This document shows positions 1 through 39,712 of a stretch of DNA of 39,712 nucleotides, one piece after another. A program made the position numbers and the translations under genes. The notes beneath the pieces are model-generated. The model saw only the letters and a program-made list of their open reading frames with translations, was not told the origin of the DNA and did not search any database. The stretch lies in the IMG/VR virus record IMGVR_UViG_2778261706_000022. One strand, written 5' to 3'. The DNA comes from a virus (lineage: Duplodnaviria; Heunggongvirae; Uroviricota; Caudoviricetes). Position 1 is the stretch's first letter, and each line of letters starts with the position of its first letter.

Positions 1-72
1 ATGATGGGGCGTTGCCTTTTCGGCTTCTCAGGCGAGAAGCCGTTCTTATTACCGGACAATGAAGGGGTAAAG

Positions 73-702
73 ATGAACACTTCACCGGTGCGAATGGATG
101 ATTTACCGCTTAACCGTTTTCACTGTCGAATTGCTGCGCTCACTTTCGGCGCACACCTGACCGACGGTTATGTTCTCGGCGTCATTGGTTACGCCATTAT
201 TCAACTTACGCCCGCCATGCAACTGACGCCGTTTATGGCGGGAATGATCGGCGGCTCGGCGCACCTTGGTTTGTTTCTTGGCAGCCTGGTTCTTGGGTGG
301 ATCTCCGACCATATTGGTCGGCAAAAAATCTTCACCTTCAGCTTTTTGCTGATTACGCTCGCTTCGTTCTTGCAATTTTTTGCCACCACGCCAGAGCATC
401 TTATTGGACTGCGCATTTTGATCGGCATTGGTCTGGGAGGCGATTACTCAGTAGGTCACACCTTGCTGGCTGAATTTTCCCCGCGCCGCCATCGCGGTGT
501 TTTGCTGGGCGCATTCAGCGTGGTGTGGACCGTAGGCTATGTGTTGGCAAGTATTGCCGGACATCACTTTATTTCCGAAAACCCGGAGGCCTGGCGCTGG
601 CTGCTGGCATCGGCAGCTCTGCCCGCGTTGTTGATTACGTTATTACGCTGGGGAACGCCAGAATCGCCACGCTGGCTACTTATAGCGCGGCGATTTTTTT
701 GA
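73..702 (+). pseudogene. MFS-family transporter gene, 5' portion only, interrupted by prophage insertion
   Basis: Translation has MFS/sugar-porter signatures (GxxxDxxGRQ-like loop, PESPRW motif). ATG at 73 follows a GAAGGGG Shine-Dalgarno. The frame ends in a TGA at 700-702 that coincides with the first prophage terminal repeat, and the protein is far shorter than a 12-TM transporter. Confidence 0.6.
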
Positions 703-764
703 TACCGATTTGCATTTCATTTGATACCGCTGAAAAACGCCGATACGCAACTTATTTGATACTA
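698..764. repeat. Prophage right-end terminal repeats (candidate transposase binding sites)
   Basis: TTTGATACCG at 698-707 and 720-729, TTTGATACTA at 755-764, a further GATAC at 742-746, and a GAAAAACGC motif at 732-740. Element probably begins with TG at 700-701. Confidence 0.45.
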
Positions 765-808
765 AATCGGCGCTTTTCTTTTGAGTTTTAGAATGAGTTT
801 TTAAGCGC

Positions 809-1546
809 TCATTCACTCTCTTTCAAACCAGTTTTAACTGTTTGTGGTTTTGGGTAAGGCTGGACTTTGAATAGCTTTGTGTTGAGGCGTTTTCTGGCCC
901 TCTTGTTCAGAAACCGGATGTAACGAAACTGTCGGAACTTATGAACACTGGCTCTGTCAATATTAGCCCTCAGATGTTCACCTCGTTGTCCGCCTCGTTT
1001 AATGGCATTCCTGCAAATCTCGTGATACCACTCGCCATCAAGTTCATAGAATATTGATTCATGGCTGCCTACATAATCAAAATTGCTTGCCTGATACACG
1101 ACACCAAGACAGCCACAACGCTCATCTGCAAACGACTGAACCCACTGTACCTGCGGATAAAGCTGCCTGATTAGCTTGAGCGCGTAACTGATTGCCCTTG
1201 ATTCGGAGTTTCTCGGCATACAGTCATGCAGCCATAGCCGGTTAAGCTCCATATATTCTCGGTTCTGCGTACCCGTTACGACGCGTGCACCACTGTTTGG
1301 GTTAAGGGCGTAACCCCATTGCATTACGCCAACAAGTTCCCGTTCTGAAAATATGCCCAGATGAAGGTAGGAGTTATTTACGAAACGGTGGCTGTAATGT
1401 TTATTGACGATGACCAGTCTGGCCAGCCAGCAACTTATTGTCTCAACCCGCAACTCACGGGAGCCATAACCAACGATATTGTCGTTATAGCGAATAAGTT
1501 CAGGCGTGCTGATGATTCGGGATGTGACTTGCTTTCTGTTCCCCAC
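809..1546 (-). CDS. mom: Mom-like DNA modification protein
   Basis: Terminal gene of the prophage, overlapped at its 5' end by a Com-like zinc-finger ORF as in Mu com-mom. Start is a GTG at 1546. Identity is by position and the com overlap, not by recalled Mom sequence. Confidence 0.6.
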
Positions 1547-1700
1547 GACAGGATTTCCTTGTGTATGTGGGGTGCTCTGTGGCGCTCGGAGATGTGATTT
1601 GATTGAGGGTTTTACAGCGCGGACATTTTACTTCCAGATAACTGAAACTGGCCCGTGCCAGTAGCTTATTGCAGTGTCGGCACCGTATGTTTCGATACAT
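1500..1700 (-). CDS. com: Com-like zinc-finger translational activator
   Basis: Translation [14 protein letters not shown]...CPRCK carries the CxxC...CxxC zinc finger of Mu Com. ATG at 1700 is preceded by AGGAGG. ORF overlaps the mom start. Confidence 0.7.
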
Positions 1701-1739
1701 GACCGCATAACCTCCTGCTTTGTTGTTGATGCCTTTCTC

Positions 1740-1775
1740 ATGCAATCGATCGACAAAAACGATCGATTCGATTTG
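1740..1775 (-). promoter_or_regulatory. Candidate mom-operon control region with clustered Dam (GATC) sites
   Basis: GATC at 1748-1751 and 1761-1764 inside repeated TCGATCGA motifs, about 50-75 bp upstream of com. Confidence 0.4.
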
Positions 1776-1814
1776 TTTAATTGATACAACAAATAGATTG
1801 AAAAGTCATCAACA

Positions 1815-2279
1815 ATGATTCAGGGAGGTGATTATTTACTTAAAGAAAACGAAGAGTTAGGTGGTGAAAACGATCATAAAATGATCATTTTATTGACTTT
1901 TTATACAGTGAAGGTAGGATCACGCGTATATGTAGTATGTTTCAAATCAACAGGATACTACATAAAAGTGAAACCCAGCATAGCTGGAACTATGCTGGGT
2001 CAATCTGTAAAAACTTGCATCAATGCTTTACTTCGAGCTCGTGGCGTATCCTATGATATTCCCCGGTCTCCTGTAAAGCAGAGATGCATAAAAAGGAGAT
2101 CTTTATCATGGATGAAAGAGCCTGTTTGCCCTGCCTGTAAGACTCCCTTACAGCTCATCTATCGCCGTTCTCGATCTCAAAATGGCAAGACATACAAACC
2201 CAAAAATGCTTCCTGTTTCAGGATGCTGATATGTCCTGCCTGTTCTCCCAGGAGGGAAAATACACAAAACGTGCATTAA
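1815..2279 (+). CDS. Hypothetical protein with C-terminal CPAC...CPAC zinc-ribbon motif
   Basis: Only ORF in an AT-rich 570-bp gap and divergent from com. Two CPAC motifs in the translation. Start uncertain (internal ATG at 1881 possible). Confidence 0.3.
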   Translation: MIQGGDYLLKENEELGGENDHKMIILLTFYTVKVGSRVYVVCFKSTGYYIKVKPSIAGTMLGQSVKTCINALLRARGVSYDIPRSPVKQRCIKRRSLSWMKEPVCPACKTPLQLIYRRSRSQNGKTYKPKNASCFRMLICPACSPRRENTQNVH

Positions 2280-2317
2280 CAAACTCACCCGGCAGGGAAA
2301 CCTGCCGGTCGGTATTG

Positions 2318-2563
2318 TTACATCATAGTACCGTCAGTTCCGGGCTGAACCGGCTCTGGTTGCTCTACGGGTTGAGGATCATTTTCCGTGCTGTTTTCAG
2401 CCGGAGAACGGCCAACCATTCGGGCCAGCACTTCATCAACATATGCGTCGATTTGTGCCTCAAAATCCTTGCGAACCTGCGCCTTCAGCACGCGGTTCAC
2501 TTCTTCAGAATAAAGTGCCTGTTTGACAAGCTCTTCAGTAACCGTGCCTTTAATCTCTGGCAT
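2318..2563 (-). CDS. Hypothetical small acidic protein (81 aa)
   Basis: AAGGAG Shine-Dalgarno 8 nt upstream of the ATG. Helical N-terminus with a Pro/Glu-rich tail. Confidence 0.5.
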   Translation of the reverse strand: MPEIKGTVTEELVKQALYSEEVNRVLKAQVRKDFEAQIDAYVDEVLARMVGRSPAENSTENDPQPVEQPEPVQPGTDGTMM

Positions 2564-2598
2564 GAATATTCTCCTTTTGCAGGTATATTGCCCCGTTA

Positions 2599-2781
2599 TC
2601 AGAGCGGGGTCGGGTCGTTTGGGGATGACGGTGCCTGTGCTGTTTTACTGAGTTTTTCAGCTGCCGCATCATCAATTTTACGGCGAATATAATTTCTGAT
2701 GACCTTATAACCACCGCTCACCAGATATAACGCACTGACCACAGCGCAGAAATAAAGCAGCATTGTATGAACGAATGTCAT
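2599..2781 (-). CDS. Hypothetical small membrane protein (60 aa, one predicted TM helix)
   Basis: Hydrophobic stretch LLYFCAVVSALYLV. Upstream AAAGGTAAGG. Confidence 0.4.
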   Translation of the reverse strand: MTFVHTMLLYFCAVVSALYLVSGGYKVIRNYIRRKIDDAAAEKLSKTAQAPSSPNDPTPL

Positions 2782-2849
2782 ATAACCTTACCTTTGATAT
2801 TGACTACATAATTCGTTATCGGGTAAAAACATCGAAGCGACTGATAACC

Positions 2850-2874
2850 ACTCCTTCGGGAGTATTTTTATTTT
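2850..2874 (+). terminator. Intrinsic terminator-like hairpin (ACTCC-TTCG-GGAGT + T-run)
   Basis: 5-bp stem with TTCG tetraloop at 2850-2863 followed by ATTTTTATTTT. Confidence 0.45.
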
Positions 2875-2893
2875 CCTTTATGGGTTAGGTAGC

Positions 2894-2932
2894 TCCCGCC
2901 AGCCATATCATGACCGGCGGGATTTTTTTATT
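2894..2932 (+). terminator. Intrinsic terminator-like hairpin (TCCCGCC...GGCGGGA + T7)
   Basis: 7-bp GC-rich stem at 2894-2900 / 2916-2922 followed by TTTTTTT. Overlaps the esterase stop codon on the opposite strand. Confidence 0.45.
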
Positions 2933-4967
2933 CTGTTACCGCTTTTTTCACTTCCACCACAATGCTGTCAATCAGCACCGGGTAAGTTGCATTTTTTGTG
3001 ATATCCGTTACGCGGAGTTTGTCCACCGGGAAAGTTCCTACTGGTGACTGCGTCAGGGTAAACGCGGCACCATCCTGACCATCAATAACCGGAATAACCT
3101 GAAGGCTGTTATTTCCTGCAAAACGGAAGGCCAGCGTATGCCATTCATTATCAAATGCACCAAAGGTTCCCAGTTTCTGGTTATTTGTTGCCACTTTTGC
3201 ATTGTGGTACATCACATTCAGGTCTTTTGCGTCTGTCTGGATGTAGAACGATGCCAGCAGATTATTCCCTGCATCCCCTGTCAGGGTGACACCCTGCGGC
3301 AGAGAGGAAACCGGCCAGTAAAGCCCCATGACATACTGGTTTGCCACCAGGTCGCCAGGTACTTTAAAACGACAACTGATTAAACCACCATTTTTCAGCA
3401 GTTCAGCACCAGTACCGGCATCATGATCCAGATACCAAGATGATTTACCTGTTTCCTTGGTCAGTTTCATTGCCTTACCACCTGTGCCTCCTGCATCACT
3501 GATAATTTCAGCTTTACCGCCAGCCGGCTCCCAGCCCTGGGCTTTCAGATTTCCTTCTGACTCACTGACACGATAAGACAGCAGTGTTGTGGTTACTGCT
3601 TCAGTTTCTGAAGGTGACGGCACTGGTGCTTCAGTTTCAGAAGATGGAACATCGGCTTTTACTGTGGTTCGCCCCGCATGAGTCAGAACTGCCGTGGCCA
3701 GACGGTCGGAAATAATCCCACGACGTGCCCATGAACTGAAATGGCTGGCCCGGTCCGCAGATGTCCAGGTGGCGGCACTGTTACGCCACGTTGAGCCGTA
3801 ATAACCAATGGATTCAATATCCGGGTCTTCTGCCGGATTGTTGGTGGGTACATTCGCGTCATTTTCATCTGTCATTAATGGAACGAAATGAATGTTTTTA
3901 TCTGTTTTGTTTTTGTAGCCGCCATAGATTGCCTGGTATGCCGGTTCATTTTTCTGTTTCCAGAAATACGTGGTATCGCCACAAATCCACGGAACGCCAG
4001 CAGCACTGCCACCGGTACACTGTTCCGCCTGTTCAGCCAGGTCTGCGCGGAATTTTTCCACCATCGCCAGAAACAGCGCGGAATGCTCCGTCGGCTTCGC
4101 ATCAATATCAAACTCGCCCTGCATCCACACCACAGCAAGCAGGCGGTTTTTCGGGTTCTTCGCCAGTGCCGCTTTTGTCCGGCTGATTAAGTCCTTATAC
4201 AGCGGCTTATCCACACCCCAGCGGGCTGAGTCCTCTGAAGCACCCGTGCTGTCACTGTACGTGCCGTCAGCACCCGCCGTGAATGCAGAACCACCACGGC
4301 AGCAGGGAACCAGCAGAATCCCCGCATCTGCCGGAATAAACGGCAGCAGTTTTTTGGCAATGTGAAGCCCCTGACCCACGGTGCCATATTGCCCTTTAGC
4401 CACATCCGCTTTCGGGTGATTTTTTCCACTCATATCCTGCACATCATGCAGACAGTGGTCGGCCAGAATGATGTCGTTATACTGACAGGCTTTACCTCCC
4501 GGCGTGACTGTACTGCGACGGGCTAACTGCATAATACGCGGTTCGGGGCGGTCATATGTCTCCGGCAGTGGCAGACCTTCACCGTAAGCCATACCGTTTG
4601 ACTGACCAGCAAGAACCACCACGTAATACCAGGAAGGGGAGCTGGAAGCAGTTTCATTTCCTGACGGACGGGTATGTGTTTCAGCATTATCCCAGTCTGA
4701 CGGTTCAGCAGTACCGGCAACATCAGCACTTAACGGAATGACCGCACCAATACCCGCTCCGGTAATTTCCACACTCGGATCACCGGATACTGGCCTTACC
4801 CACAGGCAATCCCGTGTATTAAAACTGATGAGACAGTCAGCAAATGTCATTCCTCCTTTTGTTTCGGCCGGAGGAAAGGGAGCCTCAAGAAATGCCGCTG
4901 TACCACCGGAAACTTTAACAGTAAAGTTTCCGGGCATTGATGATAGTTGAACCCATTTGGACGTCAT
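2928..4967 (-). CDS. SASA/SGNH-type carbohydrate esterase with C-terminal lectin-like domain (NanS-p-like sialate O-acetylesterase candidate)
   Basis: 679-aa ORF with VLAGQSNGMAYGEG and WMQGEFD motifs typical of the sialate O-acetylesterase (SASA) family, a Pro/Ser/Thr/Glu linker (SETEAPVPSPSETEA), and a C-terminal beta-rich domain. No signal peptide. Confidence 0.6.
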   Translation of the reverse strand: MTSKWVQLSSMPGNFTVKVSGGTAAFLEAPFPPAETKGGMTFADCLISFNTRDCLWVRPVSGDPSVEITGAGIGAVIPLSADVAGTAEPSDWDNAETHTRPSGNETASSSPSWYYVVVLAGQSNGMAYGEGLPLPETYDRPEPRIMQLARRSTVTPGGKACQYNDIILADHCLHDVQDMSGKNHPKADVAKGQYGTVGQGLHIAKKLLPFIPADAGILLVPCCRGGSAFTAGADGTYSDSTGASEDSARWGVDKPLYKDLISRTKAALAKNPKNRLLAVVWMQGEFDIDAKPTEHSALFLAMVEKFRADLAEQAEQCTGGSAAGVPWICGDTTYFWKQKNEPAYQAIYGGYKNKTDKNIHFVPLMTDENDANVPTNNPAEDPDIESIGYYGSTWRNSAATWTSADRASHFSSWARRGIISDRLATAVLTHAGRTTVKADVPSSETEAPVPSPSETEAVTTTLLSYRVSESEGNLKAQGWEPAGGKAEIISDAGGTGGKAMKLTKETGKSSWYLDHDAGTGAELLKNGGLISCRFKVPGDLVANQYVMGLYWPVSSLPQGVTLTGDAGNNLLASFYIQTDAKDLNVMYHNAKVATNNQKLGTFGAFDNEWHTLAFRFAGNNSLQVIPVIDGQDGAAFTLTQSPVGTFPVDKLRVTDITKNATYPVLIDSIVVEVKKAVTE

Positions 4968-5066
4968 AATAATCAGCCTGTTCCTGAATAAACTGAATTA
5001 TCATATCCACAGACCGATAAACGCCATTTTGCGTTAATTCAGTAAAGGCCCAACAAAGGGAGCGTC

Positions 5067-5627
5067 TTATTTTTCCGAAACGCTCGCAGGATAATAACGA
5101 TAAAGGGTTGAAAGGCCGATATCAAAAATAAGTGCCACCTGTCTTCGACTGACACCCCCGGCCAGTAAACGCCCGACCTGCTCGTATTGTTCCTGCGTGA
5201 GACGACGGGGTCTGCCGCCGGTTCGTCCCCTTTCACGGGCAGCTGCAAGACCAGCCCGTGTCCGTTCGACAATTAATTCACGCTCCATTTCTGCCAGCGC
5301 ACCCATTATGTGAAAAAAGAAGCGCCCCATGGGGGTTGACGTATCAATGTTGTCAGTAAGACTACGAAAATTTATCCCCTGTTGCTGTAATTCATCTGTC
5401 AGCGCAACAAGGTGGCGCATACTGCGCCCCAGCCTGTCCAGTTTCCAGACCATCAGTGTGTCACCGGGTTTTAGTTTCTTCAGTGCCCGCTTCAGTCCCG
5501 GCCGCTGTGTCGTTTTACCACTCATTTTATCTTCAAAAATCTGCTCACATCCTGCACATTCCAGCGCATTTCTTTGTAAACCTGTGTTCTGGTCATTTGT
5601 TGATACGCGTATATAGCCAATCAGCAT
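5067..5627 (-). CDS. gin: Serine DNA invertase (Gin/Pin/Hin/Cin family)
   Basis: Translation MLIGYIRVSTNDQNTGLQRNALECAGCEQIFEDK...FRSLTDNIDTSTPMGRFFFHIMGALAEMERELIVERT closely matches my recollection of Mu Gin. Adjacent to an invertible segment. Confidence 0.9.
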   Translation of the reverse strand: MLIGYIRVSTNDQNTGLQRNALECAGCEQIFEDKMSGKTTQRPGLKRALKKLKPGDTLMVWKLDRLGRSMRHLVALTDELQQQGINFRSLTDNIDTSTPMGRFFFHIMGALAEMERELIVERTRAGLAAARERGRTGGRPRRLTQEQYEQVGRLLAGGVSRRQVALIFDIGLSTLYRYYPASVSEK

Positions 5628-5681
5628 GTATTTACCTTCCTTAAAAAGAGGTGGAAAGGCCTTTTAAAGCAGATATACGGC

Positions 5682-5707
5682 ATCCCTGAAACCTCGGTTT
5701 ACGGGAT
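5682..5707. repeat. gix-like recombination site (gin-proximal)
   Basis: ATCCCTGAAACC-TC-GGTTTACGGGAT: imperfect 12-bp inverted half-sites around a central dinucleotide, resembling gix/hix/cix sites. Confidence 0.6.
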
Positions 5708-6052
5708 ACTGTAAACAGGGCCGCGAATGCCCTGCCATCGAACGGAGCGGCTGTTGCAGCGAATAAACTCGCCACTCCAAGAAATATTAATGGTGTCCCA
5801 TTTGACGGAACGCAGGATATAAATATTACATCGGGGATGACGCAGTCTGTGGCTGACTCACGTTATGTTCAAAGCATTCGAAGAGGTTCAAGGTCAACGA
5901 TTGGAATGCAATATAATATTTTTGAGGTTCCTGACGGATGCGTACTTACAGGGCTTGATGTCGCTGGTGATGGTAATGCAACGGTAACCGCATATTATCG
6001 ACCTGTTCAGTTTCTGATAGATGGTTCGTGGAAAACAGCTTCCAGCGCATAA
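5708..6052 (+). other. Silent alternative tail-fibre C-terminal cassette (S'v-like)
   Basis: Frame is open from the gix site. Translation GLRDTVNRAANALPSNGAAVAANKLATPRNINGVPFDGTQDINITSGMTQSVADSRYVQ parallels the expressed fibre segment GLRETVNKAADALPSGGTAVAANRLATPRNINGVPFDGTLDINITSGMTQSTADGRYVQ, then diverges to a different C-terminus. No start codon of its own. Confidence 0.65.
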
Positions 6053-6131
6053 AAGTGCAGTAGTTCAAAAAACAGATTATCTGAATAAATATATGATGAT
6101 TTTGTCTTTTCAACAAAAACAAGGTGAAATA

Positions 6132-6653
6132 ATGGAGCTTATTAACGTAAAACGATATTACCCGGAACACAAACCCTATGGTGAGGATGTTCAGTATTTC
6201 CAGAGTGAGGACGGAAGGGATTTTTATGAATCTATCCCGCTTTTCACAAAGAAATACAAACTCTGTATTTCGCCTGTAACGGGTATTATCTGCTCTGTTG
6301 CTGAAGATGTCTCTGCTTTATATCCGGCAGGTTTTACTGTTGTTGAAGTGGACGAACTGCCGGAAGGTGTGAATATTGACGGTAACTGGCAGTTTTCTGA
6401 TGGCCTGATATCAAAGGTGCCGGTAAACTGGAAGACGGTTGCTGAAAAGCGCCGCTCATCGCTGCTCCAGGAAGCCAACGAAACTGTGGATGACTGGAAA
6501 ACGGAATTAAAACTGGACATGATTAGCGATGAAAATAAATTACAGCTGACGCGCTGGATGGCGTATATCCGACAGCTTAAAGAAATGCACTTTAATGATA
6601 TTGCCAGTGAGGGGCATTACCAGGCGATTCCCTGGCCGGAAAAACCGGAATAA
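6132..6653 (+). CDS. Tail fibre assembly protein (Tfa/U-like)
   Basis: ATG at 6132 is preceded by AAGGTGA. Translation MELINVKRYYPEHKPYGEDVQYF... has the typical N-terminus of phage tail-fibre assembly chaperones. Lies immediately downstream of the S'v cassette on the same strand. Confidence 0.7.
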   Translation: MELINVKRYYPEHKPYGEDVQYFQSEDGRDFYESIPLFTKKYKLCISPVTGIICSVAEDVSALYPAGFTVVEVDELPEGVNIDGNWQFSDGLISKVPVNWKTVAEKRRSSLLQEANETVDDWKTELKLDMISDENKLQLTRWMAYIRQLKEMHFNDIASEGHYQAIPWPEKPE

Positions 6654-6658
6654 TTCAG

Positions 6659-6682
6659 AGGGTGCATTCAGCACCCTTTTCT
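6659..6682 (+). terminator. Intrinsic terminator between convergent tfa and tail-fibre genes
   Basis: AGGGTGC-ATTCA-GCACCCT hairpin followed by TTTTCT. Confidence 0.5.
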
Positions 6683-6687
6683 GTGGT

Positions 6688-7599
6688 TTACACTGAACTT
6701 ACCGTTCTCCAGGCATTATTAATATAAATCTGAACCGGGCGATAATAGACCCCACCGATATTGTCCGCAGACCGGGAGCCGGTTTCCTGCACGTTAATTC
6801 CGGAAAGCATACAACCGGAAGGTGCGCTGTAATTCCATGACATTTCATTGCCTCCGGGTGAATGATAGCTCTGTGCTCCAAGCTGAACATTCTGTACATA
6901 CCGGCCATCTGCGGTTGACTGCGTCATTCCTGACGTGATGTTGATATCCAGCGTTCCGTCAAAAGGAACACCATTAATATTTCTTGGGGTGGCGAGTCTG
7001 TTTGCTGCCACGGCGGTTCCACCCGATGGCAGGGCATCAGCAGCCTTATTTACCGTTTCCCGTAAACCGACGTTATCGATAAAAGCGCCTTTATCCGGAA
7101 TGTCTGCGCCGTTCTGCTCCCTGCGCAGGTAACGGTTATCACCTTCGCTTTTGCTGTAAACATCCAGATTATTACGGGCGGTTCCCGCATTCTCCAGGTC
7201 GGCAAGGTTCTGATCCTTCGCCAGAGCATTAACGTCACCGGGACCAAGACTGTTTTTTGTGGCAAGCGCCCCAAGACCAAGATAACCACGGGCAAGACGC
7301 TGGGCTTCCGCACCGGCATCAGCAATTTCTTTCAGGTTGTTTTTCCGGGAAAAGGCATTCGCAGCGATAATGGCTTTAATGGACAGCGTAAGCTGGTTTA
7401 ACTGCGCCTTATCCGGCTGAATACTGGCTTCAGCCAGAATATTCAGCAGTTCGGCCTGGAGAATATTCAGCCAGTCCTGACCAATCCAGCTGATACCTTT
7501 TTGTCCGTCACCTTCGGTAAACCAGGTGGTGGTATTACTCTGCGCCGGTGCCAGCGCAGGCATATTCGCCACGCCGGAATTATTATCAACATGGAACAT
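6688..7599 (-). CDS. Tail fibre protein (constant part + currently expressed variable part)
   Basis: ATG at 7599 overlaps the upstream stop as TAATG. A gix-like site lies inside the ORF at 7057-7082. C-terminal segment is homologous to the silent cassette at 5708-6052. Confidence 0.7.
   Translation of the reverse strand: MFHVDNNSGVANMPALAPAQSNTTTWFTEGDGQKGISWIGQDWLNILQAELLNILAEASIQPDKAQLNQLTLSIKAIIAANAFSRKNNLKEIADAGAEAQRLARGYLGLGALATKNSLGPGDVNALAKDQNLADLENAGTARNNLDVYSKSEGDNRYLRREQNGADIPDKGAFIDNVGLRETVNKAADALPSGGTAVAANRLATPRNINGVPFDGTLDINITSGMTQSTADGRYVQNVQLGAQSYHSPGGNEMSWNYSAPSGCMLSGINVQETGSRSADNIGGVYYRPVQIYINNAWRTVSSV
7057..7082. repeat. gix-like recombination site inside the tail-fibre gene
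   Basis: TTCCCGTAAACC-GA-CGTTATCGATAA. Its reverse complement shares TCGGTTTACGGGA with the gin-proximal site, and homology continues ~170 bp into the segment. Confidence 0.6.
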
Positions 7600-8159
7600 T
7601 AAATATTCTCCTCTTCGTGACTGTTTGCATATACGTAAATAAACGTCTGCCATGCAGGCTTATAACGGTTCAGAATACATTCCAGCGCACCGCCTTCATA
7701 AATACGCAGCGGCGTGAGAATATCATCCAGCACATTCATATTCCGGTAGCCGGTTTCACTGTTAATCGTGACAATACTGACCCACTGTGAATCCGGTGAT
7801 GGCTGAATATCTATTTCATAACCAAACTCTGCCGCAAACCGGATATAAAATTCACGGTTAAGAGAGGGTTTCATCCGGTATTTATTCCCGGCATAACGCT
7901 GACGCTCCTGAATGGTTGCGCCGGTCATATCACATTCCGGTAACCCCAGATAACGCTCCCAGTCTTCCAGCAGCAGACGGGATGAATCAGGAAAACGTTC
8001 TGCCAGCATCTGGTTACCGGTCCAGGAAACACGCTCCGTGGAATGACTGAGGCCCAGGCACAAAGCCGCAAGAACGGATGACGGCCGCTTATCCCATGCC
8101 AGCCCGTCAGGCAGCAACTGCAACAGGGCGCGCTGATGCGGGGTCAGGGTTACAGCCAT
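7599..8159 (-). CDS. Baseplate/tail protein (Mu gp48 position)
   Basis: 186-aa ORF translationally coupled between the baseplate J-like gene and the tail-fibre gene. Confidence 0.55.
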   Translation of the reverse strand: MAVTLTPHQRALLQLLPDGLAWDKRPSSVLAALCLGLSHSTERVSWTGNQMLAERFPDSSRLLLEDWERYLGLPECDMTGATIQERQRYAGNKYRMKPSLNREFYIRFAAEFGYEIDIQPSPDSQWVSIVTINSETGYRNMNVLDDILTPLRIYEGGALECILNRYKPAWQTFIYVYANSHEEENI

Positions 8160-9235
8160 GTGATTTCCCCCACGGTCAGCAACTCTGTATCTCCGGCCAT
8201 CACGGACTTCAGCGGGCTGCGAACTTCAAAATCCTCCAGTCCTTTCACCCCTGCAACAGCCCGCCAGAATGATGAAGGCAATACAAGTCCACCCGGCCGC
8301 GATTCGTTATAAAGCAGGTCTGTTAATGCCTGTTTTACGGCAGCCTGATTTTCCGGCGTTTTGGGTACAATCCTGATCTCAAACGCCACCGGCTTATTGG
8401 TCAGCTTAAACACGCTGATTGTCGGCCCAAGTGGCTGACCAACGGGCTGGCCCGTCGCCGGATCATCATGACTGCGGATATAATCCGCCACCCGCTTCAC
8501 ATCACCTTCTCCGGGGAAAATGTCAGGGTTATTATCCTGAACAAAAGTCACACCAACACTACCCGCCTCAGGCCATTCAGGCTTACACCATGCCCGCGTC
8601 ACGCCCGGTACTTCCCGTGCCCAGCGTTCAAAATCATACTGTGTTCCCCCTGATGGCGGGTTCTGTACCCGGAATACCAGCCTGGACAGCAACTCCGGCA
8701 CCGTTTCCACATCCGCACCACCGGTGAGTCCCGTGCCGGTGACCGTGGCTGTCTGGTTGATGCCCGCCTGTGGCGTGATAAAGGACAGGCGGGTTCCGGT
8801 CGGGGTATTTCCAGCGCGCCCCGCACTTTCCGCCTCCACATTAACATTCAGTGTTCCGGCTTTTCCGGTCGCAGAGCCGGTGATGCGGTACACAACCCCA
8901 TCGCTTCGCTGAAGGAGTACGCCTTCCGTGATCCCTGCATCCGTGGTCAGCATCAGTTGTACCGGTCCGTCAGCGCGGGAAGCCGGTTTACGGATGACAC
9001 CCCAGAATGCGCAGTGTTTCAGGAGTTCGGCTTCATCAGCTTCTGTCGGAATTATCTGCCGGGAGATCCAGGCCAGATGTTCATGCTCCTGTGCTGACAG
9101 ACCCGCCAGTGCATACGCAATGGCATTCAGGGTGGTTTCATTCACGCCCGGCTGCGAACCGGGCAGGCGCTGGCTGATATCCTGTTGTGTCTGTGTGATC
9201 AGTTGCGCCAGTGGTAAGGGCTGATAAGGCATCAT
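8150..9235 (-). CDS. Baseplate J-like protein (Mu gp47 position)
   Basis: 361-aa ORF in the baseplate block, overlapping neighbours by 4-10 nt. Confidence 0.65.
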   Translation of the reverse strand: MMPYQPLPLAQLITQTQQDISQRLPGSQPGVNETTLNAIAYALAGLSAQEHEHLAWISRQIIPTEADEAELLKHCAFWGVIRKPASRADGPVQLMLTTDAGITEGVLLQRSDGVVYRITGSATGKAGTLNVNVEAESAGRAGNTPTGTRLSFITPQAGINQTATVTGTGLTGGADVETVPELLSRLVFRVQNPPSGGTQYDFERWAREVPGVTRAWCKPEWPEAGSVGVTFVQDNNPDIFPGEGDVKRVADYIRSHDDPATGQPVGQPLGPTISVFKLTNKPVAFEIRIVPKTPENQAAVKQALTDLLYNESRPGGLVLPSSFWRAVAGVKGLEDFEVRSPLKSVMAGDTELLTVGEITWL

Positions 9236-9669
9236 TCCCCCTTCATATCAGCATAAAAAATCATCGGATGTCTGCTTCCGTCCGGCAGGGTGATTTTCAC
9301 GGAAAGCGAAAGGCGAGCATGCCCCACACGCATGGCATGACATACCACGGATGTGGCAGCACCGCTTTTATGCAGCCACGCCAGCGCTTCATCAGCATAG
9401 GCCTGTGCACGGCTGACCACGGAGGACAGCGTCTTTTCACGGCTTAACAGCCAGAGACGGGAGCCAACGGGGCGCTCCCGGAAACTGTCTCCCCACCATC
9501 CCCGACGGTCACGGGTGCCGTCAGGGATTTCATCGGAATCCAGCGCCCGCCTGTCCGTAAACAGTGAAATAATGACCGCAGTCAGCAGGCTGTTATCCGT
9601 CAGAAGATCTGCGCCGTTCAGTTGCAGGGAACCGCAACCCTGATCCCAGACGACAGCAATATCAGCCAT
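9232..9669 (-). CDS. Baseplate protein (Mu gp46 position)
   Basis: Internal ATG at 9669 (MADIAVVW...) gives an ATGA overlap with the upstream spike gene; the longer ORF to 9882 would overlap it by 220 nt. Confidence 0.55.
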   Translation of the reverse strand: MADIAVVWDQGCGSLQLNGADLLTDNSLLTAVIISLFTDRRALDSDEIPDGTRDRRGWWGDSFRERPVGSRLWLLSREKTLSSVVSRAQAYADEALAWLHKSGAATSVVCHAMRVGHARLSLSVKITLPDGSRHPMIFYADMKGE

Positions 9670-10276
9670 TCTCTGGTCCTCCCGTTTTGCTGCCTTCACC
9701 GTTATCGTGATGCACATGACCTGAATAGGTGATCCCGGCAATAACCGCTTCGGACATCGTGAACGTCCCCTGTGATCTTCCGGTGCCGTCAATGGACACA
9801 TTGCCTTTGACATGCAGGTTCTTATCCACTGTGACATTACCGGTAAAGTGAGCCTCCGGTGTATCCACCTGAACACCTTCATCGGCGTAAATCTCCAGCG
9901 TCTTACAGGTCACAATGATCCGGCCGTTCTTTGTCAGACGTATACGGTGCCCCTCATGGTGATACACGCCGGTATCTCCGGCGGTAAGTCCGGTCGGGCG
10001 ACTGCGGCGGTCTTCCACCACAAGCACCACGGCCTGATCCCGTTGTCCGCCAGCACAGGCCAGAAAAACTTCCGCACCAGGCAGGGGGACGCTGATTTGC
10101 CCGTACTGCTGGGGGCGTTCAACGTCATCAAAGGTTTCACCATCCATACCGGTGATTTGCACATTCTGGATTTTCAGCGTGTCCGTTGTGCCGGTCAGTA
10201 CACCACGCCCGAACAGCAGACGAACACCCCGCATCACGGGGGCCAGAAGGCGGCTGATGACTTCGTCATTCATCAT
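9662..10276 (-). CDS. Baseplate assembly/spike protein V-like (Mu gp45 position)
   Basis: 204-aa ORF at the expected position and size. Confidence 0.6.
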   Translation of the reverse strand: MMNDEVISRLLAPVMRGVRLLFGRGVLTGTTDTLKIQNVQITGMDGETFDDVERPQQYGQISVPLPGAEVFLACAGGQRDQAVVLVVEDRRSRPTGLTAGDTGVYHHEGHRIRLTKNGRIIVTCKTLEIYADEGVQVDTPEAHFTGNVTVDKNLHVKGNVSIDGTGRSQGTFTMSEAVIAGITYSGHVHHDNGEGSKTGGPENG

Positions 10277-11390
10277 TGAATTTAATCCCCTGTTTTTTCA
10301 TCTGTGCCCGCACGAAGGCGTCCACGTCACCCGCATTTCCGCTTCCGCTGTTTCCCGGCTCTGCCGGAACAATAAAGCCGTCACGGGGTGCCAGAATCAG
10401 ACGGGTGGTTTCGCCGTGATTTGCATCCAGCGAAAACTCCACCTGACAGACAAGAAGATCACGCTCTTCCACTCCGGTGCGGGGAGCCGTGACAGCCGTC
10501 AGCAGGTTGATATCCCACAACTGGCCGTTCTCCCGAAACCAGTGCCGCACGGTGGCTGTCAGGCGCACAGAGCGGGCAACCGCCCGGCGCATTTCCCGGA
10601 CAGCCCTCTGGCGTGCACCGTCTGCATCAACAGCATGATCCGCCAGCACAATTTTCGGTCTGTAACGGTGGATGGCACTGTCTGTCACCGTACCAACGGG
10701 TGCGGCCAGCGTTCCGGCTGTCAGTGCATCCCCGGCATGACCACCACCACGCCCGTGCCCCCGTACACGGTATTCACTGTGGCGCAGACGGTGATCCACG
10801 TTGTGATCCAAATCCAGCAGATTTTCGCCCAGCGTCAGCGTGTCGCCACGCTGACTGCCGGCCTGAGTGAAAACCAGTTCACCGGCGGCATTACTGGTTA
10901 CCAGGACGCCTCTGTGTCTCGCGGCCCGTGTCAGCGCATCTGCCACGGTTTCTGAGTTTTCCAGTGTGAAGGTGGAAAAGGGCCGGGCTGCCGTTGCATC
11001 ATTTACCTGCCAGCGCACCGTGACCCCGAACGGAGCACACAAATCTGAAGCAATGTGCTCCAGCGTGCGGTTCCTCCACTGGCTGCCCGGATGAATGGCT
11101 GAACAGTCCACCAGGTCACCGGTTTTATCCCGTCCGCTGAGCGTGATCTGAAAACGCGTGGCGCTGATGCGCTGCCGGACCTGATCCAGCCAGCCAGTGA
11201 TCACAGGCTGACCGTCAATGCGCAATTCCAGAGACTGACCGGCACGGACGGATGACGGAAGGCGTACACCGGGCATCATTACCCCCAGTTCAAAGGAGCC
11301 CGCCAGATGTTCAAGAGAGCGACGAACACTCACCGTCAGCCAGCCGGAAAAAATCTCACCGCCCAGATACAGTTCAACCCTGCTGCTCAC
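10266..11390 (-). CDS. Baseplate hub / tail protein (Mu gp44 position)
   Basis: 374-aa ORF between the DNA-circulation-like and spike genes. Confidence 0.6.
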   Translation of the reverse strand: MSSRVELYLGGEIFSGWLTVSVRRSLEHLAGSFELGVMMPGVRLPSSVRAGQSLELRIDGQPVITGWLDQVRQRISATRFQITLSGRDKTGDLVDCSAIHPGSQWRNRTLEHIASDLCAPFGVTVRWQVNDATAARPFSTFTLENSETVADALTRAARHRGVLVTSNAAGELVFTQAGSQRGDTLTLGENLLDLDHNVDHRLRHSEYRVRGHGRGGGHAGDALTAGTLAAPVGTVTDSAIHRYRPKIVLADHAVDADGARQRAVREMRRAVARSVRLTATVRHWFRENGQLWDINLLTAVTAPRTGVEERDLLVCQVEFSLDANHGETTRLILAPRDGFIVPAEPGNSGSGNAGDVDAFVRAQMKKQGIKFNDE

Positions 11391-12723
11391 TAATCACCTC
11401 CACTGAATGGCCTCCGGGAATGAACAGCGGATCAACAATACCGTTACGGCGCACAAAACGTTGCCAGCCGGTACTGTTCCCGGTGGCACGGTACAGGGTC
11501 ACCAGTGCAGGCTCGGTGGTACGTACAGTCACTACTGTTGCACCGGGTAGCTGAACTCCCCGTGTATTCAGATCCTCTGTCAGTGCCAGTCTGGCATCAC
11601 GAAGCGTCAGCGCCGTGGCGGTATACCCCTGCCCGGACAGTGTCATCACCTGCCGTTCGAGCGCTTCGCTTAAGTCACGGTTAATGCGCTGAAGATCAAC
11701 TGAACTTTCCAGCCAGACAGGCCAGGTACGGTGGGCTGCGTCACTGTCCGGCAGGGTTTCCTGACTGAGAACCTGATCCAGCAGTTTTCCCACGGTCTGT
11801 GCCTGGGCCACCACGGCAGCACTCTGCATTACCGCCCGTATCAGACGAATATTCTTTTGTGCTGCCGGTGTCAGACCGATGAGAGTCTGCGGATTATCCT
11901 GCTCATCCAGCACGTAACGCAGGGAAGATAATGTCCTGTACAGTTGCGGCATTCCCTGAGAGAAGGCGGATGTCGTCCGGCCGATACTGCCACCGGGCCG
12001 GGTATTCAGGCCTCCTGAAGACAGTGACGGCAGCGATGGCAGGGTGATCAGGGCACTGAAAAGCCCCGCAAAAGATGAGGCCATGCGGGAAGGTGCTGTC
12101 AGTAATGCCGTGGCATTCCCTTTCAGCGCCGTGAACGTGGCAGTAAAGGCACTGATATCCTGTACAATCCCCATGCCGGAAACGGCATTTTCCAGGGCGG
12201 ACACCTTATCGCTGATGGTTTCGGTCATTGCCTGGACATCGTGCATTCCGTCAGAAATCACCGTCCAGCCCGCTTCCAGGGTTTCAAAAACCTTCCCGAG
12301 CGCGGTGGTACTCTTCTGCTCCAGAATGGCGGCCGTGTCCTGTGTGACAGCAGGTGCGGTATCATCACTTACCGGCGTGACATTAATGGTGAACTCAACC
12401 ACGCCCTGTTCAGCAGCGTTATAACGACTTTCAAAGCTGTTTATCAGCACATTTAACGTGCCGTAATCCGGGTGAAGCAGCTCCCCGGCACCGGGAGCAC
12501 GAAGGGCATCACGCAGACGATTTCGCTGTGTCTGAACATCATCCCCCATCACAAGTACACTGAACGTAAATTCAGCCAGTTTAGGTCCCAGATCGTCTGC
12601 ACCACCGGTTTCCCGTAACGGATATTCCCGACGGACAATGTTTCGCCCGCCACGTTCGCGCTGCTCACGCCAGACGAGGAACGGCACACCACGGAACGCA
12701 CCACGACCGTCACCAGAGGCCAT
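11374..12723 (-). CDS. DNA circulation protein-like tail protein (Mu gp43 position)
   Basis: N-terminal AFRGVPFLV motif. ATG at 12723 has a GGAGGG Shine-Dalgarno; the ATG at 12744 is weaker. Confidence 0.6.
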   Translation of the reverse strand: MASGDGRGAFRGVPFLVWREQRERGGRNIVRREYPLRETGGADDLGPKLAEFTFSVLVMGDDVQTQRNRLRDALRAPGAGELLHPDYGTLNVLINSFESRYNAAEQGVVEFTINVTPVSDDTAPAVTQDTAAILEQKSTTALGKVFETLEAGWTVISDGMHDVQAMTETISDKVSALENAVSGMGIVQDISAFTATFTALKGNATALLTAPSRMASSFAGLFSALITLPSLPSLSSGGLNTRPGGSIGRTTSAFSQGMPQLYRTLSSLRYVLDEQDNPQTLIGLTPAAQKNIRLIRAVMQSAAVVAQAQTVGKLLDQVLSQETLPDSDAAHRTWPVWLESSVDLQRINRDLSEALERQVMTLSGQGYTATALTLRDARLALTEDLNTRGVQLPGATVVTVRTTEPALVTLYRATGNSTGWQRFVRRNGIVDPLFIPGGHSVEVISEQQG

Positions 12724-14785
12724 AATTCCCTCCGTTCCAGACATTCACATCCAGTCCGTGACCGGACGTGTCATCAATATCAATACTGCGAGCCTGCCAC
12801 CCTTCCGGGGCAACCAGCTCCACACGGGCAGAGGCTTTTTGTACCGCCTGTCCACTGCTTTCATCATCACTGCCCCGTAATTTCTGCCAGGCTTCAGTCA
12901 GCCATCCCCCCAGATAGTTACCGAGATAGCTGCCCACCGTAGAACCAATGGCAATCCCCACAGGTCCGGCTGCCGCCCCCAGCGCACCACCGGCAATACT
13001 GCCTGCAAGAGAGCCGACCGCTTCTCCCTTGTCTGTGGCACTGGCGCTGCCATCCAGCAGAACCGGGGCTGCCATCGCGCCAGCCCACAGGGCACCTCCA
13101 CCCAGCCGGCCGGCCAGTCCACCGGCACTGCGGAAAAAGCCGGAGAAACGCCCCAGCCCCATGCGGCTACCGACAGACGAAAGTAACCCACCGGCGCGCC
13201 CCATCATGCGCCCCCAGAACCCTGCCCCACCAGAAGAGGGAGACGGTGGCACTGGGGACGGTGGCAGGGGAGGCGTGACCGGTCTTCCGCGCCCCGGTCC
13301 GCGTTTCCTGCGGCCCCGCCCCTGACGTCCGCCTGAGGATGTATCGGTCGCGCCGGTGCCGGACAGTCCTCCTGTGGGCCAGTTTGTTACAAGTACTGGC
13401 TGAACGGCTGCCGGATTTACCCCGGTAAGAAAGTTTATAAAACGTTGCCCTCGTCCCTGAGATGTGCCTGGTGGTGTTCCGGCCGGAGGAGAGCGCCGGA
13501 AAGGTGAGGTCAGGAAGGCCGCCGCTGATAATCCGTATCCCAGCAATGCAGCACCCGGACGTATAATCCCCGTTCCGACAGCCCGCGCCATTTTCAGGGC
13601 ACGGGTGGCGAGATACATGTACAGCAGGTATTTCGCGGCGGTCTGTGCCCCCTGACCAATGCGATCCAGCGCATCACCATAGCCCGCATCCCGCAGAGCC
13701 TGAAGCGTGTCGCGTACCTTTCTGATCGCCTGATAAAACCCAGTCACTGCATCACGGGCATACTCAAAGCCCTGGTTCATGGCTGATGCCGTGCTTTCCG
13801 CCAGGGAATGGTAACTGCCATCAGATTTGGCACTGTCAACCCATGAAAGAAATCCCCTGAGATTACCCTTCAGTTTTTCAAATGGCCCACTGTCCATCAC
13901 ATCCCGGGCAAACTGGTCCCAGACGTCACCCATCATGGCCGTCAGGCCACTCCAGGAATTCATTGCGTCCTTTTGTGCTCCCCTGGCCTGTTCCGCCAGC
14001 GTCTGAAATAACAGGCGAATACTGTCCGGCCCAAGCAGCCCTTTTTCACCAAGTTTTCTGACCACTTTCTGGTCCACACCCAGACGATCAGCCAGCACGC
14101 GGTAGGCATTAATGCCGTAGGTGGCAAGAATATTTGCATCCGCCGCCTGAATACTGCCTCTTGCATACATCTGTTTCAGTTGCAGGGATGCCCCCTGTGC
14201 ATCGGACAGTGACCAGCCGCCCACGGCACCCTGATCCTGAAGCATGGTGACAAAATTTCGGGCCTCCCTGTCACTCATACCAAAGCCCAGACTGGACGTA
14301 TATTCCTGCATGACGCCAGCCAGCCCCCAGGTGGTTTCCTTCGCATTCTGTATTGCCCACCTGCGGACATCATCAGTTTTCGCCCGATCCCCTTTGTAAA
14401 GGGAGTTCAGGCGAATCATATAGGTTTCCATCTCCGCTGCCGGGCGAATAAATCCCCGGTTAAAGCCATATACAGCAGCACCACCGGCCAGCATTCCGTA
14501 AAGATTGCTGATCCGCCCGATGGTGCCGGTAATACTGCCCTGAAGACGGTCAAAATCAGAAGTGACATGGCGGATACTGCCCCGCACCCCGGCCAGCGTG
14601 CGCTGCATCCTGCTTCCGAGTACATCTGTTTCCTGCCCGGCACGGCGGGCAGCATTTCCCAGGCCACCCAGCCCCGCCTGGCCGGAGCGTGAGAATGCCC
14701 CCAGCTCCTGTGACCACTGGCGGGATTTGGCTGAGATATTGCCGAGCAAATCAACTATCAGAGATGCTCTGAGATTTCGGGCCAT
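12710..14785 (-). CDS. Tail tape measure protein
   Basis: 691-aa ORF with Gly/Ala-rich hydrophobic segments and a Pro-rich tract, immediately downstream of the tube/chaperone genes. Confidence 0.75.
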   Translation of the reverse strand: MARNLRASLIVDLLGNISAKSRQWSQELGAFSRSGQAGLGGLGNAARRAGQETDVLGSRMQRTLAGVRGSIRHVTSDFDRLQGSITGTIGRISNLYGMLAGGAAVYGFNRGFIRPAAEMETYMIRLNSLYKGDRAKTDDVRRWAIQNAKETTWGLAGVMQEYTSSLGFGMSDREARNFVTMLQDQGAVGGWSLSDAQGASLQLKQMYARGSIQAADANILATYGINAYRVLADRLGVDQKVVRKLGEKGLLGPDSIRLLFQTLAEQARGAQKDAMNSWSGLTAMMGDVWDQFARDVMDSGPFEKLKGNLRGFLSWVDSAKSDGSYHSLAESTASAMNQGFEYARDAVTGFYQAIRKVRDTLQALRDAGYGDALDRIGQGAQTAAKYLLYMYLATRALKMARAVGTGIIRPGAALLGYGLSAAAFLTSPFRRSPPAGTPPGTSQGRGQRFINFLTGVNPAAVQPVLVTNWPTGGLSGTGATDTSSGGRQGRGRRKRGPGRGRPVTPPLPPSPVPPSPSSGGAGFWGRMMGRAGGLLSSVGSRMGLGRFSGFFRSAGGLAGRLGGGALWAGAMAAPVLLDGSASATDKGEAVGSLAGSIAGGALGAAAGPVGIAIGSTVGSYLGNYLGGWLTEAWQKLRGSDDESSGQAVQKASARVELVAPEGWQARSIDIDDTSGHGLDVNVWNGGNYGLW

Positions 14786-14911
14786 ACTTACTGCTTCGTT
14801 CTGATGATTTTTTCTGTCTGTCGGCAGTGCCGGTAAAGTTGCGACAGGGGGAGGTTAAGCGCCCATTCCGGACCGCTTTTTGTCACCATCCCCAGGATAA
14901 TTGCCGCTTCT

Positions 14912-15406
14912 TCAATCTGATCCCGACACTGCGCCTGATCGCCCCCGGTCAGCTGCCAGCTTTCCGGCAAGCGCGGTATCCAGCAGGCTGACCGCTGCCA
15001 TCAGGCGGGAGAGATCGCGCTCGCTTAACTGTCCAATCTGACGGGGTGACAACGGACCTTCAATGTCTCCCACTGCGGCAATCTGACGGCGCAGCAGTGC
15101 AACACCGCGTAACGACGGAGACGCTATCAGCATCGGGCCATTGTTTGTCTCCACCACGCGCTCGGCTTCTGCTTCTGCGTCAATACTGTCTTTCGCTGTC
15201 AGTTCCCGGAACGTGACACGATATTCACGGGTCTCACCAAACGGCAGACCATCAAGCAGATCCACATATCCCTTTGCCAGTTGCTCTGTCAGCCCGGCAG
15301 TGCGTGGATCAGCCCCCTCAAGTGCTTCCCGGATTGCCTCCATCACGGCTGCCTCGGAAACTGCCGTTTTTTTCTTACGTGTGGTCATTTTATTTTTCCT
15401 GATCAC
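14912..15406 (-). CDS. Tail assembly chaperone-like protein (Mu gp41 position)
   Basis: 164-aa ORF between the tube and tape-measure genes. The next frame is open from 14970 to 14788, so a frameshift extension is possible. Confidence 0.5.
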   Translation of the reverse strand: MIRKNKMTTRKKKTAVSEAAVMEAIREALEGADPRTAGLTEQLAKGYVDLLDGLPFGETREYRVTFRELTAKDSIDAEAEAERVVETNNGPMLIASPSLRGVALLRRQIAAVGDIEGPLSPRQIGQLSERDLSRLMAAVSLLDTALAGKLAADRGRSGAVSGSD

Positions 15407-15768
15407 TGAACACGGGTACTGGAGGCGCTGGCGAACTTCACGGAGATCTCCCCGCCACCGTCAAGCGAGGCCGGTTCACTGCTCCAGGCCTTCGTCATCA
15501 TGTGGACTTCGCCGGTATCCGCCACAAACTCGATAGTGACCGCAGTCCAGTTGTTGATTTCATCGGCGGCTGGTGAACCTTCTCCGCCTGCCGGAAATTT
15601 GCAGTCCAGCGTCGCTTCACGTGGTTTCTGGCGGTAACCATAGACTTTCGCGCCTTTCACCACTTCACGTTCAAAACCAGACGGAGAAAATGTAGCCCCC
15701 TCAAGCGTCTCGTATTCCTGACCGTTCACACGGATAGTGGCCGTACCCTGATACTGTTTTCCGCTCAT
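15403..15768 (-). CDS. Tail tube protein
   Basis: 121-aa ORF directly downstream of the sheath gene. Confidence 0.7.
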   Translation of the reverse strand: MSGKQYQGTATIRVNGQEYETLEGATFSPSGFEREVVKGAKVYGYRQKPREATLDCKFPAGGEGSPAADEINNWTAVTIEFVADTGEVHMMTKAWSSEPASLDGGGEISVKFASASSTRVQ

Positions 15769-15776
15769 GCCTTACC

Positions 15777-17279
15777 TCACAAAATGAAACGGATCTGTGC
15801 TGCCAGGAAGCGGAACTGGTTAACCAGATCCGGCGTGCATAACACGTCAAGACGGTTTCGATCTGACGCATTACGCTCCACAAGCAGATTCTTTTTAAAG
15901 GTGTCCAGATTTTCGACCAGCCCGAGTTCCACCCACTCTTCACCCAGCGAAATTAACTGAAGCTTCATGATCTCCGGCGTCACGATATTCTGACCGGCAC
16001 GAACGGGCGTCCCGTCATCAGCCAGTTTATGGCGCGGAAAACGTTGTGTGATAAAAGTACGCAGGGAATAACGCAGCCAGGAGAGGGTGTAGATGGTTTC
16101 CACATCCAGATAGCTGGGATCACTTTCGCCGTACACGTTCTGGCGATACATGGTCACCTGACGTTCGATCTGAACCACATCACCGGCAGCCACACTGACC
16201 GTGGCAATCCCTCCCCACAGCAGACTGTTACGCTCTTCACGCGTCAGACGATCGGCCGGAGCCGGGGCCATGCGTGACGGAAGCGCCAGCGTCTGAAGCG
16301 GACGCGCAGGATCTGCTCCCAGAGAGGGTGCACAGGTGGCACAGACCGCCGCTGCCCAGAGGTAATCCGGTTCAGGGGCTTTGGGAATGGATGTGCAGGT
16401 CGCCAGAAAATCATTGCGTTTTGCCCCGAATGCCTGCACCTCACCAAACGTGCCGGTATGTGCCAGCCACAGCACGCCGTCAGACATTTTGGCCGGTCCC
16501 CAGCGTTTCAGAAGCTCATCACTGATGATTTTCAGGTTTGCATCATCCTTATAGGGCATGACGACATAGTTGTACTGGCGATCGCCCATACCCGCCACGC
16601 TTCGGGTGATATCCGGGTTAGCCGCTTTTTGTTTCGGATAGGCTATAGCGACCTGTATTCCTTCCGGGGTTGCTTCCCCGTCGTGATAGTTCAGGCGCAC
16701 ATCATGAACGGAGCATTCACCGGTAAAGCGGGCGGTGATCCCCAGAGACCCTTTCAGACCTGCGCCATTATCACCACTTCCTGCACCAGAGGAGGCCGTG
16801 AAGGGCGCGTCAGGATCGGCATTGATCAGCGCGGCCAGCTCGTCGGTCAGTTCTTTGCCTTTCTTACCTTTTGGTGCCGGGAGTGTATAACGCCGCCCCC
16901 CCACGCAGGCATAAACAATCCCGTCACGGGTGACCGTTCCGGTCAGATTCATGGCCGCAGCCGTTGCCTGTCCGGTGCCGTTCCCCTGAGCAATGGCATA
17001 CAGTTCAGCATCAGGATTGATGGCGATAAATTCCGCCACCATCAGGGCAATCATGGAGCCGCGCCCCCAGAGTTCTGTTGCCTGAGACGCACGGGTGATC
17101 CTGACCGGAACATCCAGAACACCGGCACCGTCCACGGCATTCTCTTTCATTCTCGCCTGACCAAACAGCAGCACACACTGACGCTGTGCCGGAGTGCCGG
17201 TGACAGCCATGGAGTTATTAAACTCAACCTCAATCAGCGGTATACGGCGGTCATTACCGATCCCGTCAAAATTAATCAT
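15777..17279 (-). CDS. Contractile tail sheath protein
   Basis: 500-aa ORF upstream of the tube gene; size and position match Mu L. Confidence 0.75.
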   Translation of the reverse strand: MINFDGIGNDRRIPLIEVEFNNSMAVTGTPAQRQCVLLFGQARMKENAVDGAGVLDVPVRITRASQATELWGRGSMIALMVAEFIAINPDAELYAIAQGNGTGQATAAAMNLTGTVTRDGIVYACVGGRRYTLPAPKGKKGKELTDELAALINADPDAPFTASSGAGSGDNGAGLKGSLGITARFTGECSVHDVRLNYHDGEATPEGIQVAIAYPKQKAANPDITRSVAGMGDRQYNYVVMPYKDDANLKIISDELLKRWGPAKMSDGVLWLAHTGTFGEVQAFGAKRNDFLATCTSIPKAPEPDYLWAAAVCATCAPSLGADPARPLQTLALPSRMAPAPADRLTREERNSLLWGGIATVSVAAGDVVQIERQVTMYRQNVYGESDPSYLDVETIYTLSWLRYSLRTFITQRFPRHKLADDGTPVRAGQNIVTPEIMKLQLISLGEEWVELGLVENLDTFKKNLLVERNASDRNRLDVLCTPDLVNQFRFLAAQIRFIL

Positions 17280-17521
17280 TGCGGTTTCTCCTTATCGGAT
17301 GCCGGTTGGGCGACCGGTTTTTCTGTCGCAGTCGTTGCATCCGCAGATACAGCCGGAGCCTCTTCAGCGGCTTTTTCAGCCTGAATGACATCGCCGTCAT
17401 CAAGACGCCGACACCAGAACGGCGTAAAGGGCTTTTCCTCCCCCTCCTGTGCCAGCGGGCGCATTGTGTCGGGATCACGAATCAGGCGTCCCGGCGCGGG
17501 TTTGATAAAGATGGTTTTCAT
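17276..17521 (-). CDS. Hypothetical head-tail module protein (Mu gp38 position)
   Basis: 81-aa ORF coupled to the sheath gene. Confidence 0.45.
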   Translation of the reverse strand: MKTIFIKPAPGRLIRDPDTMRPLAQEGEEKPFTPFWCRRLDDGDVIQAEKAAEEAPAVSADATTATEKPVAQPASDKEKPQ

Positions 17522-18082
17522 TTACAGTTCCTCCGGCGGTTCGACCGCCGTTGTCGTGTTCCCCGGCAAATCAATATGTGCCTCAAACGGCGGCGTACCG
17601 GGCGGCTCCACAAAGGTTTCGTAATGACGCAGGAAGTCGTCCAGCGAGCTGGTATCGGTCAGCGGTGCGATCATTTCCTCGCAGGAGAAATAAAGCGCAT
17701 ACATCACCGCACCACTGTCCGCCTGGGTTTCGGTGTAACCGTTGACCGCCTTTTCAAAGTAAAGCGGTGAGGTTTTTTCTGTTCTGAAGCCGTTAAGCAC
17801 GGCAATCAGCCGGGCCACAATCTGATACAGTCCGGGACGGCTGGCCTCACGCCCGTTGAGCATGTCGCCGATGACGTAGAACACCCAGTGACTGACCAGG
17901 CGACCACGGGTACGGCCTTCACCGGCACCCAGCCAGGCAACGTAGATCGCCGGGGCGTTAATCAGCATGGTGCGCAGTACGCTGTCGCTCCAGTCGCCGG
18001 GATGCGTGTCAACAGACACCAGTTCATTCCCGAAATACTCACGGATACGGGCGATGTATGCCTGTTCGGTTTCCGTAATCAT
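17522..18082 (-). CDS. Head-tail joining protein (Mu gp37 position)
   Basis: 186-aa ORF in the head-tail connector block. Confidence 0.5.
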   Translation of the reverse strand: MITETEQAYIARIREYFGNELVSVDTHPGDWSDSVLRTMLINAPAIYVAWLGAGEGRTRGRLVSHWVFYVIGDMLNGREASRPGLYQIVARLIAVLNGFRTEKTSPLYFEKAVNGYTETQADSGAVMYALYFSCEEMIAPLTDTSSLDDFLRHYETFVEPPGTPPFEAHIDLPGNTTTAVEPPEEL

Positions 18083-18498
18083 ATGAAGCCCTTCTGGTTG
18101 CGCCCGAATACCGCTGCATCAGACTGAACCTGTGGTAAATCCCCGGATTCAGGGGCCGCACCGTTCGTATCCACACCGACCGGCACATTGCCGTTCATGA
18201 CATCTTTCAGCCAGGCCAGCGCTTCACGGTAACGGTCACGCGCCTGATCGGAGGCTCGCTGATCGCACAGGTAATAAAAGGCAATCGCGCAACAGTGCTG
18301 AACAAGAACGGCCGGAATAACCTCCAGCGGCAACGTGTAACGGGCGGACAGATAGCTGTCGATAAGGGCTGACGCATCTGTCAGCGCCCGGTTCAGCTTG
18401 CGCGTGTCCGGCTCATCCGAACGGGGCACAGCCAGTAACGGCCTGAGCAAATCCTCGCGGTAACGCGCCCGCATATCGGTTTCAGTGGCGTAATTCAT
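18079..18498 (-). CDS. Head-tail connector protein (Mu gp36 position)
   Basis: 139-aa ORF coupled to the upstream gene (ATG overlaps its stop). Confidence 0.5.
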   Translation of the reverse strand: MNYATETDMRARYREDLLRPLLAVPRSDEPDTRKLNRALTDASALIDSYLSARYTLPLEVIPAVLVQHCCAIAFYYLCDQRASDQARDRYREALAWLKDVMNGNVPVGVDTNGAAPESGDLPQVQSDAAVFGRNQKGFI

Positions 18499-18899
18499 GC
18501 ACGGGCCTGTTCCGCTTTGTTACCGGTCTTTTTCCGGGGAGCATCCTGTCCGGCTTCGGCTTCGGCTTCGGCTTCGGCTTCGGCTTCGGCTTCGGCTTCG
18601 GCTTCGGCTTCGGCTTCGGCTAAATCTGTACCGGCCACTGCATGAACCACACCCGCCACGCTCCCCGCATCATCAGCAGACGTCTGTAGTATTCGCACAG
18701 TGAGGCATGGCTCCTCCTCCAGTCGGGCAAGCTGCTCCGGGGTGACCTCAACCTGCTGACGTCCACGCGTGAACAGGAACCCCGCACGACGAAACGCCGA
18801 ACGACTGCAACGCACTTCTGCCAGCACCGTGACAGAATTGTCACCACTGACCTGAAGACCTGAATCATCTGTTGCTGCCACAGTGTGATGTTCATTCAT
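18495..18899 (-). CDS. Hypothetical head-module protein containing an (Glu-Ala)12 repeat
   Basis: GGAGGG Shine-Dalgarno 6 nt before the ATG; stop overlaps the next gene's start. A perfect GCTTCG hexamer array encodes AEAEAE... Confidence 0.55.
   Translation of the reverse strand: MNEHHTVAATDDSGLQVSGDNSVTVLAEVRCSRSAFRRAGFLFTRGRQQVEVTPEQLARLEEEPCLTVRILQTSADDAGSVAGVVHAVAGTDLAEAEAEAEAEAEAEAEAEAEAEAGQDAPRKKTGNKAEQARA
18552..18620. repeat. Perfect tandem hexanucleotide repeat (GGCTTC/GCTTCG) x ~11.5
   Basis: Uninterrupted 69-bp array read directly from the sequence. In-frame in the minus-strand ORF, giving (EA)n. Confidence 0.95.
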
Positions 18900-18942
18900 A
18901 TTTGCCCTCCGCAGGGGCCGGGCCGTAAGCCCGGCTCACCGT

Positions 18943-19890
18943 TTACAGATAATCCGCGACAACCAGCTCCAGCTTACCCTTCATCTCGTTAGAGACGGTT
19001 GCGTTTCCGTCTGCGAACAGTTCACGCTCCAGCAGCTGCACCGCCTGTTTTTCCAGCGAGGTGGGGACAACAATATGGGTGGGTTTAATGCCGAGTTTGC
19101 GGCCACCGTCAGCGGTAAATTCGCGCATGGCTGACCAGCCGTGCCACAGTGCATCCAGCGTCAGCGGTGACTGCATCATGTAGGCCATCTGCCAGAAGCC
19201 GTAGCCCACATTGCGACGGGCGGATGCACCAAACACAAATTCGTTATCGGTGAATGCGCGACCTTCATCGACTTTGGTCTGGGCAACCAGTTCAGCCTTA
19301 CGGCGATCCTGATAAATCAGCGGTTTTACCGCGCGGGAGCAGTCAAGCAGATACCAGGCCGGACCGCTGTAATCAGCCTGTGCGCCGACAGAGCCGGTTT
19401 TTGCCACAAACATATTGCTGACCATCTGCGCATCCCCGGAGCCATCCACTTTGGGGTAAACCGGATGTTCGGTATCAAAGAAGTTCTGACCGTCATAGCA
19501 GGCCGCACTGATCCCGTCACGCAGGGCAGCAAAGACCAGCTCATCCGGTTGTACCGCCGCAGCGCGCCCCATCTCCTGGAACAACGGGGAATAAATACCG
19601 AGGTTGTCGTCTTCGAAGTCATCGCGGCTAATGGCGACAGTGCCTTCAAAAGTTTTGTTCACGATGGCATAGCCATAGGCTTTCATCTTCTCGATGACGC
19701 GGGAGCCGATCCACTCACGGAACTGCGGGAACTGCCCCAGCCAGCCGTAGGTGTTGGATTTCGATGTGGAGGGCACGGTCATCGCAATTTTTTTATACTG
19801 CGACGGGGCCATGGACATCCCGGCCTGAAAATCAGAACGGTAGCCCGTCATCAGGGCTGTGATCATCGCCGGTGTAATCGGGGTAGGCAT
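18943..19890 (-). CDS. Major capsid protein (Mu T-like)
   Basis: 315-aa ORF directly downstream of the protease/scaffold gene. Confidence 0.7.
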   Translation of the reverse strand: MPTPITPAMITALMTGYRSDFQAGMSMAPSQYKKIAMTVPSTSKSNTYGWLGQFPQFREWIGSRVIEKMKAYGYAIVNKTFEGTVAISRDDFEDDNLGIYSPLFQEMGRAAAVQPDELVFAALRDGISAACYDGQNFFDTEHPVYPKVDGSGDAQMVSNMFVAKTGSVGAQADYSGPAWYLLDCSRAVKPLIYQDRRKAELVAQTKVDEGRAFTDNEFVFGASARRNVGYGFWQMAYMMQSPLTLDALWHGWSAMREFTADGGRKLGIKPTHIVVPTSLEKQAVQLLERELFADGNATVSNEMKGKLELVVADYL

Positions 19891-21014
19891 TATTGCATTT
19901 CCTCTTTCATTTTCAGGAACTCGGCTTCGGTTTTACCCAGCAGTTTGGCGGCCGCGATATCTTCAGCCGACAGCGCAGCGGTGGCAGTCTTTTTATCCGG
20001 CACGGTCACGGTGTCGGTCTGAAGAGAGGTCAGGGCCGCAACCGGCTGGCGGGCGTCAAGCTGTGCAGAAAGTGCCGCAACGCCAATCTGCCCGCCCAGT
20101 TGTTCCAGATAGCCGCGTTCGCTTTTGAAGATGCGCCCTTCGGATTCAGCCTTGTCCAGCACCTGCTCCAGCGTGGTGCTGCCGTGCTGCGCCGACAGCG
20201 CAACGTATTCGGTACGCAGGGCGTTATACGTTTCAACGGGCACGTATTTCGTCAGATCAATAATGCCGCCAGCCGGTGTGCCTTTTGCGGTTTCCAGCTC
20301 TGCCGACAGACTGGCGACCTGTGTTTTCAGGTTGTCGTGTGCATCCGCACGGGTTTTGATCCCGGTGAGGGCAGACAGCGCCGCCGTGCCCAGCTCCGGC
20401 GTAAATTCGTCACCGTCAGCCACGGTCAGACCGAGCGCCGTCAGCAACTGGCGTAATTGCTCATTCATGGAGGTATCCTTTAAAGGAGGGTTTAAGGCGT
20501 TATAAAGGTCATCCGCCGACAGCGCGGCGACAGGATTCATGCCGGTCAGACCGGGGTCACCGGTAATAGCCAGCATCCGAAGTTCGACAGGTTCGCCGGT
20601 GTTCTCGTCATAGCCAATCACCGGTGAAAACCAGGGGAATTCGTTATTACGCAGATGTTCAAGGGCCGGAGGGTTCCACTTCGGGCGCACCTCGAAGCCA
20701 CGCTCTTCACTGAAGCGAAAATTCTCCGGTGAGGCCATCACAAAACCGGCAGCCGGTGCCTGATGCCCCTTAATCAGGGTCTGGTGGTTGTAGTCAATTT
20801 TCACCGGCTGATTGAGCGCCACAACCCGGGATACCATGCGCTCAACGGTCGCACGGTTAATCAGCCAGCCCTCGGCCGGTTTTTCCGGGCGACCGTCACG
20901 GGCCTTTACCCGACCGGCTGGCATGATCTGACACCAGTCACCGTCCCCGTCTGCGGACAGGCTGATGGCATTCAGAATGGCATAAGCAAGTTTGGGCGTG
21001 TTTTTCGTCTTCAT
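19890..21014 (-). CDS. Head maturation protease / scaffold protein (Mu I/Z-like)
   Basis: 374-aa ORF with an Ala/Glu-rich coiled-coil C-terminal region, upstream of the capsid gene. Confidence 0.65.
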   Translation of the reverse strand: MKTKNTPKLAYAILNAISLSADGDGDWCQIMPAGRVKARDGRPEKPAEGWLINRATVERMVSRVVALNQPVKIDYNHQTLIKGHQAPAAGFVMASPENFRFSEERGFEVRPKWNPPALEHLRNNEFPWFSPVIGYDENTGEPVELRMLAITGDPGLTGMNPVAALSADDLYNALNPPLKDTSMNEQLRQLLTALGLTVADGDEFTPELGTAALSALTGIKTRADAHDNLKTQVASLSAELETAKGTPAGGIIDLTKYVPVETYNALRTEYVALSAQHGSTTLEQVLDKAESEGRIFKSERGYLEQLGGQIGVAALSAQLDARQPVAALTSLQTDTVTVPDKKTATAALSAEDIAAAKLLGKTEAEFLKMKEEMQ

Positions 21015-21160
21015 TCCGGCAGCATAAGCCGGGAATTTTCAGGGCGGGTTTTGCGGGATTTCAGGAAGTGCTTCCAGGGGAAAAATACAAAGGCGCTTCA
21101 CGCAGATTTTAAAGCCCGTTAAATACAGGTTAGAAAATCACGACACGCGCCTGAAGGGGG

Positions 21161-21185
21161 TAAGGTAATGCATTTGCATACCTTA
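21161..21185. promoter_or_regulatory. Palindrome in the central G-I intergenic region
   Basis: TAAGGTAATGCATTTGCATACCTTA: near-perfect dyad in the 176-bp gap between the virion-morphogenesis and protease genes. Confidence 0.4.
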
Positions 21186-21190
21186 AACAA

Positions 21191-21664
21191 TTAAGGCGTT
21201 TCTGTGGCCTTTTTAAAGCGTTTTCTGATTTCGTCCATGATCTCCTGCTCTGCCACCTGATCAAAGCCCATATACGGGCGTGCGCCAATGGCCGCCGGTC
21301 CCGGTGGCATACCAGGCAGGCCACCCCACTGATGAATGGCCGCATAAGGCTCATTTGATCCAATCAGCGCCCAGGTATCGCCATAATCCGTGGTCAGGCG
21401 TCGGGCCAGATCGCCGTTCAGCGTCAGGATTTTGCCGGGCATGTATCCCTTACGGGTACGCCACTTGCGGTAAGGAGCTGACCAGTCATGCCAGCGTTCG
21501 CCGTCCGGCTCTTTTTCCTGTTCAAACGCCATTTCTGACGATGACAGAAGACTCGCCGCCACACTGCGGGCCAGGTCTTTCCCTCCACCCACAAACTGAA
21601 GCCGGGCAAAGACCCGCTGGAGACGCGTAACGTCAACAACGACAGCGGCATCAATGGATGACAT
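21191..21664 (-). CDS. Virion morphogenesis protein (Mu G-like)
   Basis: 157-aa ORF at the position and size of Mu G. Confidence 0.6.
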   Translation of the reverse strand: MSSIDAAVVVDVTRLQRVFARLQFVGGGKDLARSVAASLLSSSEMAFEQEKEPDGERWHDWSAPYRKWRTRKGYMPGKILTLNGDLARRLTTDYGDTWALIGSNEPYAAIHQWGGLPGMPPGPAAIGARPYMGFDQVAEQEIMDEIRKRFKKATETP

Positions 21665-21785
21665 ATTGCCTCCGCATAAAGGATGAATATAAAATAAACA
21701 GGCGGTCAGTGTACGCTTAACTGGTAAAGTCGGTGCCTGCCTCCGGGTGGATCATGTATGCGGGTTCAACCCCCGCCACTGACCG

Positions 21786-23117
21786 TTAATCAATATCTCC
21801 TTCCAGTACCTCAAGCATTCCACCCCGGATATCCGATTTCAGCTTATCCATATTGATAACCCGGTAAGCATTCACAATCACATCCAGTTTATCCGGCTGA
21901 CGCTTCAGGCTGTACGGCGCATTAACGGCAATCTGCACACTGCTATCCTTACTTTCCACGATATACATCAGATTGTTGTGGCGTTTGTCCCACAGCACCG
22001 CTTTTGGCTTTGCCAGCATTGCCGGTAATCGACCGAAATCCTCCGGCGTCAGGGCGATACCGTCATTCTGATGTTTCATGCTGTCCGCATGGAGCACATT
22101 TTTACCGCTCATCGCCAGCAGGCGGGCCGGTGGCGTTCCCGTCCGGCTTTCCACCGCCTGCGCAATGCTTTCGGTCATAAAGCCCAGCGTGCGGATATCG
22201 TTACCGCCTCGCCGGGTTTTCATGATGTTTTTTGCCCAGATGCGGAACGCCAGCTGCCGCTCCGGGCTGTTGTTCATCTCCTGCACTACCATTTCCCGCA
22301 GCGCCGGGCTTTTCACCTCGATCAGTTTACGGATCAACGCCTGGTCTGTGCCGAACGCCGCCGAGCCGGGGTTATATGACCAGCCCACATCCGGTGTCAT
22401 GGTTCTGGTGCCATCTGAATATGTGGTCACCGGCATTTCTCTGACTTCTCCGGTCTGCTTATCCACGCCAGCCTCAACATTGCGGGTGGAAAGATGATCC
22501 TGACCGGATGAAACGGATAACCCCATTGCATCCAGACGGGTCTGAGACAATGGCCGGACACGGCAGCGGCAGTTCCAGCCATTGGGTGGGTAGTGTGTAT
22601 TCCAGAACGGATCGTCATAGCGGAATACCTGCCCGTTAAGGGCGGAATGCGCCGGGCGGGTGCGGCTGTCCATCACCGCCACATACTGCCAGAACGGATG
22701 CGTGTCCGTGTTGTTCATCATCTGCGTGTAACGCCCGGCATTGTAAGCCACGCGGGTGTTCACGTTGTAAATCAGCGCCAGACGGCGGGGACTGCCCAGT
22801 TGCACTTCTTCTGCGTTACCGGCGCTGTCCACCACAATCTGCTTTCCCCACCATCCCAGCTTTTGCAGGCGGGGTGTCAGTGTGCGGATAAATGCTTTCT
22901 GTGAAATCCCCTCATCAACAGCACGCTGCACTTCCGCCTGTAGTGTGGTCAGTACGTCCAGGCGTGCCACTTTTGCCGCCGTGAATGAACGGGCATGAAC
23001 ATCCGCGTCTGTTTCGAACCAGTTCCAGCTGATATGCGCCCCTTTGGCGCGGAAGTATGCCACCGCCTCTTTTGAGGGAAGCGTGGCGGCATAACCTAAA
23101 TCAATCCCCTGTGCCAT
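21786..23117 (-). CDS. Head morphogenesis protein (Mu F-like)
   Basis: 443-aa ORF directly downstream of the portal gene. Confidence 0.65.
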   Translation of the reverse strand: MAQGIDLGYAATLPSKEAVAYFRAKGAHISWNWFETDADVHARSFTAAKVARLDVLTTLQAEVQRAVDEGISQKAFIRTLTPRLQKLGWWGKQIVVDSAGNAEEVQLGSPRRLALIYNVNTRVAYNAGRYTQMMNNTDTHPFWQYVAVMDSRTRPAHSALNGQVFRYDDPFWNTHYPPNGWNCRCRVRPLSQTRLDAMGLSVSSGQDHLSTRNVEAGVDKQTGEVREMPVTTYSDGTRTMTPDVGWSYNPGSAAFGTDQALIRKLIEVKSPALREMVVQEMNNSPERQLAFRIWAKNIMKTRRGGNDIRTLGFMTESIAQAVESRTGTPPARLLAMSGKNVLHADSMKHQNDGIALTPEDFGRLPAMLAKPKAVLWDKRHNNLMYIVESKDSSVQIAVNAPYSLKRQPDKLDVIVNAYRVINMDKLKSDIRGGMLEVLEGDID

Positions 23118-24699
23118 CCAGCATCCCCTTCATTTCCGCAGCAAACATGGCATCACTGAGCAGCGTCATCAGGCGGGAATCATCCATTTCACGGTAAAGG
23201 GCAGGCAGGTCTGCCAGTGCCTCCGCCAGCCCCCGCGTTCTGATGGCTTCAATGACCGGCTCCAGTACCGGGTCGATGGCCTCCTGTAACCGGCGGGCAG
23301 GCACCGCATCCCCCATGTCGTCCAGTTCATCTCGGGGGCTGCTCTTCGCTTCCGGCAGTCTGGCAGCCAGCGCTGTCTGCTCTGTCTTCTCCTGTTTTTC
23401 CGGTGGCATCTCTTTGTCTGTCTGAGCAGGTTCATTGCCACTCTGACGGACACGGAAGATGGCTTCACCGGGGGCAGGCTGTGGAATACCGGTCTGCTCC
23501 CGCACCCAGGGATCAGGAATATCCATCCCCGTACTGAGCTGCATCACCGCACTGGTGATTTTGGTGATATCCCCCGGCTCTTTTGTCTGGAAACAGATAC
23601 GCGGCAGGCGACGGATATCAATGGCGTGGGCGGTGTTCAGGGCATACAGCGGATACACCAGATCGCGGTTCAGCGTGGCGGCCAGCTGACGTAAATCAGA
23701 ATCCCTGATTTCCCGGCGCACCTCGTTATGCACTTCACCCAGCGAACGTGCGCCCTTGTCTCCGGCTTCCGTGGTCAGCGTGCCGCCGAGGATAGCTTTG
23801 GAGATGGAACGCTCCCCCCACGAAATCATGGTTTCAAACGGATCGGCCTGACCGTTCGCTGCCGCCTGAAACTCCAGCGACATCCCGGCCGGGATGATCC
23901 CGCCTGTACGTCGCCCGATATCCATCACCGCCCGCATCAGGGCGCTTTTCTGCTCCGGTGTTGCCCCGGACGGGTATTTACCGACCTTCATCGGCAGGCC
24001 GTACACCTCCAGAAATTCAGCCAGATCGCGCACGGAATAGTTTTTGAAAATGAACGGCCAGATAAGCGTTCTGACAAGCCCCGTCGCACCACCGTAGCCA
24101 GTGCGTGAACGCGACTGATGCACTATCCAGCCAAAGGGCTGAAACGCCACCCCGGCATGGCTGCCGTCACGCAGCCGCAGTTCGCTCAAATCATCCGGGT
24201 TAAGGCAGAAATGCCCGCTGTCACGCCAGCGGATGGCGCGGATGATGTGCATTTTACCGAGCATCCCGTGCTCAATCTCCATACAGGAATAGCCCTTCAG
24301 GATGGCATCGGTGGCATCAAACAGCATGGCATCAAACCAGTCGGCGGAATGCAGATATTCGTCGAGCATTTCCGCGTCCTTTTTCTCATTCGCGCTGGCG
24401 TTCGGGGGCGGCTCAATACTCCAGGACACCCCCTGAATGGCAAGGCGTCGCTTGCCCAGCTCTGCAAAAAGGTGGGTATCCTTTTCTTCAATGTCAGCGG
24501 CCAGATCGGACTGGGCAATCAGATCGCCACGTTCAGCTCCGCGAAGGCACTGTGCCGCCCGGTTCGGGGTGATACCCGAGGCCGGATGTTCAATATAACG
24601 GCTGGCAATCTGCGGAATATCCAGCACGGCACTCTGCATCTCCGGGTCAAAGGAGAAAGGTTTTCCGTCAAGATCAATTATGCGTCCCACTACCAGCAC
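23101..24699 (-). CDS. Portal protein (Mu H-like)
   Basis: 532-aa ORF downstream of and overlapping the large terminase gene. Confidence 0.7.
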   Translation of the reverse strand: MLVVGRIIDLDGKPFSFDPEMQSAVLDIPQIASRYIEHPASGITPNRAAQCLRGAERGDLIAQSDLAADIEEKDTHLFAELGKRRLAIQGVSWSIEPPPNASANEKKDAEMLDEYLHSADWFDAMLFDATDAILKGYSCMEIEHGMLGKMHIIRAIRWRDSGHFCLNPDDLSELRLRDGSHAGVAFQPFGWIVHQSRSRTGYGGATGLVRTLIWPFIFKNYSVRDLAEFLEVYGLPMKVGKYPSGATPEQKSALMRAVMDIGRRTGGIIPAGMSLEFQAAANGQADPFETMISWGERSISKAILGGTLTTEAGDKGARSLGEVHNEVRREIRDSDLRQLAATLNRDLVYPLYALNTAHAIDIRRLPRICFQTKEPGDITKITSAVMQLSTGMDIPDPWVREQTGIPQPAPGEAIFRVRQSGNEPAQTDKEMPPEKQEKTEQTALAARLPEAKSSPRDELDDMGDAVPARRLQEAIDPVLEPVIEAIRTRGLAEALADLPALYREMDDSRLMTLLSDAMFAAEMKGMLDGTGD

Positions 24700-26354
24700 C
24701 CCCGATCAAATTCATGATATGCCTCATCGTCATCACGATAACCGCCCTCCATTGCCCGCGACCGCTCCGGCAGCGCCTGACAGGCTGATTCATCCAGGAT
24801 GAAGCCCTCCATGTATGACGCCCGGTTTGCCATACAGAGCGCCACGGCAAAATCACCATGGCGGCGGGCGTTCACAGCCGTTGCGTTCTGGTCCTTCGTA
24901 CGCCCCTTGTCGATTTGCGGGATACCGTTCACCACCTTCACATGGCGCAAATCATCAAGCGTGGTCTGATGGCGGGCGACGAGGATATTCTGATCCTCAA
25001 ACTCGGCCTTCAGTTTTGGCATCCACTCGCCATACCACTTCGGCGATAACATCACGCAGTCGATGATGTCCGGGCCAAAGGCCAGCAGCGCGGCTTCGGC
25101 CAGATAGCCGCCGTTACCGGTGGCGTCGAACGCCGCACCGACCAGCGCCGGAACGCGGGTCAGGATGTACATCATCACCTGCTCCTGCTGGGCATACGGC
25201 AGGTTGCGCAGCTCCACGCGAAACACCTCGCGTTTTGCCAGGGATTCAGTGATTTCCAGCAGCACAAAGCAGGACAGGTCTCCGGTGCGGGCAAAGTCTT
25301 CCCCGAAGCTGAAGCGGGAACGGGGATTTAACGCCTCTAAAAGCGGTTTTAAATGTTCTTCACACCAGGTTAAAACCTCCGATTCACGCAGCCATGCGGC
25401 ACGGCTGATGAAGTCGTCCGGGGCTTCAAACGTCAGAATCGGGATGTCGCGGATCATCGCCATTTCAATAAGCGCGTGAGGAATATAGGCACCGCCGGAT
25501 TTTTTCGGGATACAGCCGTATTCCTCGTCGGCATCCTCACGGGTCGGGGCGTTTTTGTAGAGATCATCACGCCACTTCTGCTCGCTTTCCGGTGACCATT
25601 CGCGGCCGGTGACATAACAGATACGACGGTACAGCCCGTCCGCAATGGCATCATCCAGGGTAATGCGGTGGACGCTGTAATCCTTGCGCCCCTCGCGGGC
25701 TTCCTGAATGTACTGATTAAACAGATTATCGACGCCGTTATGCGTGGAGATAATACGCACGCGCGCGCCCCACATGGTAAGCGCCATTGCCGCCTTGAGA
25801 AGCTCATCCAGTGACTCGTGGAACGCGGCTTCATCAATCACCACATCCCCCTGAAGGCCGCGCAGGTTTGACGGACGGGAAGACAGTGCCTGAATTTTGA
25901 ATCCACTGTTCGGAAAGCGGATCATGTAGGTCAGAATTTCTTCTTTTTTATCCCGATCCCAGAAGGTCTGCTCATACACATCAGCATCTGCCAGCTGGTT
26001 AAAGGCACGGGAGAACAGTGCGCAGGCAGAAATATATTCCAGCGCCATCTCCTGCTTTGACCCCACATAAAACACATTGCGGCCACCACGCCGCTTCGGT
26101 TTTGCAGCGGTAATGACGTTACGCCCGGCTTCCGCCCAGGTAAGCCCGGTGCGGCGGGATTTTTCCGCGATGCAGACCTCGCTTTCATCCTCAAACCAGC
26201 GGGCCTGATAATCCAGAAACACCGGCATATCACCGGGCAAATCAAGGCTGTCCGGCACATCCACGCCCAGCAGGGCTTTTTCACCGGCCAGATCAATTTT
26301 GCGGGTGGAGACGGTATTCGTCAGTAAGGGTGAGAGTTCTTCGGCGTTATTCAT
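24690..26354 (-). CDS. Terminase large subunit
   Basis: 554-aa ORF between the small-subunit-like and portal genes. Confidence 0.75.
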   Translation of the reverse strand: MNNAEELSPLLTNTVSTRKIDLAGEKALLGVDVPDSLDLPGDMPVFLDYQARWFEDESEVCIAEKSRRTGLTWAEAGRNVITAAKPKRRGGRNVFYVGSKQEMALEYISACALFSRAFNQLADADVYEQTFWDRDKKEEILTYMIRFPNSGFKIQALSSRPSNLRGLQGDVVIDEAAFHESLDELLKAAMALTMWGARVRIISTHNGVDNLFNQYIQEAREGRKDYSVHRITLDDAIADGLYRRICYVTGREWSPESEQKWRDDLYKNAPTREDADEEYGCIPKKSGGAYIPHALIEMAMIRDIPILTFEAPDDFISRAAWLRESEVLTWCEEHLKPLLEALNPRSRFSFGEDFARTGDLSCFVLLEITESLAKREVFRVELRNLPYAQQEQVMMYILTRVPALVGAAFDATGNGGYLAEAALLAFGPDIIDCVMLSPKWYGEWMPKLKAEFEDQNILVARHQTTLDDLRHVKVVNGIPQIDKGRTKDQNATAVNARRHGDFAVALCMANRASYMEGFILDESACQALPERSRAMEGGYRDDDEAYHEFDRGCW

Positions 26355-26935
26355 CAGGCTTTACCCAACAGAATCCCCTTAATACGGGACTCAAGCTGTT
26401 CACTCATCCCGTCCACGCCGCGCAGCTCGTCGGTGACCGCGTTTGCCATCTCTTCAGCAAATGCGGCCCGGATTTCTTTTTCACGCTTAATGCTGCGCTC
26501 GGCGGCACTTTCCGCACGCTGTGCTGACAGGAGGATGTCTTTGATGAGGCGCATATCCACGTCGCTGTCGCTGTTCAGAGATTCGGTCGCGGCACGCAGG
26601 CGGCGGTACATCAGGGCGCGGGACATTTCCAGAATCAGCGCTGTGGTTTCACCGGTTGGCTTGTCCCCCAGTTCGGCCATCATGGCTTTTGTCTGCTCGC
26701 GTAAATCACGCAGGTTACGGGCAATCAGCTCATTACGGGAGGCTTCCCGGCTGATGGCCGCCGGTGAAAGCTGCTGCTCTTCCGGCAGGCCCGCCTCTCG
26801 GATCAGACGGTTGATTTCCTCGCGGATCTGGACCTGCGTCAGACGTTTTTCACGCAGCATTTCCAGCAGCGGCTTACGGATGCTGTCGGGGAGCAAATCC
26901 ACCTTGCGTACACGACCACGCGTCGGCTTGTCCAT
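26354..26935 (-). CDS. Terminase small subunit-like protein (Mu gp27 position)
   Basis: 193-aa helical, charged protein immediately upstream of the large terminase. Confidence 0.55.
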   Translation of the reverse strand: MDKPTRGRVRKVDLLPDSIRKPLLEMLREKRLTQVQIREEINRLIREAGLPEEQQLSPAAISREASRNELIARNLRDLREQTKAMMAELGDKPTGETTALILEMSRALMYRRLRAATESLNSDSDVDMRLIKDILLSAQRAESAAERSIKREKEIRAAFAEEMANAVTDELRGVDGMSEQLESRIKGILLGKA

Positions 26936-26937
26936 CG

Positions 26938-27228
26938 TTACCCCCTTGCGCGTGGTTTCTTCACACCCGGAACGCAGGCCCGGCCTTCCGCCACATCCTG
27001 CCCACGACCGGTCAGTTCCGCGATGAAATAACCGTTAATCAGAACGCGTTTGCGCACCAGTCCCTGCTCGGCAAGCCAGGCAATGTGGGTGTGAACGGTG
27101 TCGCGGGACACGCGGTGGCCGTAATCATCCAGACAGTCCTGGAGCACGGATTCACCCAGTTCACCGTTGTAATCTGCCAGCGACCGCAGAATGACCAGAC
27201 GCTGATCTTCAGTAATGAAATCACTCAT
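26938..27228 (-). CDS. Hypothetical protein (Mu gp26 position)
   Basis: 96-aa ORF coupled to neighbouring genes. Confidence 0.45.
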   Translation of the reverse strand: MSDFITEDQRLVILRSLADYNGELGESVLQDCLDDYGHRVSRDTVHTHIAWLAEQGLVRKRVLINGYFIAELTGRGQDVAEGRACVPGVKKPRARG

Positions 27229-27533
27229 TGCGTTTTTTTCCTTACAGCCTGCTCCAGCAGCAGTTCGTTCTGATAGGAGACAGAGCGGAGCGTGGCGTTC
27301 GTGGTTTTCAGTTCACCCCGCAGGGTCACGATTTCCACATTCAGACGGTTGACCTCGGCTTCTGTCGGCAGTGACGACAGGCGGGTTTCCACCTTCTCAA
27401 CGCGGTCGGAGAGTTTTTCAAAGGCCTCGCGGGGGACAAACGTTTTGCGCATCAGCGCCATGAATATCCCGCCAGCGGTTGCCGTCGCCGAAAGGATCGG
27501 CACAACATAATCTTTAACGATGCTGACCCACAT
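27225..27533 (-). CDS. Membrane protein, releasin-like (Mu gp25 position)
   Basis: N-terminal TM helix then a coiled-coil region, located in the lysis cassette. Confidence 0.45.
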   Translation of the reverse strand: MWVSIVKDYVVPILSATATAGGIFMALMRKTFVPREAFEKLSDRVEKVETRLSSLPTEAEVNRLNVEIVTLRGELKTTNATLRSVSYQNELLLEQAVRKKTQ

Positions 27534-27741
27534 TACGGGCCTCCATGATGTTCTGGCAGTTCACACAACGGATGGCATCAGGCACAGCAACAAGACGTGC
27601 GGCGGGGATCTCTCCACCACAGTCCGCGCAGACACGTCTGCCCGGCGTATCCACTGCCTGGCGCTTACGTGTCAGCCGGTTACAAAGGGCGCGTTCTGAT
27701 CCCCGCTCCATCACAGCCTGAGCACGATCTGAATCATCCAT
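27514..27741 (-). CDS. TraR/DksA-type C4 zinc-finger protein
   Basis: CADCGGEI...RCVNCQ motif (CxxC-x17-CxxC) in a 75-aa protein. Confidence 0.65.
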   Translation of the reverse strand: MDDSDRAQAVMERGSERALCNRLTRKRQAVDTPGRRVCADCGGEIPAARLVAVPDAIRCVNCQNIMEARNVGQHR

Positions 27742-27750
27742 ACCTTTTCC

Positions 27751-28122
27751 TTACTTCGTTTTTCCTGCCGGAACAGCAGGCGTTCCGGCCATATCAGTAA
27801 ATTCATGTTGTCGCCGCGTCTCCAGACGACGAATACTGGCCTTGTCCACGTTGCAGTTCTTGATCACCGCCAGCAGTTGCAGGTTGTAAGTGACCGATGC
27901 CCCAAACGTGAACGGCTCCGGCGCAGGAGGGACTAGGCAGTCAGCCAGCCATTCAGCGGGGATCGGCACCGGCTTCACAGGCACGTATTTCACAGACGGC
28001 CCGGCGCACCCGATCAGCCACATCATCAGGAACAGGGGCAGAGGCCGCAGGCACTGCTGCCAGCGACCGGCGGACAACGCTCTGCTGCCCCTCGCTGTGC
28101 TGAATGTTCTGTTGTTTTTCAT
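27751..28122 (-). CDS. Outer-membrane spanin candidate (lipoprotein)
   Basis: Lipobox-like LIGC followed by a Pro-rich segment. Frame overlaps the i-spanin candidate. Start chosen at the internal ATG at 28122 and is uncertain. Confidence 0.4.
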   Translation of the reverse strand: MKNNRTFSTARGSRALSAGRWQQCLRPLPLFLMMWLIGCAGPSVKYVPVKPVPIPAEWLADCLVPPAPEPFTFGASVTYNLQLLAVIKNCNVDKASIRRLETRRQHEFTDMAGTPAVPAGKTK

Positions 28123-28453
28123 TCGTGGCCGCCTCACTGATTTGTGAAATGAGTTGCAGGGTGTGCTGCTGATTTGCCAGCACCTGACGCGCCTCATCCC
28201 GCTCACGCACAAGCACCTGATTATTGTCTTCAAGGCGCTGCGTCTTCTGGTGCATTCCCCATATCGCGGCAACCAGTACAGCGATAATCCCCAGCGCCGC
28301 CATGCACGCCCCGGCAATCAGGGCCGGTAAGGCATTATTCACCGCAGCCACAGGACACCCCGTAACAGCAGTACCGCACACAGCAGCGCTATCATGATCG
28401 GTCGCCAGAAGCGGTTCAGACTTTCGGCAAATCGTAGCGACATAACCATTCAT
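27953..28453 (-). CDS. Inner-membrane spanin candidate
   Basis: TM helix (ALPALIAGACMAALGIIAVLVAAIW) then a Gln/Glu/Arg-rich coiled-coil segment. Start uncertain; the annotated 28474 is a TTG. Confidence 0.45.
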   Translation of the reverse strand: MNGYVATICRKSEPLLATDHDSAAVCGTAVTGCPVAAVNNALPALIAGACMAALGIIAVLVAAIWGMHQKTQRLEDNNQVLVRERDEARQVLANQQHTLQLISQISEAATNEKQQNIQHSEGQQSVVRRSLAAVPAASAPVPDDVADRVRRAVCEIRACEAGADPR

Positions 28454-28916
28454 CCGCCGAACGGCGGGCCTCAAGGCCGGGGAGCTTCACCCCCTTTGAA
28501 TAAATCCAGCGGATATACTGCTTACAGGACGCGGGCATCTGCCCGGCATTGATCAGGCGCAGAAGCGTGGAGTTGCGAAAGTTCGTTTCACCGGCCCAGA
28601 AGATCCACGAAGCCAGCGCCACCGTCTGACCACGGGTAAGCGGCACCTGAACACGCCGATCAATGGCCGCAAAGGCCCATTTCATGTCCTTTTCCAGTAG
28701 TTCCAGGCATTCTTCATCCGTCAGGGTCATACCCGGTTTCACATCCGGGCCGGTATGGCCGTAACAGATGGTGGGTGTACCGGTGGGATCGATATACGTG
28801 GAGTTTTCTTTCCCTTCCCAGTAACCGGTGTAATGCGTGGCAATCGTGAACGTCCCGGCACCGGCCAGAACAAGGGCAATCAGCTTTTTACGCAGTGGTG
28901 CGGGGAGTTTTGGCAT
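28416..28916 (-). CDS. Endolysin, T4-lysozyme-like with N-terminal signal-anchor (SAR) region
   Basis: Catalytic E-x8-D-x5-T pattern (YWEGKENSTYIDPTGTPTICYGHT) after a hydrophobic N-terminal segment LIALVLAGAGTFTIA. Confidence 0.8.
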   Translation of the reverse strand: MPKLPAPLRKKLIALVLAGAGTFTIATHYTGYWEGKENSTYIDPTGTPTICYGHTGPDVKPGMTLTDEECLELLEKDMKWAFAAIDRRVQVPLTRGQTVALASWIFWAGETNFRNSTLLRLINAGQMPASCKQYIRWIYSKGVKLPGLEARRSADEWLCRYDLPKV

Positions 28917-28918
28917 TG

Positions 28919-28954
28919 TTACGCTGTCTCATGATGTTCTCTGAGTCAGCGTAA
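28919..28954 (-). promoter_or_regulatory. Stem-loop abutting the endolysin start codon
   Basis: Inverted repeat GTTACGCTG ... CAGCGTAAC with a 20-nt loop; the 3' arm ends 1-3 nt before the lys ATG on the mRNA. Confidence 0.35.
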
Positions 28955-28987
28955 CGGTGAAGGAAAGGCGGCAGGCTTTGCGGAATA

Positions 28988-29413
28988 TCAGAAAAGTGGC
29001 GGTTGTGTTCTTGCCAGATGCAGACGGCGCTGTTCACGTATGACGGTATAAATCTGGGTTTCTGACATCCGGTAATGGCGGCGAAGGGATTCAATTTTCT
29101 CGCCCCGGTCCCAGCGCGAAAATATCTCATTGTTTCGCAGCTCGGCAAAGAGAGATTCCCCGACCGGCAGGTAATAACCCCGTCCGCCCATATAGGCTGC
29201 CTGAGCCGCAGCCACCTTGCGTGCCAGTTTGCCGGCCAGTACCGGCTCAATCCCCTGACGCTGAAGTTCTGCGCCGGTGACTTCAACCAGTTCTGACAGG
29301 GTCCGCGGCCAGTTCTTTTTGAGAACATCATCAGGGATGTCATCAAGGCGGTCGATAAGGGCGTGCAGTTGCTCACTGTCACCACCAAACATGCTCATCT
29401 GAGTTTCTGCCAT
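28988..29413 (-). CDS. mor: Mor/C-family transcriptional activator
   Basis: 141-aa protein with C-terminal helix-turn-helix (MSETQIYTVIREQRRL), directly downstream of GemA. Only one Mor/C homologue is present. Confidence 0.65.
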   Translation of the reverse strand: MAETQMSMFGGDSEQLHALIDRLDDIPDDVLKKNWPRTLSELVEVTGAELQRQGIEPVLAGKLARKVAAAQAAYMGGRGYYLPVGESLFAELRNNEIFSRWDRGEKIESLRRHYRMSETQIYTVIREQRRLHLARTQPPLF

Positions 29414-29482
29414 ATCAGCCTCCGGTTCTCGCGTTCCCGGTAAGTTTAAAATAAAAATCCCGCGTTGTGGCGGGATTTGGGG

Positions 29483-29992
29483 TTAACGGGGAAGTGATTT
29501 TTCATACTGCCTGCAAACGGCGTCATACCCCATCAGCGTGCGTTCGGGCATTCCCATCGCGGCCAGCATTTTGCGGCGGTGCCATCGCTTGAGACGCTCC
29601 AGCACATCTGAGGCCAGGGCGGGGTGTTGCTCCAGCCACTGCCAGTTTGCCACACCTTCGCCGCCGTTTTGCGCGGCCGTCTGCGATTTCACCCAGCGGT
29701 TAAGGGCGGTTTCCGCACCATCAGAGATAAAGCCCTGCCGGTGCATCACCTTCCAGATGGCGCGAATTTTAGCGGTCACCGTACCCGGTTTTAAGGCCCG
29801 GTTAACCGGGTTCTGACGCACTTTAAAACCGCGTTTTTTGAAAACATCCAGCACGCGGGATAACTCATCCGGTGACATATCCCGGCAGCTGGTTTTGCCG
29901 GTGACCGCCAGTAGTACGGATGTGTAGGTTTCATCATCCAGGGCAAGCTCGCGTTTTGCCACATGAATGGCAGATATCAGTTTCCCTCTCAT
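29483..29992 (-). CDS. gemA: GemA-like regulatory protein
   Basis: LLAVTGKTSCRDMSPDELSRVLDVFKKRGF and LERLKRWHRR motifs match my recollection of Mu GemA. Confidence 0.7.
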   Translation of the reverse strand: MRGKLISAIHVAKRELALDDETYTSVLLAVTGKTSCRDMSPDELSRVLDVFKKRGFKVRQNPVNRALKPGTVTAKIRAIWKVMHRQGFISDGAETALNRWVKSQTAAQNGGEGVANWQWLEQHPALASDVLERLKRWHRRKMLAAMGMPERTLMGYDAVCRQYEKSLPR

Positions 29993-30285
29993 GCTGTATC
30001 AACACTCCTGCGGATATGATAGGTATTATTTTCCCGATCGAGCTGAACCCGATACTCCGGAGGAATCACAAAAATATTAAAACCATCATCAGTTTTTATT
30101 CTTGAGTAGCATTCCCCCTTATGATATCTGGCCAGTGCATTAATCAGAGAAGTCGCAGCCTGCCCAATCAGGTATTTTTTATGAAAAATACTGATAACTT
30201 TCCGGCACAGCCATCGTGTAATGACGAATGCACCGAAAAAGGATGTGATATATAAATACCAGAACAACTGCGAACTACTGTCCAT
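29989..30285 (-). CDS. Hypothetical membrane protein (98 aa)
   Basis: N-terminal TM helix (LFWYLYITSFFGAFVIT). AT-rich early-region gene. Confidence 0.4.
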   Translation of the reverse strand: MDSSSQLFWYLYITSFFGAFVITRWLCRKVISIFHKKYLIGQAATSLINALARYHKGECYSRIKTDDGFNIFVIPPEYRVQLDRENNTYHIRRSVDTA

Positions 30286-30472
30286 TATCTTTCTCCTTAT
30301 TCAGTCTTCTGCGGCATTCGGCACAGTCATCAGGGCTTTCAAATGTATCCGGCTCGCGATTATGAGCCAGATATAACCACCGTCCACATATACTGATATT
30401 TTCGCCTGTTTTAAAAAAATGATGCTTCCTGGCCATTAGTGGCCGCGCCCATCCAGCGGGTAGACTATTCAT
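30275..30472 (-). CDS. Hypothetical small Cys-containing protein (65 aa)
   Basis: ICGRW...DDCAEC pattern suggests a zinc-binding fold. Coupled to neighbours. Confidence 0.35.
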   Translation of the reverse strand: MNSLPAGWARPLMARKHHFFKTGENISICGRWLYLAHNREPDTFESPDDCAECRRRLNKEKDNGQ

Positions 30473-30800
30473 TTGCTTTATCCTCCATGCTGGACAGAAT
30501 CATATGTATTAATGTCGGGCGTGGAGATATACGCATTTCATTAAGCGTCTGAAGGGCAGCAACAGCTGCCTGTTTATCGGTGCCTTTGGCAATTTCAGCA
30601 AGAGAATGCACAATCCATAATGGGCTTAACGCTACGGCTGAATGCAGAATCATGTCATCCATAATAATTTCTGGCATATCCCGTTTGTCACATTCTTTAT
30701 CCATAAAAGAAACGATTTTTTCTGCATCTTCCGGTTTCATGCCTCCGGCGATGAGAATTTTACGATATTCATAAGACGATCTTAATTCAATACTCATCAT
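30465..30800 (-). CDS. Hypothetical protein (111 aa)
   Basis: ORF in the early operon; no recognisable motif. Confidence 0.4.
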   Translation of the reverse strand: MMSIELRSSYEYRKILIAGGMKPEDAEKIVSFMDKECDKRDMPEIIMDDMILHSAVALSPLWIVHSLAEIAKGTDKQAAVAALQTLNEMRISPRPTLIHMILSSMEDKANE

Positions 30801-30812
30801 TCACCTGCCTGT

Positions 30813-31205
30813 TTAATCAGTTTCCAGTGCTTTGCTACGGGCAACAGCCTCACACTCAAAAAATACCGACTCCGGCACACGCTCCTTTAATTCACGAACA
30901 AGAAAATCATTAACGAGTTCATGACGTCTTATATTTCTTTCCTTTTCCTCCTGGCGCAATACAGCAAGGCGGTATTCAACAGTCCGGCGTTGTTTCTGAA
31001 AGACAGCCAGTGCTTTTCTGGCAGAGTTACGCAATGTATCATCGCCACAGGGTTCGTATTCAAGCTGAAATTTAATCTCTTCAATGGTTTCTTTTATTTT
31101 TGCCAGCAAGCTAAGACAGTCGCTGATTGTCTTCAGTTTTTCATTATCAATATAACTTCTCACGCATTCACCTCCCGTCATTCCGGTAAAGCTGAAATAT
31201 GGCAC
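30813..31205 (-). CDS. Hypothetical coiled-coil protein (130 aa)
   Basis: ORF in the early operon with heptad-like charged/hydrophobic periodicity. Confidence 0.4.
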   Translation of the reverse strand: MPYFSFTGMTGGECVRSYIDNEKLKTISDCLSLLAKIKETIEEIKFQLEYEPCGDDTLRNSARKALAVFQKQRRTVEYRLAVLRQEEKERNIRRHELVNDFLVRELKERVPESVFFECEAVARSKALETD

Positions 31206-31489
31206 CAGTGCGTCACCTGTCCGTCCTCATCTTCAAGGCAGGCTCCGGTTTCTTCATCAATAAAAAAGCCTTCATACCCCATATGGCCGATGCGCAGTTC
31301 CTGTTGGTCACCATACTGAACAATCAGCACGACAGCCTCCATATCAGGCGGGAAAGCATCATTCAGTGAATGCCAGGGATAACCGCGCAAATCCCCGAAA
31401 TAAACACCGGTCAGCGTTCCGCCACAGACCGGCATTCCGACGGCACACACAAGGGGTTCATCTGATTCAACAAATAATGTCGTTATCAT
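31178..31489 (-). CDS. Hypothetical protein (103 aa)
   Basis: ORF in the early operon; start may be an internal ATG. Confidence 0.4.
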   Translation of the reverse strand: MITTLFVESDEPLVCAVGMPVCGGTLTGVYFGDLRGYPWHSLNDAFPPDMEAVVLIVQYGDQQELRIGHMGYEGFFIDEETGACLEDEDGQVTHWCHISALPE

Positions 31490-32037
31490 GGCATTAATTC
31501 CCGTAATACAACATCTTCGGCAGTCCGACGACGGTGATAAATAAAACTCACCGTGCCCTCGGATAATTCAAATTTCTCGCCGATTTCCCTAAAGGTAAGA
31601 CGCCGTGGTGATTCAGCATCCCGTAATTCACGAATAAGACGAACATCATCGTCAGGTATGCGGGTGAAGGGCAGCAACTCTCCGTATTTTTTCATGCTTA
31701 CGCCAATATATCGCGCCCGATTGTGGACAGAATCCCGGTCTCGCCCCAGATATTCTCCTATTTGCTTACCGGTCATTGTTCTGGCATTTTTTCGGATAAA
31801 TTTATCTTCATCAGGTTTAAATCTGAGGCGTTTGCATTTGAGCAACTCCGGGTAAGTACCGCGTAATAAAACAATCCGGTTATGTACACCCCAGAAACTT
31901 CTTTTTATCCTGACAGCAATATCCTTAACCGGGGTGGATGGATAAAGCGCAATCAGCAGCGCATCTTCTTCAGGTGTCCATGCGCGAACATGAGCGGGTG
32001 CACGGCCTTTTCTCCCCATGGGTTGTAATATCATCAT
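31486..32037 (-). CDS. Hypothetical DNA-binding protein (183 aa)
   Basis: WTPEEDALLIALY (Myb/SANT-like) near the N-terminus and LTFREIGEKFELSEGTVSFI (HTH-like) near the C-terminus. Confidence 0.45.
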   Translation of the reverse strand: MMILQPMGRKGRAPAHVRAWTPEEDALLIALYPSTPVKDIAVRIKRSFWGVHNRIVLLRGTYPELLKCKRLRFKPDEDKFIRKNARTMTGKQIGEYLGRDRDSVHNRARYIGVSMKKYGELLPFTRIPDDDVRLIRELRDAESPRRLTFREIGEKFELSEGTVSFIYHRRRTAEDVVLRELMP

Positions 32038-32040
32038 GCA

Positions 32041-32556
32041 TCACCCCCTGACTCGCTTTTCAGCAGCATAAAACTCATCAGACAGAATTTCGGTCATTTT
32101 CTGATTTGCGGGTTTTACGCCGCACTCAAGGTAAATCACATCGTCAACGCAGAACCACTTCACAGGGCCAAACATGATTGCCGAGAAATCAATACCCAGC
32201 CAGAACAACAGTGCATCGGTTCTGGCATACGTGACGGGCGAATATTCACGCCACAGACTGTTAAGTTCGTCAGAGGCAACGCGCAGGGCTTTGGGAATAC
32301 GTGATGTGCGCGGTGTGCAGCTCCAGCCATTCGACGCAGTCGGTTTTCGCCATAAGTCGCGATGAAAAGGATATTTGTCATCCATAAAGCGCAGCCCTTT
32401 AAAACAAAAGCCACTGATACCGGATACAAATACCGACCGGCACGCAACATTCAGCACGGCCTCAAGGCGTTTTGCCTCATCCTTAACTTTCTGGCAGTCC
32501 TGCTGATATTTTTGCCACGCGGCCAGCGCGGAAGGGTTTGATGTTTTAAAGAACAT
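32041..32556 (-). CDS. Hypothetical protein (171 aa)
   Basis: ORF coupled to neighbours in the early operon. Confidence 0.45.
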   Translation of the reverse strand: MFFKTSNPSALAAWQKYQQDCQKVKDEAKRLEAVLNVACRSVFVSGISGFCFKGLRFMDDKYPFHRDLWRKPTASNGWSCTPRTSRIPKALRVASDELNSLWREYSPVTYARTDALLFWLGIDFSAIMFGPVKWFCVDDVIYLECGVKPANQKMTEILSDEFYAAEKRVRG

Positions 32557-33089
32557 TACGCCACCTCCGCAGATATCCCGGCAGGCGCGGCCGTCCGGTC
32601 AACAATCAGGTAACGCAGAACGCGCGAGGTGATATTCCAGCCGCTTAAACCGCAGATAATGACACCCAGGCGTATGTCGATATACGCCATCACAAACTGG
32701 GGCACGCCTTCTTTCATGGCCTGCTCATCAACTTCAGCCACCACATAAACGGTTTCACAGGTCAGAACGCCCTGAGCAAATTCCCACGCCATTGACGGAA
32801 TATCATGCCCCTCAATCCACGGCAGGGATTTTCTGAAGCTGCACCACTGAACATCATCAGCCGCACCTTCCTGGCTGCATTTGCGACGAACCGGCTGCAC
32901 CGGGCGGGGACGCGGAATATCATAAAAACCGTTACATTCCGTCAGCACCCCGGCATCGACCGCATCACGCAGAAAATAAACCATCGAGGATGGCGGCATA
33001 TTCATTTTTTCAGCCAGAATGCCGCAGGTCAGACGCCCGTAAATACTCAGCCAGTTTTTAACCCCTTCAAGCACTTTTGCACCAATCAT
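32556..33089 (-). CDS. Hypothetical protein (177 aa)
   Basis: ORF coupled to neighbours (ATG overlaps the upstream stop). Confidence 0.45.
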   Translation of the reverse strand: MIGAKVLEGVKNWLSIYGRLTCGILAEKMNMPPSSMVYFLRDAVDAGVLTECNGFYDIPRPRPVQPVRRKCSQEGAADDVQWCSFRKSLPWIEGHDIPSMAWEFAQGVLTCETVYVVAEVDEQAMKEGVPQFVMAYIDIRLGVIICGLSGWNITSRVLRYLIVDRTAAPAGISAEVA

Positions 33090-33092
33090 GAA

Positions 33093-33635
33093 TTATTCCT
33101 CCGTCAGCGCCACATATTCAGAATGTTTAATCTCCTGGCATTCTTCAGGAATACCCCCTTTTATTTCCCTGCCATAAGCGCCTACTTTAAACACCACGCA
33201 CAGGGCATCACGGGAGAGCGACGGGGTCCACCAGGAGTCCATGTTAAACATGGAGGGGATTCTCATTACCCCCAGCTTTTCACAGATCCAGACAAGGAAA
33301 TCAGGACGCTTTCTTAACTCGCGTTCAGCGGCTTCAATCATTGCGGCAATCGCCGGTCCTTCAGGGCATGACTCATCAGGTCTGGCAATAAAGCACGGTC
33401 CGTCCCCGATAAAAGCCACATCATCGCGCTTACGCCAGCCCGCAGGCAGAGCACCAGAAAAATAAAACTCACTGATTACGTCCATGGCAAACGGCTTTAA
33501 GCGCAATCCGGCAGCGCCTGTATTTTTCAGTAATGCCCGAAGAATACTGTTGCGTAGCGGTAAAACAGTCTGTTGATATTTGGTGAAATATTTATTTGTC
33601 TGCACACGGTCTAATTTGAAATAAAAATATGCCAT
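33093..33635 (-). CDS. Hypothetical protein (180 aa)
   Basis: First ORF downstream of gam in the early operon. Confidence 0.45.
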   Translation of the reverse strand: MAYFYFKLDRVQTNKYFTKYQQTVLPLRNSILRALLKNTGAAGLRLKPFAMDVISEFYFSGALPAGWRKRDDVAFIGDGPCFIARPDESCPEGPAIAAMIEAAERELRKRPDFLVWICEKLGVMRIPSMFNMDSWWTPSLSRDALCVVFKVGAYGREIKGGIPEECQEIKHSEYVALTEE

Positions 33636-33732
33636 ATATCCTGTTCCTTATTTTCAGTTTACAGGCGCAGGCAGTCCCCTGACGCGAGCGCCATACTTAA
33701 AACGATGTGATATTTAAAGATTTAATGCGGTG

Positions 33733-34263
33733 TTATTTATTCAGTCCGGCGTCCTGTTCAAAAGGCTCGACATAAAAACTTTCAGCGCCTTTATTCACCT
33801 TAATACCGGCAATGCCTTTCACTGCATCCGGCTCCGCTAGGACCGCTTCCTTGTTCACTTCCTCTTTCGTGCGGATGAATCGCTCAAGCCCCATACGGCG
33901 CAGCATTTCAATCACACCTTCCACATCACGGCTGACGCTGCATGATGGATTTCCCAGCCGCCATGACACTGTTCCGGTGGTCAGATTGGCTGTTTTGGTT
34001 TTGCCGCCGTTCGTCAGCTCATCGCGGTTGGTTTTGCACCAGTCCTGAATCCCCTTAAAAAGCACTTTGATTTCTTTTTTAAGGTTTTCAATCTGCGGCG
34101 TATAACGGGCGGTGATTTCTGCCACTTCATCATTCATCGCCGTTTCCAGCCGTAGCGCCTCTCGCTGAATATCGCCCAGGGTACGGATATCGCGGCTGAC
34201 TTCTTCGCGGGTCTGCGGTGCAGCCTCGGCTGCGGCCTTTAATTTTGTAACACGTTTAGCCAT
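33733..34263 (-). CDS. gam: Gam, host-nuclease inhibitor (Ku-like DNA-end binding protein)
   Basis: RLETAMNDEVAEITARY, NRDELTNGGKTKTANLTTGTVSWR and RFIRTKEEVNKEAVLAEP match my recollection of Mu Gam. Confidence 0.85.
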   Translation of the reverse strand: MAKRVTKLKAAAEAAPQTREEVSRDIRTLGDIQREALRLETAMNDEVAEITARYTPQIENLKKEIKVLFKGIQDWCKTNRDELTNGGKTKTANLTTGTVSWRLGNPSCSVSRDVEGVIEMLRRMGLERFIRTKEEVNKEAVLAEPDAVKGIAGIKVNKGAESFYVEPFEQDAGLNK

Positions 34264-34274
34264 TTTGTTTTTCC

Positions 34275-34568
34275 TTATTGCAGTGTGCCTGATGCTTTAT
34301 GCACGCGGTGGCGTTTAATGATGGCATCCGCCCCAAAAGCCTGTACAGATGCCTGAAATTCCGCTGAGAGAAACTGAATAATTTCAGGACTGTGATACTG
34401 GAGAATACTTGCATAAACGCCACAGAGTGACGTCGGCCTGTTATTCGTATCACGTTCTGTTTTTACATCCACACCAATCTTTTCATGCACTTCAACACAG
34501 TCATTGCCTGCCGGTTTTTCGTCATGCGAAACATGCTTAAATTCAAAAATAACGCGTACTTTGCTCAT
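34275..34568 (-). CDS. Hypothetical protein, paralogue B of a tandem pair
   Basis: N-terminus MSKVRVIFEFKH resembles MSKVVRIIFEYKE of the upstream gene. Internal ATG at 34568 chosen as start. Confidence 0.45.
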   Translation of the reverse strand: MSKVRVIFEFKHVSHDEKPAGNDCVEVHEKIGVDVKTERDTNNRPTSLCGVYASILQYHSPEIIQFLSAEFQASVQAFGADAIIKRHRVHKASGTLQ

Positions 34569-34572
34569 GGAA

Positions 34573-34845
34573 TTACCCCTGCTGATTAAATTCATTACCT
34601 TTAATAACCCCGGAACGCATGCTCATATCTTTCATGAGCGCACTGGCTTTCATTGCCACAAGTTCAGCAAAGTCTCTGCTTTCCGCGAGCATAACCACCC
34701 CAAAAATCATGGCGGGTCCATCACCTTTCTGCTTTATCCCGGTTGAACGTATGTCCAGACTTACCCCCATGCGCACTGTTCCATCAGCGTTTTTATGGAT
34801 AACGTGCTCCTTGTATTCGAAAATAATGCGTACGACTTTACTCAT
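34573..34845 (-). CDS. Hypothetical protein, paralogue A of a tandem pair
   Basis: 90-aa ORF sharing its N-terminal motif with the next gene. Confidence 0.45.
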   Translation of the reverse strand: MSKVVRIIFEYKEHVIHKNADGTVRMGVSLDIRSTGIKQKGDGPAMIFGVVMLAESRDFAELVAMKASALMKDMSMRSGVIKGNEFNQQG

Positions 34846-35123
34846 CCTCTGGTCCTCGTTCTGTTTGGATAACTGACCCGGCGTCTGACCTCACGGCAGA
34901 ACCGAATCATGGCATTAAAGGCTTCTTCCTCCGTCACCGCTTCCGGTATCCCCGGAACCAGTAACTGCTCCTGTTCATCACGTCCATGACGCGCCATAAC
35001 CTCAATCACATGCCGTACCGTGGCAGGCTTTCCGGCAACTATCGGCAATGCACCTTCCGGCAGGACGTAACCAAACTCAATAAGACCACTCGACCACGCC
35101 CATGCAATGAGATTTTTTTTCAC
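34842..35123 (-). CDS. Hypothetical early protein (93 aa)
   Basis: ORF in the B-proximal early region. Confidence 0.4.
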   Translation of the reverse strand: MKKNLIAWAWSSGLIEFGYVLPEGALPIVAGKPATVRHVIEVMARHGRDEQEQLLVPGIPEAVTEEEAFNAMIRFCREVRRRVSYPNRTRTRG

Positions 35124-35124
35124 C

Positions 35125-35391
35125 TCACACCTCCCAGTAAACCGTGCAGCCGCTGATGCGGGTGGCCTTCACACGGCGGCGCAGGCCGTTGGTCTGTATG
35201 GTGATTTCAATTTCACCGGTTCCCTGCACGTTGCCTACCGGCGGCGTGGTTTTCAGTGCAAAACGTTGCGGATAGCGCTTACTGCGTTCCAGTACCGCAC
35301 CGGCAAGTTCGGTCAGACGGCGCGCGCTGTTCAGGGAGTCGAATAAATTCATTTTGTTACCGCAGGATTGCATATTCATATAACACCTCAT
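35125..35391 (-). CDS. Hypothetical early protein (88 aa)
   Basis: ORF in the B-proximal early region; start uncertain. Confidence 0.35.
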   Translation of the reverse strand: MRCYMNMQSCGNKMNLFDSLNSARRLTELAGAVLERSKRYPQRFALKTTPPVGNVQGTGEIEITIQTNGLRRRVKATRISGCTVYWEV

Positions 35392-35619
35392 TTAGCTGAC
35401 TTGTTTCGCACCAACAGAACGGCATATTCCGCTGTAAACGTCTGTCGCACCTTCGCGATCAAGTCCGGCAGATATCACCATTCGTGTGCGGTCATTAAAT
35501 TCAAAAAGTAAATCGCCACATTCTTTATTTTCGGCCAGTGAAATCACCTTCACGTTATCGAAATTAACCAGGTAAAAGCGTCCGTAAATATCAGGAATAT
35601 TAAATACCGCCATAATCAC
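35392..35619 (-). CDS. Hypothetical early protein (75 aa)
   Basis: ORF immediately downstream of B (the Mu kil position). Confidence 0.4.
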   Translation of the reverse strand: MIMAVFNIPDIYGRFYLVNFDNVKVISLAENKECGDLLFEFNDRTRMVISAGLDREGATDVYSGICRSVGAKQVS

Positions 35620-36548
35620 ACCTGTGAGAGTAATTCAGGGTTGGTATAAACCTCTTTAAAGGCCGCATTAATATGTTTTTCTGTCAGCGCCGCGCCTTCA
35701 CCGCTGGCGGTGAGCCACGCCTGGTTAAGCGTATGTGTCAGAACGCGTAACGCTCCCGGCTTTTCAGCGATAGCCTGCATGACGGCCAGCTCGGCCTCAC
35801 CACTGATCCCCCACGCCCTGGCAATGGCCAGCACATCCGCCTTTTTGGCCTTGCGAAGTTGTTTTGTACGGGCAAGACGGCTGAACAGGCGCGATAAATC
35901 ATCAAAGGCGCGGCGTCCACCTTTAAACAATCCGCGCGGGTTACCAATAAGCACCATCCCGATCCCCGTGGCGTCCTGAATTGCCCGGAGTTGCTCCAGA
36001 CCGTCAATACCCAGATGATCCGCCTCATCCACAATCACCAGTCCACGCGTTCCCATCAGGCGACGGCGGATGGCGCGGGATAATGCCCCTTTGTTCGCGC
36101 GGGTGTAATCAATCCCCAGCGCATCGGCCAGCTCCAGCAGACACTCCGTGACGCTGGAGTGCGCGGGTGACAGGGTGATCATCCAGGTGTTTGGTTGCTC
36201 CTGGCAGTAATTACGGGCAGTGGCCGTTTTACCCACACCCGGTACGCCCACAATAACGTTAATACAGCCCATCAGACGAACCGCCTGAAACAGTGCGCGC
36301 AGCTCCTGGACTGTCTGCGTTTCCACAAACTGCGGCGGTTCCGGCAGTGCGCTTTGTTTATTCCAGTTTTCATACCAGGAACGCAGGGAAGCAGCCACAG
36401 CGGCGTTATCGCCTTTATATTTCCCCTTGCGGAAAGCCGATAATGTGCCGTCGGAAATTCCCGCCTCTCTGGCGATGGCATACTGCGTCAGTACGCCGCC
36501 ATCAATAAGTTCATCAATGGTCTTGATTACATCGTTAATATCAGTCAT
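35616..36548 (-). CDS. B: Transposition ATPase / target DNA activator B (AAA+)
   Basis: Walker A GVPGVGKT and Walker B LVIVDEADH motifs, with an N-terminal HTH-like region. Directly downstream of the transposase. Confidence 0.85.
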   Translation of the reverse strand: MTDINDVIKTIDELIDGGVLTQYAIAREAGISDGTLSAFRKGKYKGDNAAVAASLRSWYENWNKQSALPEPPQFVETQTVQELRALFQAVRLMGCINVIVGVPGVGKTATARNYCQEQPNTWMITLSPAHSSVTECLLELADALGIDYTRANKGALSRAIRRRLMGTRGLVIVDEADHLGIDGLEQLRAIQDATGIGMVLIGNPRGLFKGGRRAFDDLSRLFSRLARTKQLRKAKKADVLAIARAWGISGEAELAVMQAIAEKPGALRVLTHTLNQAWLTASGEGAALTEKHINAAFKEVYTNPELLSQV

Positions 36549-36586
36549 ATTATTAACCTCTCATTTGATACCTTGTTTAATCAAAT

Positions 36587-36620
36587 AACCTGAGTCGCCG
36601 CTCGGGTTATTTTTTTATTT
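36587..36620. other. Hairpin with flanking A/T runs between transposase and B genes
   Basis: AACCTGAG-tcgccg-CTCGGGTT stem followed on the plus strand by ATTTTTTTATTT; on the minus-strand RNA the hairpin is followed by AUUUGAUU. Confidence 0.4.
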
Positions 36621-38710
36621 CAGGCCAGCGGGTCATTTTCTTTTAATTTCGCTTCCAGCAACTGCAATCCCCGCTGGAAATTACGCTCGTATTCTTCATC
36701 AGGTTCATCGTCAGCGACCGGTTGCTGAACGGTCACCGTATTACCCACAGGGCGGTATATGTTTTCCAGCCAGGGCTCCTGCGGCTTGTGCTCCAGCACG
36801 TTGACAACCTCATCCTCGGCATCACGGATTTTTTCCTCTGCGCGTTTACGCATGCCTTTAAGGCGTTGCTGCTGTTTGTAGTATTCCGCGCTGACCGGGA
36901 AGGCTTCGCGTTTATTGCCGTCCCATACCGCCTCGCAAATCACGCTGCCATCCAGGCGACGTACGGTAATTCGTTCGGCATCATGAATGTCATAGCTGAT
37001 AAGCACCTTACGGCCATGCTCGTCACGCAGCTCGGGCGCGTAGTAAATATTATTCAGCCAGCGTATTTCACAGCGTCTTACAGGGCGTTCCACCATCGGC
37101 CGGAACATATCCCGCAGCTCAACATCGGACAGCCATTCAATTTCCGTGTCCTCTTCCGCCAGGCGTTTTTTTCTGAACTCCGCCGGGCTGTAATGCTTGC
37201 CGTTCGGCTTCACCGGTAATTCATCGTGCGGCCGGTTGTTGTACCACTCAACACCGTCACGAATGGCATCAATCAGTTCAGACCAGGACGGTAAATCACG
37301 CATCGCTGACTGCTGCCGGGCGTTCAGCCGTTTGCCCTGTTGCAGGGCAGTAAATGCCGAGCGTAAATCGCGGTTGGTTTTGCGTAACGTCTCGCGATCT
37401 GCACCTTTCCCGAAATAGGTGCGGTATTTACGGGCTATGCGCATCGGTAATGTGCGGTTAAGCCGTTCGATAATGCCTCGTCCCTGCGGATTACCGGCAA
37501 TCCCGGTCGGGTGATTAATCCCCAGTCGCGGCAGTATCCCCACAACCTCCTTATCCAGGATGTCGGCGGTTTCCCCGGAGCCGTTATCCGAGTAATACAG
37601 AAACGGTTTGCCGTGATGGCGAATGCCGTGCTGTATGGCACCGGCTACGGCGAAAACATTTTCAGCCAGGTCAAGGCTCCAGCCCACCACAAAGCGCGTG
37701 CCACCGTCGATAACAAAGGTCACTTCCGGTGCAAATGGCCGACCGTGAACCGGGTGTGCGCATTTCAGCTTCATGCCGTGACCGTCACCAATCCAGACAT
37801 AATTCACCGGCATTCTGGACCAGTCGCGGCGCGTGAATCCCTCAAGCTGGCGGTATTCACTGCCGGTCACCCGGCCTTTTTGTTTCACCACTTCCGGCAG
37901 TTTCTTCATTGCGCGGCGAATGGTGTCATAAGACGGCATGATATCGAGCATATAAGGCTCATTAGCGTGCCGGTGCTGCCATTCAGCGACAAAATCCTCG
38001 TAAGCCTCGGTCATTGGTCGGCCGTTTGACTGGCGATACTGCGCCAGAAATTCGGGCAGCCAGTTAATATCTTCGGCTTTTATTTCCTGGCGCTTACCCG
38101 GTGCCAGTAAAAGCAGGCGTTCAGCGGCGTTCTGCGCCTTGTTAAAGGCCGCAATCCAGCGTTTCAGCGTGATTTCACTTAACGCGCGGCTGTTTCCCTT
38201 TTTGGCGTTCGCCGTCTCAACCATTGCCACAATGCGCTCGTCCAGCTGCGAACGTGCCAGGTTGTCAACGATAAACCGGATAGCCTTCGCACAGCTGAAA
38301 CCAGGTTGTTGCGCGACTTTCAGAACTTCGCTGACGATCGCGATTCGTGCATCAGCCACCTGGCGCTGGTTTTCAGTCAGGGCATTAAGGCGTTCGACCA
38401 TCAGTTGTGGTGATCCGCGATATGCCTCCACCGCATCAACCACGGCAGGCGAGCGTCTGGCCTTTGTCACCACTGGAGCCGGTGATTCATCGACTTTTTG
38501 AGTCATCAGTTGCAGGGCGTAGCGTTCACGTAATGCCTGCTGCGTCACTTCAGGTAAACAGTCGATGCTGTATTCAGTTGCTTTAGAGCCTGAGCGACGA
38601 CGGGAACAACAGCTTTTCCCTTGTACGTAACGTTGTAATGCCTGGCGAATACCTTTTGTTGTAGCAGGCATTCCGGGCGCGCCAATCAGTTCTTTTGCAA
38701 TGACATACAT
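36620..38710 (-). CDS. A: DDE transposase (MuA-like)
   Basis: 696-aa ORF between ner and B. Central region (WIGDGHGMKLK..., GIPE-like context) resembles the MuA catalytic core. Confidence 0.85.
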   Translation of the reverse strand: MYVIAKELIGAPGMPATTKGIRQALQRYVQGKSCCSRRRSGSKATEYSIDCLPEVTQQALRERYALQLMTQKVDESPAPVVTKARRSPAVVDAVEAYRGSPQLMVERLNALTENQRQVADARIAIVSEVLKVAQQPGFSCAKAIRFIVDNLARSQLDERIVAMVETANAKKGNSRALSEITLKRWIAAFNKAQNAAERLLLLAPGKRQEIKAEDINWLPEFLAQYRQSNGRPMTEAYEDFVAEWQHRHANEPYMLDIMPSYDTIRRAMKKLPEVVKQKGRVTGSEYRQLEGFTRRDWSRMPVNYVWIGDGHGMKLKCAHPVHGRPFAPEVTFVIDGGTRFVVGWSLDLAENVFAVAGAIQHGIRHHGKPFLYYSDNGSGETADILDKEVVGILPRLGINHPTGIAGNPQGRGIIERLNRTLPMRIARKYRTYFGKGADRETLRKTNRDLRSAFTALQQGKRLNARQQSAMRDLPSWSELIDAIRDGVEWYNNRPHDELPVKPNGKHYSPAEFRKKRLAEEDTEIEWLSDVELRDMFRPMVERPVRRCEIRWLNNIYYAPELRDEHGRKVLISYDIHDAERITVRRLDGSVICEAVWDGNKREAFPVSAEYYKQQQRLKGMRKRAEEKIRDAEDEVVNVLEHKPQEPWLENIYRPVGNTVTVQQPVADDEPDEEYERNFQRGLQLLEAKLKENDPLA

Positions 38711-38711
38711 A

Positions 38712-38960
38712 TCATGACGCCTTTCTCATATAGCTCTTAACCTGGTATCGACTGGGCCAGATTTCTTCAGGCGATACCCCAAGAGCATCAGCAATTATTT
38801 GCTGATACGGTCGGCAAGGAGTACGTAATACGCTTTTCAGCGAATCCCTGCTGTAACCAGCCTTTAAAGATAAAGAGCGCAGTGATAAGCCAGCCATGTG
38901 TAAGCGCGCCTTGATGATTTCAGGCGGCCAATCGTGATCTGAAACTTCTCTTCTACTCAT
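38712..38960 (-). CDS. ner: Ner-like DNA-binding regulator
   Basis: 82-aa protein with HMAGLSLRSLSLKAGYS...QQIIADALGVSPEEIWPSRY, matching the Ner/Nlp family. Confidence 0.8.
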   Translation of the reverse strand: MSRREVSDHDWPPEIIKARLHMAGLSLRSLSLKAGYSRDSLKSVLRTPCRPYQQIIADALGVSPEEIWPSRYQVKSYMRKAS

Positions 38961-39127
38961 ACTTCCTCTATTCTAAAAAGTTACCCGCGCGGATATTCGT
39001 GCGGATATCTGTACGGGTAAATAATAGAACAAACAAAAGAACCAAATCAAGGTATTTTGTTCTTTTTATTCTTTGCGGTGTTTTTGTTATTAATATCAAT
39101 AAGATAAATACAAAGGAACCTGAGAGC
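38961..39127. promoter_or_regulatory. Divergent c / ner control region (candidate operators and transposition enhancer)
   Basis: 167-bp AT-rich gap between divergent repressor and ner genes. Contains the 40-bp palindrome TTACCCG-CGCGGATATTCGTGCGGATAT-CTGTA-CGGGTAA at 38981-39020 with an internal GCGGATAT direct repeat. Confidence 0.5.
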
Positions 39128-39712
39128 ATGAACATGAAAAACAGTTCTTTTCTCGACGAAGGAAAAGAACCAGTGATCGAACGGATTTTTCGTCTTGCAG
39201 AGCGTTACAAATCGAGAAGTGAGGCGGCTAGAGCATGGGGAATAAACGTTCAGACATTGCAGAACTACTACAAAAGGAGAAACAATCAGCCGCCACCACA
39301 ACCAAGAAAGCACCATCTCCAGAACATTGCAGAAAGAGAACATGTATCTATGGAGTGGCTAGTCAATGGTTATGGTGATGAGCCAAGCATGAAAAAAGAA
39401 CCAATTGAACAAACAAAAAGAACAAAAAAACAAAGAATTGATGATAGTGATTCCATCATCATGAGGGCGTGGGACTCGCTAACTTCATCTGAACAAGAGA
39501 TTTTGTCCAACTTATTGATCAGAAAAGGGGCCGAACTACTAACCGTTTTGCTTGATACAGATATTCAAAAACTGCACTCATTGAGCGGAGTCAAAAGAGC
39601 ACTAGCATTGAGTCTACAAGAGTTACCCGATGATACTGTAAGAGAGATTTATGAAGAATGTGAAGCTAAGGTTAATCATTTAAATGTAACCCAGAAAAAG
39701 GCTGGTGCGTAA
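39128..39712 (+). CDS. Repressor c-like protein
   Basis: Divergent from ner. ATG at 39128 is preceded by AAAGGAA. 194-aa protein with an N-terminal HTH-like segment (SRSEAARAWGINVQTLQNY). Low GC. Confidence 0.6.
   Translation: MNMKNSSFLDEGKEPVIERIFRLAERYKSRSEAARAWGINVQTLQNYYKRRNNQPPPQPRKHHLQNIAEREHVSMEWLVNGYGDEPSMKKEPIEQTKRTKKQRIDDSDSIIMRAWDSLTSSEQEILSNLLIRKGAELLTVLLDTDIQKLHSLSGVKRALALSLQELPDDTVREIYEECEAKVNHLNVTQKKAGA

Follow-up and report, generated by a model that had tools for sequence, protein, structure and literature searches.

The five small genes between positions 29989 and 31489 of a viral sequence of 39,712 nucleotides (IMG/VR record IMGVR_UViG_2778261706_000022; the whole analysed stretch is referred to as the window) are candidate phage accessory genes of an ordinary kind. 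We consider it somewhat probable that the slot they occupy, within the early (Pe-type) operon of an Sp18-type Mu-like prophage from E. coli O157, holds exchangeable and dispensable cargo, and that their products act on the host. An earlier note on this DNA had listed five open reading frames here, and the analysis confirmed them as a contiguous set, all on the minus strand (Table 1). Three of the lengths it gave (98, 65, and 103 aa) stand, and the other two were revised from 130 to 116 aa and from 111 to 110 aa.

Table 1. Genes of the block and its neighbours in the window, listed as transcribed.
Feature	Position	Strand	Description
Mu gp11 homologue	32556-33089	-	BLASTP 67% identity; Pfam Gp11_C
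Mu gp12 homologue	32041-32556	-	BLASTP 55% identity
Tandem HTH (SANT/Myb-like) protein	31486..32037	-	183 aa; upstream border; Pfam HTH, phrog_323; Mu gp9-related
w103	31178..31489	-	103 aa; first gene of the slot
w116	30813..31163	-	116 aa; GTG start; predicted helical
w110	30465..30797	-	110 aa; predicted helical
w65	30275..30472	-	65 aa; basic; probably zinc-binding
w98	29989..30285	-	98 aa; basic; possible membrane anchor
GemA	29483..29992	-	Downstream border; Pfam GemA E 2e-30; 43% identity to Mu GemA

The genes of the block are arranged head to tail, share their strand with the rest of the operon, and are joined only by overlaps or by gaps of 14–15 nt. Overlaps occur between the HTH gene and w103 (4 nt, the stop codon of the former and the ATG of the latter sharing ATGA), between w110 and w65 (8 nt), between w65 and w98 (11 nt), and between w98 and gemA (4 nt, again an ATGA), and each of the two 14–15-nt gaps within the block contains a strong Shine–Dalgarno site. 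The translational coupling proposed for the block is thus upheld as tight packing but is not uniform, since overlaps are mixed with gaps. As transcription proceeds from right to left, the block lies upstream of gemA and not downstream of it, as had been stated. The order in the direction of transcription is gp11, gp12, the HTH gene (31% identical to Mu gp9 by BLASTP), the five block genes, gemA, and mor. The gp11 and gp12 homologues, which lie further upstream than the block, fix the register with the Mu map and place the block between the gp12/HTH genes and gemA, the position at which Mu carries gp13–gp15.

The description of this segment as a hypervariable, early semi-essential region is borne out by its relatives, in which 15 architectures were found among 40 distinct cassette sequences; the related loci were gathered by searching with the five proteins themselves, so the architecture frequencies are biased. 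Two to four of the five genes are missing in many related prophages, and alternative cargo in the same slot includes homologues of Mu gp13 and gp14, a 61-aa protein with two transmembrane segments, a DUF2513 gene on the opposite strand, and IS elements. Breakpoints between cassettes fall mostly at gene borders (30812/13, 31172, 31480, and 30288), with two inside genes, at 29968 just within gemA and at 30553 within w110. Together with the varied combinations, these breakpoints mark each gene as a module of its own, which recombination moves independently between related prophages. The occurrence of w110 in SfMu, of w116 in a Salmonella Mu-like phage and a Serratia prophage, and of w65 in lambdoid prophages and PB1-like phages likewise speaks for independent mobility. 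In strain 95NR1, w103 itself is interrupted by IS1203 (the sister strain 95JB1 gives the same two-piece BLAST match at w103), and this insertion, together with the prophages that lack two to four of the genes, argues that the genes are dispensable for the lysogen. Gene-sized modules swapped mostly at gene borders, atypical base composition, and small genes without known function are likewise features of the lambda nin region and of moron loci, and in lambdoid prophages relatives of w65 reside in such mosaic regions, following the replication genes. Of 5,426 complete E. coli genomes, 232 carry the prophage family, and many O157 chromosomes share 2.7 kb around the block at 100% identity. Through this identity among O157 chromosomes in general, the window would resemble Sp18 of E. 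coli O157:H7 Sakai and the related Phi804-3. [quoted passage not shown]

Among the alternatives to a host-directed cargo slot, the five genes might be lineage-specific housekeeping early proteins that serve transposition, replication, or the early-to-middle switch, as counterparts of Mu gp13–gp15 (E14, E15); we regard this as unlikely. The likeness to gp13–gp15 is one of map position, strand, and operon context, and extends to small, tightly packed genes whose function in Mu is itself given as unknown in the annotation; some relatives of this prophage even carry gp13/gp14 homologues in the slot. However, Mu has three genes where the window has five, and sequence similarity is lacking: none of the five matched gp13, gp14, or gp15 better than E 0.1 in a BLASTP comparison with Mu early proteins in which the homologues of gp11, gp12, Gam, GemA, and Mor were recovered at 1e-13 to 1e-89. 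The earlier note had set its reading of the block against an origin shared with Mu gp12–gp15; no such homology was found in any of the five, and its reading is not refuted on this count. In addition, w116, w110, w65, and w98 are each missing in many otherwise near-identical prophages.

A point in favour of a housekeeping role comes from w103, which is constrained like the endolysin and present in most of the sampled related Mu-like phages of E. coli and Salmonella. Between w103 and its counterparts in Salmonella Mu-like phages, dS is 1.1–1.3 (saturated) and dN is 0.11, giving a dN/dS of ~0.09, equal to that of the endolysin, as compared with dN values of 0.27–0.48 for neighbouring genes. This conservation exceeds the expectation for cargo, and as w103 also heads 29 of the 40 cassettes, it may have a lineage-specific core function. 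In some relatives, however, w103 stands alongside the gp13/gp14 homologues, and it is therefore an addition to those genes and neither their equivalent nor their replacement. The protein is very acidic (pI 4.05, net charge -16), contains no lysine, and belongs to phrog_6925 (E 1.9e-52), a PHROG family of unknown function; in a word-indexed homologue search its relatives were restricted to E. coli and Salmonella. An AF2 model, built on a shallow alignment, is all-beta with a pLDDT of 50.7, too poor for a fold search. DUF551 (PF04448), an uncharacterised domain often present in the early regions of enterobacterial prophages, was considered as a relative of w103. The terminal VTHW...LPE of w103 resembles the THWMPLP end of DUF551, and a W...PPD motif lies upstream at a similar distance, but Pfam detected the domain in none of 12 members of the w103 family, and hhalign of the family against five verified DUF551 domains aligned only 13 C-terminal columns at a probability of 28%. 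The support is confined to this C-terminal motif, and neither Pfam nor profile–profile comparison confirmed the assignment.

A classical moron has a promoter and a terminator to itself and is active in the lysogen. The five genes could be read as morons of this kind, expressed from the prophage and protecting the host by superinfection exclusion or anti-phage defence, which we consider rather unlikely. The composition of the block would suit such genes: it is indeed AT-rich, as had been noted, with a GC content of 43.8% against 53.4% for the whole window, which places it in the lowest 0.4% of 1.5-kb windows and makes it the most AT-rich segment of that length in the window, so that the DNA appears foreign (w103, at 50% GC, is unlike the AT-rich block overall). 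Variable cargo at a fixed hotspot and two small putative membrane proteins of the slot (w98 and, as alternative cargo, the 61-aa two-TM protein) point in the same direction. Against this, the block is tightly packed within a repressed early operon, on the same strand, and unlike classical morons its genes show neither a promoter nor a terminator of their own. Promoter-like sites are no more numerous than expected by chance (5 versus 4.5), with none detectable as the block's own; terminator-like sites number 7 against an expectation of 3.1 +/- 2.0, and those inside the block are weak, with stems of 5–6 bp and one 9-bp stem on the opposite strand. The sole gene with the reversed orientation typical of morons is the alternative DUF2513 gene, and PADLOC-DB 2.0 gave no significant match for any slot protein, whether among the five (best E 0.035) or the alternative cargo.

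The arrangement of w65 and w98 had been likened in the earlier note to kil-like or toxin/modulator pairs. In such a pair, w98 would be a small membrane toxin and w65 its controlling Cys-rich partner. The two genes do overlap, the N-terminus of w98 is hydrophobic, and a w98 allele follows w65 in 16 of 16 distinct w65-bearing cassettes of E. coli Mu-like prophages. Nevertheless, a pair of this kind is very unlikely, as each gene is found without the other. In three architectures (L006, L072/L114, and L074/L122), w65 is missing and allele b of w98 immediately precedes gemA. Conversely, lambdoid prophages and the Mu-like phage L026, where w65 abuts gemA, carry w65 relatives of 63–73% identity but no w98; relatives are also found without w98 in virulent PB1-like and Wifcevirus phages. 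Moreover, w65 remains constant (98% identity) where the adjacent w98 switches to an allele with only ~50% identity, and the two therefore do not co-vary. Similarity to Mu Kil (BLASTP) or to any toxin family was not found, and none of the five proteins gave any Pfam match at E<=1.

As for w98 (phrog_17269), its description as a small membrane protein is plausible but borderline, the best 19-residue Kyte–Doolittle mean being 1.34. The hydrophobic segment, at approximately residues 7–25, is rich in aromatic residues, contains a 17-residue core (LFWYLYITSFFGAFVIT) with a hand-calculated mean hydropathy of ~1.6, and is followed by the R/K cluster RWLCRK. This segment is nearly invariant between the two alleles of w98, which share 82% amino-acid identity over codons 1–33 and just 34% over codons 34–98, in flanks that are 97–99% identical at the nucleotide level. 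Neither the species-representative genomes nor IMG/VR yielded an allele beyond the two known ones, and w98 is absent from the GTDB species-representative genomes.

The term “Cys-rich” overstates the composition of w65, which has three cysteines in 65 aa, although all three (Cys29, Cys50, and Cys53) are invariant. Together with His18 they form the sole invariant columns in 146 relatives that are 28–59% identical to w65, and these four residues probably constitute a zinc site, as predicted from their conservation. In the AF2 model (pLDDT 77.7), beta strands are followed by a C-terminal helix, and the Cys50-x2-Cys53 pair is located at the start of the predicted helix 51–64. The protein thus shows the four conserved Cys/His ligands and knuckle-like spacing of the zinc ribbon/treble clef class, and resembles the small zinc-ribbon or treble-clef proteins of phages in its invariant His and three Cys, the last two as a CxxC at the predicted helix start. 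Pfam identified no family over the w65 domain itself in any member of the family, and the model matched no fold among PDB structures; the nearest BFVD models are uncharacterised proteins of PB1-like phages. A Kunitz/BPTI assignment was rejected, as neither the sequence nor the fold matched and the BPTI hit, at E 0.0035, was at chance level. The w65 family (phrog_2358) is large and uncurated: at E<=1e-3 it comprises 989 cluster representatives. Temperate as well as virulent phages from several genera carry its members, which occur in lambdoid prophages, in another Mu-like phage, and in virulent Pseudomonas PB1-like and Wifcevirus phages.

The early-operon accessory slots of temperate phages have repeatedly yielded host take-over factors and proteins that inhibit host defences. 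If the five genes constitute host-directed cargo, their layout and the knowledge of Mu suggest that expression of the block would be confined to the early phase of lytic development, when the transposition, Gam, and GemA functions are also made, and that its proteins would target host components rather than the core machinery of the phage. Judging from sequence features, w65 may bind a conserved host macromolecule, either a nucleic acid or a protein, for example a transcription or replication factor; the breadth of its family across Mu-like, lambdoid, and virulent PB1-like phages, with ~1000 clusters, would fit a conserved host target. Similarly, w103 might bind a conserved host protein, possibly one that itself binds DNA, and act on it as a decoy or inhibitor; its lack of lysine, charge of -16, and endolysin-level constraint would fit a DNA mimic or a decoy that inhibits a DNA-binding or defence protein of the host. 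The conserved N-terminal segment of w98 may act as an inner-membrane tether that leaves the dimorphic domain exposed in the cytoplasm, and this domain could be a specificity determinant in phage–phage or phage–defence conflict. The products of w116 and w110 are predicted to be helical proteins, and their sequence features suggested no role for either. It is doubtful, though conceivable, that at least one of w65, w103, and w98 is the first representative of a new class of phage effectors directed at the host early in infection.

The slot is experimentally tractable, as the prophage family recurs in E. coli genomes and has been reported as apparently intact, and the natural variants supply near-isogenic “knock-outs” and allele swaps for each gene. 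Among the leads, w65 is the most portable, since a function, if found, would annotate ~1000 protein clusters; should the genes prove to be without phenotype, the slot would still be a well-documented case of modular exchange in Mu-like phages.

That some or all of the frames are non-functional remnants or chance frames in AT-rich DNA is exceedingly improbable, for although known domains are absent and the annotation reads only “hypothetical protein”, pN/pS is well under 1 for all five, Shine–Dalgarno sites are present, w103, w116, w65, and w110 are conserved at full length across genera, and frameshifted copies, though they exist, are rare. A Shine–Dalgarno-like motif precedes every frame (GGGAGGTG, AGGCAGGTG, GGAGG, AGGAG), RefSeq annotates a CDS for each of the five, and pN/pS among homologous copies is 0.12–0.17 for w103, w116, w110, and w65 and 0.41 for w98, the latter value pooling two old alleles. 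Based on these ribosome-binding sites, the PGAP CDS calls, and the low pN/pS, the five frames are genuine protein-coding genes under selection. An antisense frame at 30921-31319 on the plus strand was rejected, as the substitution patterns agree with the minus-strand frames, and no Rfam RNA family was found in the entire window.

Database searches placed all five proteins exclusively in PHROGs families of “unknown function”, and Pfam, NCBIfam, and PADLOC gave no match for any of them. Searches of PDB sequences with single sequences and with family profiles returned chance-level matches at best; those to coiled-coil/TPR proteins for w116 and to “Art22” for w110 (domain E 0.15) were rejected as noise. 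All word-indexed homologues of w65, w103, and w116 are “hypothetical proteins” of Enterobacterales, and literature searches on the RefSeq accessions, Sp18, the Mu semi-essential region, and gp13–15 returned nothing on these five genes.

The two remaining proteins of the block have relatives in several settings. For w116, the start codon is most likely the GTG at 31163, which gives the 116-aa form, because GGGAGGTG lies 5 nt upstream as a Shine–Dalgarno site, PGAP places the start at the same GTG, and the alignment to phrog_6158 begins at residue 15 of the 130-aa version, which starts at 31205. The family is characterised by the conserved motif RLAVLRQEEKExN, and its members include a lone copy in a Salmonella Mu-like phage, one at the end of a Serratia prophage, and others carried by further integrative elements. 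The w110 family (phrog_1988) has the conserved motif LSPxWI...DKxAAVAAL, and w110 is 34% identical to gp14 of SfMu, which is a separate gene between the SfMu homologues of Mu gp13 and gp14. In another cassette type, the C-terminus of w110 is replaced and is followed by the opposite-strand DUF2513 gene.

The window holds an almost complete Mu-like prophage read from the minus strand, and the interval between the HTH gene that follows the gp12 homologue and gemA (the slot) is filled by the five contiguous small ORFs of the earlier note; they are named here by length in amino acids as w103, w116, w110, w65, and w98. The five ORFs are genes and not chance frames, because a Shine–Dalgarno-like motif precedes each of them, all five are annotated in RefSeq, each matches a PHROG family (E 1e-34 to 1e-68), and pN/pS among distinct copies is 0.13 for w103, 0.15 for w116, 0.17 for w110, 0.12 for w65, and 0.41 for w98, the last value being pooled over two old alleles. 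Two of the lengths first proposed needed correction to the annotation: the ORF of 111 residues has 110, and for the one of 130 residues the true start is almost certainly GTG 31163, which leaves 116 residues: this codon is the PGAP start, the PHROG alignment begins there, and GGGAGGTG lies 5 nt before it. The proposed coupling is confirmed, and is tight, with overlaps of 4, 8, 11, and 4 nt and two gaps of 14–15 nt, each with a strong Shine–Dalgarno motif; the AT-richness is confirmed too (GC 43.8% vs. 53.4% for the window, within the lowest 0.4% of 1.5-kb windows; w103 has 50% and the other four genes 40–46%). As transcription runs from right to left, the block lies upstream of gemA, not downstream as previously stated.

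Features of the prophage and of related loci (L-numbers)
Feature	Sequence	Position	Strand	Remark
Ner-type HTH gene, transposase, MuB ATPase (leftward)	window	right of the small ORFs	minus	
Run of five small ORFs between MuB homologue and Gam	window	34275-35619	minus	no Pfam match
Gam	window	33733-34263	minus	
180-aa ORF between Gam and gp11 homologue	window	33093-33635	minus	no Pfam match
Mu gp11 homologue	window	32556-33089	minus	67% identity
Mu gp12 homologue	window	32041-32556	minus	55% identity
183-aa tandem-HTH gene bordering slot	window	31486-32037	minus	related to Mu gp9
Five slot ORFs	window	29989-31489	minus	
w65	window	30275-30472	minus	
GemA	window	29483-29992	minus	Pfam E 2e-30; leftward of five ORFs
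Strong terminator-like hairpin	window	29455-29478	minus	9-bp stem, AAATCCCGC...GCGGGATTT, then TTATTTT
Mor, then endolysin	window		minus	leftward of GemA
DUF2513 gene	L003, E. coli strain 102651	962-1372	plus	Pfam E 6.6e-5, below family cut-off
IS1203 inside w103	L153, E. coli 95NR1	2087-3300		sister strain 95JB1 has the same two-piece match
ISKpn26-type IS5-family element	L007, strain S1-CAM-01-A	1055-2035		in place of distal genes
w116 relative	L146	2995-3585		RLAVLRQEEKExN motif
w116 relative	L148	2971-3372		RLAVLRQEEKExN motif
w116 relative	L151	4001-4357		RLAVLRQEEKExN motif

A 2.7-kb region around the block is matched in 232 of 5,426 complete E. coli genomes, with 100% identity in many O157 chromosomes, and papers describe this kind of element under the name Sp18, a Mu-like prophage that seems intact and does not circularise (PMC2669165, PMC7430833). 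Among related loci collected in E. coli genomes and in IMG/VR, the interval from the gp12 homologue to gemA occurs as 40 distinct sequences with 15 architectures; as the collection was seeded with the five proteins, its frequencies are biased, while its combinatorics are unbiased. Besides the window type (HTH/w103/w116/w110/w65/w98), the main architectures are HTH/w103/gp13-like/gp14-like, HTH/61-aa two-TM protein/w110/w65/w98 (allele a or b), HTH/w103/w98b, and HTH/w103/w116/w110 with an altered C-terminus/DUF2513 on the opposite strand. Relative to the window, four homology breakpoints coincide with gene borders (30812/13, 31172, 31480, and 30288) and two lie inside genes (29968, just within gemA, and 30553, within w110). 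Each gene also travels alone elsewhere. The cassette in which DUF2513 replaces w65 and w98 is found in L003 and also in L125; its DUF2513 gene, which has no PADLOC match, is the sole cargo of the slot laid out as a classical moron.

In Mu, gp13, gp14, and gp15 occupy the interval that the five ORFs fill here. None of the five resembles these proteins by BLASTP, in a run in which the flanking genes matched Mu strongly, and the homology to Mu early proteins that the earlier note named as the contrary outcome is therefore not found. Pfam, NCBIfam, PADLOC, and PDB sequence searches with the five were all empty, and no paper treating them was found; the sequences are already in public databases as hypothetical proteins. 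The five small ORFs at 34275–35619, one of which sits where Mu has kil and where a related Salmonella phage (L152) has a Kil-family match, likewise lack Pfam matches, so the slot ORFs are no more obscure than the remaining early region. Their nearest known counterpart is Mu's own semi-essential early region, and in a wider sense they compare with mosaic accessory regions found in temperate phages, as new members of that known kind.

The five genes are real and under selection, each can be exchanged on its own, and they are dispensable for survival of the lysogen. They are packed into the early operon with no spacers, on its strand and in its register, and have no detectable promoters. In Mu the early operon stays under repression in a lysogen and is transcribed once the phage is induced or infects; by analogy, the five proteins would be made early in lytic growth, together with the transposition proteins, Gam, and GemA. 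Given this exchangeability and expected timing, the five genes are, somewhat more probably than otherwise, dispensable early cargo acting on host components, and the structural side of this reading stands on much firmer ground than the functional one. Judged from sequence features, w103 might be an acidic decoy or inhibitor, w65 might bind a conserved host target with the help of zinc, and w98 might be a membrane-tethered dimorphic factor. Three leads are worth carrying forward: the w65 family with its size and invariant signature, w103 with its unusual constraint and charge, and w98 with its dimorphism. None of these leads is very surprising or near a mechanism.

A lineage-specific housekeeping role, which would apply mainly to w103, is rather unlikely. 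Of the five genes, w103 looks least like cargo. It is found only in E. coli and Salmonella, and its product has 18 acidic and 2 basic residues with zero lysine (pI 4.05, charge −16). Against Salmonella Mu-like phages its dS is 1.1–1.3, saturated like that of its neighbours, and its dN is 0.11 vs. 0.27–0.48 for gp11, gp12, GemA, and Mor (dN/dS ~0.09, the value of the endolysin), so that w103 is strongly constrained and not recently transferred. Its predicted structure (pLDDT 50.7) is too poor to use, and the suspected similarity to DUF551 is confined to a C-terminal THW..P motif.

Defence or exclusion morons expressed in the lysogen are a slightly less probable explanation again, given the packing of the five genes within the early operon and their lack of detectable promoters.

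The earlier reading of w65 and w98 as a kil-like or toxin/modulator pair is improbable, and an obligate pair is contradicted by their distribution. In E. coli Mu-like cassettes a w98 allele always follows w65; w98b also adjoins gemA without w65, w110, or w116, and all other phage types have w65 with no w98, among them a Mu-like phage in which it abuts gemA. In lambdoid prophages, w65 relatives follow the replication genes, and others occur in virulent phages of the PB1-like (Pseudomonas) and Wifcevirus (E. coli) groups. Moreover, w65 stays 98% identical while the neighbouring w98 alleles are only ~50% identical, and no match to Kil or to any toxin family was obtained for either protein. The two w98 alleles have the same length and share 82% amino-acid identity over codons 1–33 (an aromatic hydrophobic segment and an R/K cluster) and 34% over codons 34–98, with flanks 97–99% identical at the nucleotide level. 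The hydrophobic segment scores as a borderline membrane helix; should it anchor the protein, the positive residues that come next would point to a C-terminal domain in the cytoplasm. The w65 family profile gives a marginal match (E 0.0035) to two BPTI/Kunitz variants with collinear spacing (...YF..., then Cys, 21 residues, next Cys), which is probably due to chance, because fold searches with the w65 model recover no Kunitz domains. That the five ORFs are simply non-functional is very improbable for genes under selection.

Both w116 and w110 are predicted to be helical, with conserved motifs (RLAVLRQEEKExN and LSPxWI...DKxAAVAAL, respectively) and no informative matches. A w110 homologue (34% identical) is inserted between the gp13 and gp14 homologues of SfMu. 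A w116 relative (64%) in a Salmonella Mu-like phage stands by itself, flanked by gp12 and a 188-aa ORF, and another (46%) ends a Serratia prophage, where it adjoins a PrtN-like (PyocinActivator) gene. A small ORF beside w116 relatives resembles, by eye, an AlpA-type excisionase/regulator, with a probable integrase next to it in L148; with relatives in such neighbourhoods, the w116 family is not specific to Mu-like phages.

The 183-aa HTH protein is SANT/Myb-like and sigma-70 region 4-like, its C-terminal two-thirds being 31% identical to Mu gp9, and related E. coli prophages mainly carry versions ~72–73% or 87–100% identical to it. The 180-aa ORF is absent from related prophages or swapped for a version only 23–24% identical, and so marks a second variable slot. 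Whereas gemA and mor overlap in Mu itself, here they are separated by a 69-nt gap containing the hairpin, which could attenuate early transcription ahead of the middle-operon activator.

What the first reader, a model, noticed from the sequence alone, without database searches (positions are those of the whole stretch)
31486..33635. Four coupled medium-sized unknown genes between gam and the small-ORF block
Mu has only a few very small genes between gam and gemA. Here four ORFs of 171-183 aa each are stacked with 0-4 nt spacing or overlap, adding about 2 kb. One (31486-32037) has a Myb/SANT-like WTPEEDALL motif plus a sigma-4/LuxR-like HTH, suggesting a DNA-binding regulator. The others have no recognisable motifs. 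Together with the small-ORF block this is the largest stretch of unexplained coding sequence in the element.
Basis: inference. Interest (0 to 1): 0.6.

Follow-up and report, generated by a model that had tools for sequence, protein, structure and literature searches.

The report
Mosaic accessory early genes of Mu-like prophage
The four tightly packed genes are real, but they are an ordinary mix-and-match stretch of a Mu-type phage's "semi-essential" early region: two are direct counterparts of phage Mu genes gp11 and gp12, and the other two are swappable extras, all of unknown function.

Summary
The four minus-strand ORFs exist exactly as described: 180, 177, 171 and 183 aa, spaced +3, -1 and +3 nt. 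All are under purifying selection.

The premise that Mu lacks such genes is wrong. Mu has two 176-aa genes directly after gam.
- **P2** (32556-33089) is the Mu gp11 ortholog: 67% identity, Pfam Gp11_C at 8e-40.
- **P3** (32041-32556) is the Mu gp12 ortholog: 54% identity, PF26885.
- **P4** (31486-32037) is a basic protein of three HTH repeats. Its last two repeats match Mu gp9/E8 (hhalign 97%). P4 and E8 never co-occur in related loci.
- **P1** (33093-33635) belongs to a tiny DUF5420-related clade, also seen as SfMu ORF11. It is probably a distant paralog of gp12 (hhalign 56-83%; controls 0.5% or less).

The four genes are not co-inherited. The slot after gam holds P1, DUF5420 or nothing. About a quarter of gp11-bearing loci lack gp12. 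P4 is absent from Mu-type phages.

No structural or sequence match reveals a biochemical function. The best reading is independent, translationally coupled accessory early genes: one, perhaps two, nucleic-acid binders and two effector-like α/β proteins. This is known sequence of unknown function, and of low novelty.

The parts
33733..34263 (-). gam (host-nuclease inhibitor), the upstream anchor gene
   Evidence: Pfam Phage_Mu_Gam at 1.5e-41. 57% identity to Mu Gam over the full length.
33636..33732 (-). Conserved 97-nt spacer between gam and the variable slot
   Evidence: Highly conserved between the window, Mu, SfMu, two E. coli prophages and a Yersinia Mu-like phage, whichever gene follows. 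No promoter or terminator consensus, no Rfam hit, and an RNA fold z-score of -0.2.
33093..33635 (-). P1: 180-aa accessory protein of a small DUF5420-related clade, occupying a facultative slot
   Evidence: PHROG 2260 at 5.6e-75. Pfam DUF5420 gives only 12 bits against a cut-off of 26. 39% identity to the SfMu DUF5420 protein. Only 12 hits among 1.84e9 representatives. hhalign to the gp12 family gives 56-83% probability. The slot holds P1, DUF5420 or nothing.
32556..33089 (-). P2: ortholog of Mu gp11, with an N-terminal winged-helix domain, a disordered linker and a Gp11_C beta-rich domain
32041..32556 (-). P3: ortholog of Mu gp12 (E13), an alpha/beta protein with no solved structural relative
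31486..32037 (-). P4: basic protein of three tandem HTH repeats (about residues 17-60, 71-113 and 124-169), an extended relative of Mu gp9/E8
   Evidence: Repeat alignment. PHROG 323 at 6e-58 and sub-threshold HTH Pfam hits. Residues 66-166 match Mu_9 by BLAST at 3e-8 and by hhalign at 96.8%. pI 10.2. Two allele classes differ mainly in the putative recognition helices.
31178..31489 (-). o103: next translationally coupled ORF (ATGA overlap with P4). Very acidic. Not part of the four but contiguous with them.
   Evidence: -4 nt overlap. PHROG 6925. pI 4.05. Present or absent independently of P4.

Best explanation
The region is one particular combination of independently exchangeable accessory cassettes. 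It lies in the 'semi-essential' part of the early (Pe-type) operon of an Sp18-type Mu-like prophage of E. coli O157.

From gam onward the order is:
1. a conserved 97-nt spacer;
2. P1, a facultative DUF5420-clade protein that is probably a distant paralog of gp12;
3. P2, the Mu gp11 ortholog (winged helix plus Gp11_C domain);
4. P3, the Mu gp12 ortholog;
5. P4, a basic three-HTH-repeat DNA-binding protein. Its last two repeats are homologous to Mu gp9/E8, and it appears to take the place of E8, which Mu-type phages encode upstream of gam.

**Shown:** the identities, the orthology, the translational coupling, the purifying selection and the mosaic, non-unit inheritance.

**Inferred:**
- All four are made together early after induction or infection, from the long early transcript.
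- None is needed for core transposition.
- P4, and possibly P2, acts by binding nucleic acid as a sequence-specific regulatory or architectural factor.
- P1 and P3 act as stand-alone protein effectors that modulate the host or phage DNA transactions, like their neighbours Kil, Gam and GemA.

The tight spacing reflects the compact polycistronic early operon. It does not indicate a four-component machine.
For: - **Mu annotation.** Mu has two 176-aa genes directly after gam.
- **Orthology to Mu.** BLASTP gives P2=Mu_11 (67%, 9e-80), P3=Mu_12 (54%, 3e-67), and P4 residues 66-166 against Mu_9 (3e-8). hhalign of P4 against Mu9 gives 96.8%, E=2.4e-10.
- **Family assignments.** Pfam Gp11_C at 8e-40. 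PF26885 on P3 homologs. PHROG families for all four.
- **Coupling and selection.** Spacing and Shine-Dalgarno sequences. dN/dS mostly 0.12-0.45.
- **Mosaicism, gp12-selected loci.** The slot after gam holds P1 in 20, DUF5420 in 14, nothing in 25 and both in 1. P4 is present in 41 and absent in 23. E8 only occurs in 14, P4 only in 30, neither in 5, both in 0.
- **Mosaicism, gp11-selected loci.** 20 of 76 lack gp12, with unrelated small ORFs or nothing in its place.
- **Annotated variants.** SCU-106, JE86-ST05, SfMu and YpM23.
- **P1-gp12 homology.** 56-83% probability over 150 colinear columns, against 0.5% or less for reversed or unrelated controls.
- **P4 properties.** pI 10.2, with allelic divergence concentrated in the recognition-helix halves of the repeats.
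- **Literature.** The functions of Mu's semi-essential genes are 'largely unknown' (PMC3820752). SfMu ORF11 is absent from Mu and D108 (PMC4406740). Sp18 is an apparently intact Mu-like prophage (PMC2669165).
Against: - No biochemical function is demonstrated for any of the four or for their Mu orthologs, so the 'host or phage DNA-transaction modulator' role is inference from position and neighbours.
- P2's winged-helix domain is acidic (pI 5.0) and its model is of low confidence (pLDDT 52-62 in that domain). DNA binding by P2 is therefore uncertain.
- gp11 and gp12 are adjacent, with 1-nt overlap, in every gp12-selected locus that has both. A functional gp11-gp12 partnership is therefore not excluded.
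- The P1-gp12 homology is below the level usually taken as proof (probability below 90%).
- Transcription from the early promoter was not tested here.
Confidence: 0.7

Rival explanations
1. The four genes form a single co-inherited functional module (an operon-within-an-operon) that is new relative to Mu. This is what the first reader implied.
For: Very tight translational coupling. The commonest architecture in Sp18-type loci is gam-P1-P2-P3-P4, seen in 10 of 38 complete intervals.
Against: P2 and P3 are present in Mu itself. P1 is replaced by DUF5420 or is absent in otherwise near-identical prophages. 20 of 76 gp11 loci lack gp12. P4 is absent from Mu-type phages, and its alleles reassort freely with their neighbours. 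The gp12 family occurs alone in unrelated phages.
Confidence: 0.04
2. Counter-defence cassettes with HTH regulators, in an Acr-Aca-like arrangement. On this reading P1/DUF5420 and gp12 are inhibitors of host anti-phage systems sitting in a variable accessory slot, and the adjacent wHTH (gp11) and HTH (P4) proteins autoregulate them.
For: A variable-content slot is bounded by a conserved spacer. Expression is early. The gp12-like family is spread across early regions of unrelated temperate and lytic phages. Each alpha/beta protein is immediately followed by a helix-turn-helix protein. There is no match to any housekeeping function.
Against: No promoter-like site lies in the spacer. No known anti-defence homology was found, though no anti-defence library was available. 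At 170-180 aa the proteins are larger than typical Acrs. gp11's winged helix is acidic. gp12-family genes in other phages lack an adjacent gp11 or P4 homolog.
Confidence: 0.13
3. Replication or transposition accessory factors, corresponding to the classical 'arm'-type enhancement of Mu replication. On this reading DNA-binding P2 and P4 plus P1 and P3 help shape the transposition or replication nucleoprotein, or protect and process DNA ends alongside Gam.
For: The genes lie directly downstream of gam in the same operon as A and B. One, possibly two, of the four proteins are nucleic-acid-binding. gp12-family genes in other phages lie near ligase and Bet recombinase genes.
Against: No homology to any replication or recombination protein was found. 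The genes are frequently absent from otherwise complete Mu-like phages. The mapping of 'arm' could not be checked in the accessible literature.
Confidence: 0.12
4. Some of the ORFs are spurious or decaying, arising by chance in a degraded prophage.
For: P1's family is tiny, and one P1 allele comparison gives dN/dS of 0.85.
Against: All four ORFs are intact across dozens of alleles, with dN/dS mostly 0.12-0.45. Each has its own Shine-Dalgarno sequence. Homologs exist at 35-70% identity in independently isolated phages. The exact sequences are present on 445 to over 1000 contigs.
Confidence: 0.01

Closest known systems
Phage Mu gp11 (Mu_11, formerly E10-E12; Pfam PF25754 Gp11_C)
   Same: P2 is 67% identical over the full length. 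It has the same size (177 against 176 aa), follows the same conserved post-gam spacer in gene order, and is followed by gp12 with a 1-nt overlap.
   Different: Here P1 is inserted between the spacer and gp11. The function of Mu gp11 is itself unknown.
Phage Mu gp12 (Mu_12, formerly E13; PF26885, 'Mu-Gp12 family protein')
   Same: P3 is 54% identical over 169 residues and occupies the same position after gp11.
   Different: None structural. The family is broader than Mu-like phages. Its function is unknown.
Phage Mu gp9 (Mu_9, formerly E8; RefSeq 'transcriptional regulator, D5-like' in SfMu; PHROG 323)
   Same: P4 residues 66-166 align with the whole 95-aa protein: 32% identity, hhalign 96.8%. 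P4 and E8 are mutually exclusive across 49 loci.
   Different: P4 has a third, N-terminal HTH repeat. It lies downstream of gp12 instead of upstream of gam.
SfMu ORF11 / DUF5420 (PF17457)
   Same: It occupies the same slot between gam and gp11. It is 39% identical to P1 and shares the YFK, PD..EG, P.F..W and IKHSE[FY].A.TEE motifs.
   Different: P1 scores only 12 bits against the Pfam model, whose cut-off is 26. It belongs to a sister clade, with only 6 of 14 members of the family alignment matching DUF5420.
HTH DNA-binding modules of phage homing (HNH) endonucleases and methylases
   Same: P4 residues 12-114 match the non-catalytic part of mycobacteriophage HNH endonuclease and methylase ORFs at 35% identity. 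PADLOC gives a weak 'homing endonuclease' hit.
   Different: P4 has no catalytic domain. It consists only of DNA-binding repeats.

Membership tests
Mu gp11 family (PF25754 Gp11_C) | Match to the Gp11_C Pfam model above the gathering score | tested here: met
   P2 scores 135.5 bits against a cut-off of 27, E=8e-40, covering the full 78-position model.
Mu gp11 family (PF25754 Gp11_C) | Full-length similarity and synteny with Mu gp11 | tested here: met
   67% identity over 177 aa. It is downstream of gam and upstream of gp12, as in Mu.
Mu gp12 family (PF26885) | Membership of PF26885 | tested here: inconclusive
   The local Pfam copy lacks this model, so P3 had no hit. All 46 homologs, including the 98%-identical cluster representative, carry a precomputed PF26885 assignment. 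RefSeq names an allele 'Mu-Gp12 family protein'.
Mu gp12 family (PF26885) | Full-length similarity and synteny with Mu gp12 | tested here: met
   54% identity over 169 aa, E=3e-67. It lies immediately after gp11.
DUF5420 (PF17457) | Score at or above Pfam's gathering threshold | tested here: not met
   P1 scores 12 bits against a cut-off of 26, E=0.19. Only 6 of 14 members of the P1-family alignment match at E<0.01.
DUF5420 (PF17457) | Homology to bona fide members | tested here: met
   P1 is 36-39% identical over the full length to P1-like proteins of SfMu and Yersinia Mu-like phages, the SfMu one being named DUF5420 by RefSeq. A P1 profile retrieves DUF5420-type proteins at E 1e-4 to 1e-6.
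Myb/SANT DNA-binding domain (PF00249) | Domain match above threshold covering the three-helix domain | tested here: not met
   P4 scores 16.9 bits against a cut-off of 24.4. Only residues 19-31 align, to 13 of 46 model positions.
Sigma-70 region 4 / LuxR-type HTH (PF04545) | Domain match above threshold | tested here: not met
   P4 scores 23.3 bits against a cut-off of 24.1, over residues 145-169. This is a narrow miss: an HTH is likely, but family membership is not established.
PHROG 323 'transcriptional regulator, D5-like' / Mu gp9 (E8) | Significant profile match | tested here: met
   PHROG 323 at E=6.3e-58, residues 2-182. hhalign against the Mu9 family gives 96.8%.
Known anti-phage defence systems (PADLOC) | Match to any defence-system component | tested here: not met
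   No hits for P1-P3. P4 has only weak hits, at E=0.01-0.02, through its HTH modules.
Acr-Aca-type counter-defence locus | Own promoter with an Aca operator; inhibitor activity against a defence system | not testable with these tools
   No promoter consensus was found in the spacer. No anti-defence HMM library or assay was available.

The most novel reading that the evidence does not exclude
P1/DUF5420 and gp12 together define a previously unrecognised superfamily of early phage effector proteins. The fold has no solved relative, and the family spreads from Mu-like prophages to lytic Klebsiella, Vibrio and Acinetobacter phages and, by structure, to actinophages. The post-gam slot of enterobacterial Mu-like phages would then be an accessory hot-spot where such effectors are swapped, possibly as counter-defence or host-takeover factors. 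P4/E8 would be an allele-specific DNA-binding regulator whose recognition helices are diversifying.
Probability: 0.15. Interest if true: 0.5.

Novelty: already known. Interest (0 to 1): 0.2.

Why it matters
Mainly as a correction. The stretch is not an unexplained addition to the Mu plan; it is the Sp18-type version of Mu's semi-essential early region.

The residual value is modest.
- It shows that the gam-gemA interval of enterobacterial Mu-like phages is a cassette mosaic with a fixed, conserved entry spacer.
- It links DUF5420 and P1 to gp12 as probable paralogs.
- It identifies P4 as a positional and homologous substitute for Mu E8, with allele classes that differ at the putative DNA-reading helices.

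Together these give concrete, cheap deletion and binding experiments for genes whose function has been open since the Mu genome was sequenced.

Tried and rejected
- **NCBIfam and PADLOC scans** gave nothing informative.
- **PDB sequence searches** with single proteins and with family profiles found no relatives.
- **BFVD** returned only uncharacterised proteins. AFDB50 was unavailable.
- **First P1-against-gp12 profile comparison**, with shallow alignments, was negative. It became suggestive only after adding diverse DUF5420 members.
- **Internal promoter, terminator or structured RNA in the 97-nt spacer:** no consensus sites, no Rfam family, fold z-score -0.2.
- **Neighbours of gp12-family genes in non-Mu phages** gave no Pfam clues.
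- **Other paralogy** among the four genes or with neighbouring small ORFs: none beyond P1-P3 and P4-Mu9.
- **Literature searches** for DUF5420, the Mup11/Mup12 locus tags, 'arm'/SEE mapping, and Mu early genes as anti-defence genes found nothing specific.
- **The search for related loci with the divergent gp12 alignment** failed because the alignment had no conserved stretch.
Full report
**Context.** The window carries a Mu-like prophage whose early operon runs on the minus strand. The gene order is:
- repressor (38999-39712, plus strand), ner, transposase A (36620-38710) and B (35616-36548);
- five small ORFs, then gam (33733-34263);
- the four ORFs of the finding;
- five further small ORFs, then gemA (29483-29992), mor (28988-29413) and the lysozyme gene.

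The 2.3-kb stretch is 100% identical to E. coli O157:H7 chromosomes. It is present at 80% coverage or more in 214 of 5,426 complete E. coli genomes. A Mu-like element inserted in Stx phages carries it at 96-97% identity. It corresponds to the Sp18-type Mu-like prophage, which the literature describes as apparently intact (PMC2669165).

**The observation.**
- Each starts with ATG behind a Shine-Dalgarno sequence.
- The junctions are +3, -1 (TAATG) and +3 nt. P4 overlaps the next ORF by 4 nt (ATGA). A 97-nt spacer separates gam from P1.
- RefSeq annotates the same boundaries.
- Against diverged alleles from IMG/VR loci, dN/dS is mostly 0.12-0.45 for the four genes, with one P1 comparison at 0.85. 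gam gives 0.08-0.13. The exact protein sequences occur on 445 to over 1000 public contigs. These are real, expressed-type genes.

The curated Mu record shows two 176-aa genes, Mu_11 and Mu_12, immediately after gam, followed by genes of 60, 100 and 55 aa.
- BLASTP against Mu gives P2=Mu_11 (67% identity over the full length, 9e-80) and P3=Mu_12 (54%, 3e-67).
- P2's C-terminal half matches Pfam 'Phage Mu Gp11 C-terminal domain' at 8e-40.
- All P3 homologs carry PF26885, and RefSeq uses the name 'Mu-Gp12 family protein'.
- So only P1 and P4 (about 1.1 kb) are additional relative to Mu. The gam-to-gemA interval is 3741 nt here against 1908 nt in Mu, and the remainder of the difference comes from the larger downstream small-ORF block.

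**P4.**
- The protein is basic (pI 10.2). It consists of three tandem repeats of about 50 residues, each an acidic '[P]-[DE]-[DE]-D' helix followed by an HTH.
- The Pfam hits are all just below threshold: Sigma70_r4 at 23.3 against 24.1 bits, HTH_AsnC and MarR_2. The Myb hit covers only 13 residues. PHROG 323 'transcriptional regulator, D5-like' matches at 6e-58.
- Repeats 2 and 3 are homologous to the whole of Mu gp9/E8, by BLAST at 3e-8 and by hhalign at 96.8% probability with E=2.4e-10. Repeats 1 and 2 resemble the non-catalytic DNA-binding part of mycobacteriophage HNH endonuclease and methylase ORFs.
- Among the 49 IMG/VR loci informative for both genes, E8 (upstream of gam) and P4 (downstream of gp12) are never found together: 14 have E8 only, 30 have P4 only, and 5 have neither. 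This is the pattern expected of functional substitutes.
- P4 occurs in two allele classes, at about 73% and at 85-100% identity to the window copy, within otherwise roughly 95%-identical prophages. The differences cluster in the second (recognition-helix) half of every repeat. Two alleles are repeat-level recombinants. This suggests diverging DNA specificity.

**P2 (gp11).**
- The family appears confined to Mu-like prophages and phages of Enterobacterales.
- The AlphaFold model is weak overall (pLDDT 59.7). It shows an N-terminal three-helix unit, a disordered Pro/Arg-rich linker at residues 50-88, and a better-defined beta-rich C-terminal domain with pLDDT 76-88.
- The winged helix is acidic (pI 5.0), so nucleic-acid binding is plausible but not secure.

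**P3 (gp12) and P1.**
- gp12-family genes are found beyond Mu-like phages. They occur in the early regions of Klebsiella Lastavirus, Vibrio, Acinetobacter and Pseudomonas phages, without gp11 or P4 neighbours.
- P1 has no Mu homolog. It belongs to a very small family: an exhaustive profile search of 1.84 billion representatives returned 12 hits.
- P1 is 36-39% identical to the proteins in the same slot of SfMu and of Yersinia Mu-like phages. RefSeq names the SfMu protein DUF5420. The SfMu authors had noted that this ORF11 is absent from Mu and D108 (PMC4406740).
- P1 itself fails the Pfam DUF5420 threshold at 12 against 26 bits. Six of 14 members of the family alignment pass.
- With a diverse alignment, the P1/DUF5420 profile aligns colinearly over 150 columns with the gp12 profile, at probability 56-83% and E of 1e-5 to 1e-4. 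Reversed and unrelated controls give 0.5% or less over 5-32 columns. The two families share the N-terminal [YF]-F-K strand and the C-terminal I-x-x-[SD]-E-[FY]-x-x-A strand-helix.
- I regard distant paralogy as probable but not proven.

**Co-inheritance.**
- Annotated genomes already show the P1 slot holding P1 (window), a DUF5420 protein (strain SCU-106, SfMu) or nothing (JE86-ST05, Mu).
- In 69 gp12-selected IMG/VR loci the slot held P1 in 20, DUF5420 in 14, nothing in 25 and both in 1. Every combination with P4 present or absent was seen.
- In gp11-selected loci, 20 of 76 informative loci lacked gp12. Its place was taken by unrelated small ORFs or by nothing; one locus reads gam, P1-like, gp11, gemA.
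- At least one locus has gp12 without gp11 (L078).
- The 97-nt spacer after gam is strongly conserved whatever follows it. It has no promoter or terminator consensus, no Rfam match and no unusual RNA stability.
- Hence the block is a mosaic of independently exchangeable cassettes inside a compact polycistronic operon, not a unit.

**Function.**
- Nothing in Pfam, NCBIfam, PADLOC, PHROGs, PDB sequences or the fold libraries assigns a biochemical activity.
- The Mu literature available here states that the semi-essential early genes have largely unknown functions (PMC3820752).
- The most defensible mechanistic statement has four parts:
  - The genes are co-translated early from the long early transcript.
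  - P4, and perhaps P2, binds nucleic acid in a sequence-specific manner.
  - P1 and P3 are stand-alone alpha/beta effectors.
  - All are dispensable accessories of the kind that surround them (Kil, Gam, GemA).
- Counter-defence and replication-accessory roles remain open and are listed as rivals.

**Verdict.** The genes are already catalogued: Mu gp11, Mu gp12, an E8-related protein and a DUF5420-related protein. They are widespread in E. coli and are not a co-inherited module. Novelty is low. The small new points are the probable P1-gp12 paralogy, the P4/E8 substitution with recognition-helix allelism, and the conserved entry spacer of a variable slot.

Noticed in passing
window 33636-33732 (minus strand): The 97-nt spacer after gam is highly conserved between this prophage, Mu, SfMu, two other E. 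coli prophages and a Yersinia Mu-like phage, regardless of whether P1, DUF5420 or gp11 follows. It has an AT-rich half, then a GGCGC...GCGCC inverted repeat. It has no promoter or terminator consensus, no Rfam hit, and an ordinary fold energy. Its role is unexplained; possibilities include a recombination junction, a protein-binding site or an RNA-processing site.
   Followed up: partly
window 31178-31489 (minus strand): The 103-aa ORF overlapping P4's stop codon (ATGA) is extremely acidic: pI 4.05, with 18 Asp/Glu against 2 Lys/Arg. It matches PHROG 6925 (unknown function). It is present or absent independently of P4 in related loci. The charge profile is reminiscent of DNA-mimic proteins, but this was not tested.
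   Followed up: no
P4 alleles, e.g. L017, L021, L025 (class 2) against the window; L042 and L046 (recombinants): There are two P4 allele classes, at about 73% and at 85-100% identity to the window copy, in otherwise roughly 95%-identical prophages. The substitutions concentrate in the putative recognition helices of all three repeats. L042 and L046 carry a diverged, partly class-2-like repeat 2 (76% identical to the window copy) in an otherwise class-1 background.
   Followed up: partly
window 30001-35000 against 8001-30000: G+C drops to 0.42-0.52 across the accessory early region, against 0.52-0.62 (mostly 0.55-0.60) in the late and structural region. This is consistent with the early cassettes being horizontally exchanged.
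   Followed up: no
L121 6437-6715, L111 6467-6715, L124 6440-6718 and similar loci: In Mu-type loci that lack gp12, its place is taken by other small ORFs. One is a conserved Cys-rich ORF of about 60-90 aa (…FVLLVGTCGNDACDAIPVTEKIWPTEQAC…), with a lipoprotein-like look.
   Followed up: no
window 35125-35391 (minus strand): The 88-aa ORF two genes downstream of B is weakly similar to Mu Kil (33% over 39 aa, E=1.5e-4). RefSeq labels the equivalent gene in strain 380-94 'Kil protein family', so it is likely the Kil counterpart.
   Followed up: no
window 34275-34595 and 34573-34845 (minus strand): The two small ORFs directly upstream of gam (106 and 90 aa) look like weak paralogs of each other: 33% over 55 aa, E=0.02. 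They occupy the position where Mu has E7 and E8.
   Followed up: no
protein cluster look-up: P1 (180 aa) and P2 (177 aa) were reported in the same 90%-identity cluster, although profile comparison shows they are unrelated (hhalign 0.1%). This is probably a clustering artefact, for example through a fused or read-through gene call.
   Followed up: no

Follow-up and report, generated by a model that had tools for sequence, protein, structure and literature searches.

Small, non-enzymatic, stand-alone phage proteins that shift the O-antigen ladders of their hosts have been described by Silas et al. (Nat Commun 2025, PMC12373910). The ORF that they named gnarl2 is exactly the Mu gene known as E6 or Mup07 (NP_050611; NC_000929 4784..5047), and its expression moves the O-antigen ladder downwards and raises T5 infection 1e5-1e6-fold in the wild E. 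coli strains ECOR1 and ECOR22, not in ECOR3 (PMC12373910). The AP-MS data for Gnarl2 were uninformative as to its direct target (PMC12373910), thus the LPS pathway describes a phenotype and not a mechanism. Gnarl1 and Gnarl3 of lytic phages are similar to Gnarl2 by function, a likeness drawn from their descriptions only, and Gnarl3 binds GalU (PMC12373910). Within the superfamily delineated here, the O-antigen phenotype is reported for Mu E6 only. In the literature that mentions the gnarl genes, we found no analysis of the family, and Gnarl2 has so far been a single orphan protein with a striking phenotype.

The DNA analysed here, referred to as the window, is a stretch of 39,712 nucleotides (IMG/VR record IMGVR_UViG_2778261706_000022) that represents a Mu-like prophage with the genes A, B, kil, gam and Gp11_C, hosted by pathogenic E. 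coli. The gene order on the minus strand is A, B, orf75, a Kil-family gene, orf93, orf90, orf97 and gam, followed by DUF5420-like, Gp11_C and Gp12-like genes (Table 1). Positions 34275-34845 span exactly orf90 and orf97, two adjacent ORFs on the minus strand as originally predicted, and both are kept in the early operon in the order orf93-orf90-orf97-gam. The ATGA overlap between orf93 and orf90 suggests translational coupling, the gap between the orf97 stop and the gam start is 11 nt, and no promoter-like or terminator-like minus-strand sites were found within the pair. Given this tight packing and the lack of internal signals, orf90 and orf97 most likely share transcription from the early promoter.

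Table 1. Features of the early region of the Mu-like prophage, with positions in the window
Feature	Position	Strand	Remarks
Transposase A	36620-38710	(-)	
B	35616-36548	(-)	
orf93	34842..35123	(-)	PHROG 1518; upstream neighbour of orf90
GAGGA Shine-Dalgarno for orf90	34853-34857	(-)	7 nt upstream of orf90
orf93 stop/orf90 start ATGA overlap	34842..34845	(-)	read from the sequence
orf90	34573..34845	(-)	90 aa; small early protein; PHROG 4107
orf90 5' motif MSKVVRIIFEYK	34810..34845	(-)	first 11 nt ATGAGTAAAGT, direct repeat with the orf97 start
orf90-orf97 junction	34569..34580	(-)	AGGGG Shine-Dalgarno 34576-34580, 7 nt upstream of the orf97 ATG; TAA stop of orf90 34573-34575; 4-nt spacer between this TAA and the orf97 ATG
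orf97	34275..34568	(-)	97 aa; small early protein; PHROG 2230
orf97 5' motif MSKVRVIFEFK	34536..34568	(-)	starts ATGAGCAAAGT; other end of the 277-nt ATG-to-ATG unit, which is missing in single-copy relatives
gam	33733..34263	(-)	Pfam PF07352 Phage_Mu_Gam, 1.5e-41; downstream neighbour of orf97

The upstream neighbour orf93 is variable, being present in 27 and absent in 15 otherwise collinear E. coli loci, with a 72-nt 3' remnant retained in strain CI5, and more distant Mu-like phages have its homologue on the downstream side of gam. Its PHROG carries the label 'host nuclease inhibitor', yet orf93 has no Pfam match. Just inside the prophage end opposite the early operon lies a Mom-family gene (809-1546 (-)), and a truncated MFS sugar-transporter ORF at the window edge (1-702 (+)) is probably the host flank interrupted by the prophage. 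A gene at 2928-4967 (-) encodes a 679-aa protein with a SASA-type carbohydrate esterase domain and DUF6645, adjoined by a Gin-type serine invertase and a tail-fibre assembly gene (5067-5627 (-), 6021-6653 (+)), which together suggest a tail-fibre region that may act on surface polysaccharide.

The product of orf90 begins with MSKVVRIIFEYKE and that of orf97 with MSKVRVIFEFKH. In the mechanical ORF list, the longest form of orf97 runs from the ATG at 34595 (MNLISRGNS-MSKV...) and overlaps the end of orf90, while the MSKV start is used by the RefSeq annotation of identical prophages and by a protein cluster of 777 members. At loci lacking orf93, gene callers extend orf90 by 26 codons (MKLLHGSALSS...; P0001, P0013). 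The upstream extensions of both orf97 (34569-34595) and orf90 are probably artefacts. Each protein has a full-length hmmscan match to its own PHROG, orf90 to phrog_4107 (1.1e-61, positions 1-90 of 90) and orf97 to phrog_2230 (6.2e-40, positions 1-88 of 89), and no cross-match to the other's PHROG appeared even at E up to 10. The orf90 family was found in E. coli only, at 73-97% identity. Pfam, NCBIfam and PADLOC returned no family matches for either protein, including Gam and host-nuclease inhibitor families (Phage_Mu_Gam and related PHROGs), and PDB sequence searches yielded no solved relative. The median dN/dS against the window alleles was 0.31 for orf90 and 0.43 for orf97; the neighbours had medians of 0.04 (B), 0.06 (gam), 0.08 (kil), 0.12 (orf93) and 0.17 (orf75). 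Both are real, intact genes under purifying but relaxed or diversifying constraint. The idea that they are DNA mimics was ruled out by composition, the net charge being about +3 for orf90 and about neutral for orf97.

Structure prediction with AF2 on shallow family alignments gave a hairpin plus helices in both proteins (strands at about 4-18 and 24-39, helix at about 57-75), at a pLDDT of only 54.7 and 53.7, and a Foldseek search of these low-confidence models against BFVD found nothing below E 0.01. The models hint at a possible common fold of orf90 and orf97.

Near-identical starts of the two proteins were the basis of the original prediction, and 10 of 12 aligned N-terminal residues are indeed common to both, with one gap. 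The motif [MVL]SKV.?R[IV]IFE[FY]K has just two occurrences in all six frames of the window, at the starts of orf90 and orf97. BLASTP aligned the pair at 33% identity over 55 residues (E 8e-4), their Smith-Waterman score was reached by 5 of 2000 shuffles, and the two family HMMs are each other's best non-self match among 5023 ORFs. In pairwise alignment the N-terminus matches and the bodies do not match significantly: after removal of the first 12-13 residues, the Smith-Waterman z falls to 1.3-2.3, and body-only hhalign scores 10.7 against a column-shuffle null of 9.7±2.2, with 29 of 100 shuffles reaching the score. In direct comparison, the similarity is thus confined to about the first 12 residues. 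At the superfamily level this does not hold. The orf90 family aligns with a 54-sequence orf97 superfamily alignment (A5) over 74-75 of 90 columns (probability 89-91.5%, E 0.9-2.4e-6), and its hhalign score against this profile is 35.7 compared with a column-shuffle null of 10.8±2.1. With both profiles stripped of the N-terminal strand, the score of 27.3 still stands far above the null of 10.7±2.4 and was reached by 0 of 100 shuffles, whereas unrelated small operon proteins used as a control score 10-14 against the merged superfamily profile. The significant strand-free scores extend the similarity beyond the N-terminal dozen residues, to 75 of 90 columns, and orf90 and orf97 are very probably paralogues within this superfamily.

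The relatives that connect the two families came from an exhaustive HMMER search with the orf97 family profile, which returned only 11 representatives and gave the key Salmonella and Serratia bridges, proteins of 97 aa; a later profile search found more than 100 such 97-aa proteins, with a best E of 1e-35. Local jackhmmer searches of the fetched ORFs failed to connect the families, a scan of genome contigs with the superfamily alignment and a search of viral contigs with the type 3 protein P0141 found nothing, and a tblastn and blastn search of a phage collection with both proteins hit only two Stx phages carrying an inserted Mu-like element. By hhalign, the E. coli orf97 family (Ec97) matches Salmonella types 1 and 2 (SalT12) at E 5.5e-21, SalT12 matches Salmonella type 3 (SalT3, the 'MSNKVQVIFTAECE' type) at 1e-15 and the D108 gp7 family (D108fam) at 2e-13, and Ec97 matches D108fam at 4.4e-9. 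The orf90 family (Ec90) matches SalT3 at E 1.5e-5, with a Smith-Waterman z of 9-10 against P0141-type proteins. In addition, P0079 finds D108 gene 7 by tblastn at 1e-3 (against 2.3 Gb). Placed by profile similarity, orf97 groups with the Salmonella type-1/2 proteins and D108 gp7, and orf90 is a long-branch member with a body nearest to Salmonella type 3.

The 97-aa proteins of Salmonella, Serratia and Klebsiella (P0065-P0164) belong with the orf97 family and occupy the slot after an orf93 homologue, which is the usual upstream flank of the single-copy Salmonella gene. They differ from the E. coli pair in that they are always single-copy in the loci examined, start with MSNKVQVIFT and end in His. 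This C-terminal His (alignment A6) occurs in all members examined (Mu E6, D108 gp7, Salmonella, Serratia, Klebsiella) except orf90 and orf97, which end in G and Q. At the Salmonella loci, moreover, a DUF3164 gene and not gam lies downstream of the family gene; L085, L086 and L121-L125 encode a 212-aa DUF3164 protein where E. coli, Serratia and Mu-type phages have Gam. In L085, a DDE_3 (IS630-type) transposase gene (2405-3418) is inserted among the accessory genes of the Salmonella Mu-like early operon. The D108 gp7 family (32 IMG/VR loci, 33-100% identity) is firmly homologous to orf97 and to the Salmonella types (hhalign E from 4.4e-9 to 1.7e-14); its N-terminus reads MAKVIFEF, and it has in common with them a hypervariable hairpin and a better conserved GP...A.I...P.II helix; unlike the E. 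coli genes it is single-copy, and its link to orf90 is weak (E 0.005).

Phage Mu enters through D108. The D108 and E6 families align end to end over 83 columns (E 3.4e-6; score 41.5 versus a null of 10.3±2.1), one divergent protein of the D108 gp7 family (L157) hits E6 (3.8e-7), the orf97 superfamily (4.8e-6) and orf90 (2e-4), and Mu E6 matches phrog_2230 at 0.009. Direct profile comparisons with the Mu E6 family were not significant (Ec90 E 0.3, Ec97 E 0.18), so that the link of orf90 and orf97 to Mu E6 is transitive. Mu E6 has a similar length (87 aa), the N-terminal strand motif M-A-K-V-I-I-E-I, a collinear alignment and the same place among the early genes of a transposable phage, with B/kil on one side and gam on the other. 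It differs in its identity to orf90 and orf97 of below 20%, and Mu has a single copy that two unrelated genes (E7, E8) separate from gam. The whole alignment of 13 sequences is collinear, with the strand M-[SA]-x-K-V-x-[VI]-I-F-[ET]-[FY], a second strand, a GP loop, an A.IL...P.II helix and a conserved Gly. The gene keeps its place throughout the superfamily, with B/kil upstream and either gam or the gene replacing it downstream. We consider it probable that Gnarl2 of Mu is a member of the superfamily. Judged by sequence, the kinship of orf90 and orf97 with each other and with Mu E6 is ancient and remote. The explanation that we favour, with moderate confidence in it as a whole, is that orf90 and orf97 are anciently diverged members of one superfamily of small (85-98 aa) Mu-like early accessory proteins that includes D108 gp7 and Mu gp7/E6 (Gnarl2).

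The near-identical starts have a place in this explanation. In every subfamily, variability is lowest in the first 10 residues (0.0-0.3 bits) and highest in the predicted hairpin, which takes up the 20-30 residues after them. The form of the N-terminus differs by backbone: MSKV.R.IFE in both orf90 and orf97 of E. coli, MSNKVQVIFT in both type 1 and type 3 of Salmonella, and MAKVI in Mu, D108 and L157. The N-terminus therefore tracks the phage backbone or lineage and the gene body tracks the type, and the match between orf90 and orf97 is the lineage-specific form of a motif common to all superfamily members. When Salmonella T3 is compared with T1, or Mu with D108, the DNA identity is 75-100% in the flanks, drops 20-40 nt into the gene and recovers at the 3' end, indicating that the gene body is a swap cassette with its 5' boundary inside the ORF. 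With the boundary about 20-40 nt inside the ORF, N-termini would track the backbone and bodies would not. Compared with the single-copy strain E. coli CI5, the window has an extra 277 nt, exactly 34845 to 34569, which is one ATG-to-ATG unit with the repeat ATGAGYAAAGT on either side; the upstream flank in CI5 matches that of orf90. These comparisons suggest that the shared N-terminus of orf90 and orf97 marks a cassette edge, where recombination takes place. The 5' DNA of the two genes is only 66-73% identical and carries synonymous differences, which excludes a recent gene conversion there.

The pair had originally been taken for an old tandem duplication. Its status as ancient paralogues stands, while duplication in situ followed by divergence is not supported, since the bodies are closer to relatives elsewhere. 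An in-situ tandem duplication of one ancestral gene, after which the bodies diverged and purifying selection alone kept the N-terminal strand, would agree with the adjacency, common orientation and similar lengths of orf90 and orf97, with derived N-terminal residues (R after KV; E-[FY]-K) that they share and that the Salmonella and Mu types lack, with a profile E for Ec90-Ec97 (9.5e-6) about equal to that for Ec90-SalT3, and with the 11-nt direct repeat around the 277-nt unit, as a duplication would leave. However, the two copies are not closest to each other. The body-only z is 2.3 for Ec90-Ec97, 9.8 for Ec90-SalT3 and 17.5 for Ec97-SalT1, and body-only hhalign of orf90 with Salmonella type 3 scores 28.8 against a null of 10.2±2.1. 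The resemblance of orf90 to type 3 and of orf97 to type 1 indicates that the body types are older than the E. coli lineage and are found elsewhere singly, as alternatives to each other. Moreover, alleles without any tandem history (Salmonella T1/T3; Mu/D108) also have N-termini that track the backbone. We thus regard duplication in situ as unlikely. As an extension of the cassette reading, the conserved first 11-13 codons could be a built-in recombination junction through which Mu-like phages swap and occasionally stack Gnarl2-like bodies, each recognising a different variant of a protein of host envelope biosynthesis, so that the E. coli pair would be a two-specificity arsenal for remodelling hosts with different O-antigen machineries; this idea is speculative and we hold it to be doubtful.

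A survey of copy number showed that relatives carry a single copy and that the tandem pair characterises a single lineage of E. coli, the O157/STEC type, in which two different body types stand in tandem. The 571-nt pair region is present in 232 of 5426 complete E. coli genomes, 223 of which have both genes, and is 100% identical in the chromosomes of O157:H7, O103:H2 and other STEC; the sole Mu-like prophage of O157 Sakai is named Sp18 (PMC2669165). Among 38 informative E. coli-type viral contigs from a Gam-based scan, 36 have the intact pair, one has a disrupted orf90 (L045) and one has the orf97 type only (L024). Single copies were found in E. coli strain CI5, at all seven Salmonella loci, at the one Serratia locus and at the Mu-type (n=19) and D108-type (n=32) loci, and none of the loci surveyed had orf90 without orf97. 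Protein P0036, encoded on an E. coli contig at the place that corresponds to 34275-34845 of the window, is a natural in-frame chimera of orf90 residues 1-49 (...PAMIFG) and orf97 residues 80-97 (ADAIIKRHRVHKASGTLQ), joined at an 'FG' dipeptide common to both proteins. A distant metagenomic Mu-like contig, L049 (IMG/VR 3300036772_000566), has two adjacent small ORFs between an orf93 homologue and gam (3515-3730, MSKIVIELKD...; 3730-3960, MAKQVITITL...). They look E6-like and match the E6 family at E 3.4e-4; against the merged superfamily profile they scored no better than the unrelated control orf75, and relatives with which to build a profile were not found. L049 may be an independent tandem pair of E6-like genes.

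According to the favoured explanation, orf90 and orf97 would be non-enzymatic proteins that are produced soon after induction and each bind a host factor. Their homology with Gnarl2 would make O-antigen/LPS biosynthesis the likeliest pathway, the specificity for the target would be set by the variable beta-hairpin, and with two diverged copies the phage would act on a wider range of host variants. The cell surface would be changed during lytic development, with less superinfection or re-adsorption of progeny as the outcome. Mu-type phages adsorb to LPS, and a change of LPS in lytic growth could therefore cut superinfection and the loss of progeny on debris. The benefit of an LPS change in reducing superinfection and progeny loss on cell debris has also been argued by Silas et al. 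(PMC12373910). In lysogens this operon is presumably under repression, which would limit any surface change to induction or lytic growth. That the two proteins target variable host factors, as the original prediction proposed, is plausible in view of the raised dN/dS and the homology to Mu Gnarl2. The narrower proposal, that they act on O-antigen or LPS, we put forward tentatively as a possibility.

The proteins could instead be host-targeting factors directed at something other than LPS or O-antigen, perhaps an intracellular defence or a core host process, in which case the Gnarl2 phenotype would not be transferable. Fast-evolving families such as this one often change function, the proteins are highly diverged, with less than 20% identity to Mu E6, and the hypervariable beta-hairpin, raised dN/dS and cassette-like allele turnover are typical of arms-race genes; the uninformative AP-MS of Gnarl2 leaves room for such a target as well. 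On the other hand, the sole experimental phenotype in the superfamily concerns O-antigen, and no PADLOC, Pfam or NCBIfam match points elsewhere, so that we consider a target of this sort rather improbable. A role in phage DNA transactions, with orf90 and orf97 as partners of Gam, B or transposition in the manner of an unmapped classical semi-essential early function of Mu, is suggested by their position in the early operon immediately upstream of gam. Such a role is very unlikely, as the Salmonella relatives have DUF3164 for Gam and still retain the family, the body is replaced between the near-identical Mu and D108 with flanking genes unchanged, and neither orf90 nor orf97 is strongly charged or gives a signal for a DNA-binding family. 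Finally, a chance or convergent match between unrelated ORFs, or between ORFs that are not both genes, accords with the loss of direct pairwise significance beyond residue 12 but is scarcely credible given N-terminus-free profile scores significant against empirical nulls, a collinear superfamily alignment, intact ORFs in 36/38 informative viral contigs and 223 genomes, and dN/dS <1 for both.

The pair consists of small phage accessory effectors of a known kind and is not a new kind of system. In the literature searched, the putative link of orf90 and orf97 to Gnarl2, the proposed cassette boundary and the apparent stacked arrangement are new, and the proteins of these families are annotated as hypothetical only, in three separate PHROGs. 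Gnarl2 is now grouped with PHROGs 4107, 2230 and 10252, and more than 100 prophage proteins of E. coli, Salmonella, Serratia and Klebsiella join it in one family. This panel of diverged variants, in which the variable hairpin has been mapped next to a conserved helix, is usable for mapping specificity and finding the target. More generally, caution is due where neighbouring phage genes have identical N-termini, which can reflect the border of a cassette and not a recent duplication. If either protein alters O-antigen on induction, this would bear on phage susceptibility and serotype-dependent phenotypes in O157 and other STEC.

Follow-up and report, generated by a model that had tools for sequence, protein, structure and literature searches.

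The window analysed here is a stretch of DNA of 39,712 nucleotides, the last 4 kb of which represent the left end of a Mu-like prophage in reversed orientation. The MuB-like gene, the gene of the MuA-like transposase and ner are encoded on the minus strand, and the gene of a 194-aa repressor on the plus strand (Table 1). The 82-aa product of ner matches the known structures 1NEQ (E 9e-9) and EnrR (7F9H, E 1.6e-8). Positions 38961–39127 form the 167-bp divergent intergenic region between ner (minus) and the repressor gene (plus), exactly as delimited in the first-pass annotation, and its description there as the divergent c–ner control region of a Mu-like prophage is supported. Of 5426 complete E. 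coli genomes, 194 contain sequence related to the window, which is chromosomal in every case; many of these genomes are from Shiga-toxin-producing strains (STEC). The prophage is of the kind of Mu-like prophage called Sp18 in O157 Sakai (PMC2669165). A closely related Mu-like phage (L004; LC727881.1, locus 1–2836) has inserted into an Stx2c-converting phage, where a 4-bp target duplication is annotated. The end of the L004 prophage is at 2832, ~250 bp past the repressor stop codon; from this, the control region would be ~0.9 kb distant from the left end, which is also the case in Mu.

Table 1. Genes and sequence features of the Mu-like prophage end and its control region (positions in the 39,712-nt window).
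Feature	Position	Strand	Remarks
MuB-like gene	35616–36548	minus	
MuA-like transposase gene, 696 aa	36620–38710	minus	PF02316, 26.9 bits (cut-off 23.3); PF09299 Mu-transpos_C
ner, 82-aa Ner-family winged HTH protein	38712–38960	minus	PF13693, E 2.5e-19
Near-invariant box CTTTTTAGAATAG	38968–38980	minus	between dyad and ner start codon; CTTTTTAGGATAG in most relatives
40-bp composite dyad, probable Ner operator	38981–39020	.	imperfect, 19-2-19
ner-proximal 16-bp sub-dyad (7-2-7), TTACCCG-CG-CGGATAT	38981–38996	.	better conserved half in relatives
Promoter-proximal 16-bp sub-dyad, ATATCTG-TA-CGGGTAA	39005–39020	.	abuts Pe -10 box; would cover the expected transcription start
Putative Pe -10 box, TATTAT	39021–39026	minus	abuts dyad
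AT-rich inverted repeat AAAAGAACCAAAT-caaggt-ATTTTGTTCTTTT, candidate operator of the 194-aa repressor	39035–39066	.	spans Pe -35; varies with repressor type
Putative Pe -35 box, TTGATT	39045–39050	minus	18-bp spacer here
Possible extra repressor half-site AACAAAAACACC	39077–39088	minus	1 mismatch; pattern not significantly enriched in the window
Repressor gene, 194 aa	39128–39712	plus	PHROG 3037 'transcriptional repressor'

A consensus scan of the region has returned a single sigma-70-like match, a minus-strand promoter which, judged by its sequence and place, is the early promoter Pe. The -35 box reads TTGAYW in most of the 27 loci compared, with a spacer of 16–18 bp that is almost always 17 bp long. 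The TA...T pattern of the -10 box is found in 23 loci; A2 and T6 of the -10 box are present in all 27, and the gap to the adjoining 40-bp element is 0–1 nt. Transcription from Pe should start ~6–8 nt into this element, in the window near 39013–39015 on the minus strand. At its other end, the element stops 1 nt from an invariant box and ~20 nt from the ner start codon in the 27 loci. The box, CTTTTTAGAATAG in the window, is near-invariant in these loci from E. coli to Pseudomonas and is better conserved than the 40-bp element. In most relatives the Shine-Dalgarno sequence of ner lies inside the CTTTTTAGAATAG/CTTTTTAGGATAG box, which probably belongs to the ner translation-initiation region. On the complement of the box, a conserved TATYCT hexamer beside ner may serve as -10 box for a repressor promoter Pc like that of Mu; the associated -35 box is weak and lies inside ner codons. 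The consensus scan showed only Pe in the region and nothing convincing for Pc in the relatives, and it also misses Pc of Mu itself.

The 40-bp palindrome reported at 38981–39020 in the first-pass annotation is real, although imperfect. Its arms (38981–38999 and 39002–39020) are complementary at 15 of 19 positions around a 2-nt centre, and the outer 7 bp are perfectly paired (TTACCCG / CGGGTAA). The plus strand reads TTACCCG CG CGGATAT TCGTGCGG ATATCTG TA CGGGTAA, and the dyad can be read as four 7-bp half-sites related to TTATCCG that are symmetric about 39000/39001. No other inverted repeat of this quality is found anywhere in the 39.7-kb window, and when the intergenic region was shuffled 2000 times with dinucleotides preserved, only 6 shuffles reached this quality; the shuffles and the conservation in relatives place the palindrome beyond chance. 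In several relatives the ner-proximal sub-dyad is a perfect palindrome, such as TTATCCG-CA-CGGATAA in L106. An internal direct repeat had also been noted, and two exact copies of GCGGATAT do occur, at 38989–38996 and 39001–39008, but relatives outside E. coli carry the inverted pair GGATAACC...GGTTATCC at these positions. A symmetric A/T exchange in the E. coli lineage (positions 16 and 25 of the 40-mer) gave self-complementary ATAT cores and with them the GCGGATAT direct repeat, which is a by-product of this exchange and therefore not a separate feature.

Homologous control regions were obtained from E. coli genomes, phage records (Yersinia phage Tongde and Pseudomonas phage VW-6B), GTDB genomes and IMG/VR contigs. 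Among Mu-like relatives, including those of E. coli, Yersinia, Pseudomonas and others, 23 distinct versions of the 40-mer occur, with a mean column identity of 82%. Its consensus on the ner strand is TTATCCG TA GAGATAA CCGCGCGG TTATCCG CG CGGGTAA, that is, four TTATCCG-like half-sites in alternating orientation, which also form two 7-2-7 dyads 24 bp apart. In the E. coli group, the members of which have identical Ner proteins, all four polymorphic positions of the 40-mer (9, 20, 21, and 32) are in spacers and none is in a half-site. The 23 versions also showed symmetric co-variation about the centre of the 40-mer, with 10 of 19 pairs changed on both sides (0 of 500 column shuffles were as high), and in slid controls the pairing dropped from 80% to 26–44%. 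No co-variation was detected within each local 16-bp dyad in the same 23 versions. Two independent 16-bp dyads would fit the half-sites but not this lack of internal co-variation, and the whole 40-bp symmetry is the evolving unit. The palindrome, conserved in position and symmetry in the 23 versions, is very probably a regulatory protein-binding site, in line with the first-pass annotation.

Other observations were made in the same set of loci. Among relatives, no clean correlation was found between Arg38 or Lys38 in the recognition helix of Ner and GATAT or GATAA cores. Locus L014, considered as a stand-alone ner homologue with the palindrome and without a transposase, turned out to be another Mu-like prophage. 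A TCAAT-NR-GATAA motif (TCAATAAGATAAA, 39096–39108) is located 20–35 nt upstream of the repressor start codon. This motif is kept across relatives with differing repressors and Ner sites, and its GATAA portion is similar to one of the palindrome half-sites; the motif fits neither a promoter nor an IHF site nor an operator.

Between the window and four E. coli relatives, the sequence from ner up to 39025 is identical apart from at most one substitution (a spacer base) within the palindrome, and it diverges from there on; the four relatives carry a different, 176-aa repressor (WP_000077537). One relative (L002) shares with the window 100% identical Ner and transposase residues 1–250 and an identical 40-mer, and has a repressor that is only 42% identical. 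The pair L009/L103 matches at 40/40 positions of the 40-mer with Ner 98% and repressor 61% identical, and the pair L106/L005 at 39/40 positions with Ner 99% and repressor 60% identical. Three further loci (L111, L116, and L117) have one identical 40-mer and three repressor types. In three independent swap pairs, the dyad has stayed with ner and the transposase N-terminus, and the repressor and the AT-rich repeat have been exchanged. The AT-rich repeat reads ACCAAAAATACC-N7-GGTATTTTTGGT in the alternative E. coli type, ATCACGAAAAATACC-N7-GGTATTTTTCGTGAT in L103, AAAAAGAAC-N9-GTTCTTTTT in L009 and TTAAAAAAACC-N7-GGTCTTTTTAA in L117, and its half-site tracks the putative recognition helix of the repressor, TLQNYYKR occurring with AAAAGAAC and TLNSYFK with AAAAATACC. 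Since the AT-rich repeat varies with the repressor type and the palindrome does not, immunity specificity would reside in the AT-rich repeat, and the palindrome would belong to the ner-A module. The most likely binding site of the 194-aa repressor, as the sequence comparison suggests, is the AT-rich inverted repeat that covers the -35 box of Pe.

Otherwise near-identical ner-A backbones have swapped the immunity module, which comprises the repressor and the AT-rich operators, on at least three occasions. One swap breakpoint (39026) is a few bases from the -10 box and the putative Ner site, and a short island around the -35 box, ACCAAATCAAGGTATTTT, is common to both E. coli types. Within the first 15 codons of the repressor gene there is a perfect 9-nt inverted repeat, GTTCTTTTC-N9-GAAAAGAAC (39144–39152 and 39162–39170), whose half-site AAAAGAAC is also that of the AT-rich repeats at the early promoter. 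This inverted repeat may serve as an additional operator at the beginning of c, comparable to O1 of Mu, or may simply result from the conserved GKEP codons. Further into the repressor gene, an A-rich run (GAACAAACAAAAAGAACAAAAAAACAAAGAA, 39408–39440) encodes a linker rich in Lys, Thr and Gln and resembles the operator-like sequence at 39026–39046; the likeness is probably compositional.

On balance, the 40-bp dyad at 38981–39020 is probably the operator of the phage's own Ner protein. It lies between the -10 box of Pe and the ner start codon, is dyad-symmetric and falls within the range of roughly 30–42 bp, as do Ner operators of the Mu/D108 type, and the gene that adjoins it encodes a true Ner-family protein. 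We regard the positional match with Mu and D108 as the strongest argument for a Ner operator. Across 190 locus pairs, the identity of the 40-mer correlated with the identity of Ner (r = 0.78), also when the N-terminal 65 residues of the transposase were taken into account (partial r = 0.70); the partial correlation with the transposase N-terminal domain, with Ner controlled, was 0.11. For example, L111 and L117 have identical 40-mers, Ner proteins that are 84% identical and transposase N-terminal domains that are only 60% identical. Divergence of the 40-mer thus tracks Ner and not the transposase domain, which favours Ner as the binder. The swaps cannot separate Ner from the transposase because both stay with the palindrome in every swap. 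As ner adjoins the dyad, physical linkage alone could yield both the swap pattern and the correlation with Ner.

The relationship between the repressor and the transposase bears on the question of an enhancer. The Mu enhancer consists of two clusters of transposase sites around an IHF site, overlapping the operators O1–O3 (PMC3145075). The Mu repressor and the N-terminal domain of MuA compete for the same operator/enhancer sites, and the working of the enhancer depends on the homology between the repressor and this domain. The transposase of the window has kept the N-terminal DNA-binding (enhancer-binding) domain of the Mu type, with a BLASTP match to the N-terminus of Mu MuA at E 1e-6. The repressor showed no detectable similarity to the transposase N-terminus (E 0.51), and PF02316 is missing from it; a domain search of the repressor returned only sub-threshold HTH_23 and HTH_psq, and its N-terminal HTH region has no detectable similarity to Mu c (L087, 342–929). 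The homologous PF02316 domain that repressor and transposase share in a Mu-type operator/enhancer was not found in both proteins here, and the competition logic of Mu is therefore not simply transferable. The C-terminal part of the repressor aligns with that of Mu c (QKLHSLSG...LQELPDD / QKLYSFIG...LDALPEE) at a non-significant E of 0.19, and the two proteins could share a distant regulatory tail. Because the AT-rich repeats vary and the transposase N-terminus is identical in hetero-immune relatives, the transposase would not be reading immunity-specific bases. The CTTTTYAG sequence (CTTTTTAG box) has one copy only in the intergenic region. The element AATCAA at 39045–39050, considered as part of an IHF site, is the complement of the -35 box. 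An enhancer probably exists; the invariant stretches of the region, the palindrome and the CTTTTTAGRATAG box among them, are candidates for its site.

Other functions of the palindrome have to be weighed against that of a Ner operator. It is highly unlikely that the palindrome is the operator of the 194-aa immunity repressor and sets immunity specificity. Such a role would agree with its position within the c–ner control region and with its overlap with the probable start of early transcription, a place at which a repressor might act, but the same palindrome occurs in hetero-immune relatives with repressors that are only 40–60% identical. The bases that change with the repressor, and do so symmetrically on both arms, are those of the AT-rich repeats over the -35 box, and it is with the half-sites of these repeats (AAAAGAAC and AAAAATACC) that the recognition-helix types TLQNYYKR and TLNSYFK pair. 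The first-pass annotation had taken the palindrome as consistent with a distinct immunity specificity; this idea is not supported, the palindrome being the same, or one spacer base off, in E. coli relatives with a 42%-identical repressor; in other lineages, too, an identical 40-mer stands beside different repressors. A part in the transposition enhancer, as raised in the first-pass annotation, with the dyad or the adjacent invariant CTTTTTAGRATAG box bound by the transposase N-terminal domain, is doubtful. The transposase does have a PF02316 domain scoring above its cut-off and resembling the MuA N-terminus, the dyad is ~0.9 kb from the prophage end in related loci as in Mu and keeps company with the transposase N-terminus in every immunity swap, and the CTTTTTAGRATAG box resembles the CTTTTYAGTAA boxes that are repeated in the Mu operator region. 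Set against these are the low partial correlation of the 40-mer with the transposase domain once Ner is given, the identical 40-mers of L111 and L117 beside divergent domains, the single intergenic copy of CTTTTYAG, and half-sites that are GC-rich, unlike the Mu enhancer boxes. The two site clusters of the Mu enhancer also flank an IHF site (PMC3145075), and the window has no exact match to the IHF core consensus WATCAANNNNTTR. An extended version is likewise improbable, in which immunity in the Sp18-like clade would be uncoupled from transposition control, with a repressor that is freely exchanged between phages, the transposase domain would read an invariant ner-side element (the dyad and/or the CTTTTTAGGATAG box) and the palindrome would be a site shared by Ner and transposase, possibly also a 5' hairpin in the repressor leader. 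If this were true, the palindrome would be a new enhancer design and not a plain Ner operator.

It is also unlikely that the palindrome acts mainly as RNA, as a stem-loop at the 5' end of either the repressor leader or the early transcript. A hairpin of this kind could make the mRNA more stable or alter its translation, and it could operate alongside Ner binding. For the plus-strand (repressor-sense) RNA of 38979–39024 the folding energy is -23.1 kcal/mol (z = -5.5; none of 200 shuffles reached it), and for the minus-strand (ner-sense) RNA it is -15 kcal/mol (z = -3.1). Co-variation over the whole 40 bp is also the pattern that an RNA or DNA hairpin gives, and it matches the pairing of a full hairpin, position i with 41-i. 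The repressor leader would, however, receive the full hairpin only from a Mu-like Pc on the ner side of the dyad, and no repressor-sense promoter covering the dyad has been identified by the scan that also misses Pc of Mu. An early transcript that starts at position ~6–8 should miss the outer 5' arm, yet the outer arms co-vary. Mismatches are G-U wobbles in the repressor-sense RNA 55 times against 30 of the opposite kind, but this bias stems from few lineages and a poorly paired middle, the outer arms giving 10:10, and the wobble test is hence indecisive as to the strand of a hairpin. The strand preference is moreover inverted in Yersinia phage Tongde, particular bases are conserved beyond pairing, and Mu and D108 show comparable dyads where the Ner footprints lie. 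A scan of 38700–39400 against Rfam 15 returned only a trpB motif at chance level (26.7 bits against a gathering score of 59, E 0.19). A secondary RNA role of the palindrome is possible and is unnecessary to explain the data. Finally, it is extremely improbable that the half-sites are host DnaA boxes (TTATCCACA-like) or that the palindrome has no function. By eye, TTATCCACT, TTATCCGCA or TTATCCATA in the elements of L005, L106 and L111 match the DnaA box at 8 of 9 positions, but the half-sites of the window fit it at only 6–7 of 9, and the conserved CCG/CGG flanks are not DnaA-like. Mu-type replication is not known to need DnaA. That the palindrome has no function is at odds with its conservation, its fixed position and its symmetry.

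With the dyad as the Ner operator, Ner bound there would cover the transcription start and the early transcribed region. It would throttle early (ner-A-B) transcription and would presumably also curb any repressor transcript that crosses the site, as in Mu and D108. Several Ner molecules would be expected to sit symmetrically on the four TTATCCG-like half-sites, a stoichiometry suggested because members of the Ner family are monomeric and bind short symmetric DNA in closely packed pairs. Immunity would be read apart from the dyad, the repressor most likely acting on the AT-rich repeat across the -35 box of Pe.

No operator-level study of the lysis–lysogeny switch in the Sp18-like clade was found in the published literature. 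The analysis provides concrete operator predictions for an uncharacterised Mu-like clade, namely a Ner site of new specificity with TTATCCG-like half-sites and repressor operators with half-sites that follow the recognition helix, and it documents repeated exchange of the immunity module. It also raises the question of where the enhancer is located when a DNA-binding domain is no longer common to repressor and transposase. The Mu paradigm is extended to an unstudied clade and is not overturned; the by-products, such as predicted operators, module swaps and a repressor without detectable similarity to the transposase domain, are perhaps useful to specialists.

Among characterised proteins, EnrR of Edwardsiella (PDB 7F9H) belongs to the same protein family as the Ner of the window. 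EnrR is a monomer in solution, two molecules of which pack tightly on a short palindrome in the crystal structure, and it recognises the AT-rich sequence CTATAG and acts as a nucleoid-associated anti-silencer (PMC9023278). Pairwise packing of this kind is a plausible model for the closely spaced half-sites of the dyad. The base-contacting residues Arg47, Asn51 and Arg55 of EnrR correspond to Asp39, Ser43 and Thr47 in the Ner of the window; because these contact residues are changed, the specificity of the Ner of the window is not predictable from the structure, and the changes are consistent with a different specificity.

Comparison with the operators of Mu and D108, which had been suggested in the first-pass annotation, revealed the same position of the dyad and unrelated half-site sequences. 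In Mu, the scan recovered the -10 box of Pe at 1016–1021, and an 18-6-18 dyad with the core AGCTAGCTAAGT-TTTTAC-ACTTAGTTAAAT starts at 1023, 2 nt after this box. D108 has a perfect 11-8-11 dyad, CCGTGAGCTAC-N8-GTAGCTCACGG, at 996–1025, 24 nt upstream of ner. We take these dyads beside ner to be the footprinted Ner operators of the two phages, that of Mu consisting of two inverted 12-bp sites ANYTARCTAAGT with a 6-bp spacer between Pe and ner. Like the window (19-2-19), Mu has a large dyad that begins right after the -10 box of Pe and stops a few tens of bp short of a Ner-family gene; in both, this gene and the repressor gene are divergent. D108, like the window, has a GC-containing dyad upstream of ner (24 bp in D108 and 20 bp in the window) and beside the early promoter, but its dyad is 30 bp long with two half-sites, whereas that of the window is 40 bp long with four. 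The half-sites also differ from those of Mu, which has two AT-rich 12-mers in place of four GC-containing TTATCCG-like sites. The Ner half-sites of Mu (ANYTARCTAAGT) and D108 (CCGTGAGCTAC) are absent from the control region, even with up to 2 mismatches allowed. Such a difference in specificity is expected because the Ner of the window is ~40% identical to Mu Ner and differs from it in the residues of the recognition helix. The operators O1–O3 of Mu likewise occupy the space between c and ner, about as far from the left end as in the window, O2 overlaps the early promoter as the repressor-type inverted repeat of the window does, and the transposase N-terminal domain is homologous in both; recognition of immunity-specific bases by both repressor and transposase is, unlike in Mu, unlikely in the clade of the window. 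The site architecture had been described as different from that of Mu, but the dyads of Mu and D108 share the layout of the window, after the -10 box of Pe and before ner, and only the sequence differs. Overall, the palindrome is an ordinary feature for a Mu-like phage, with a layout like that of Mu and D108 and a new half-site sequence.
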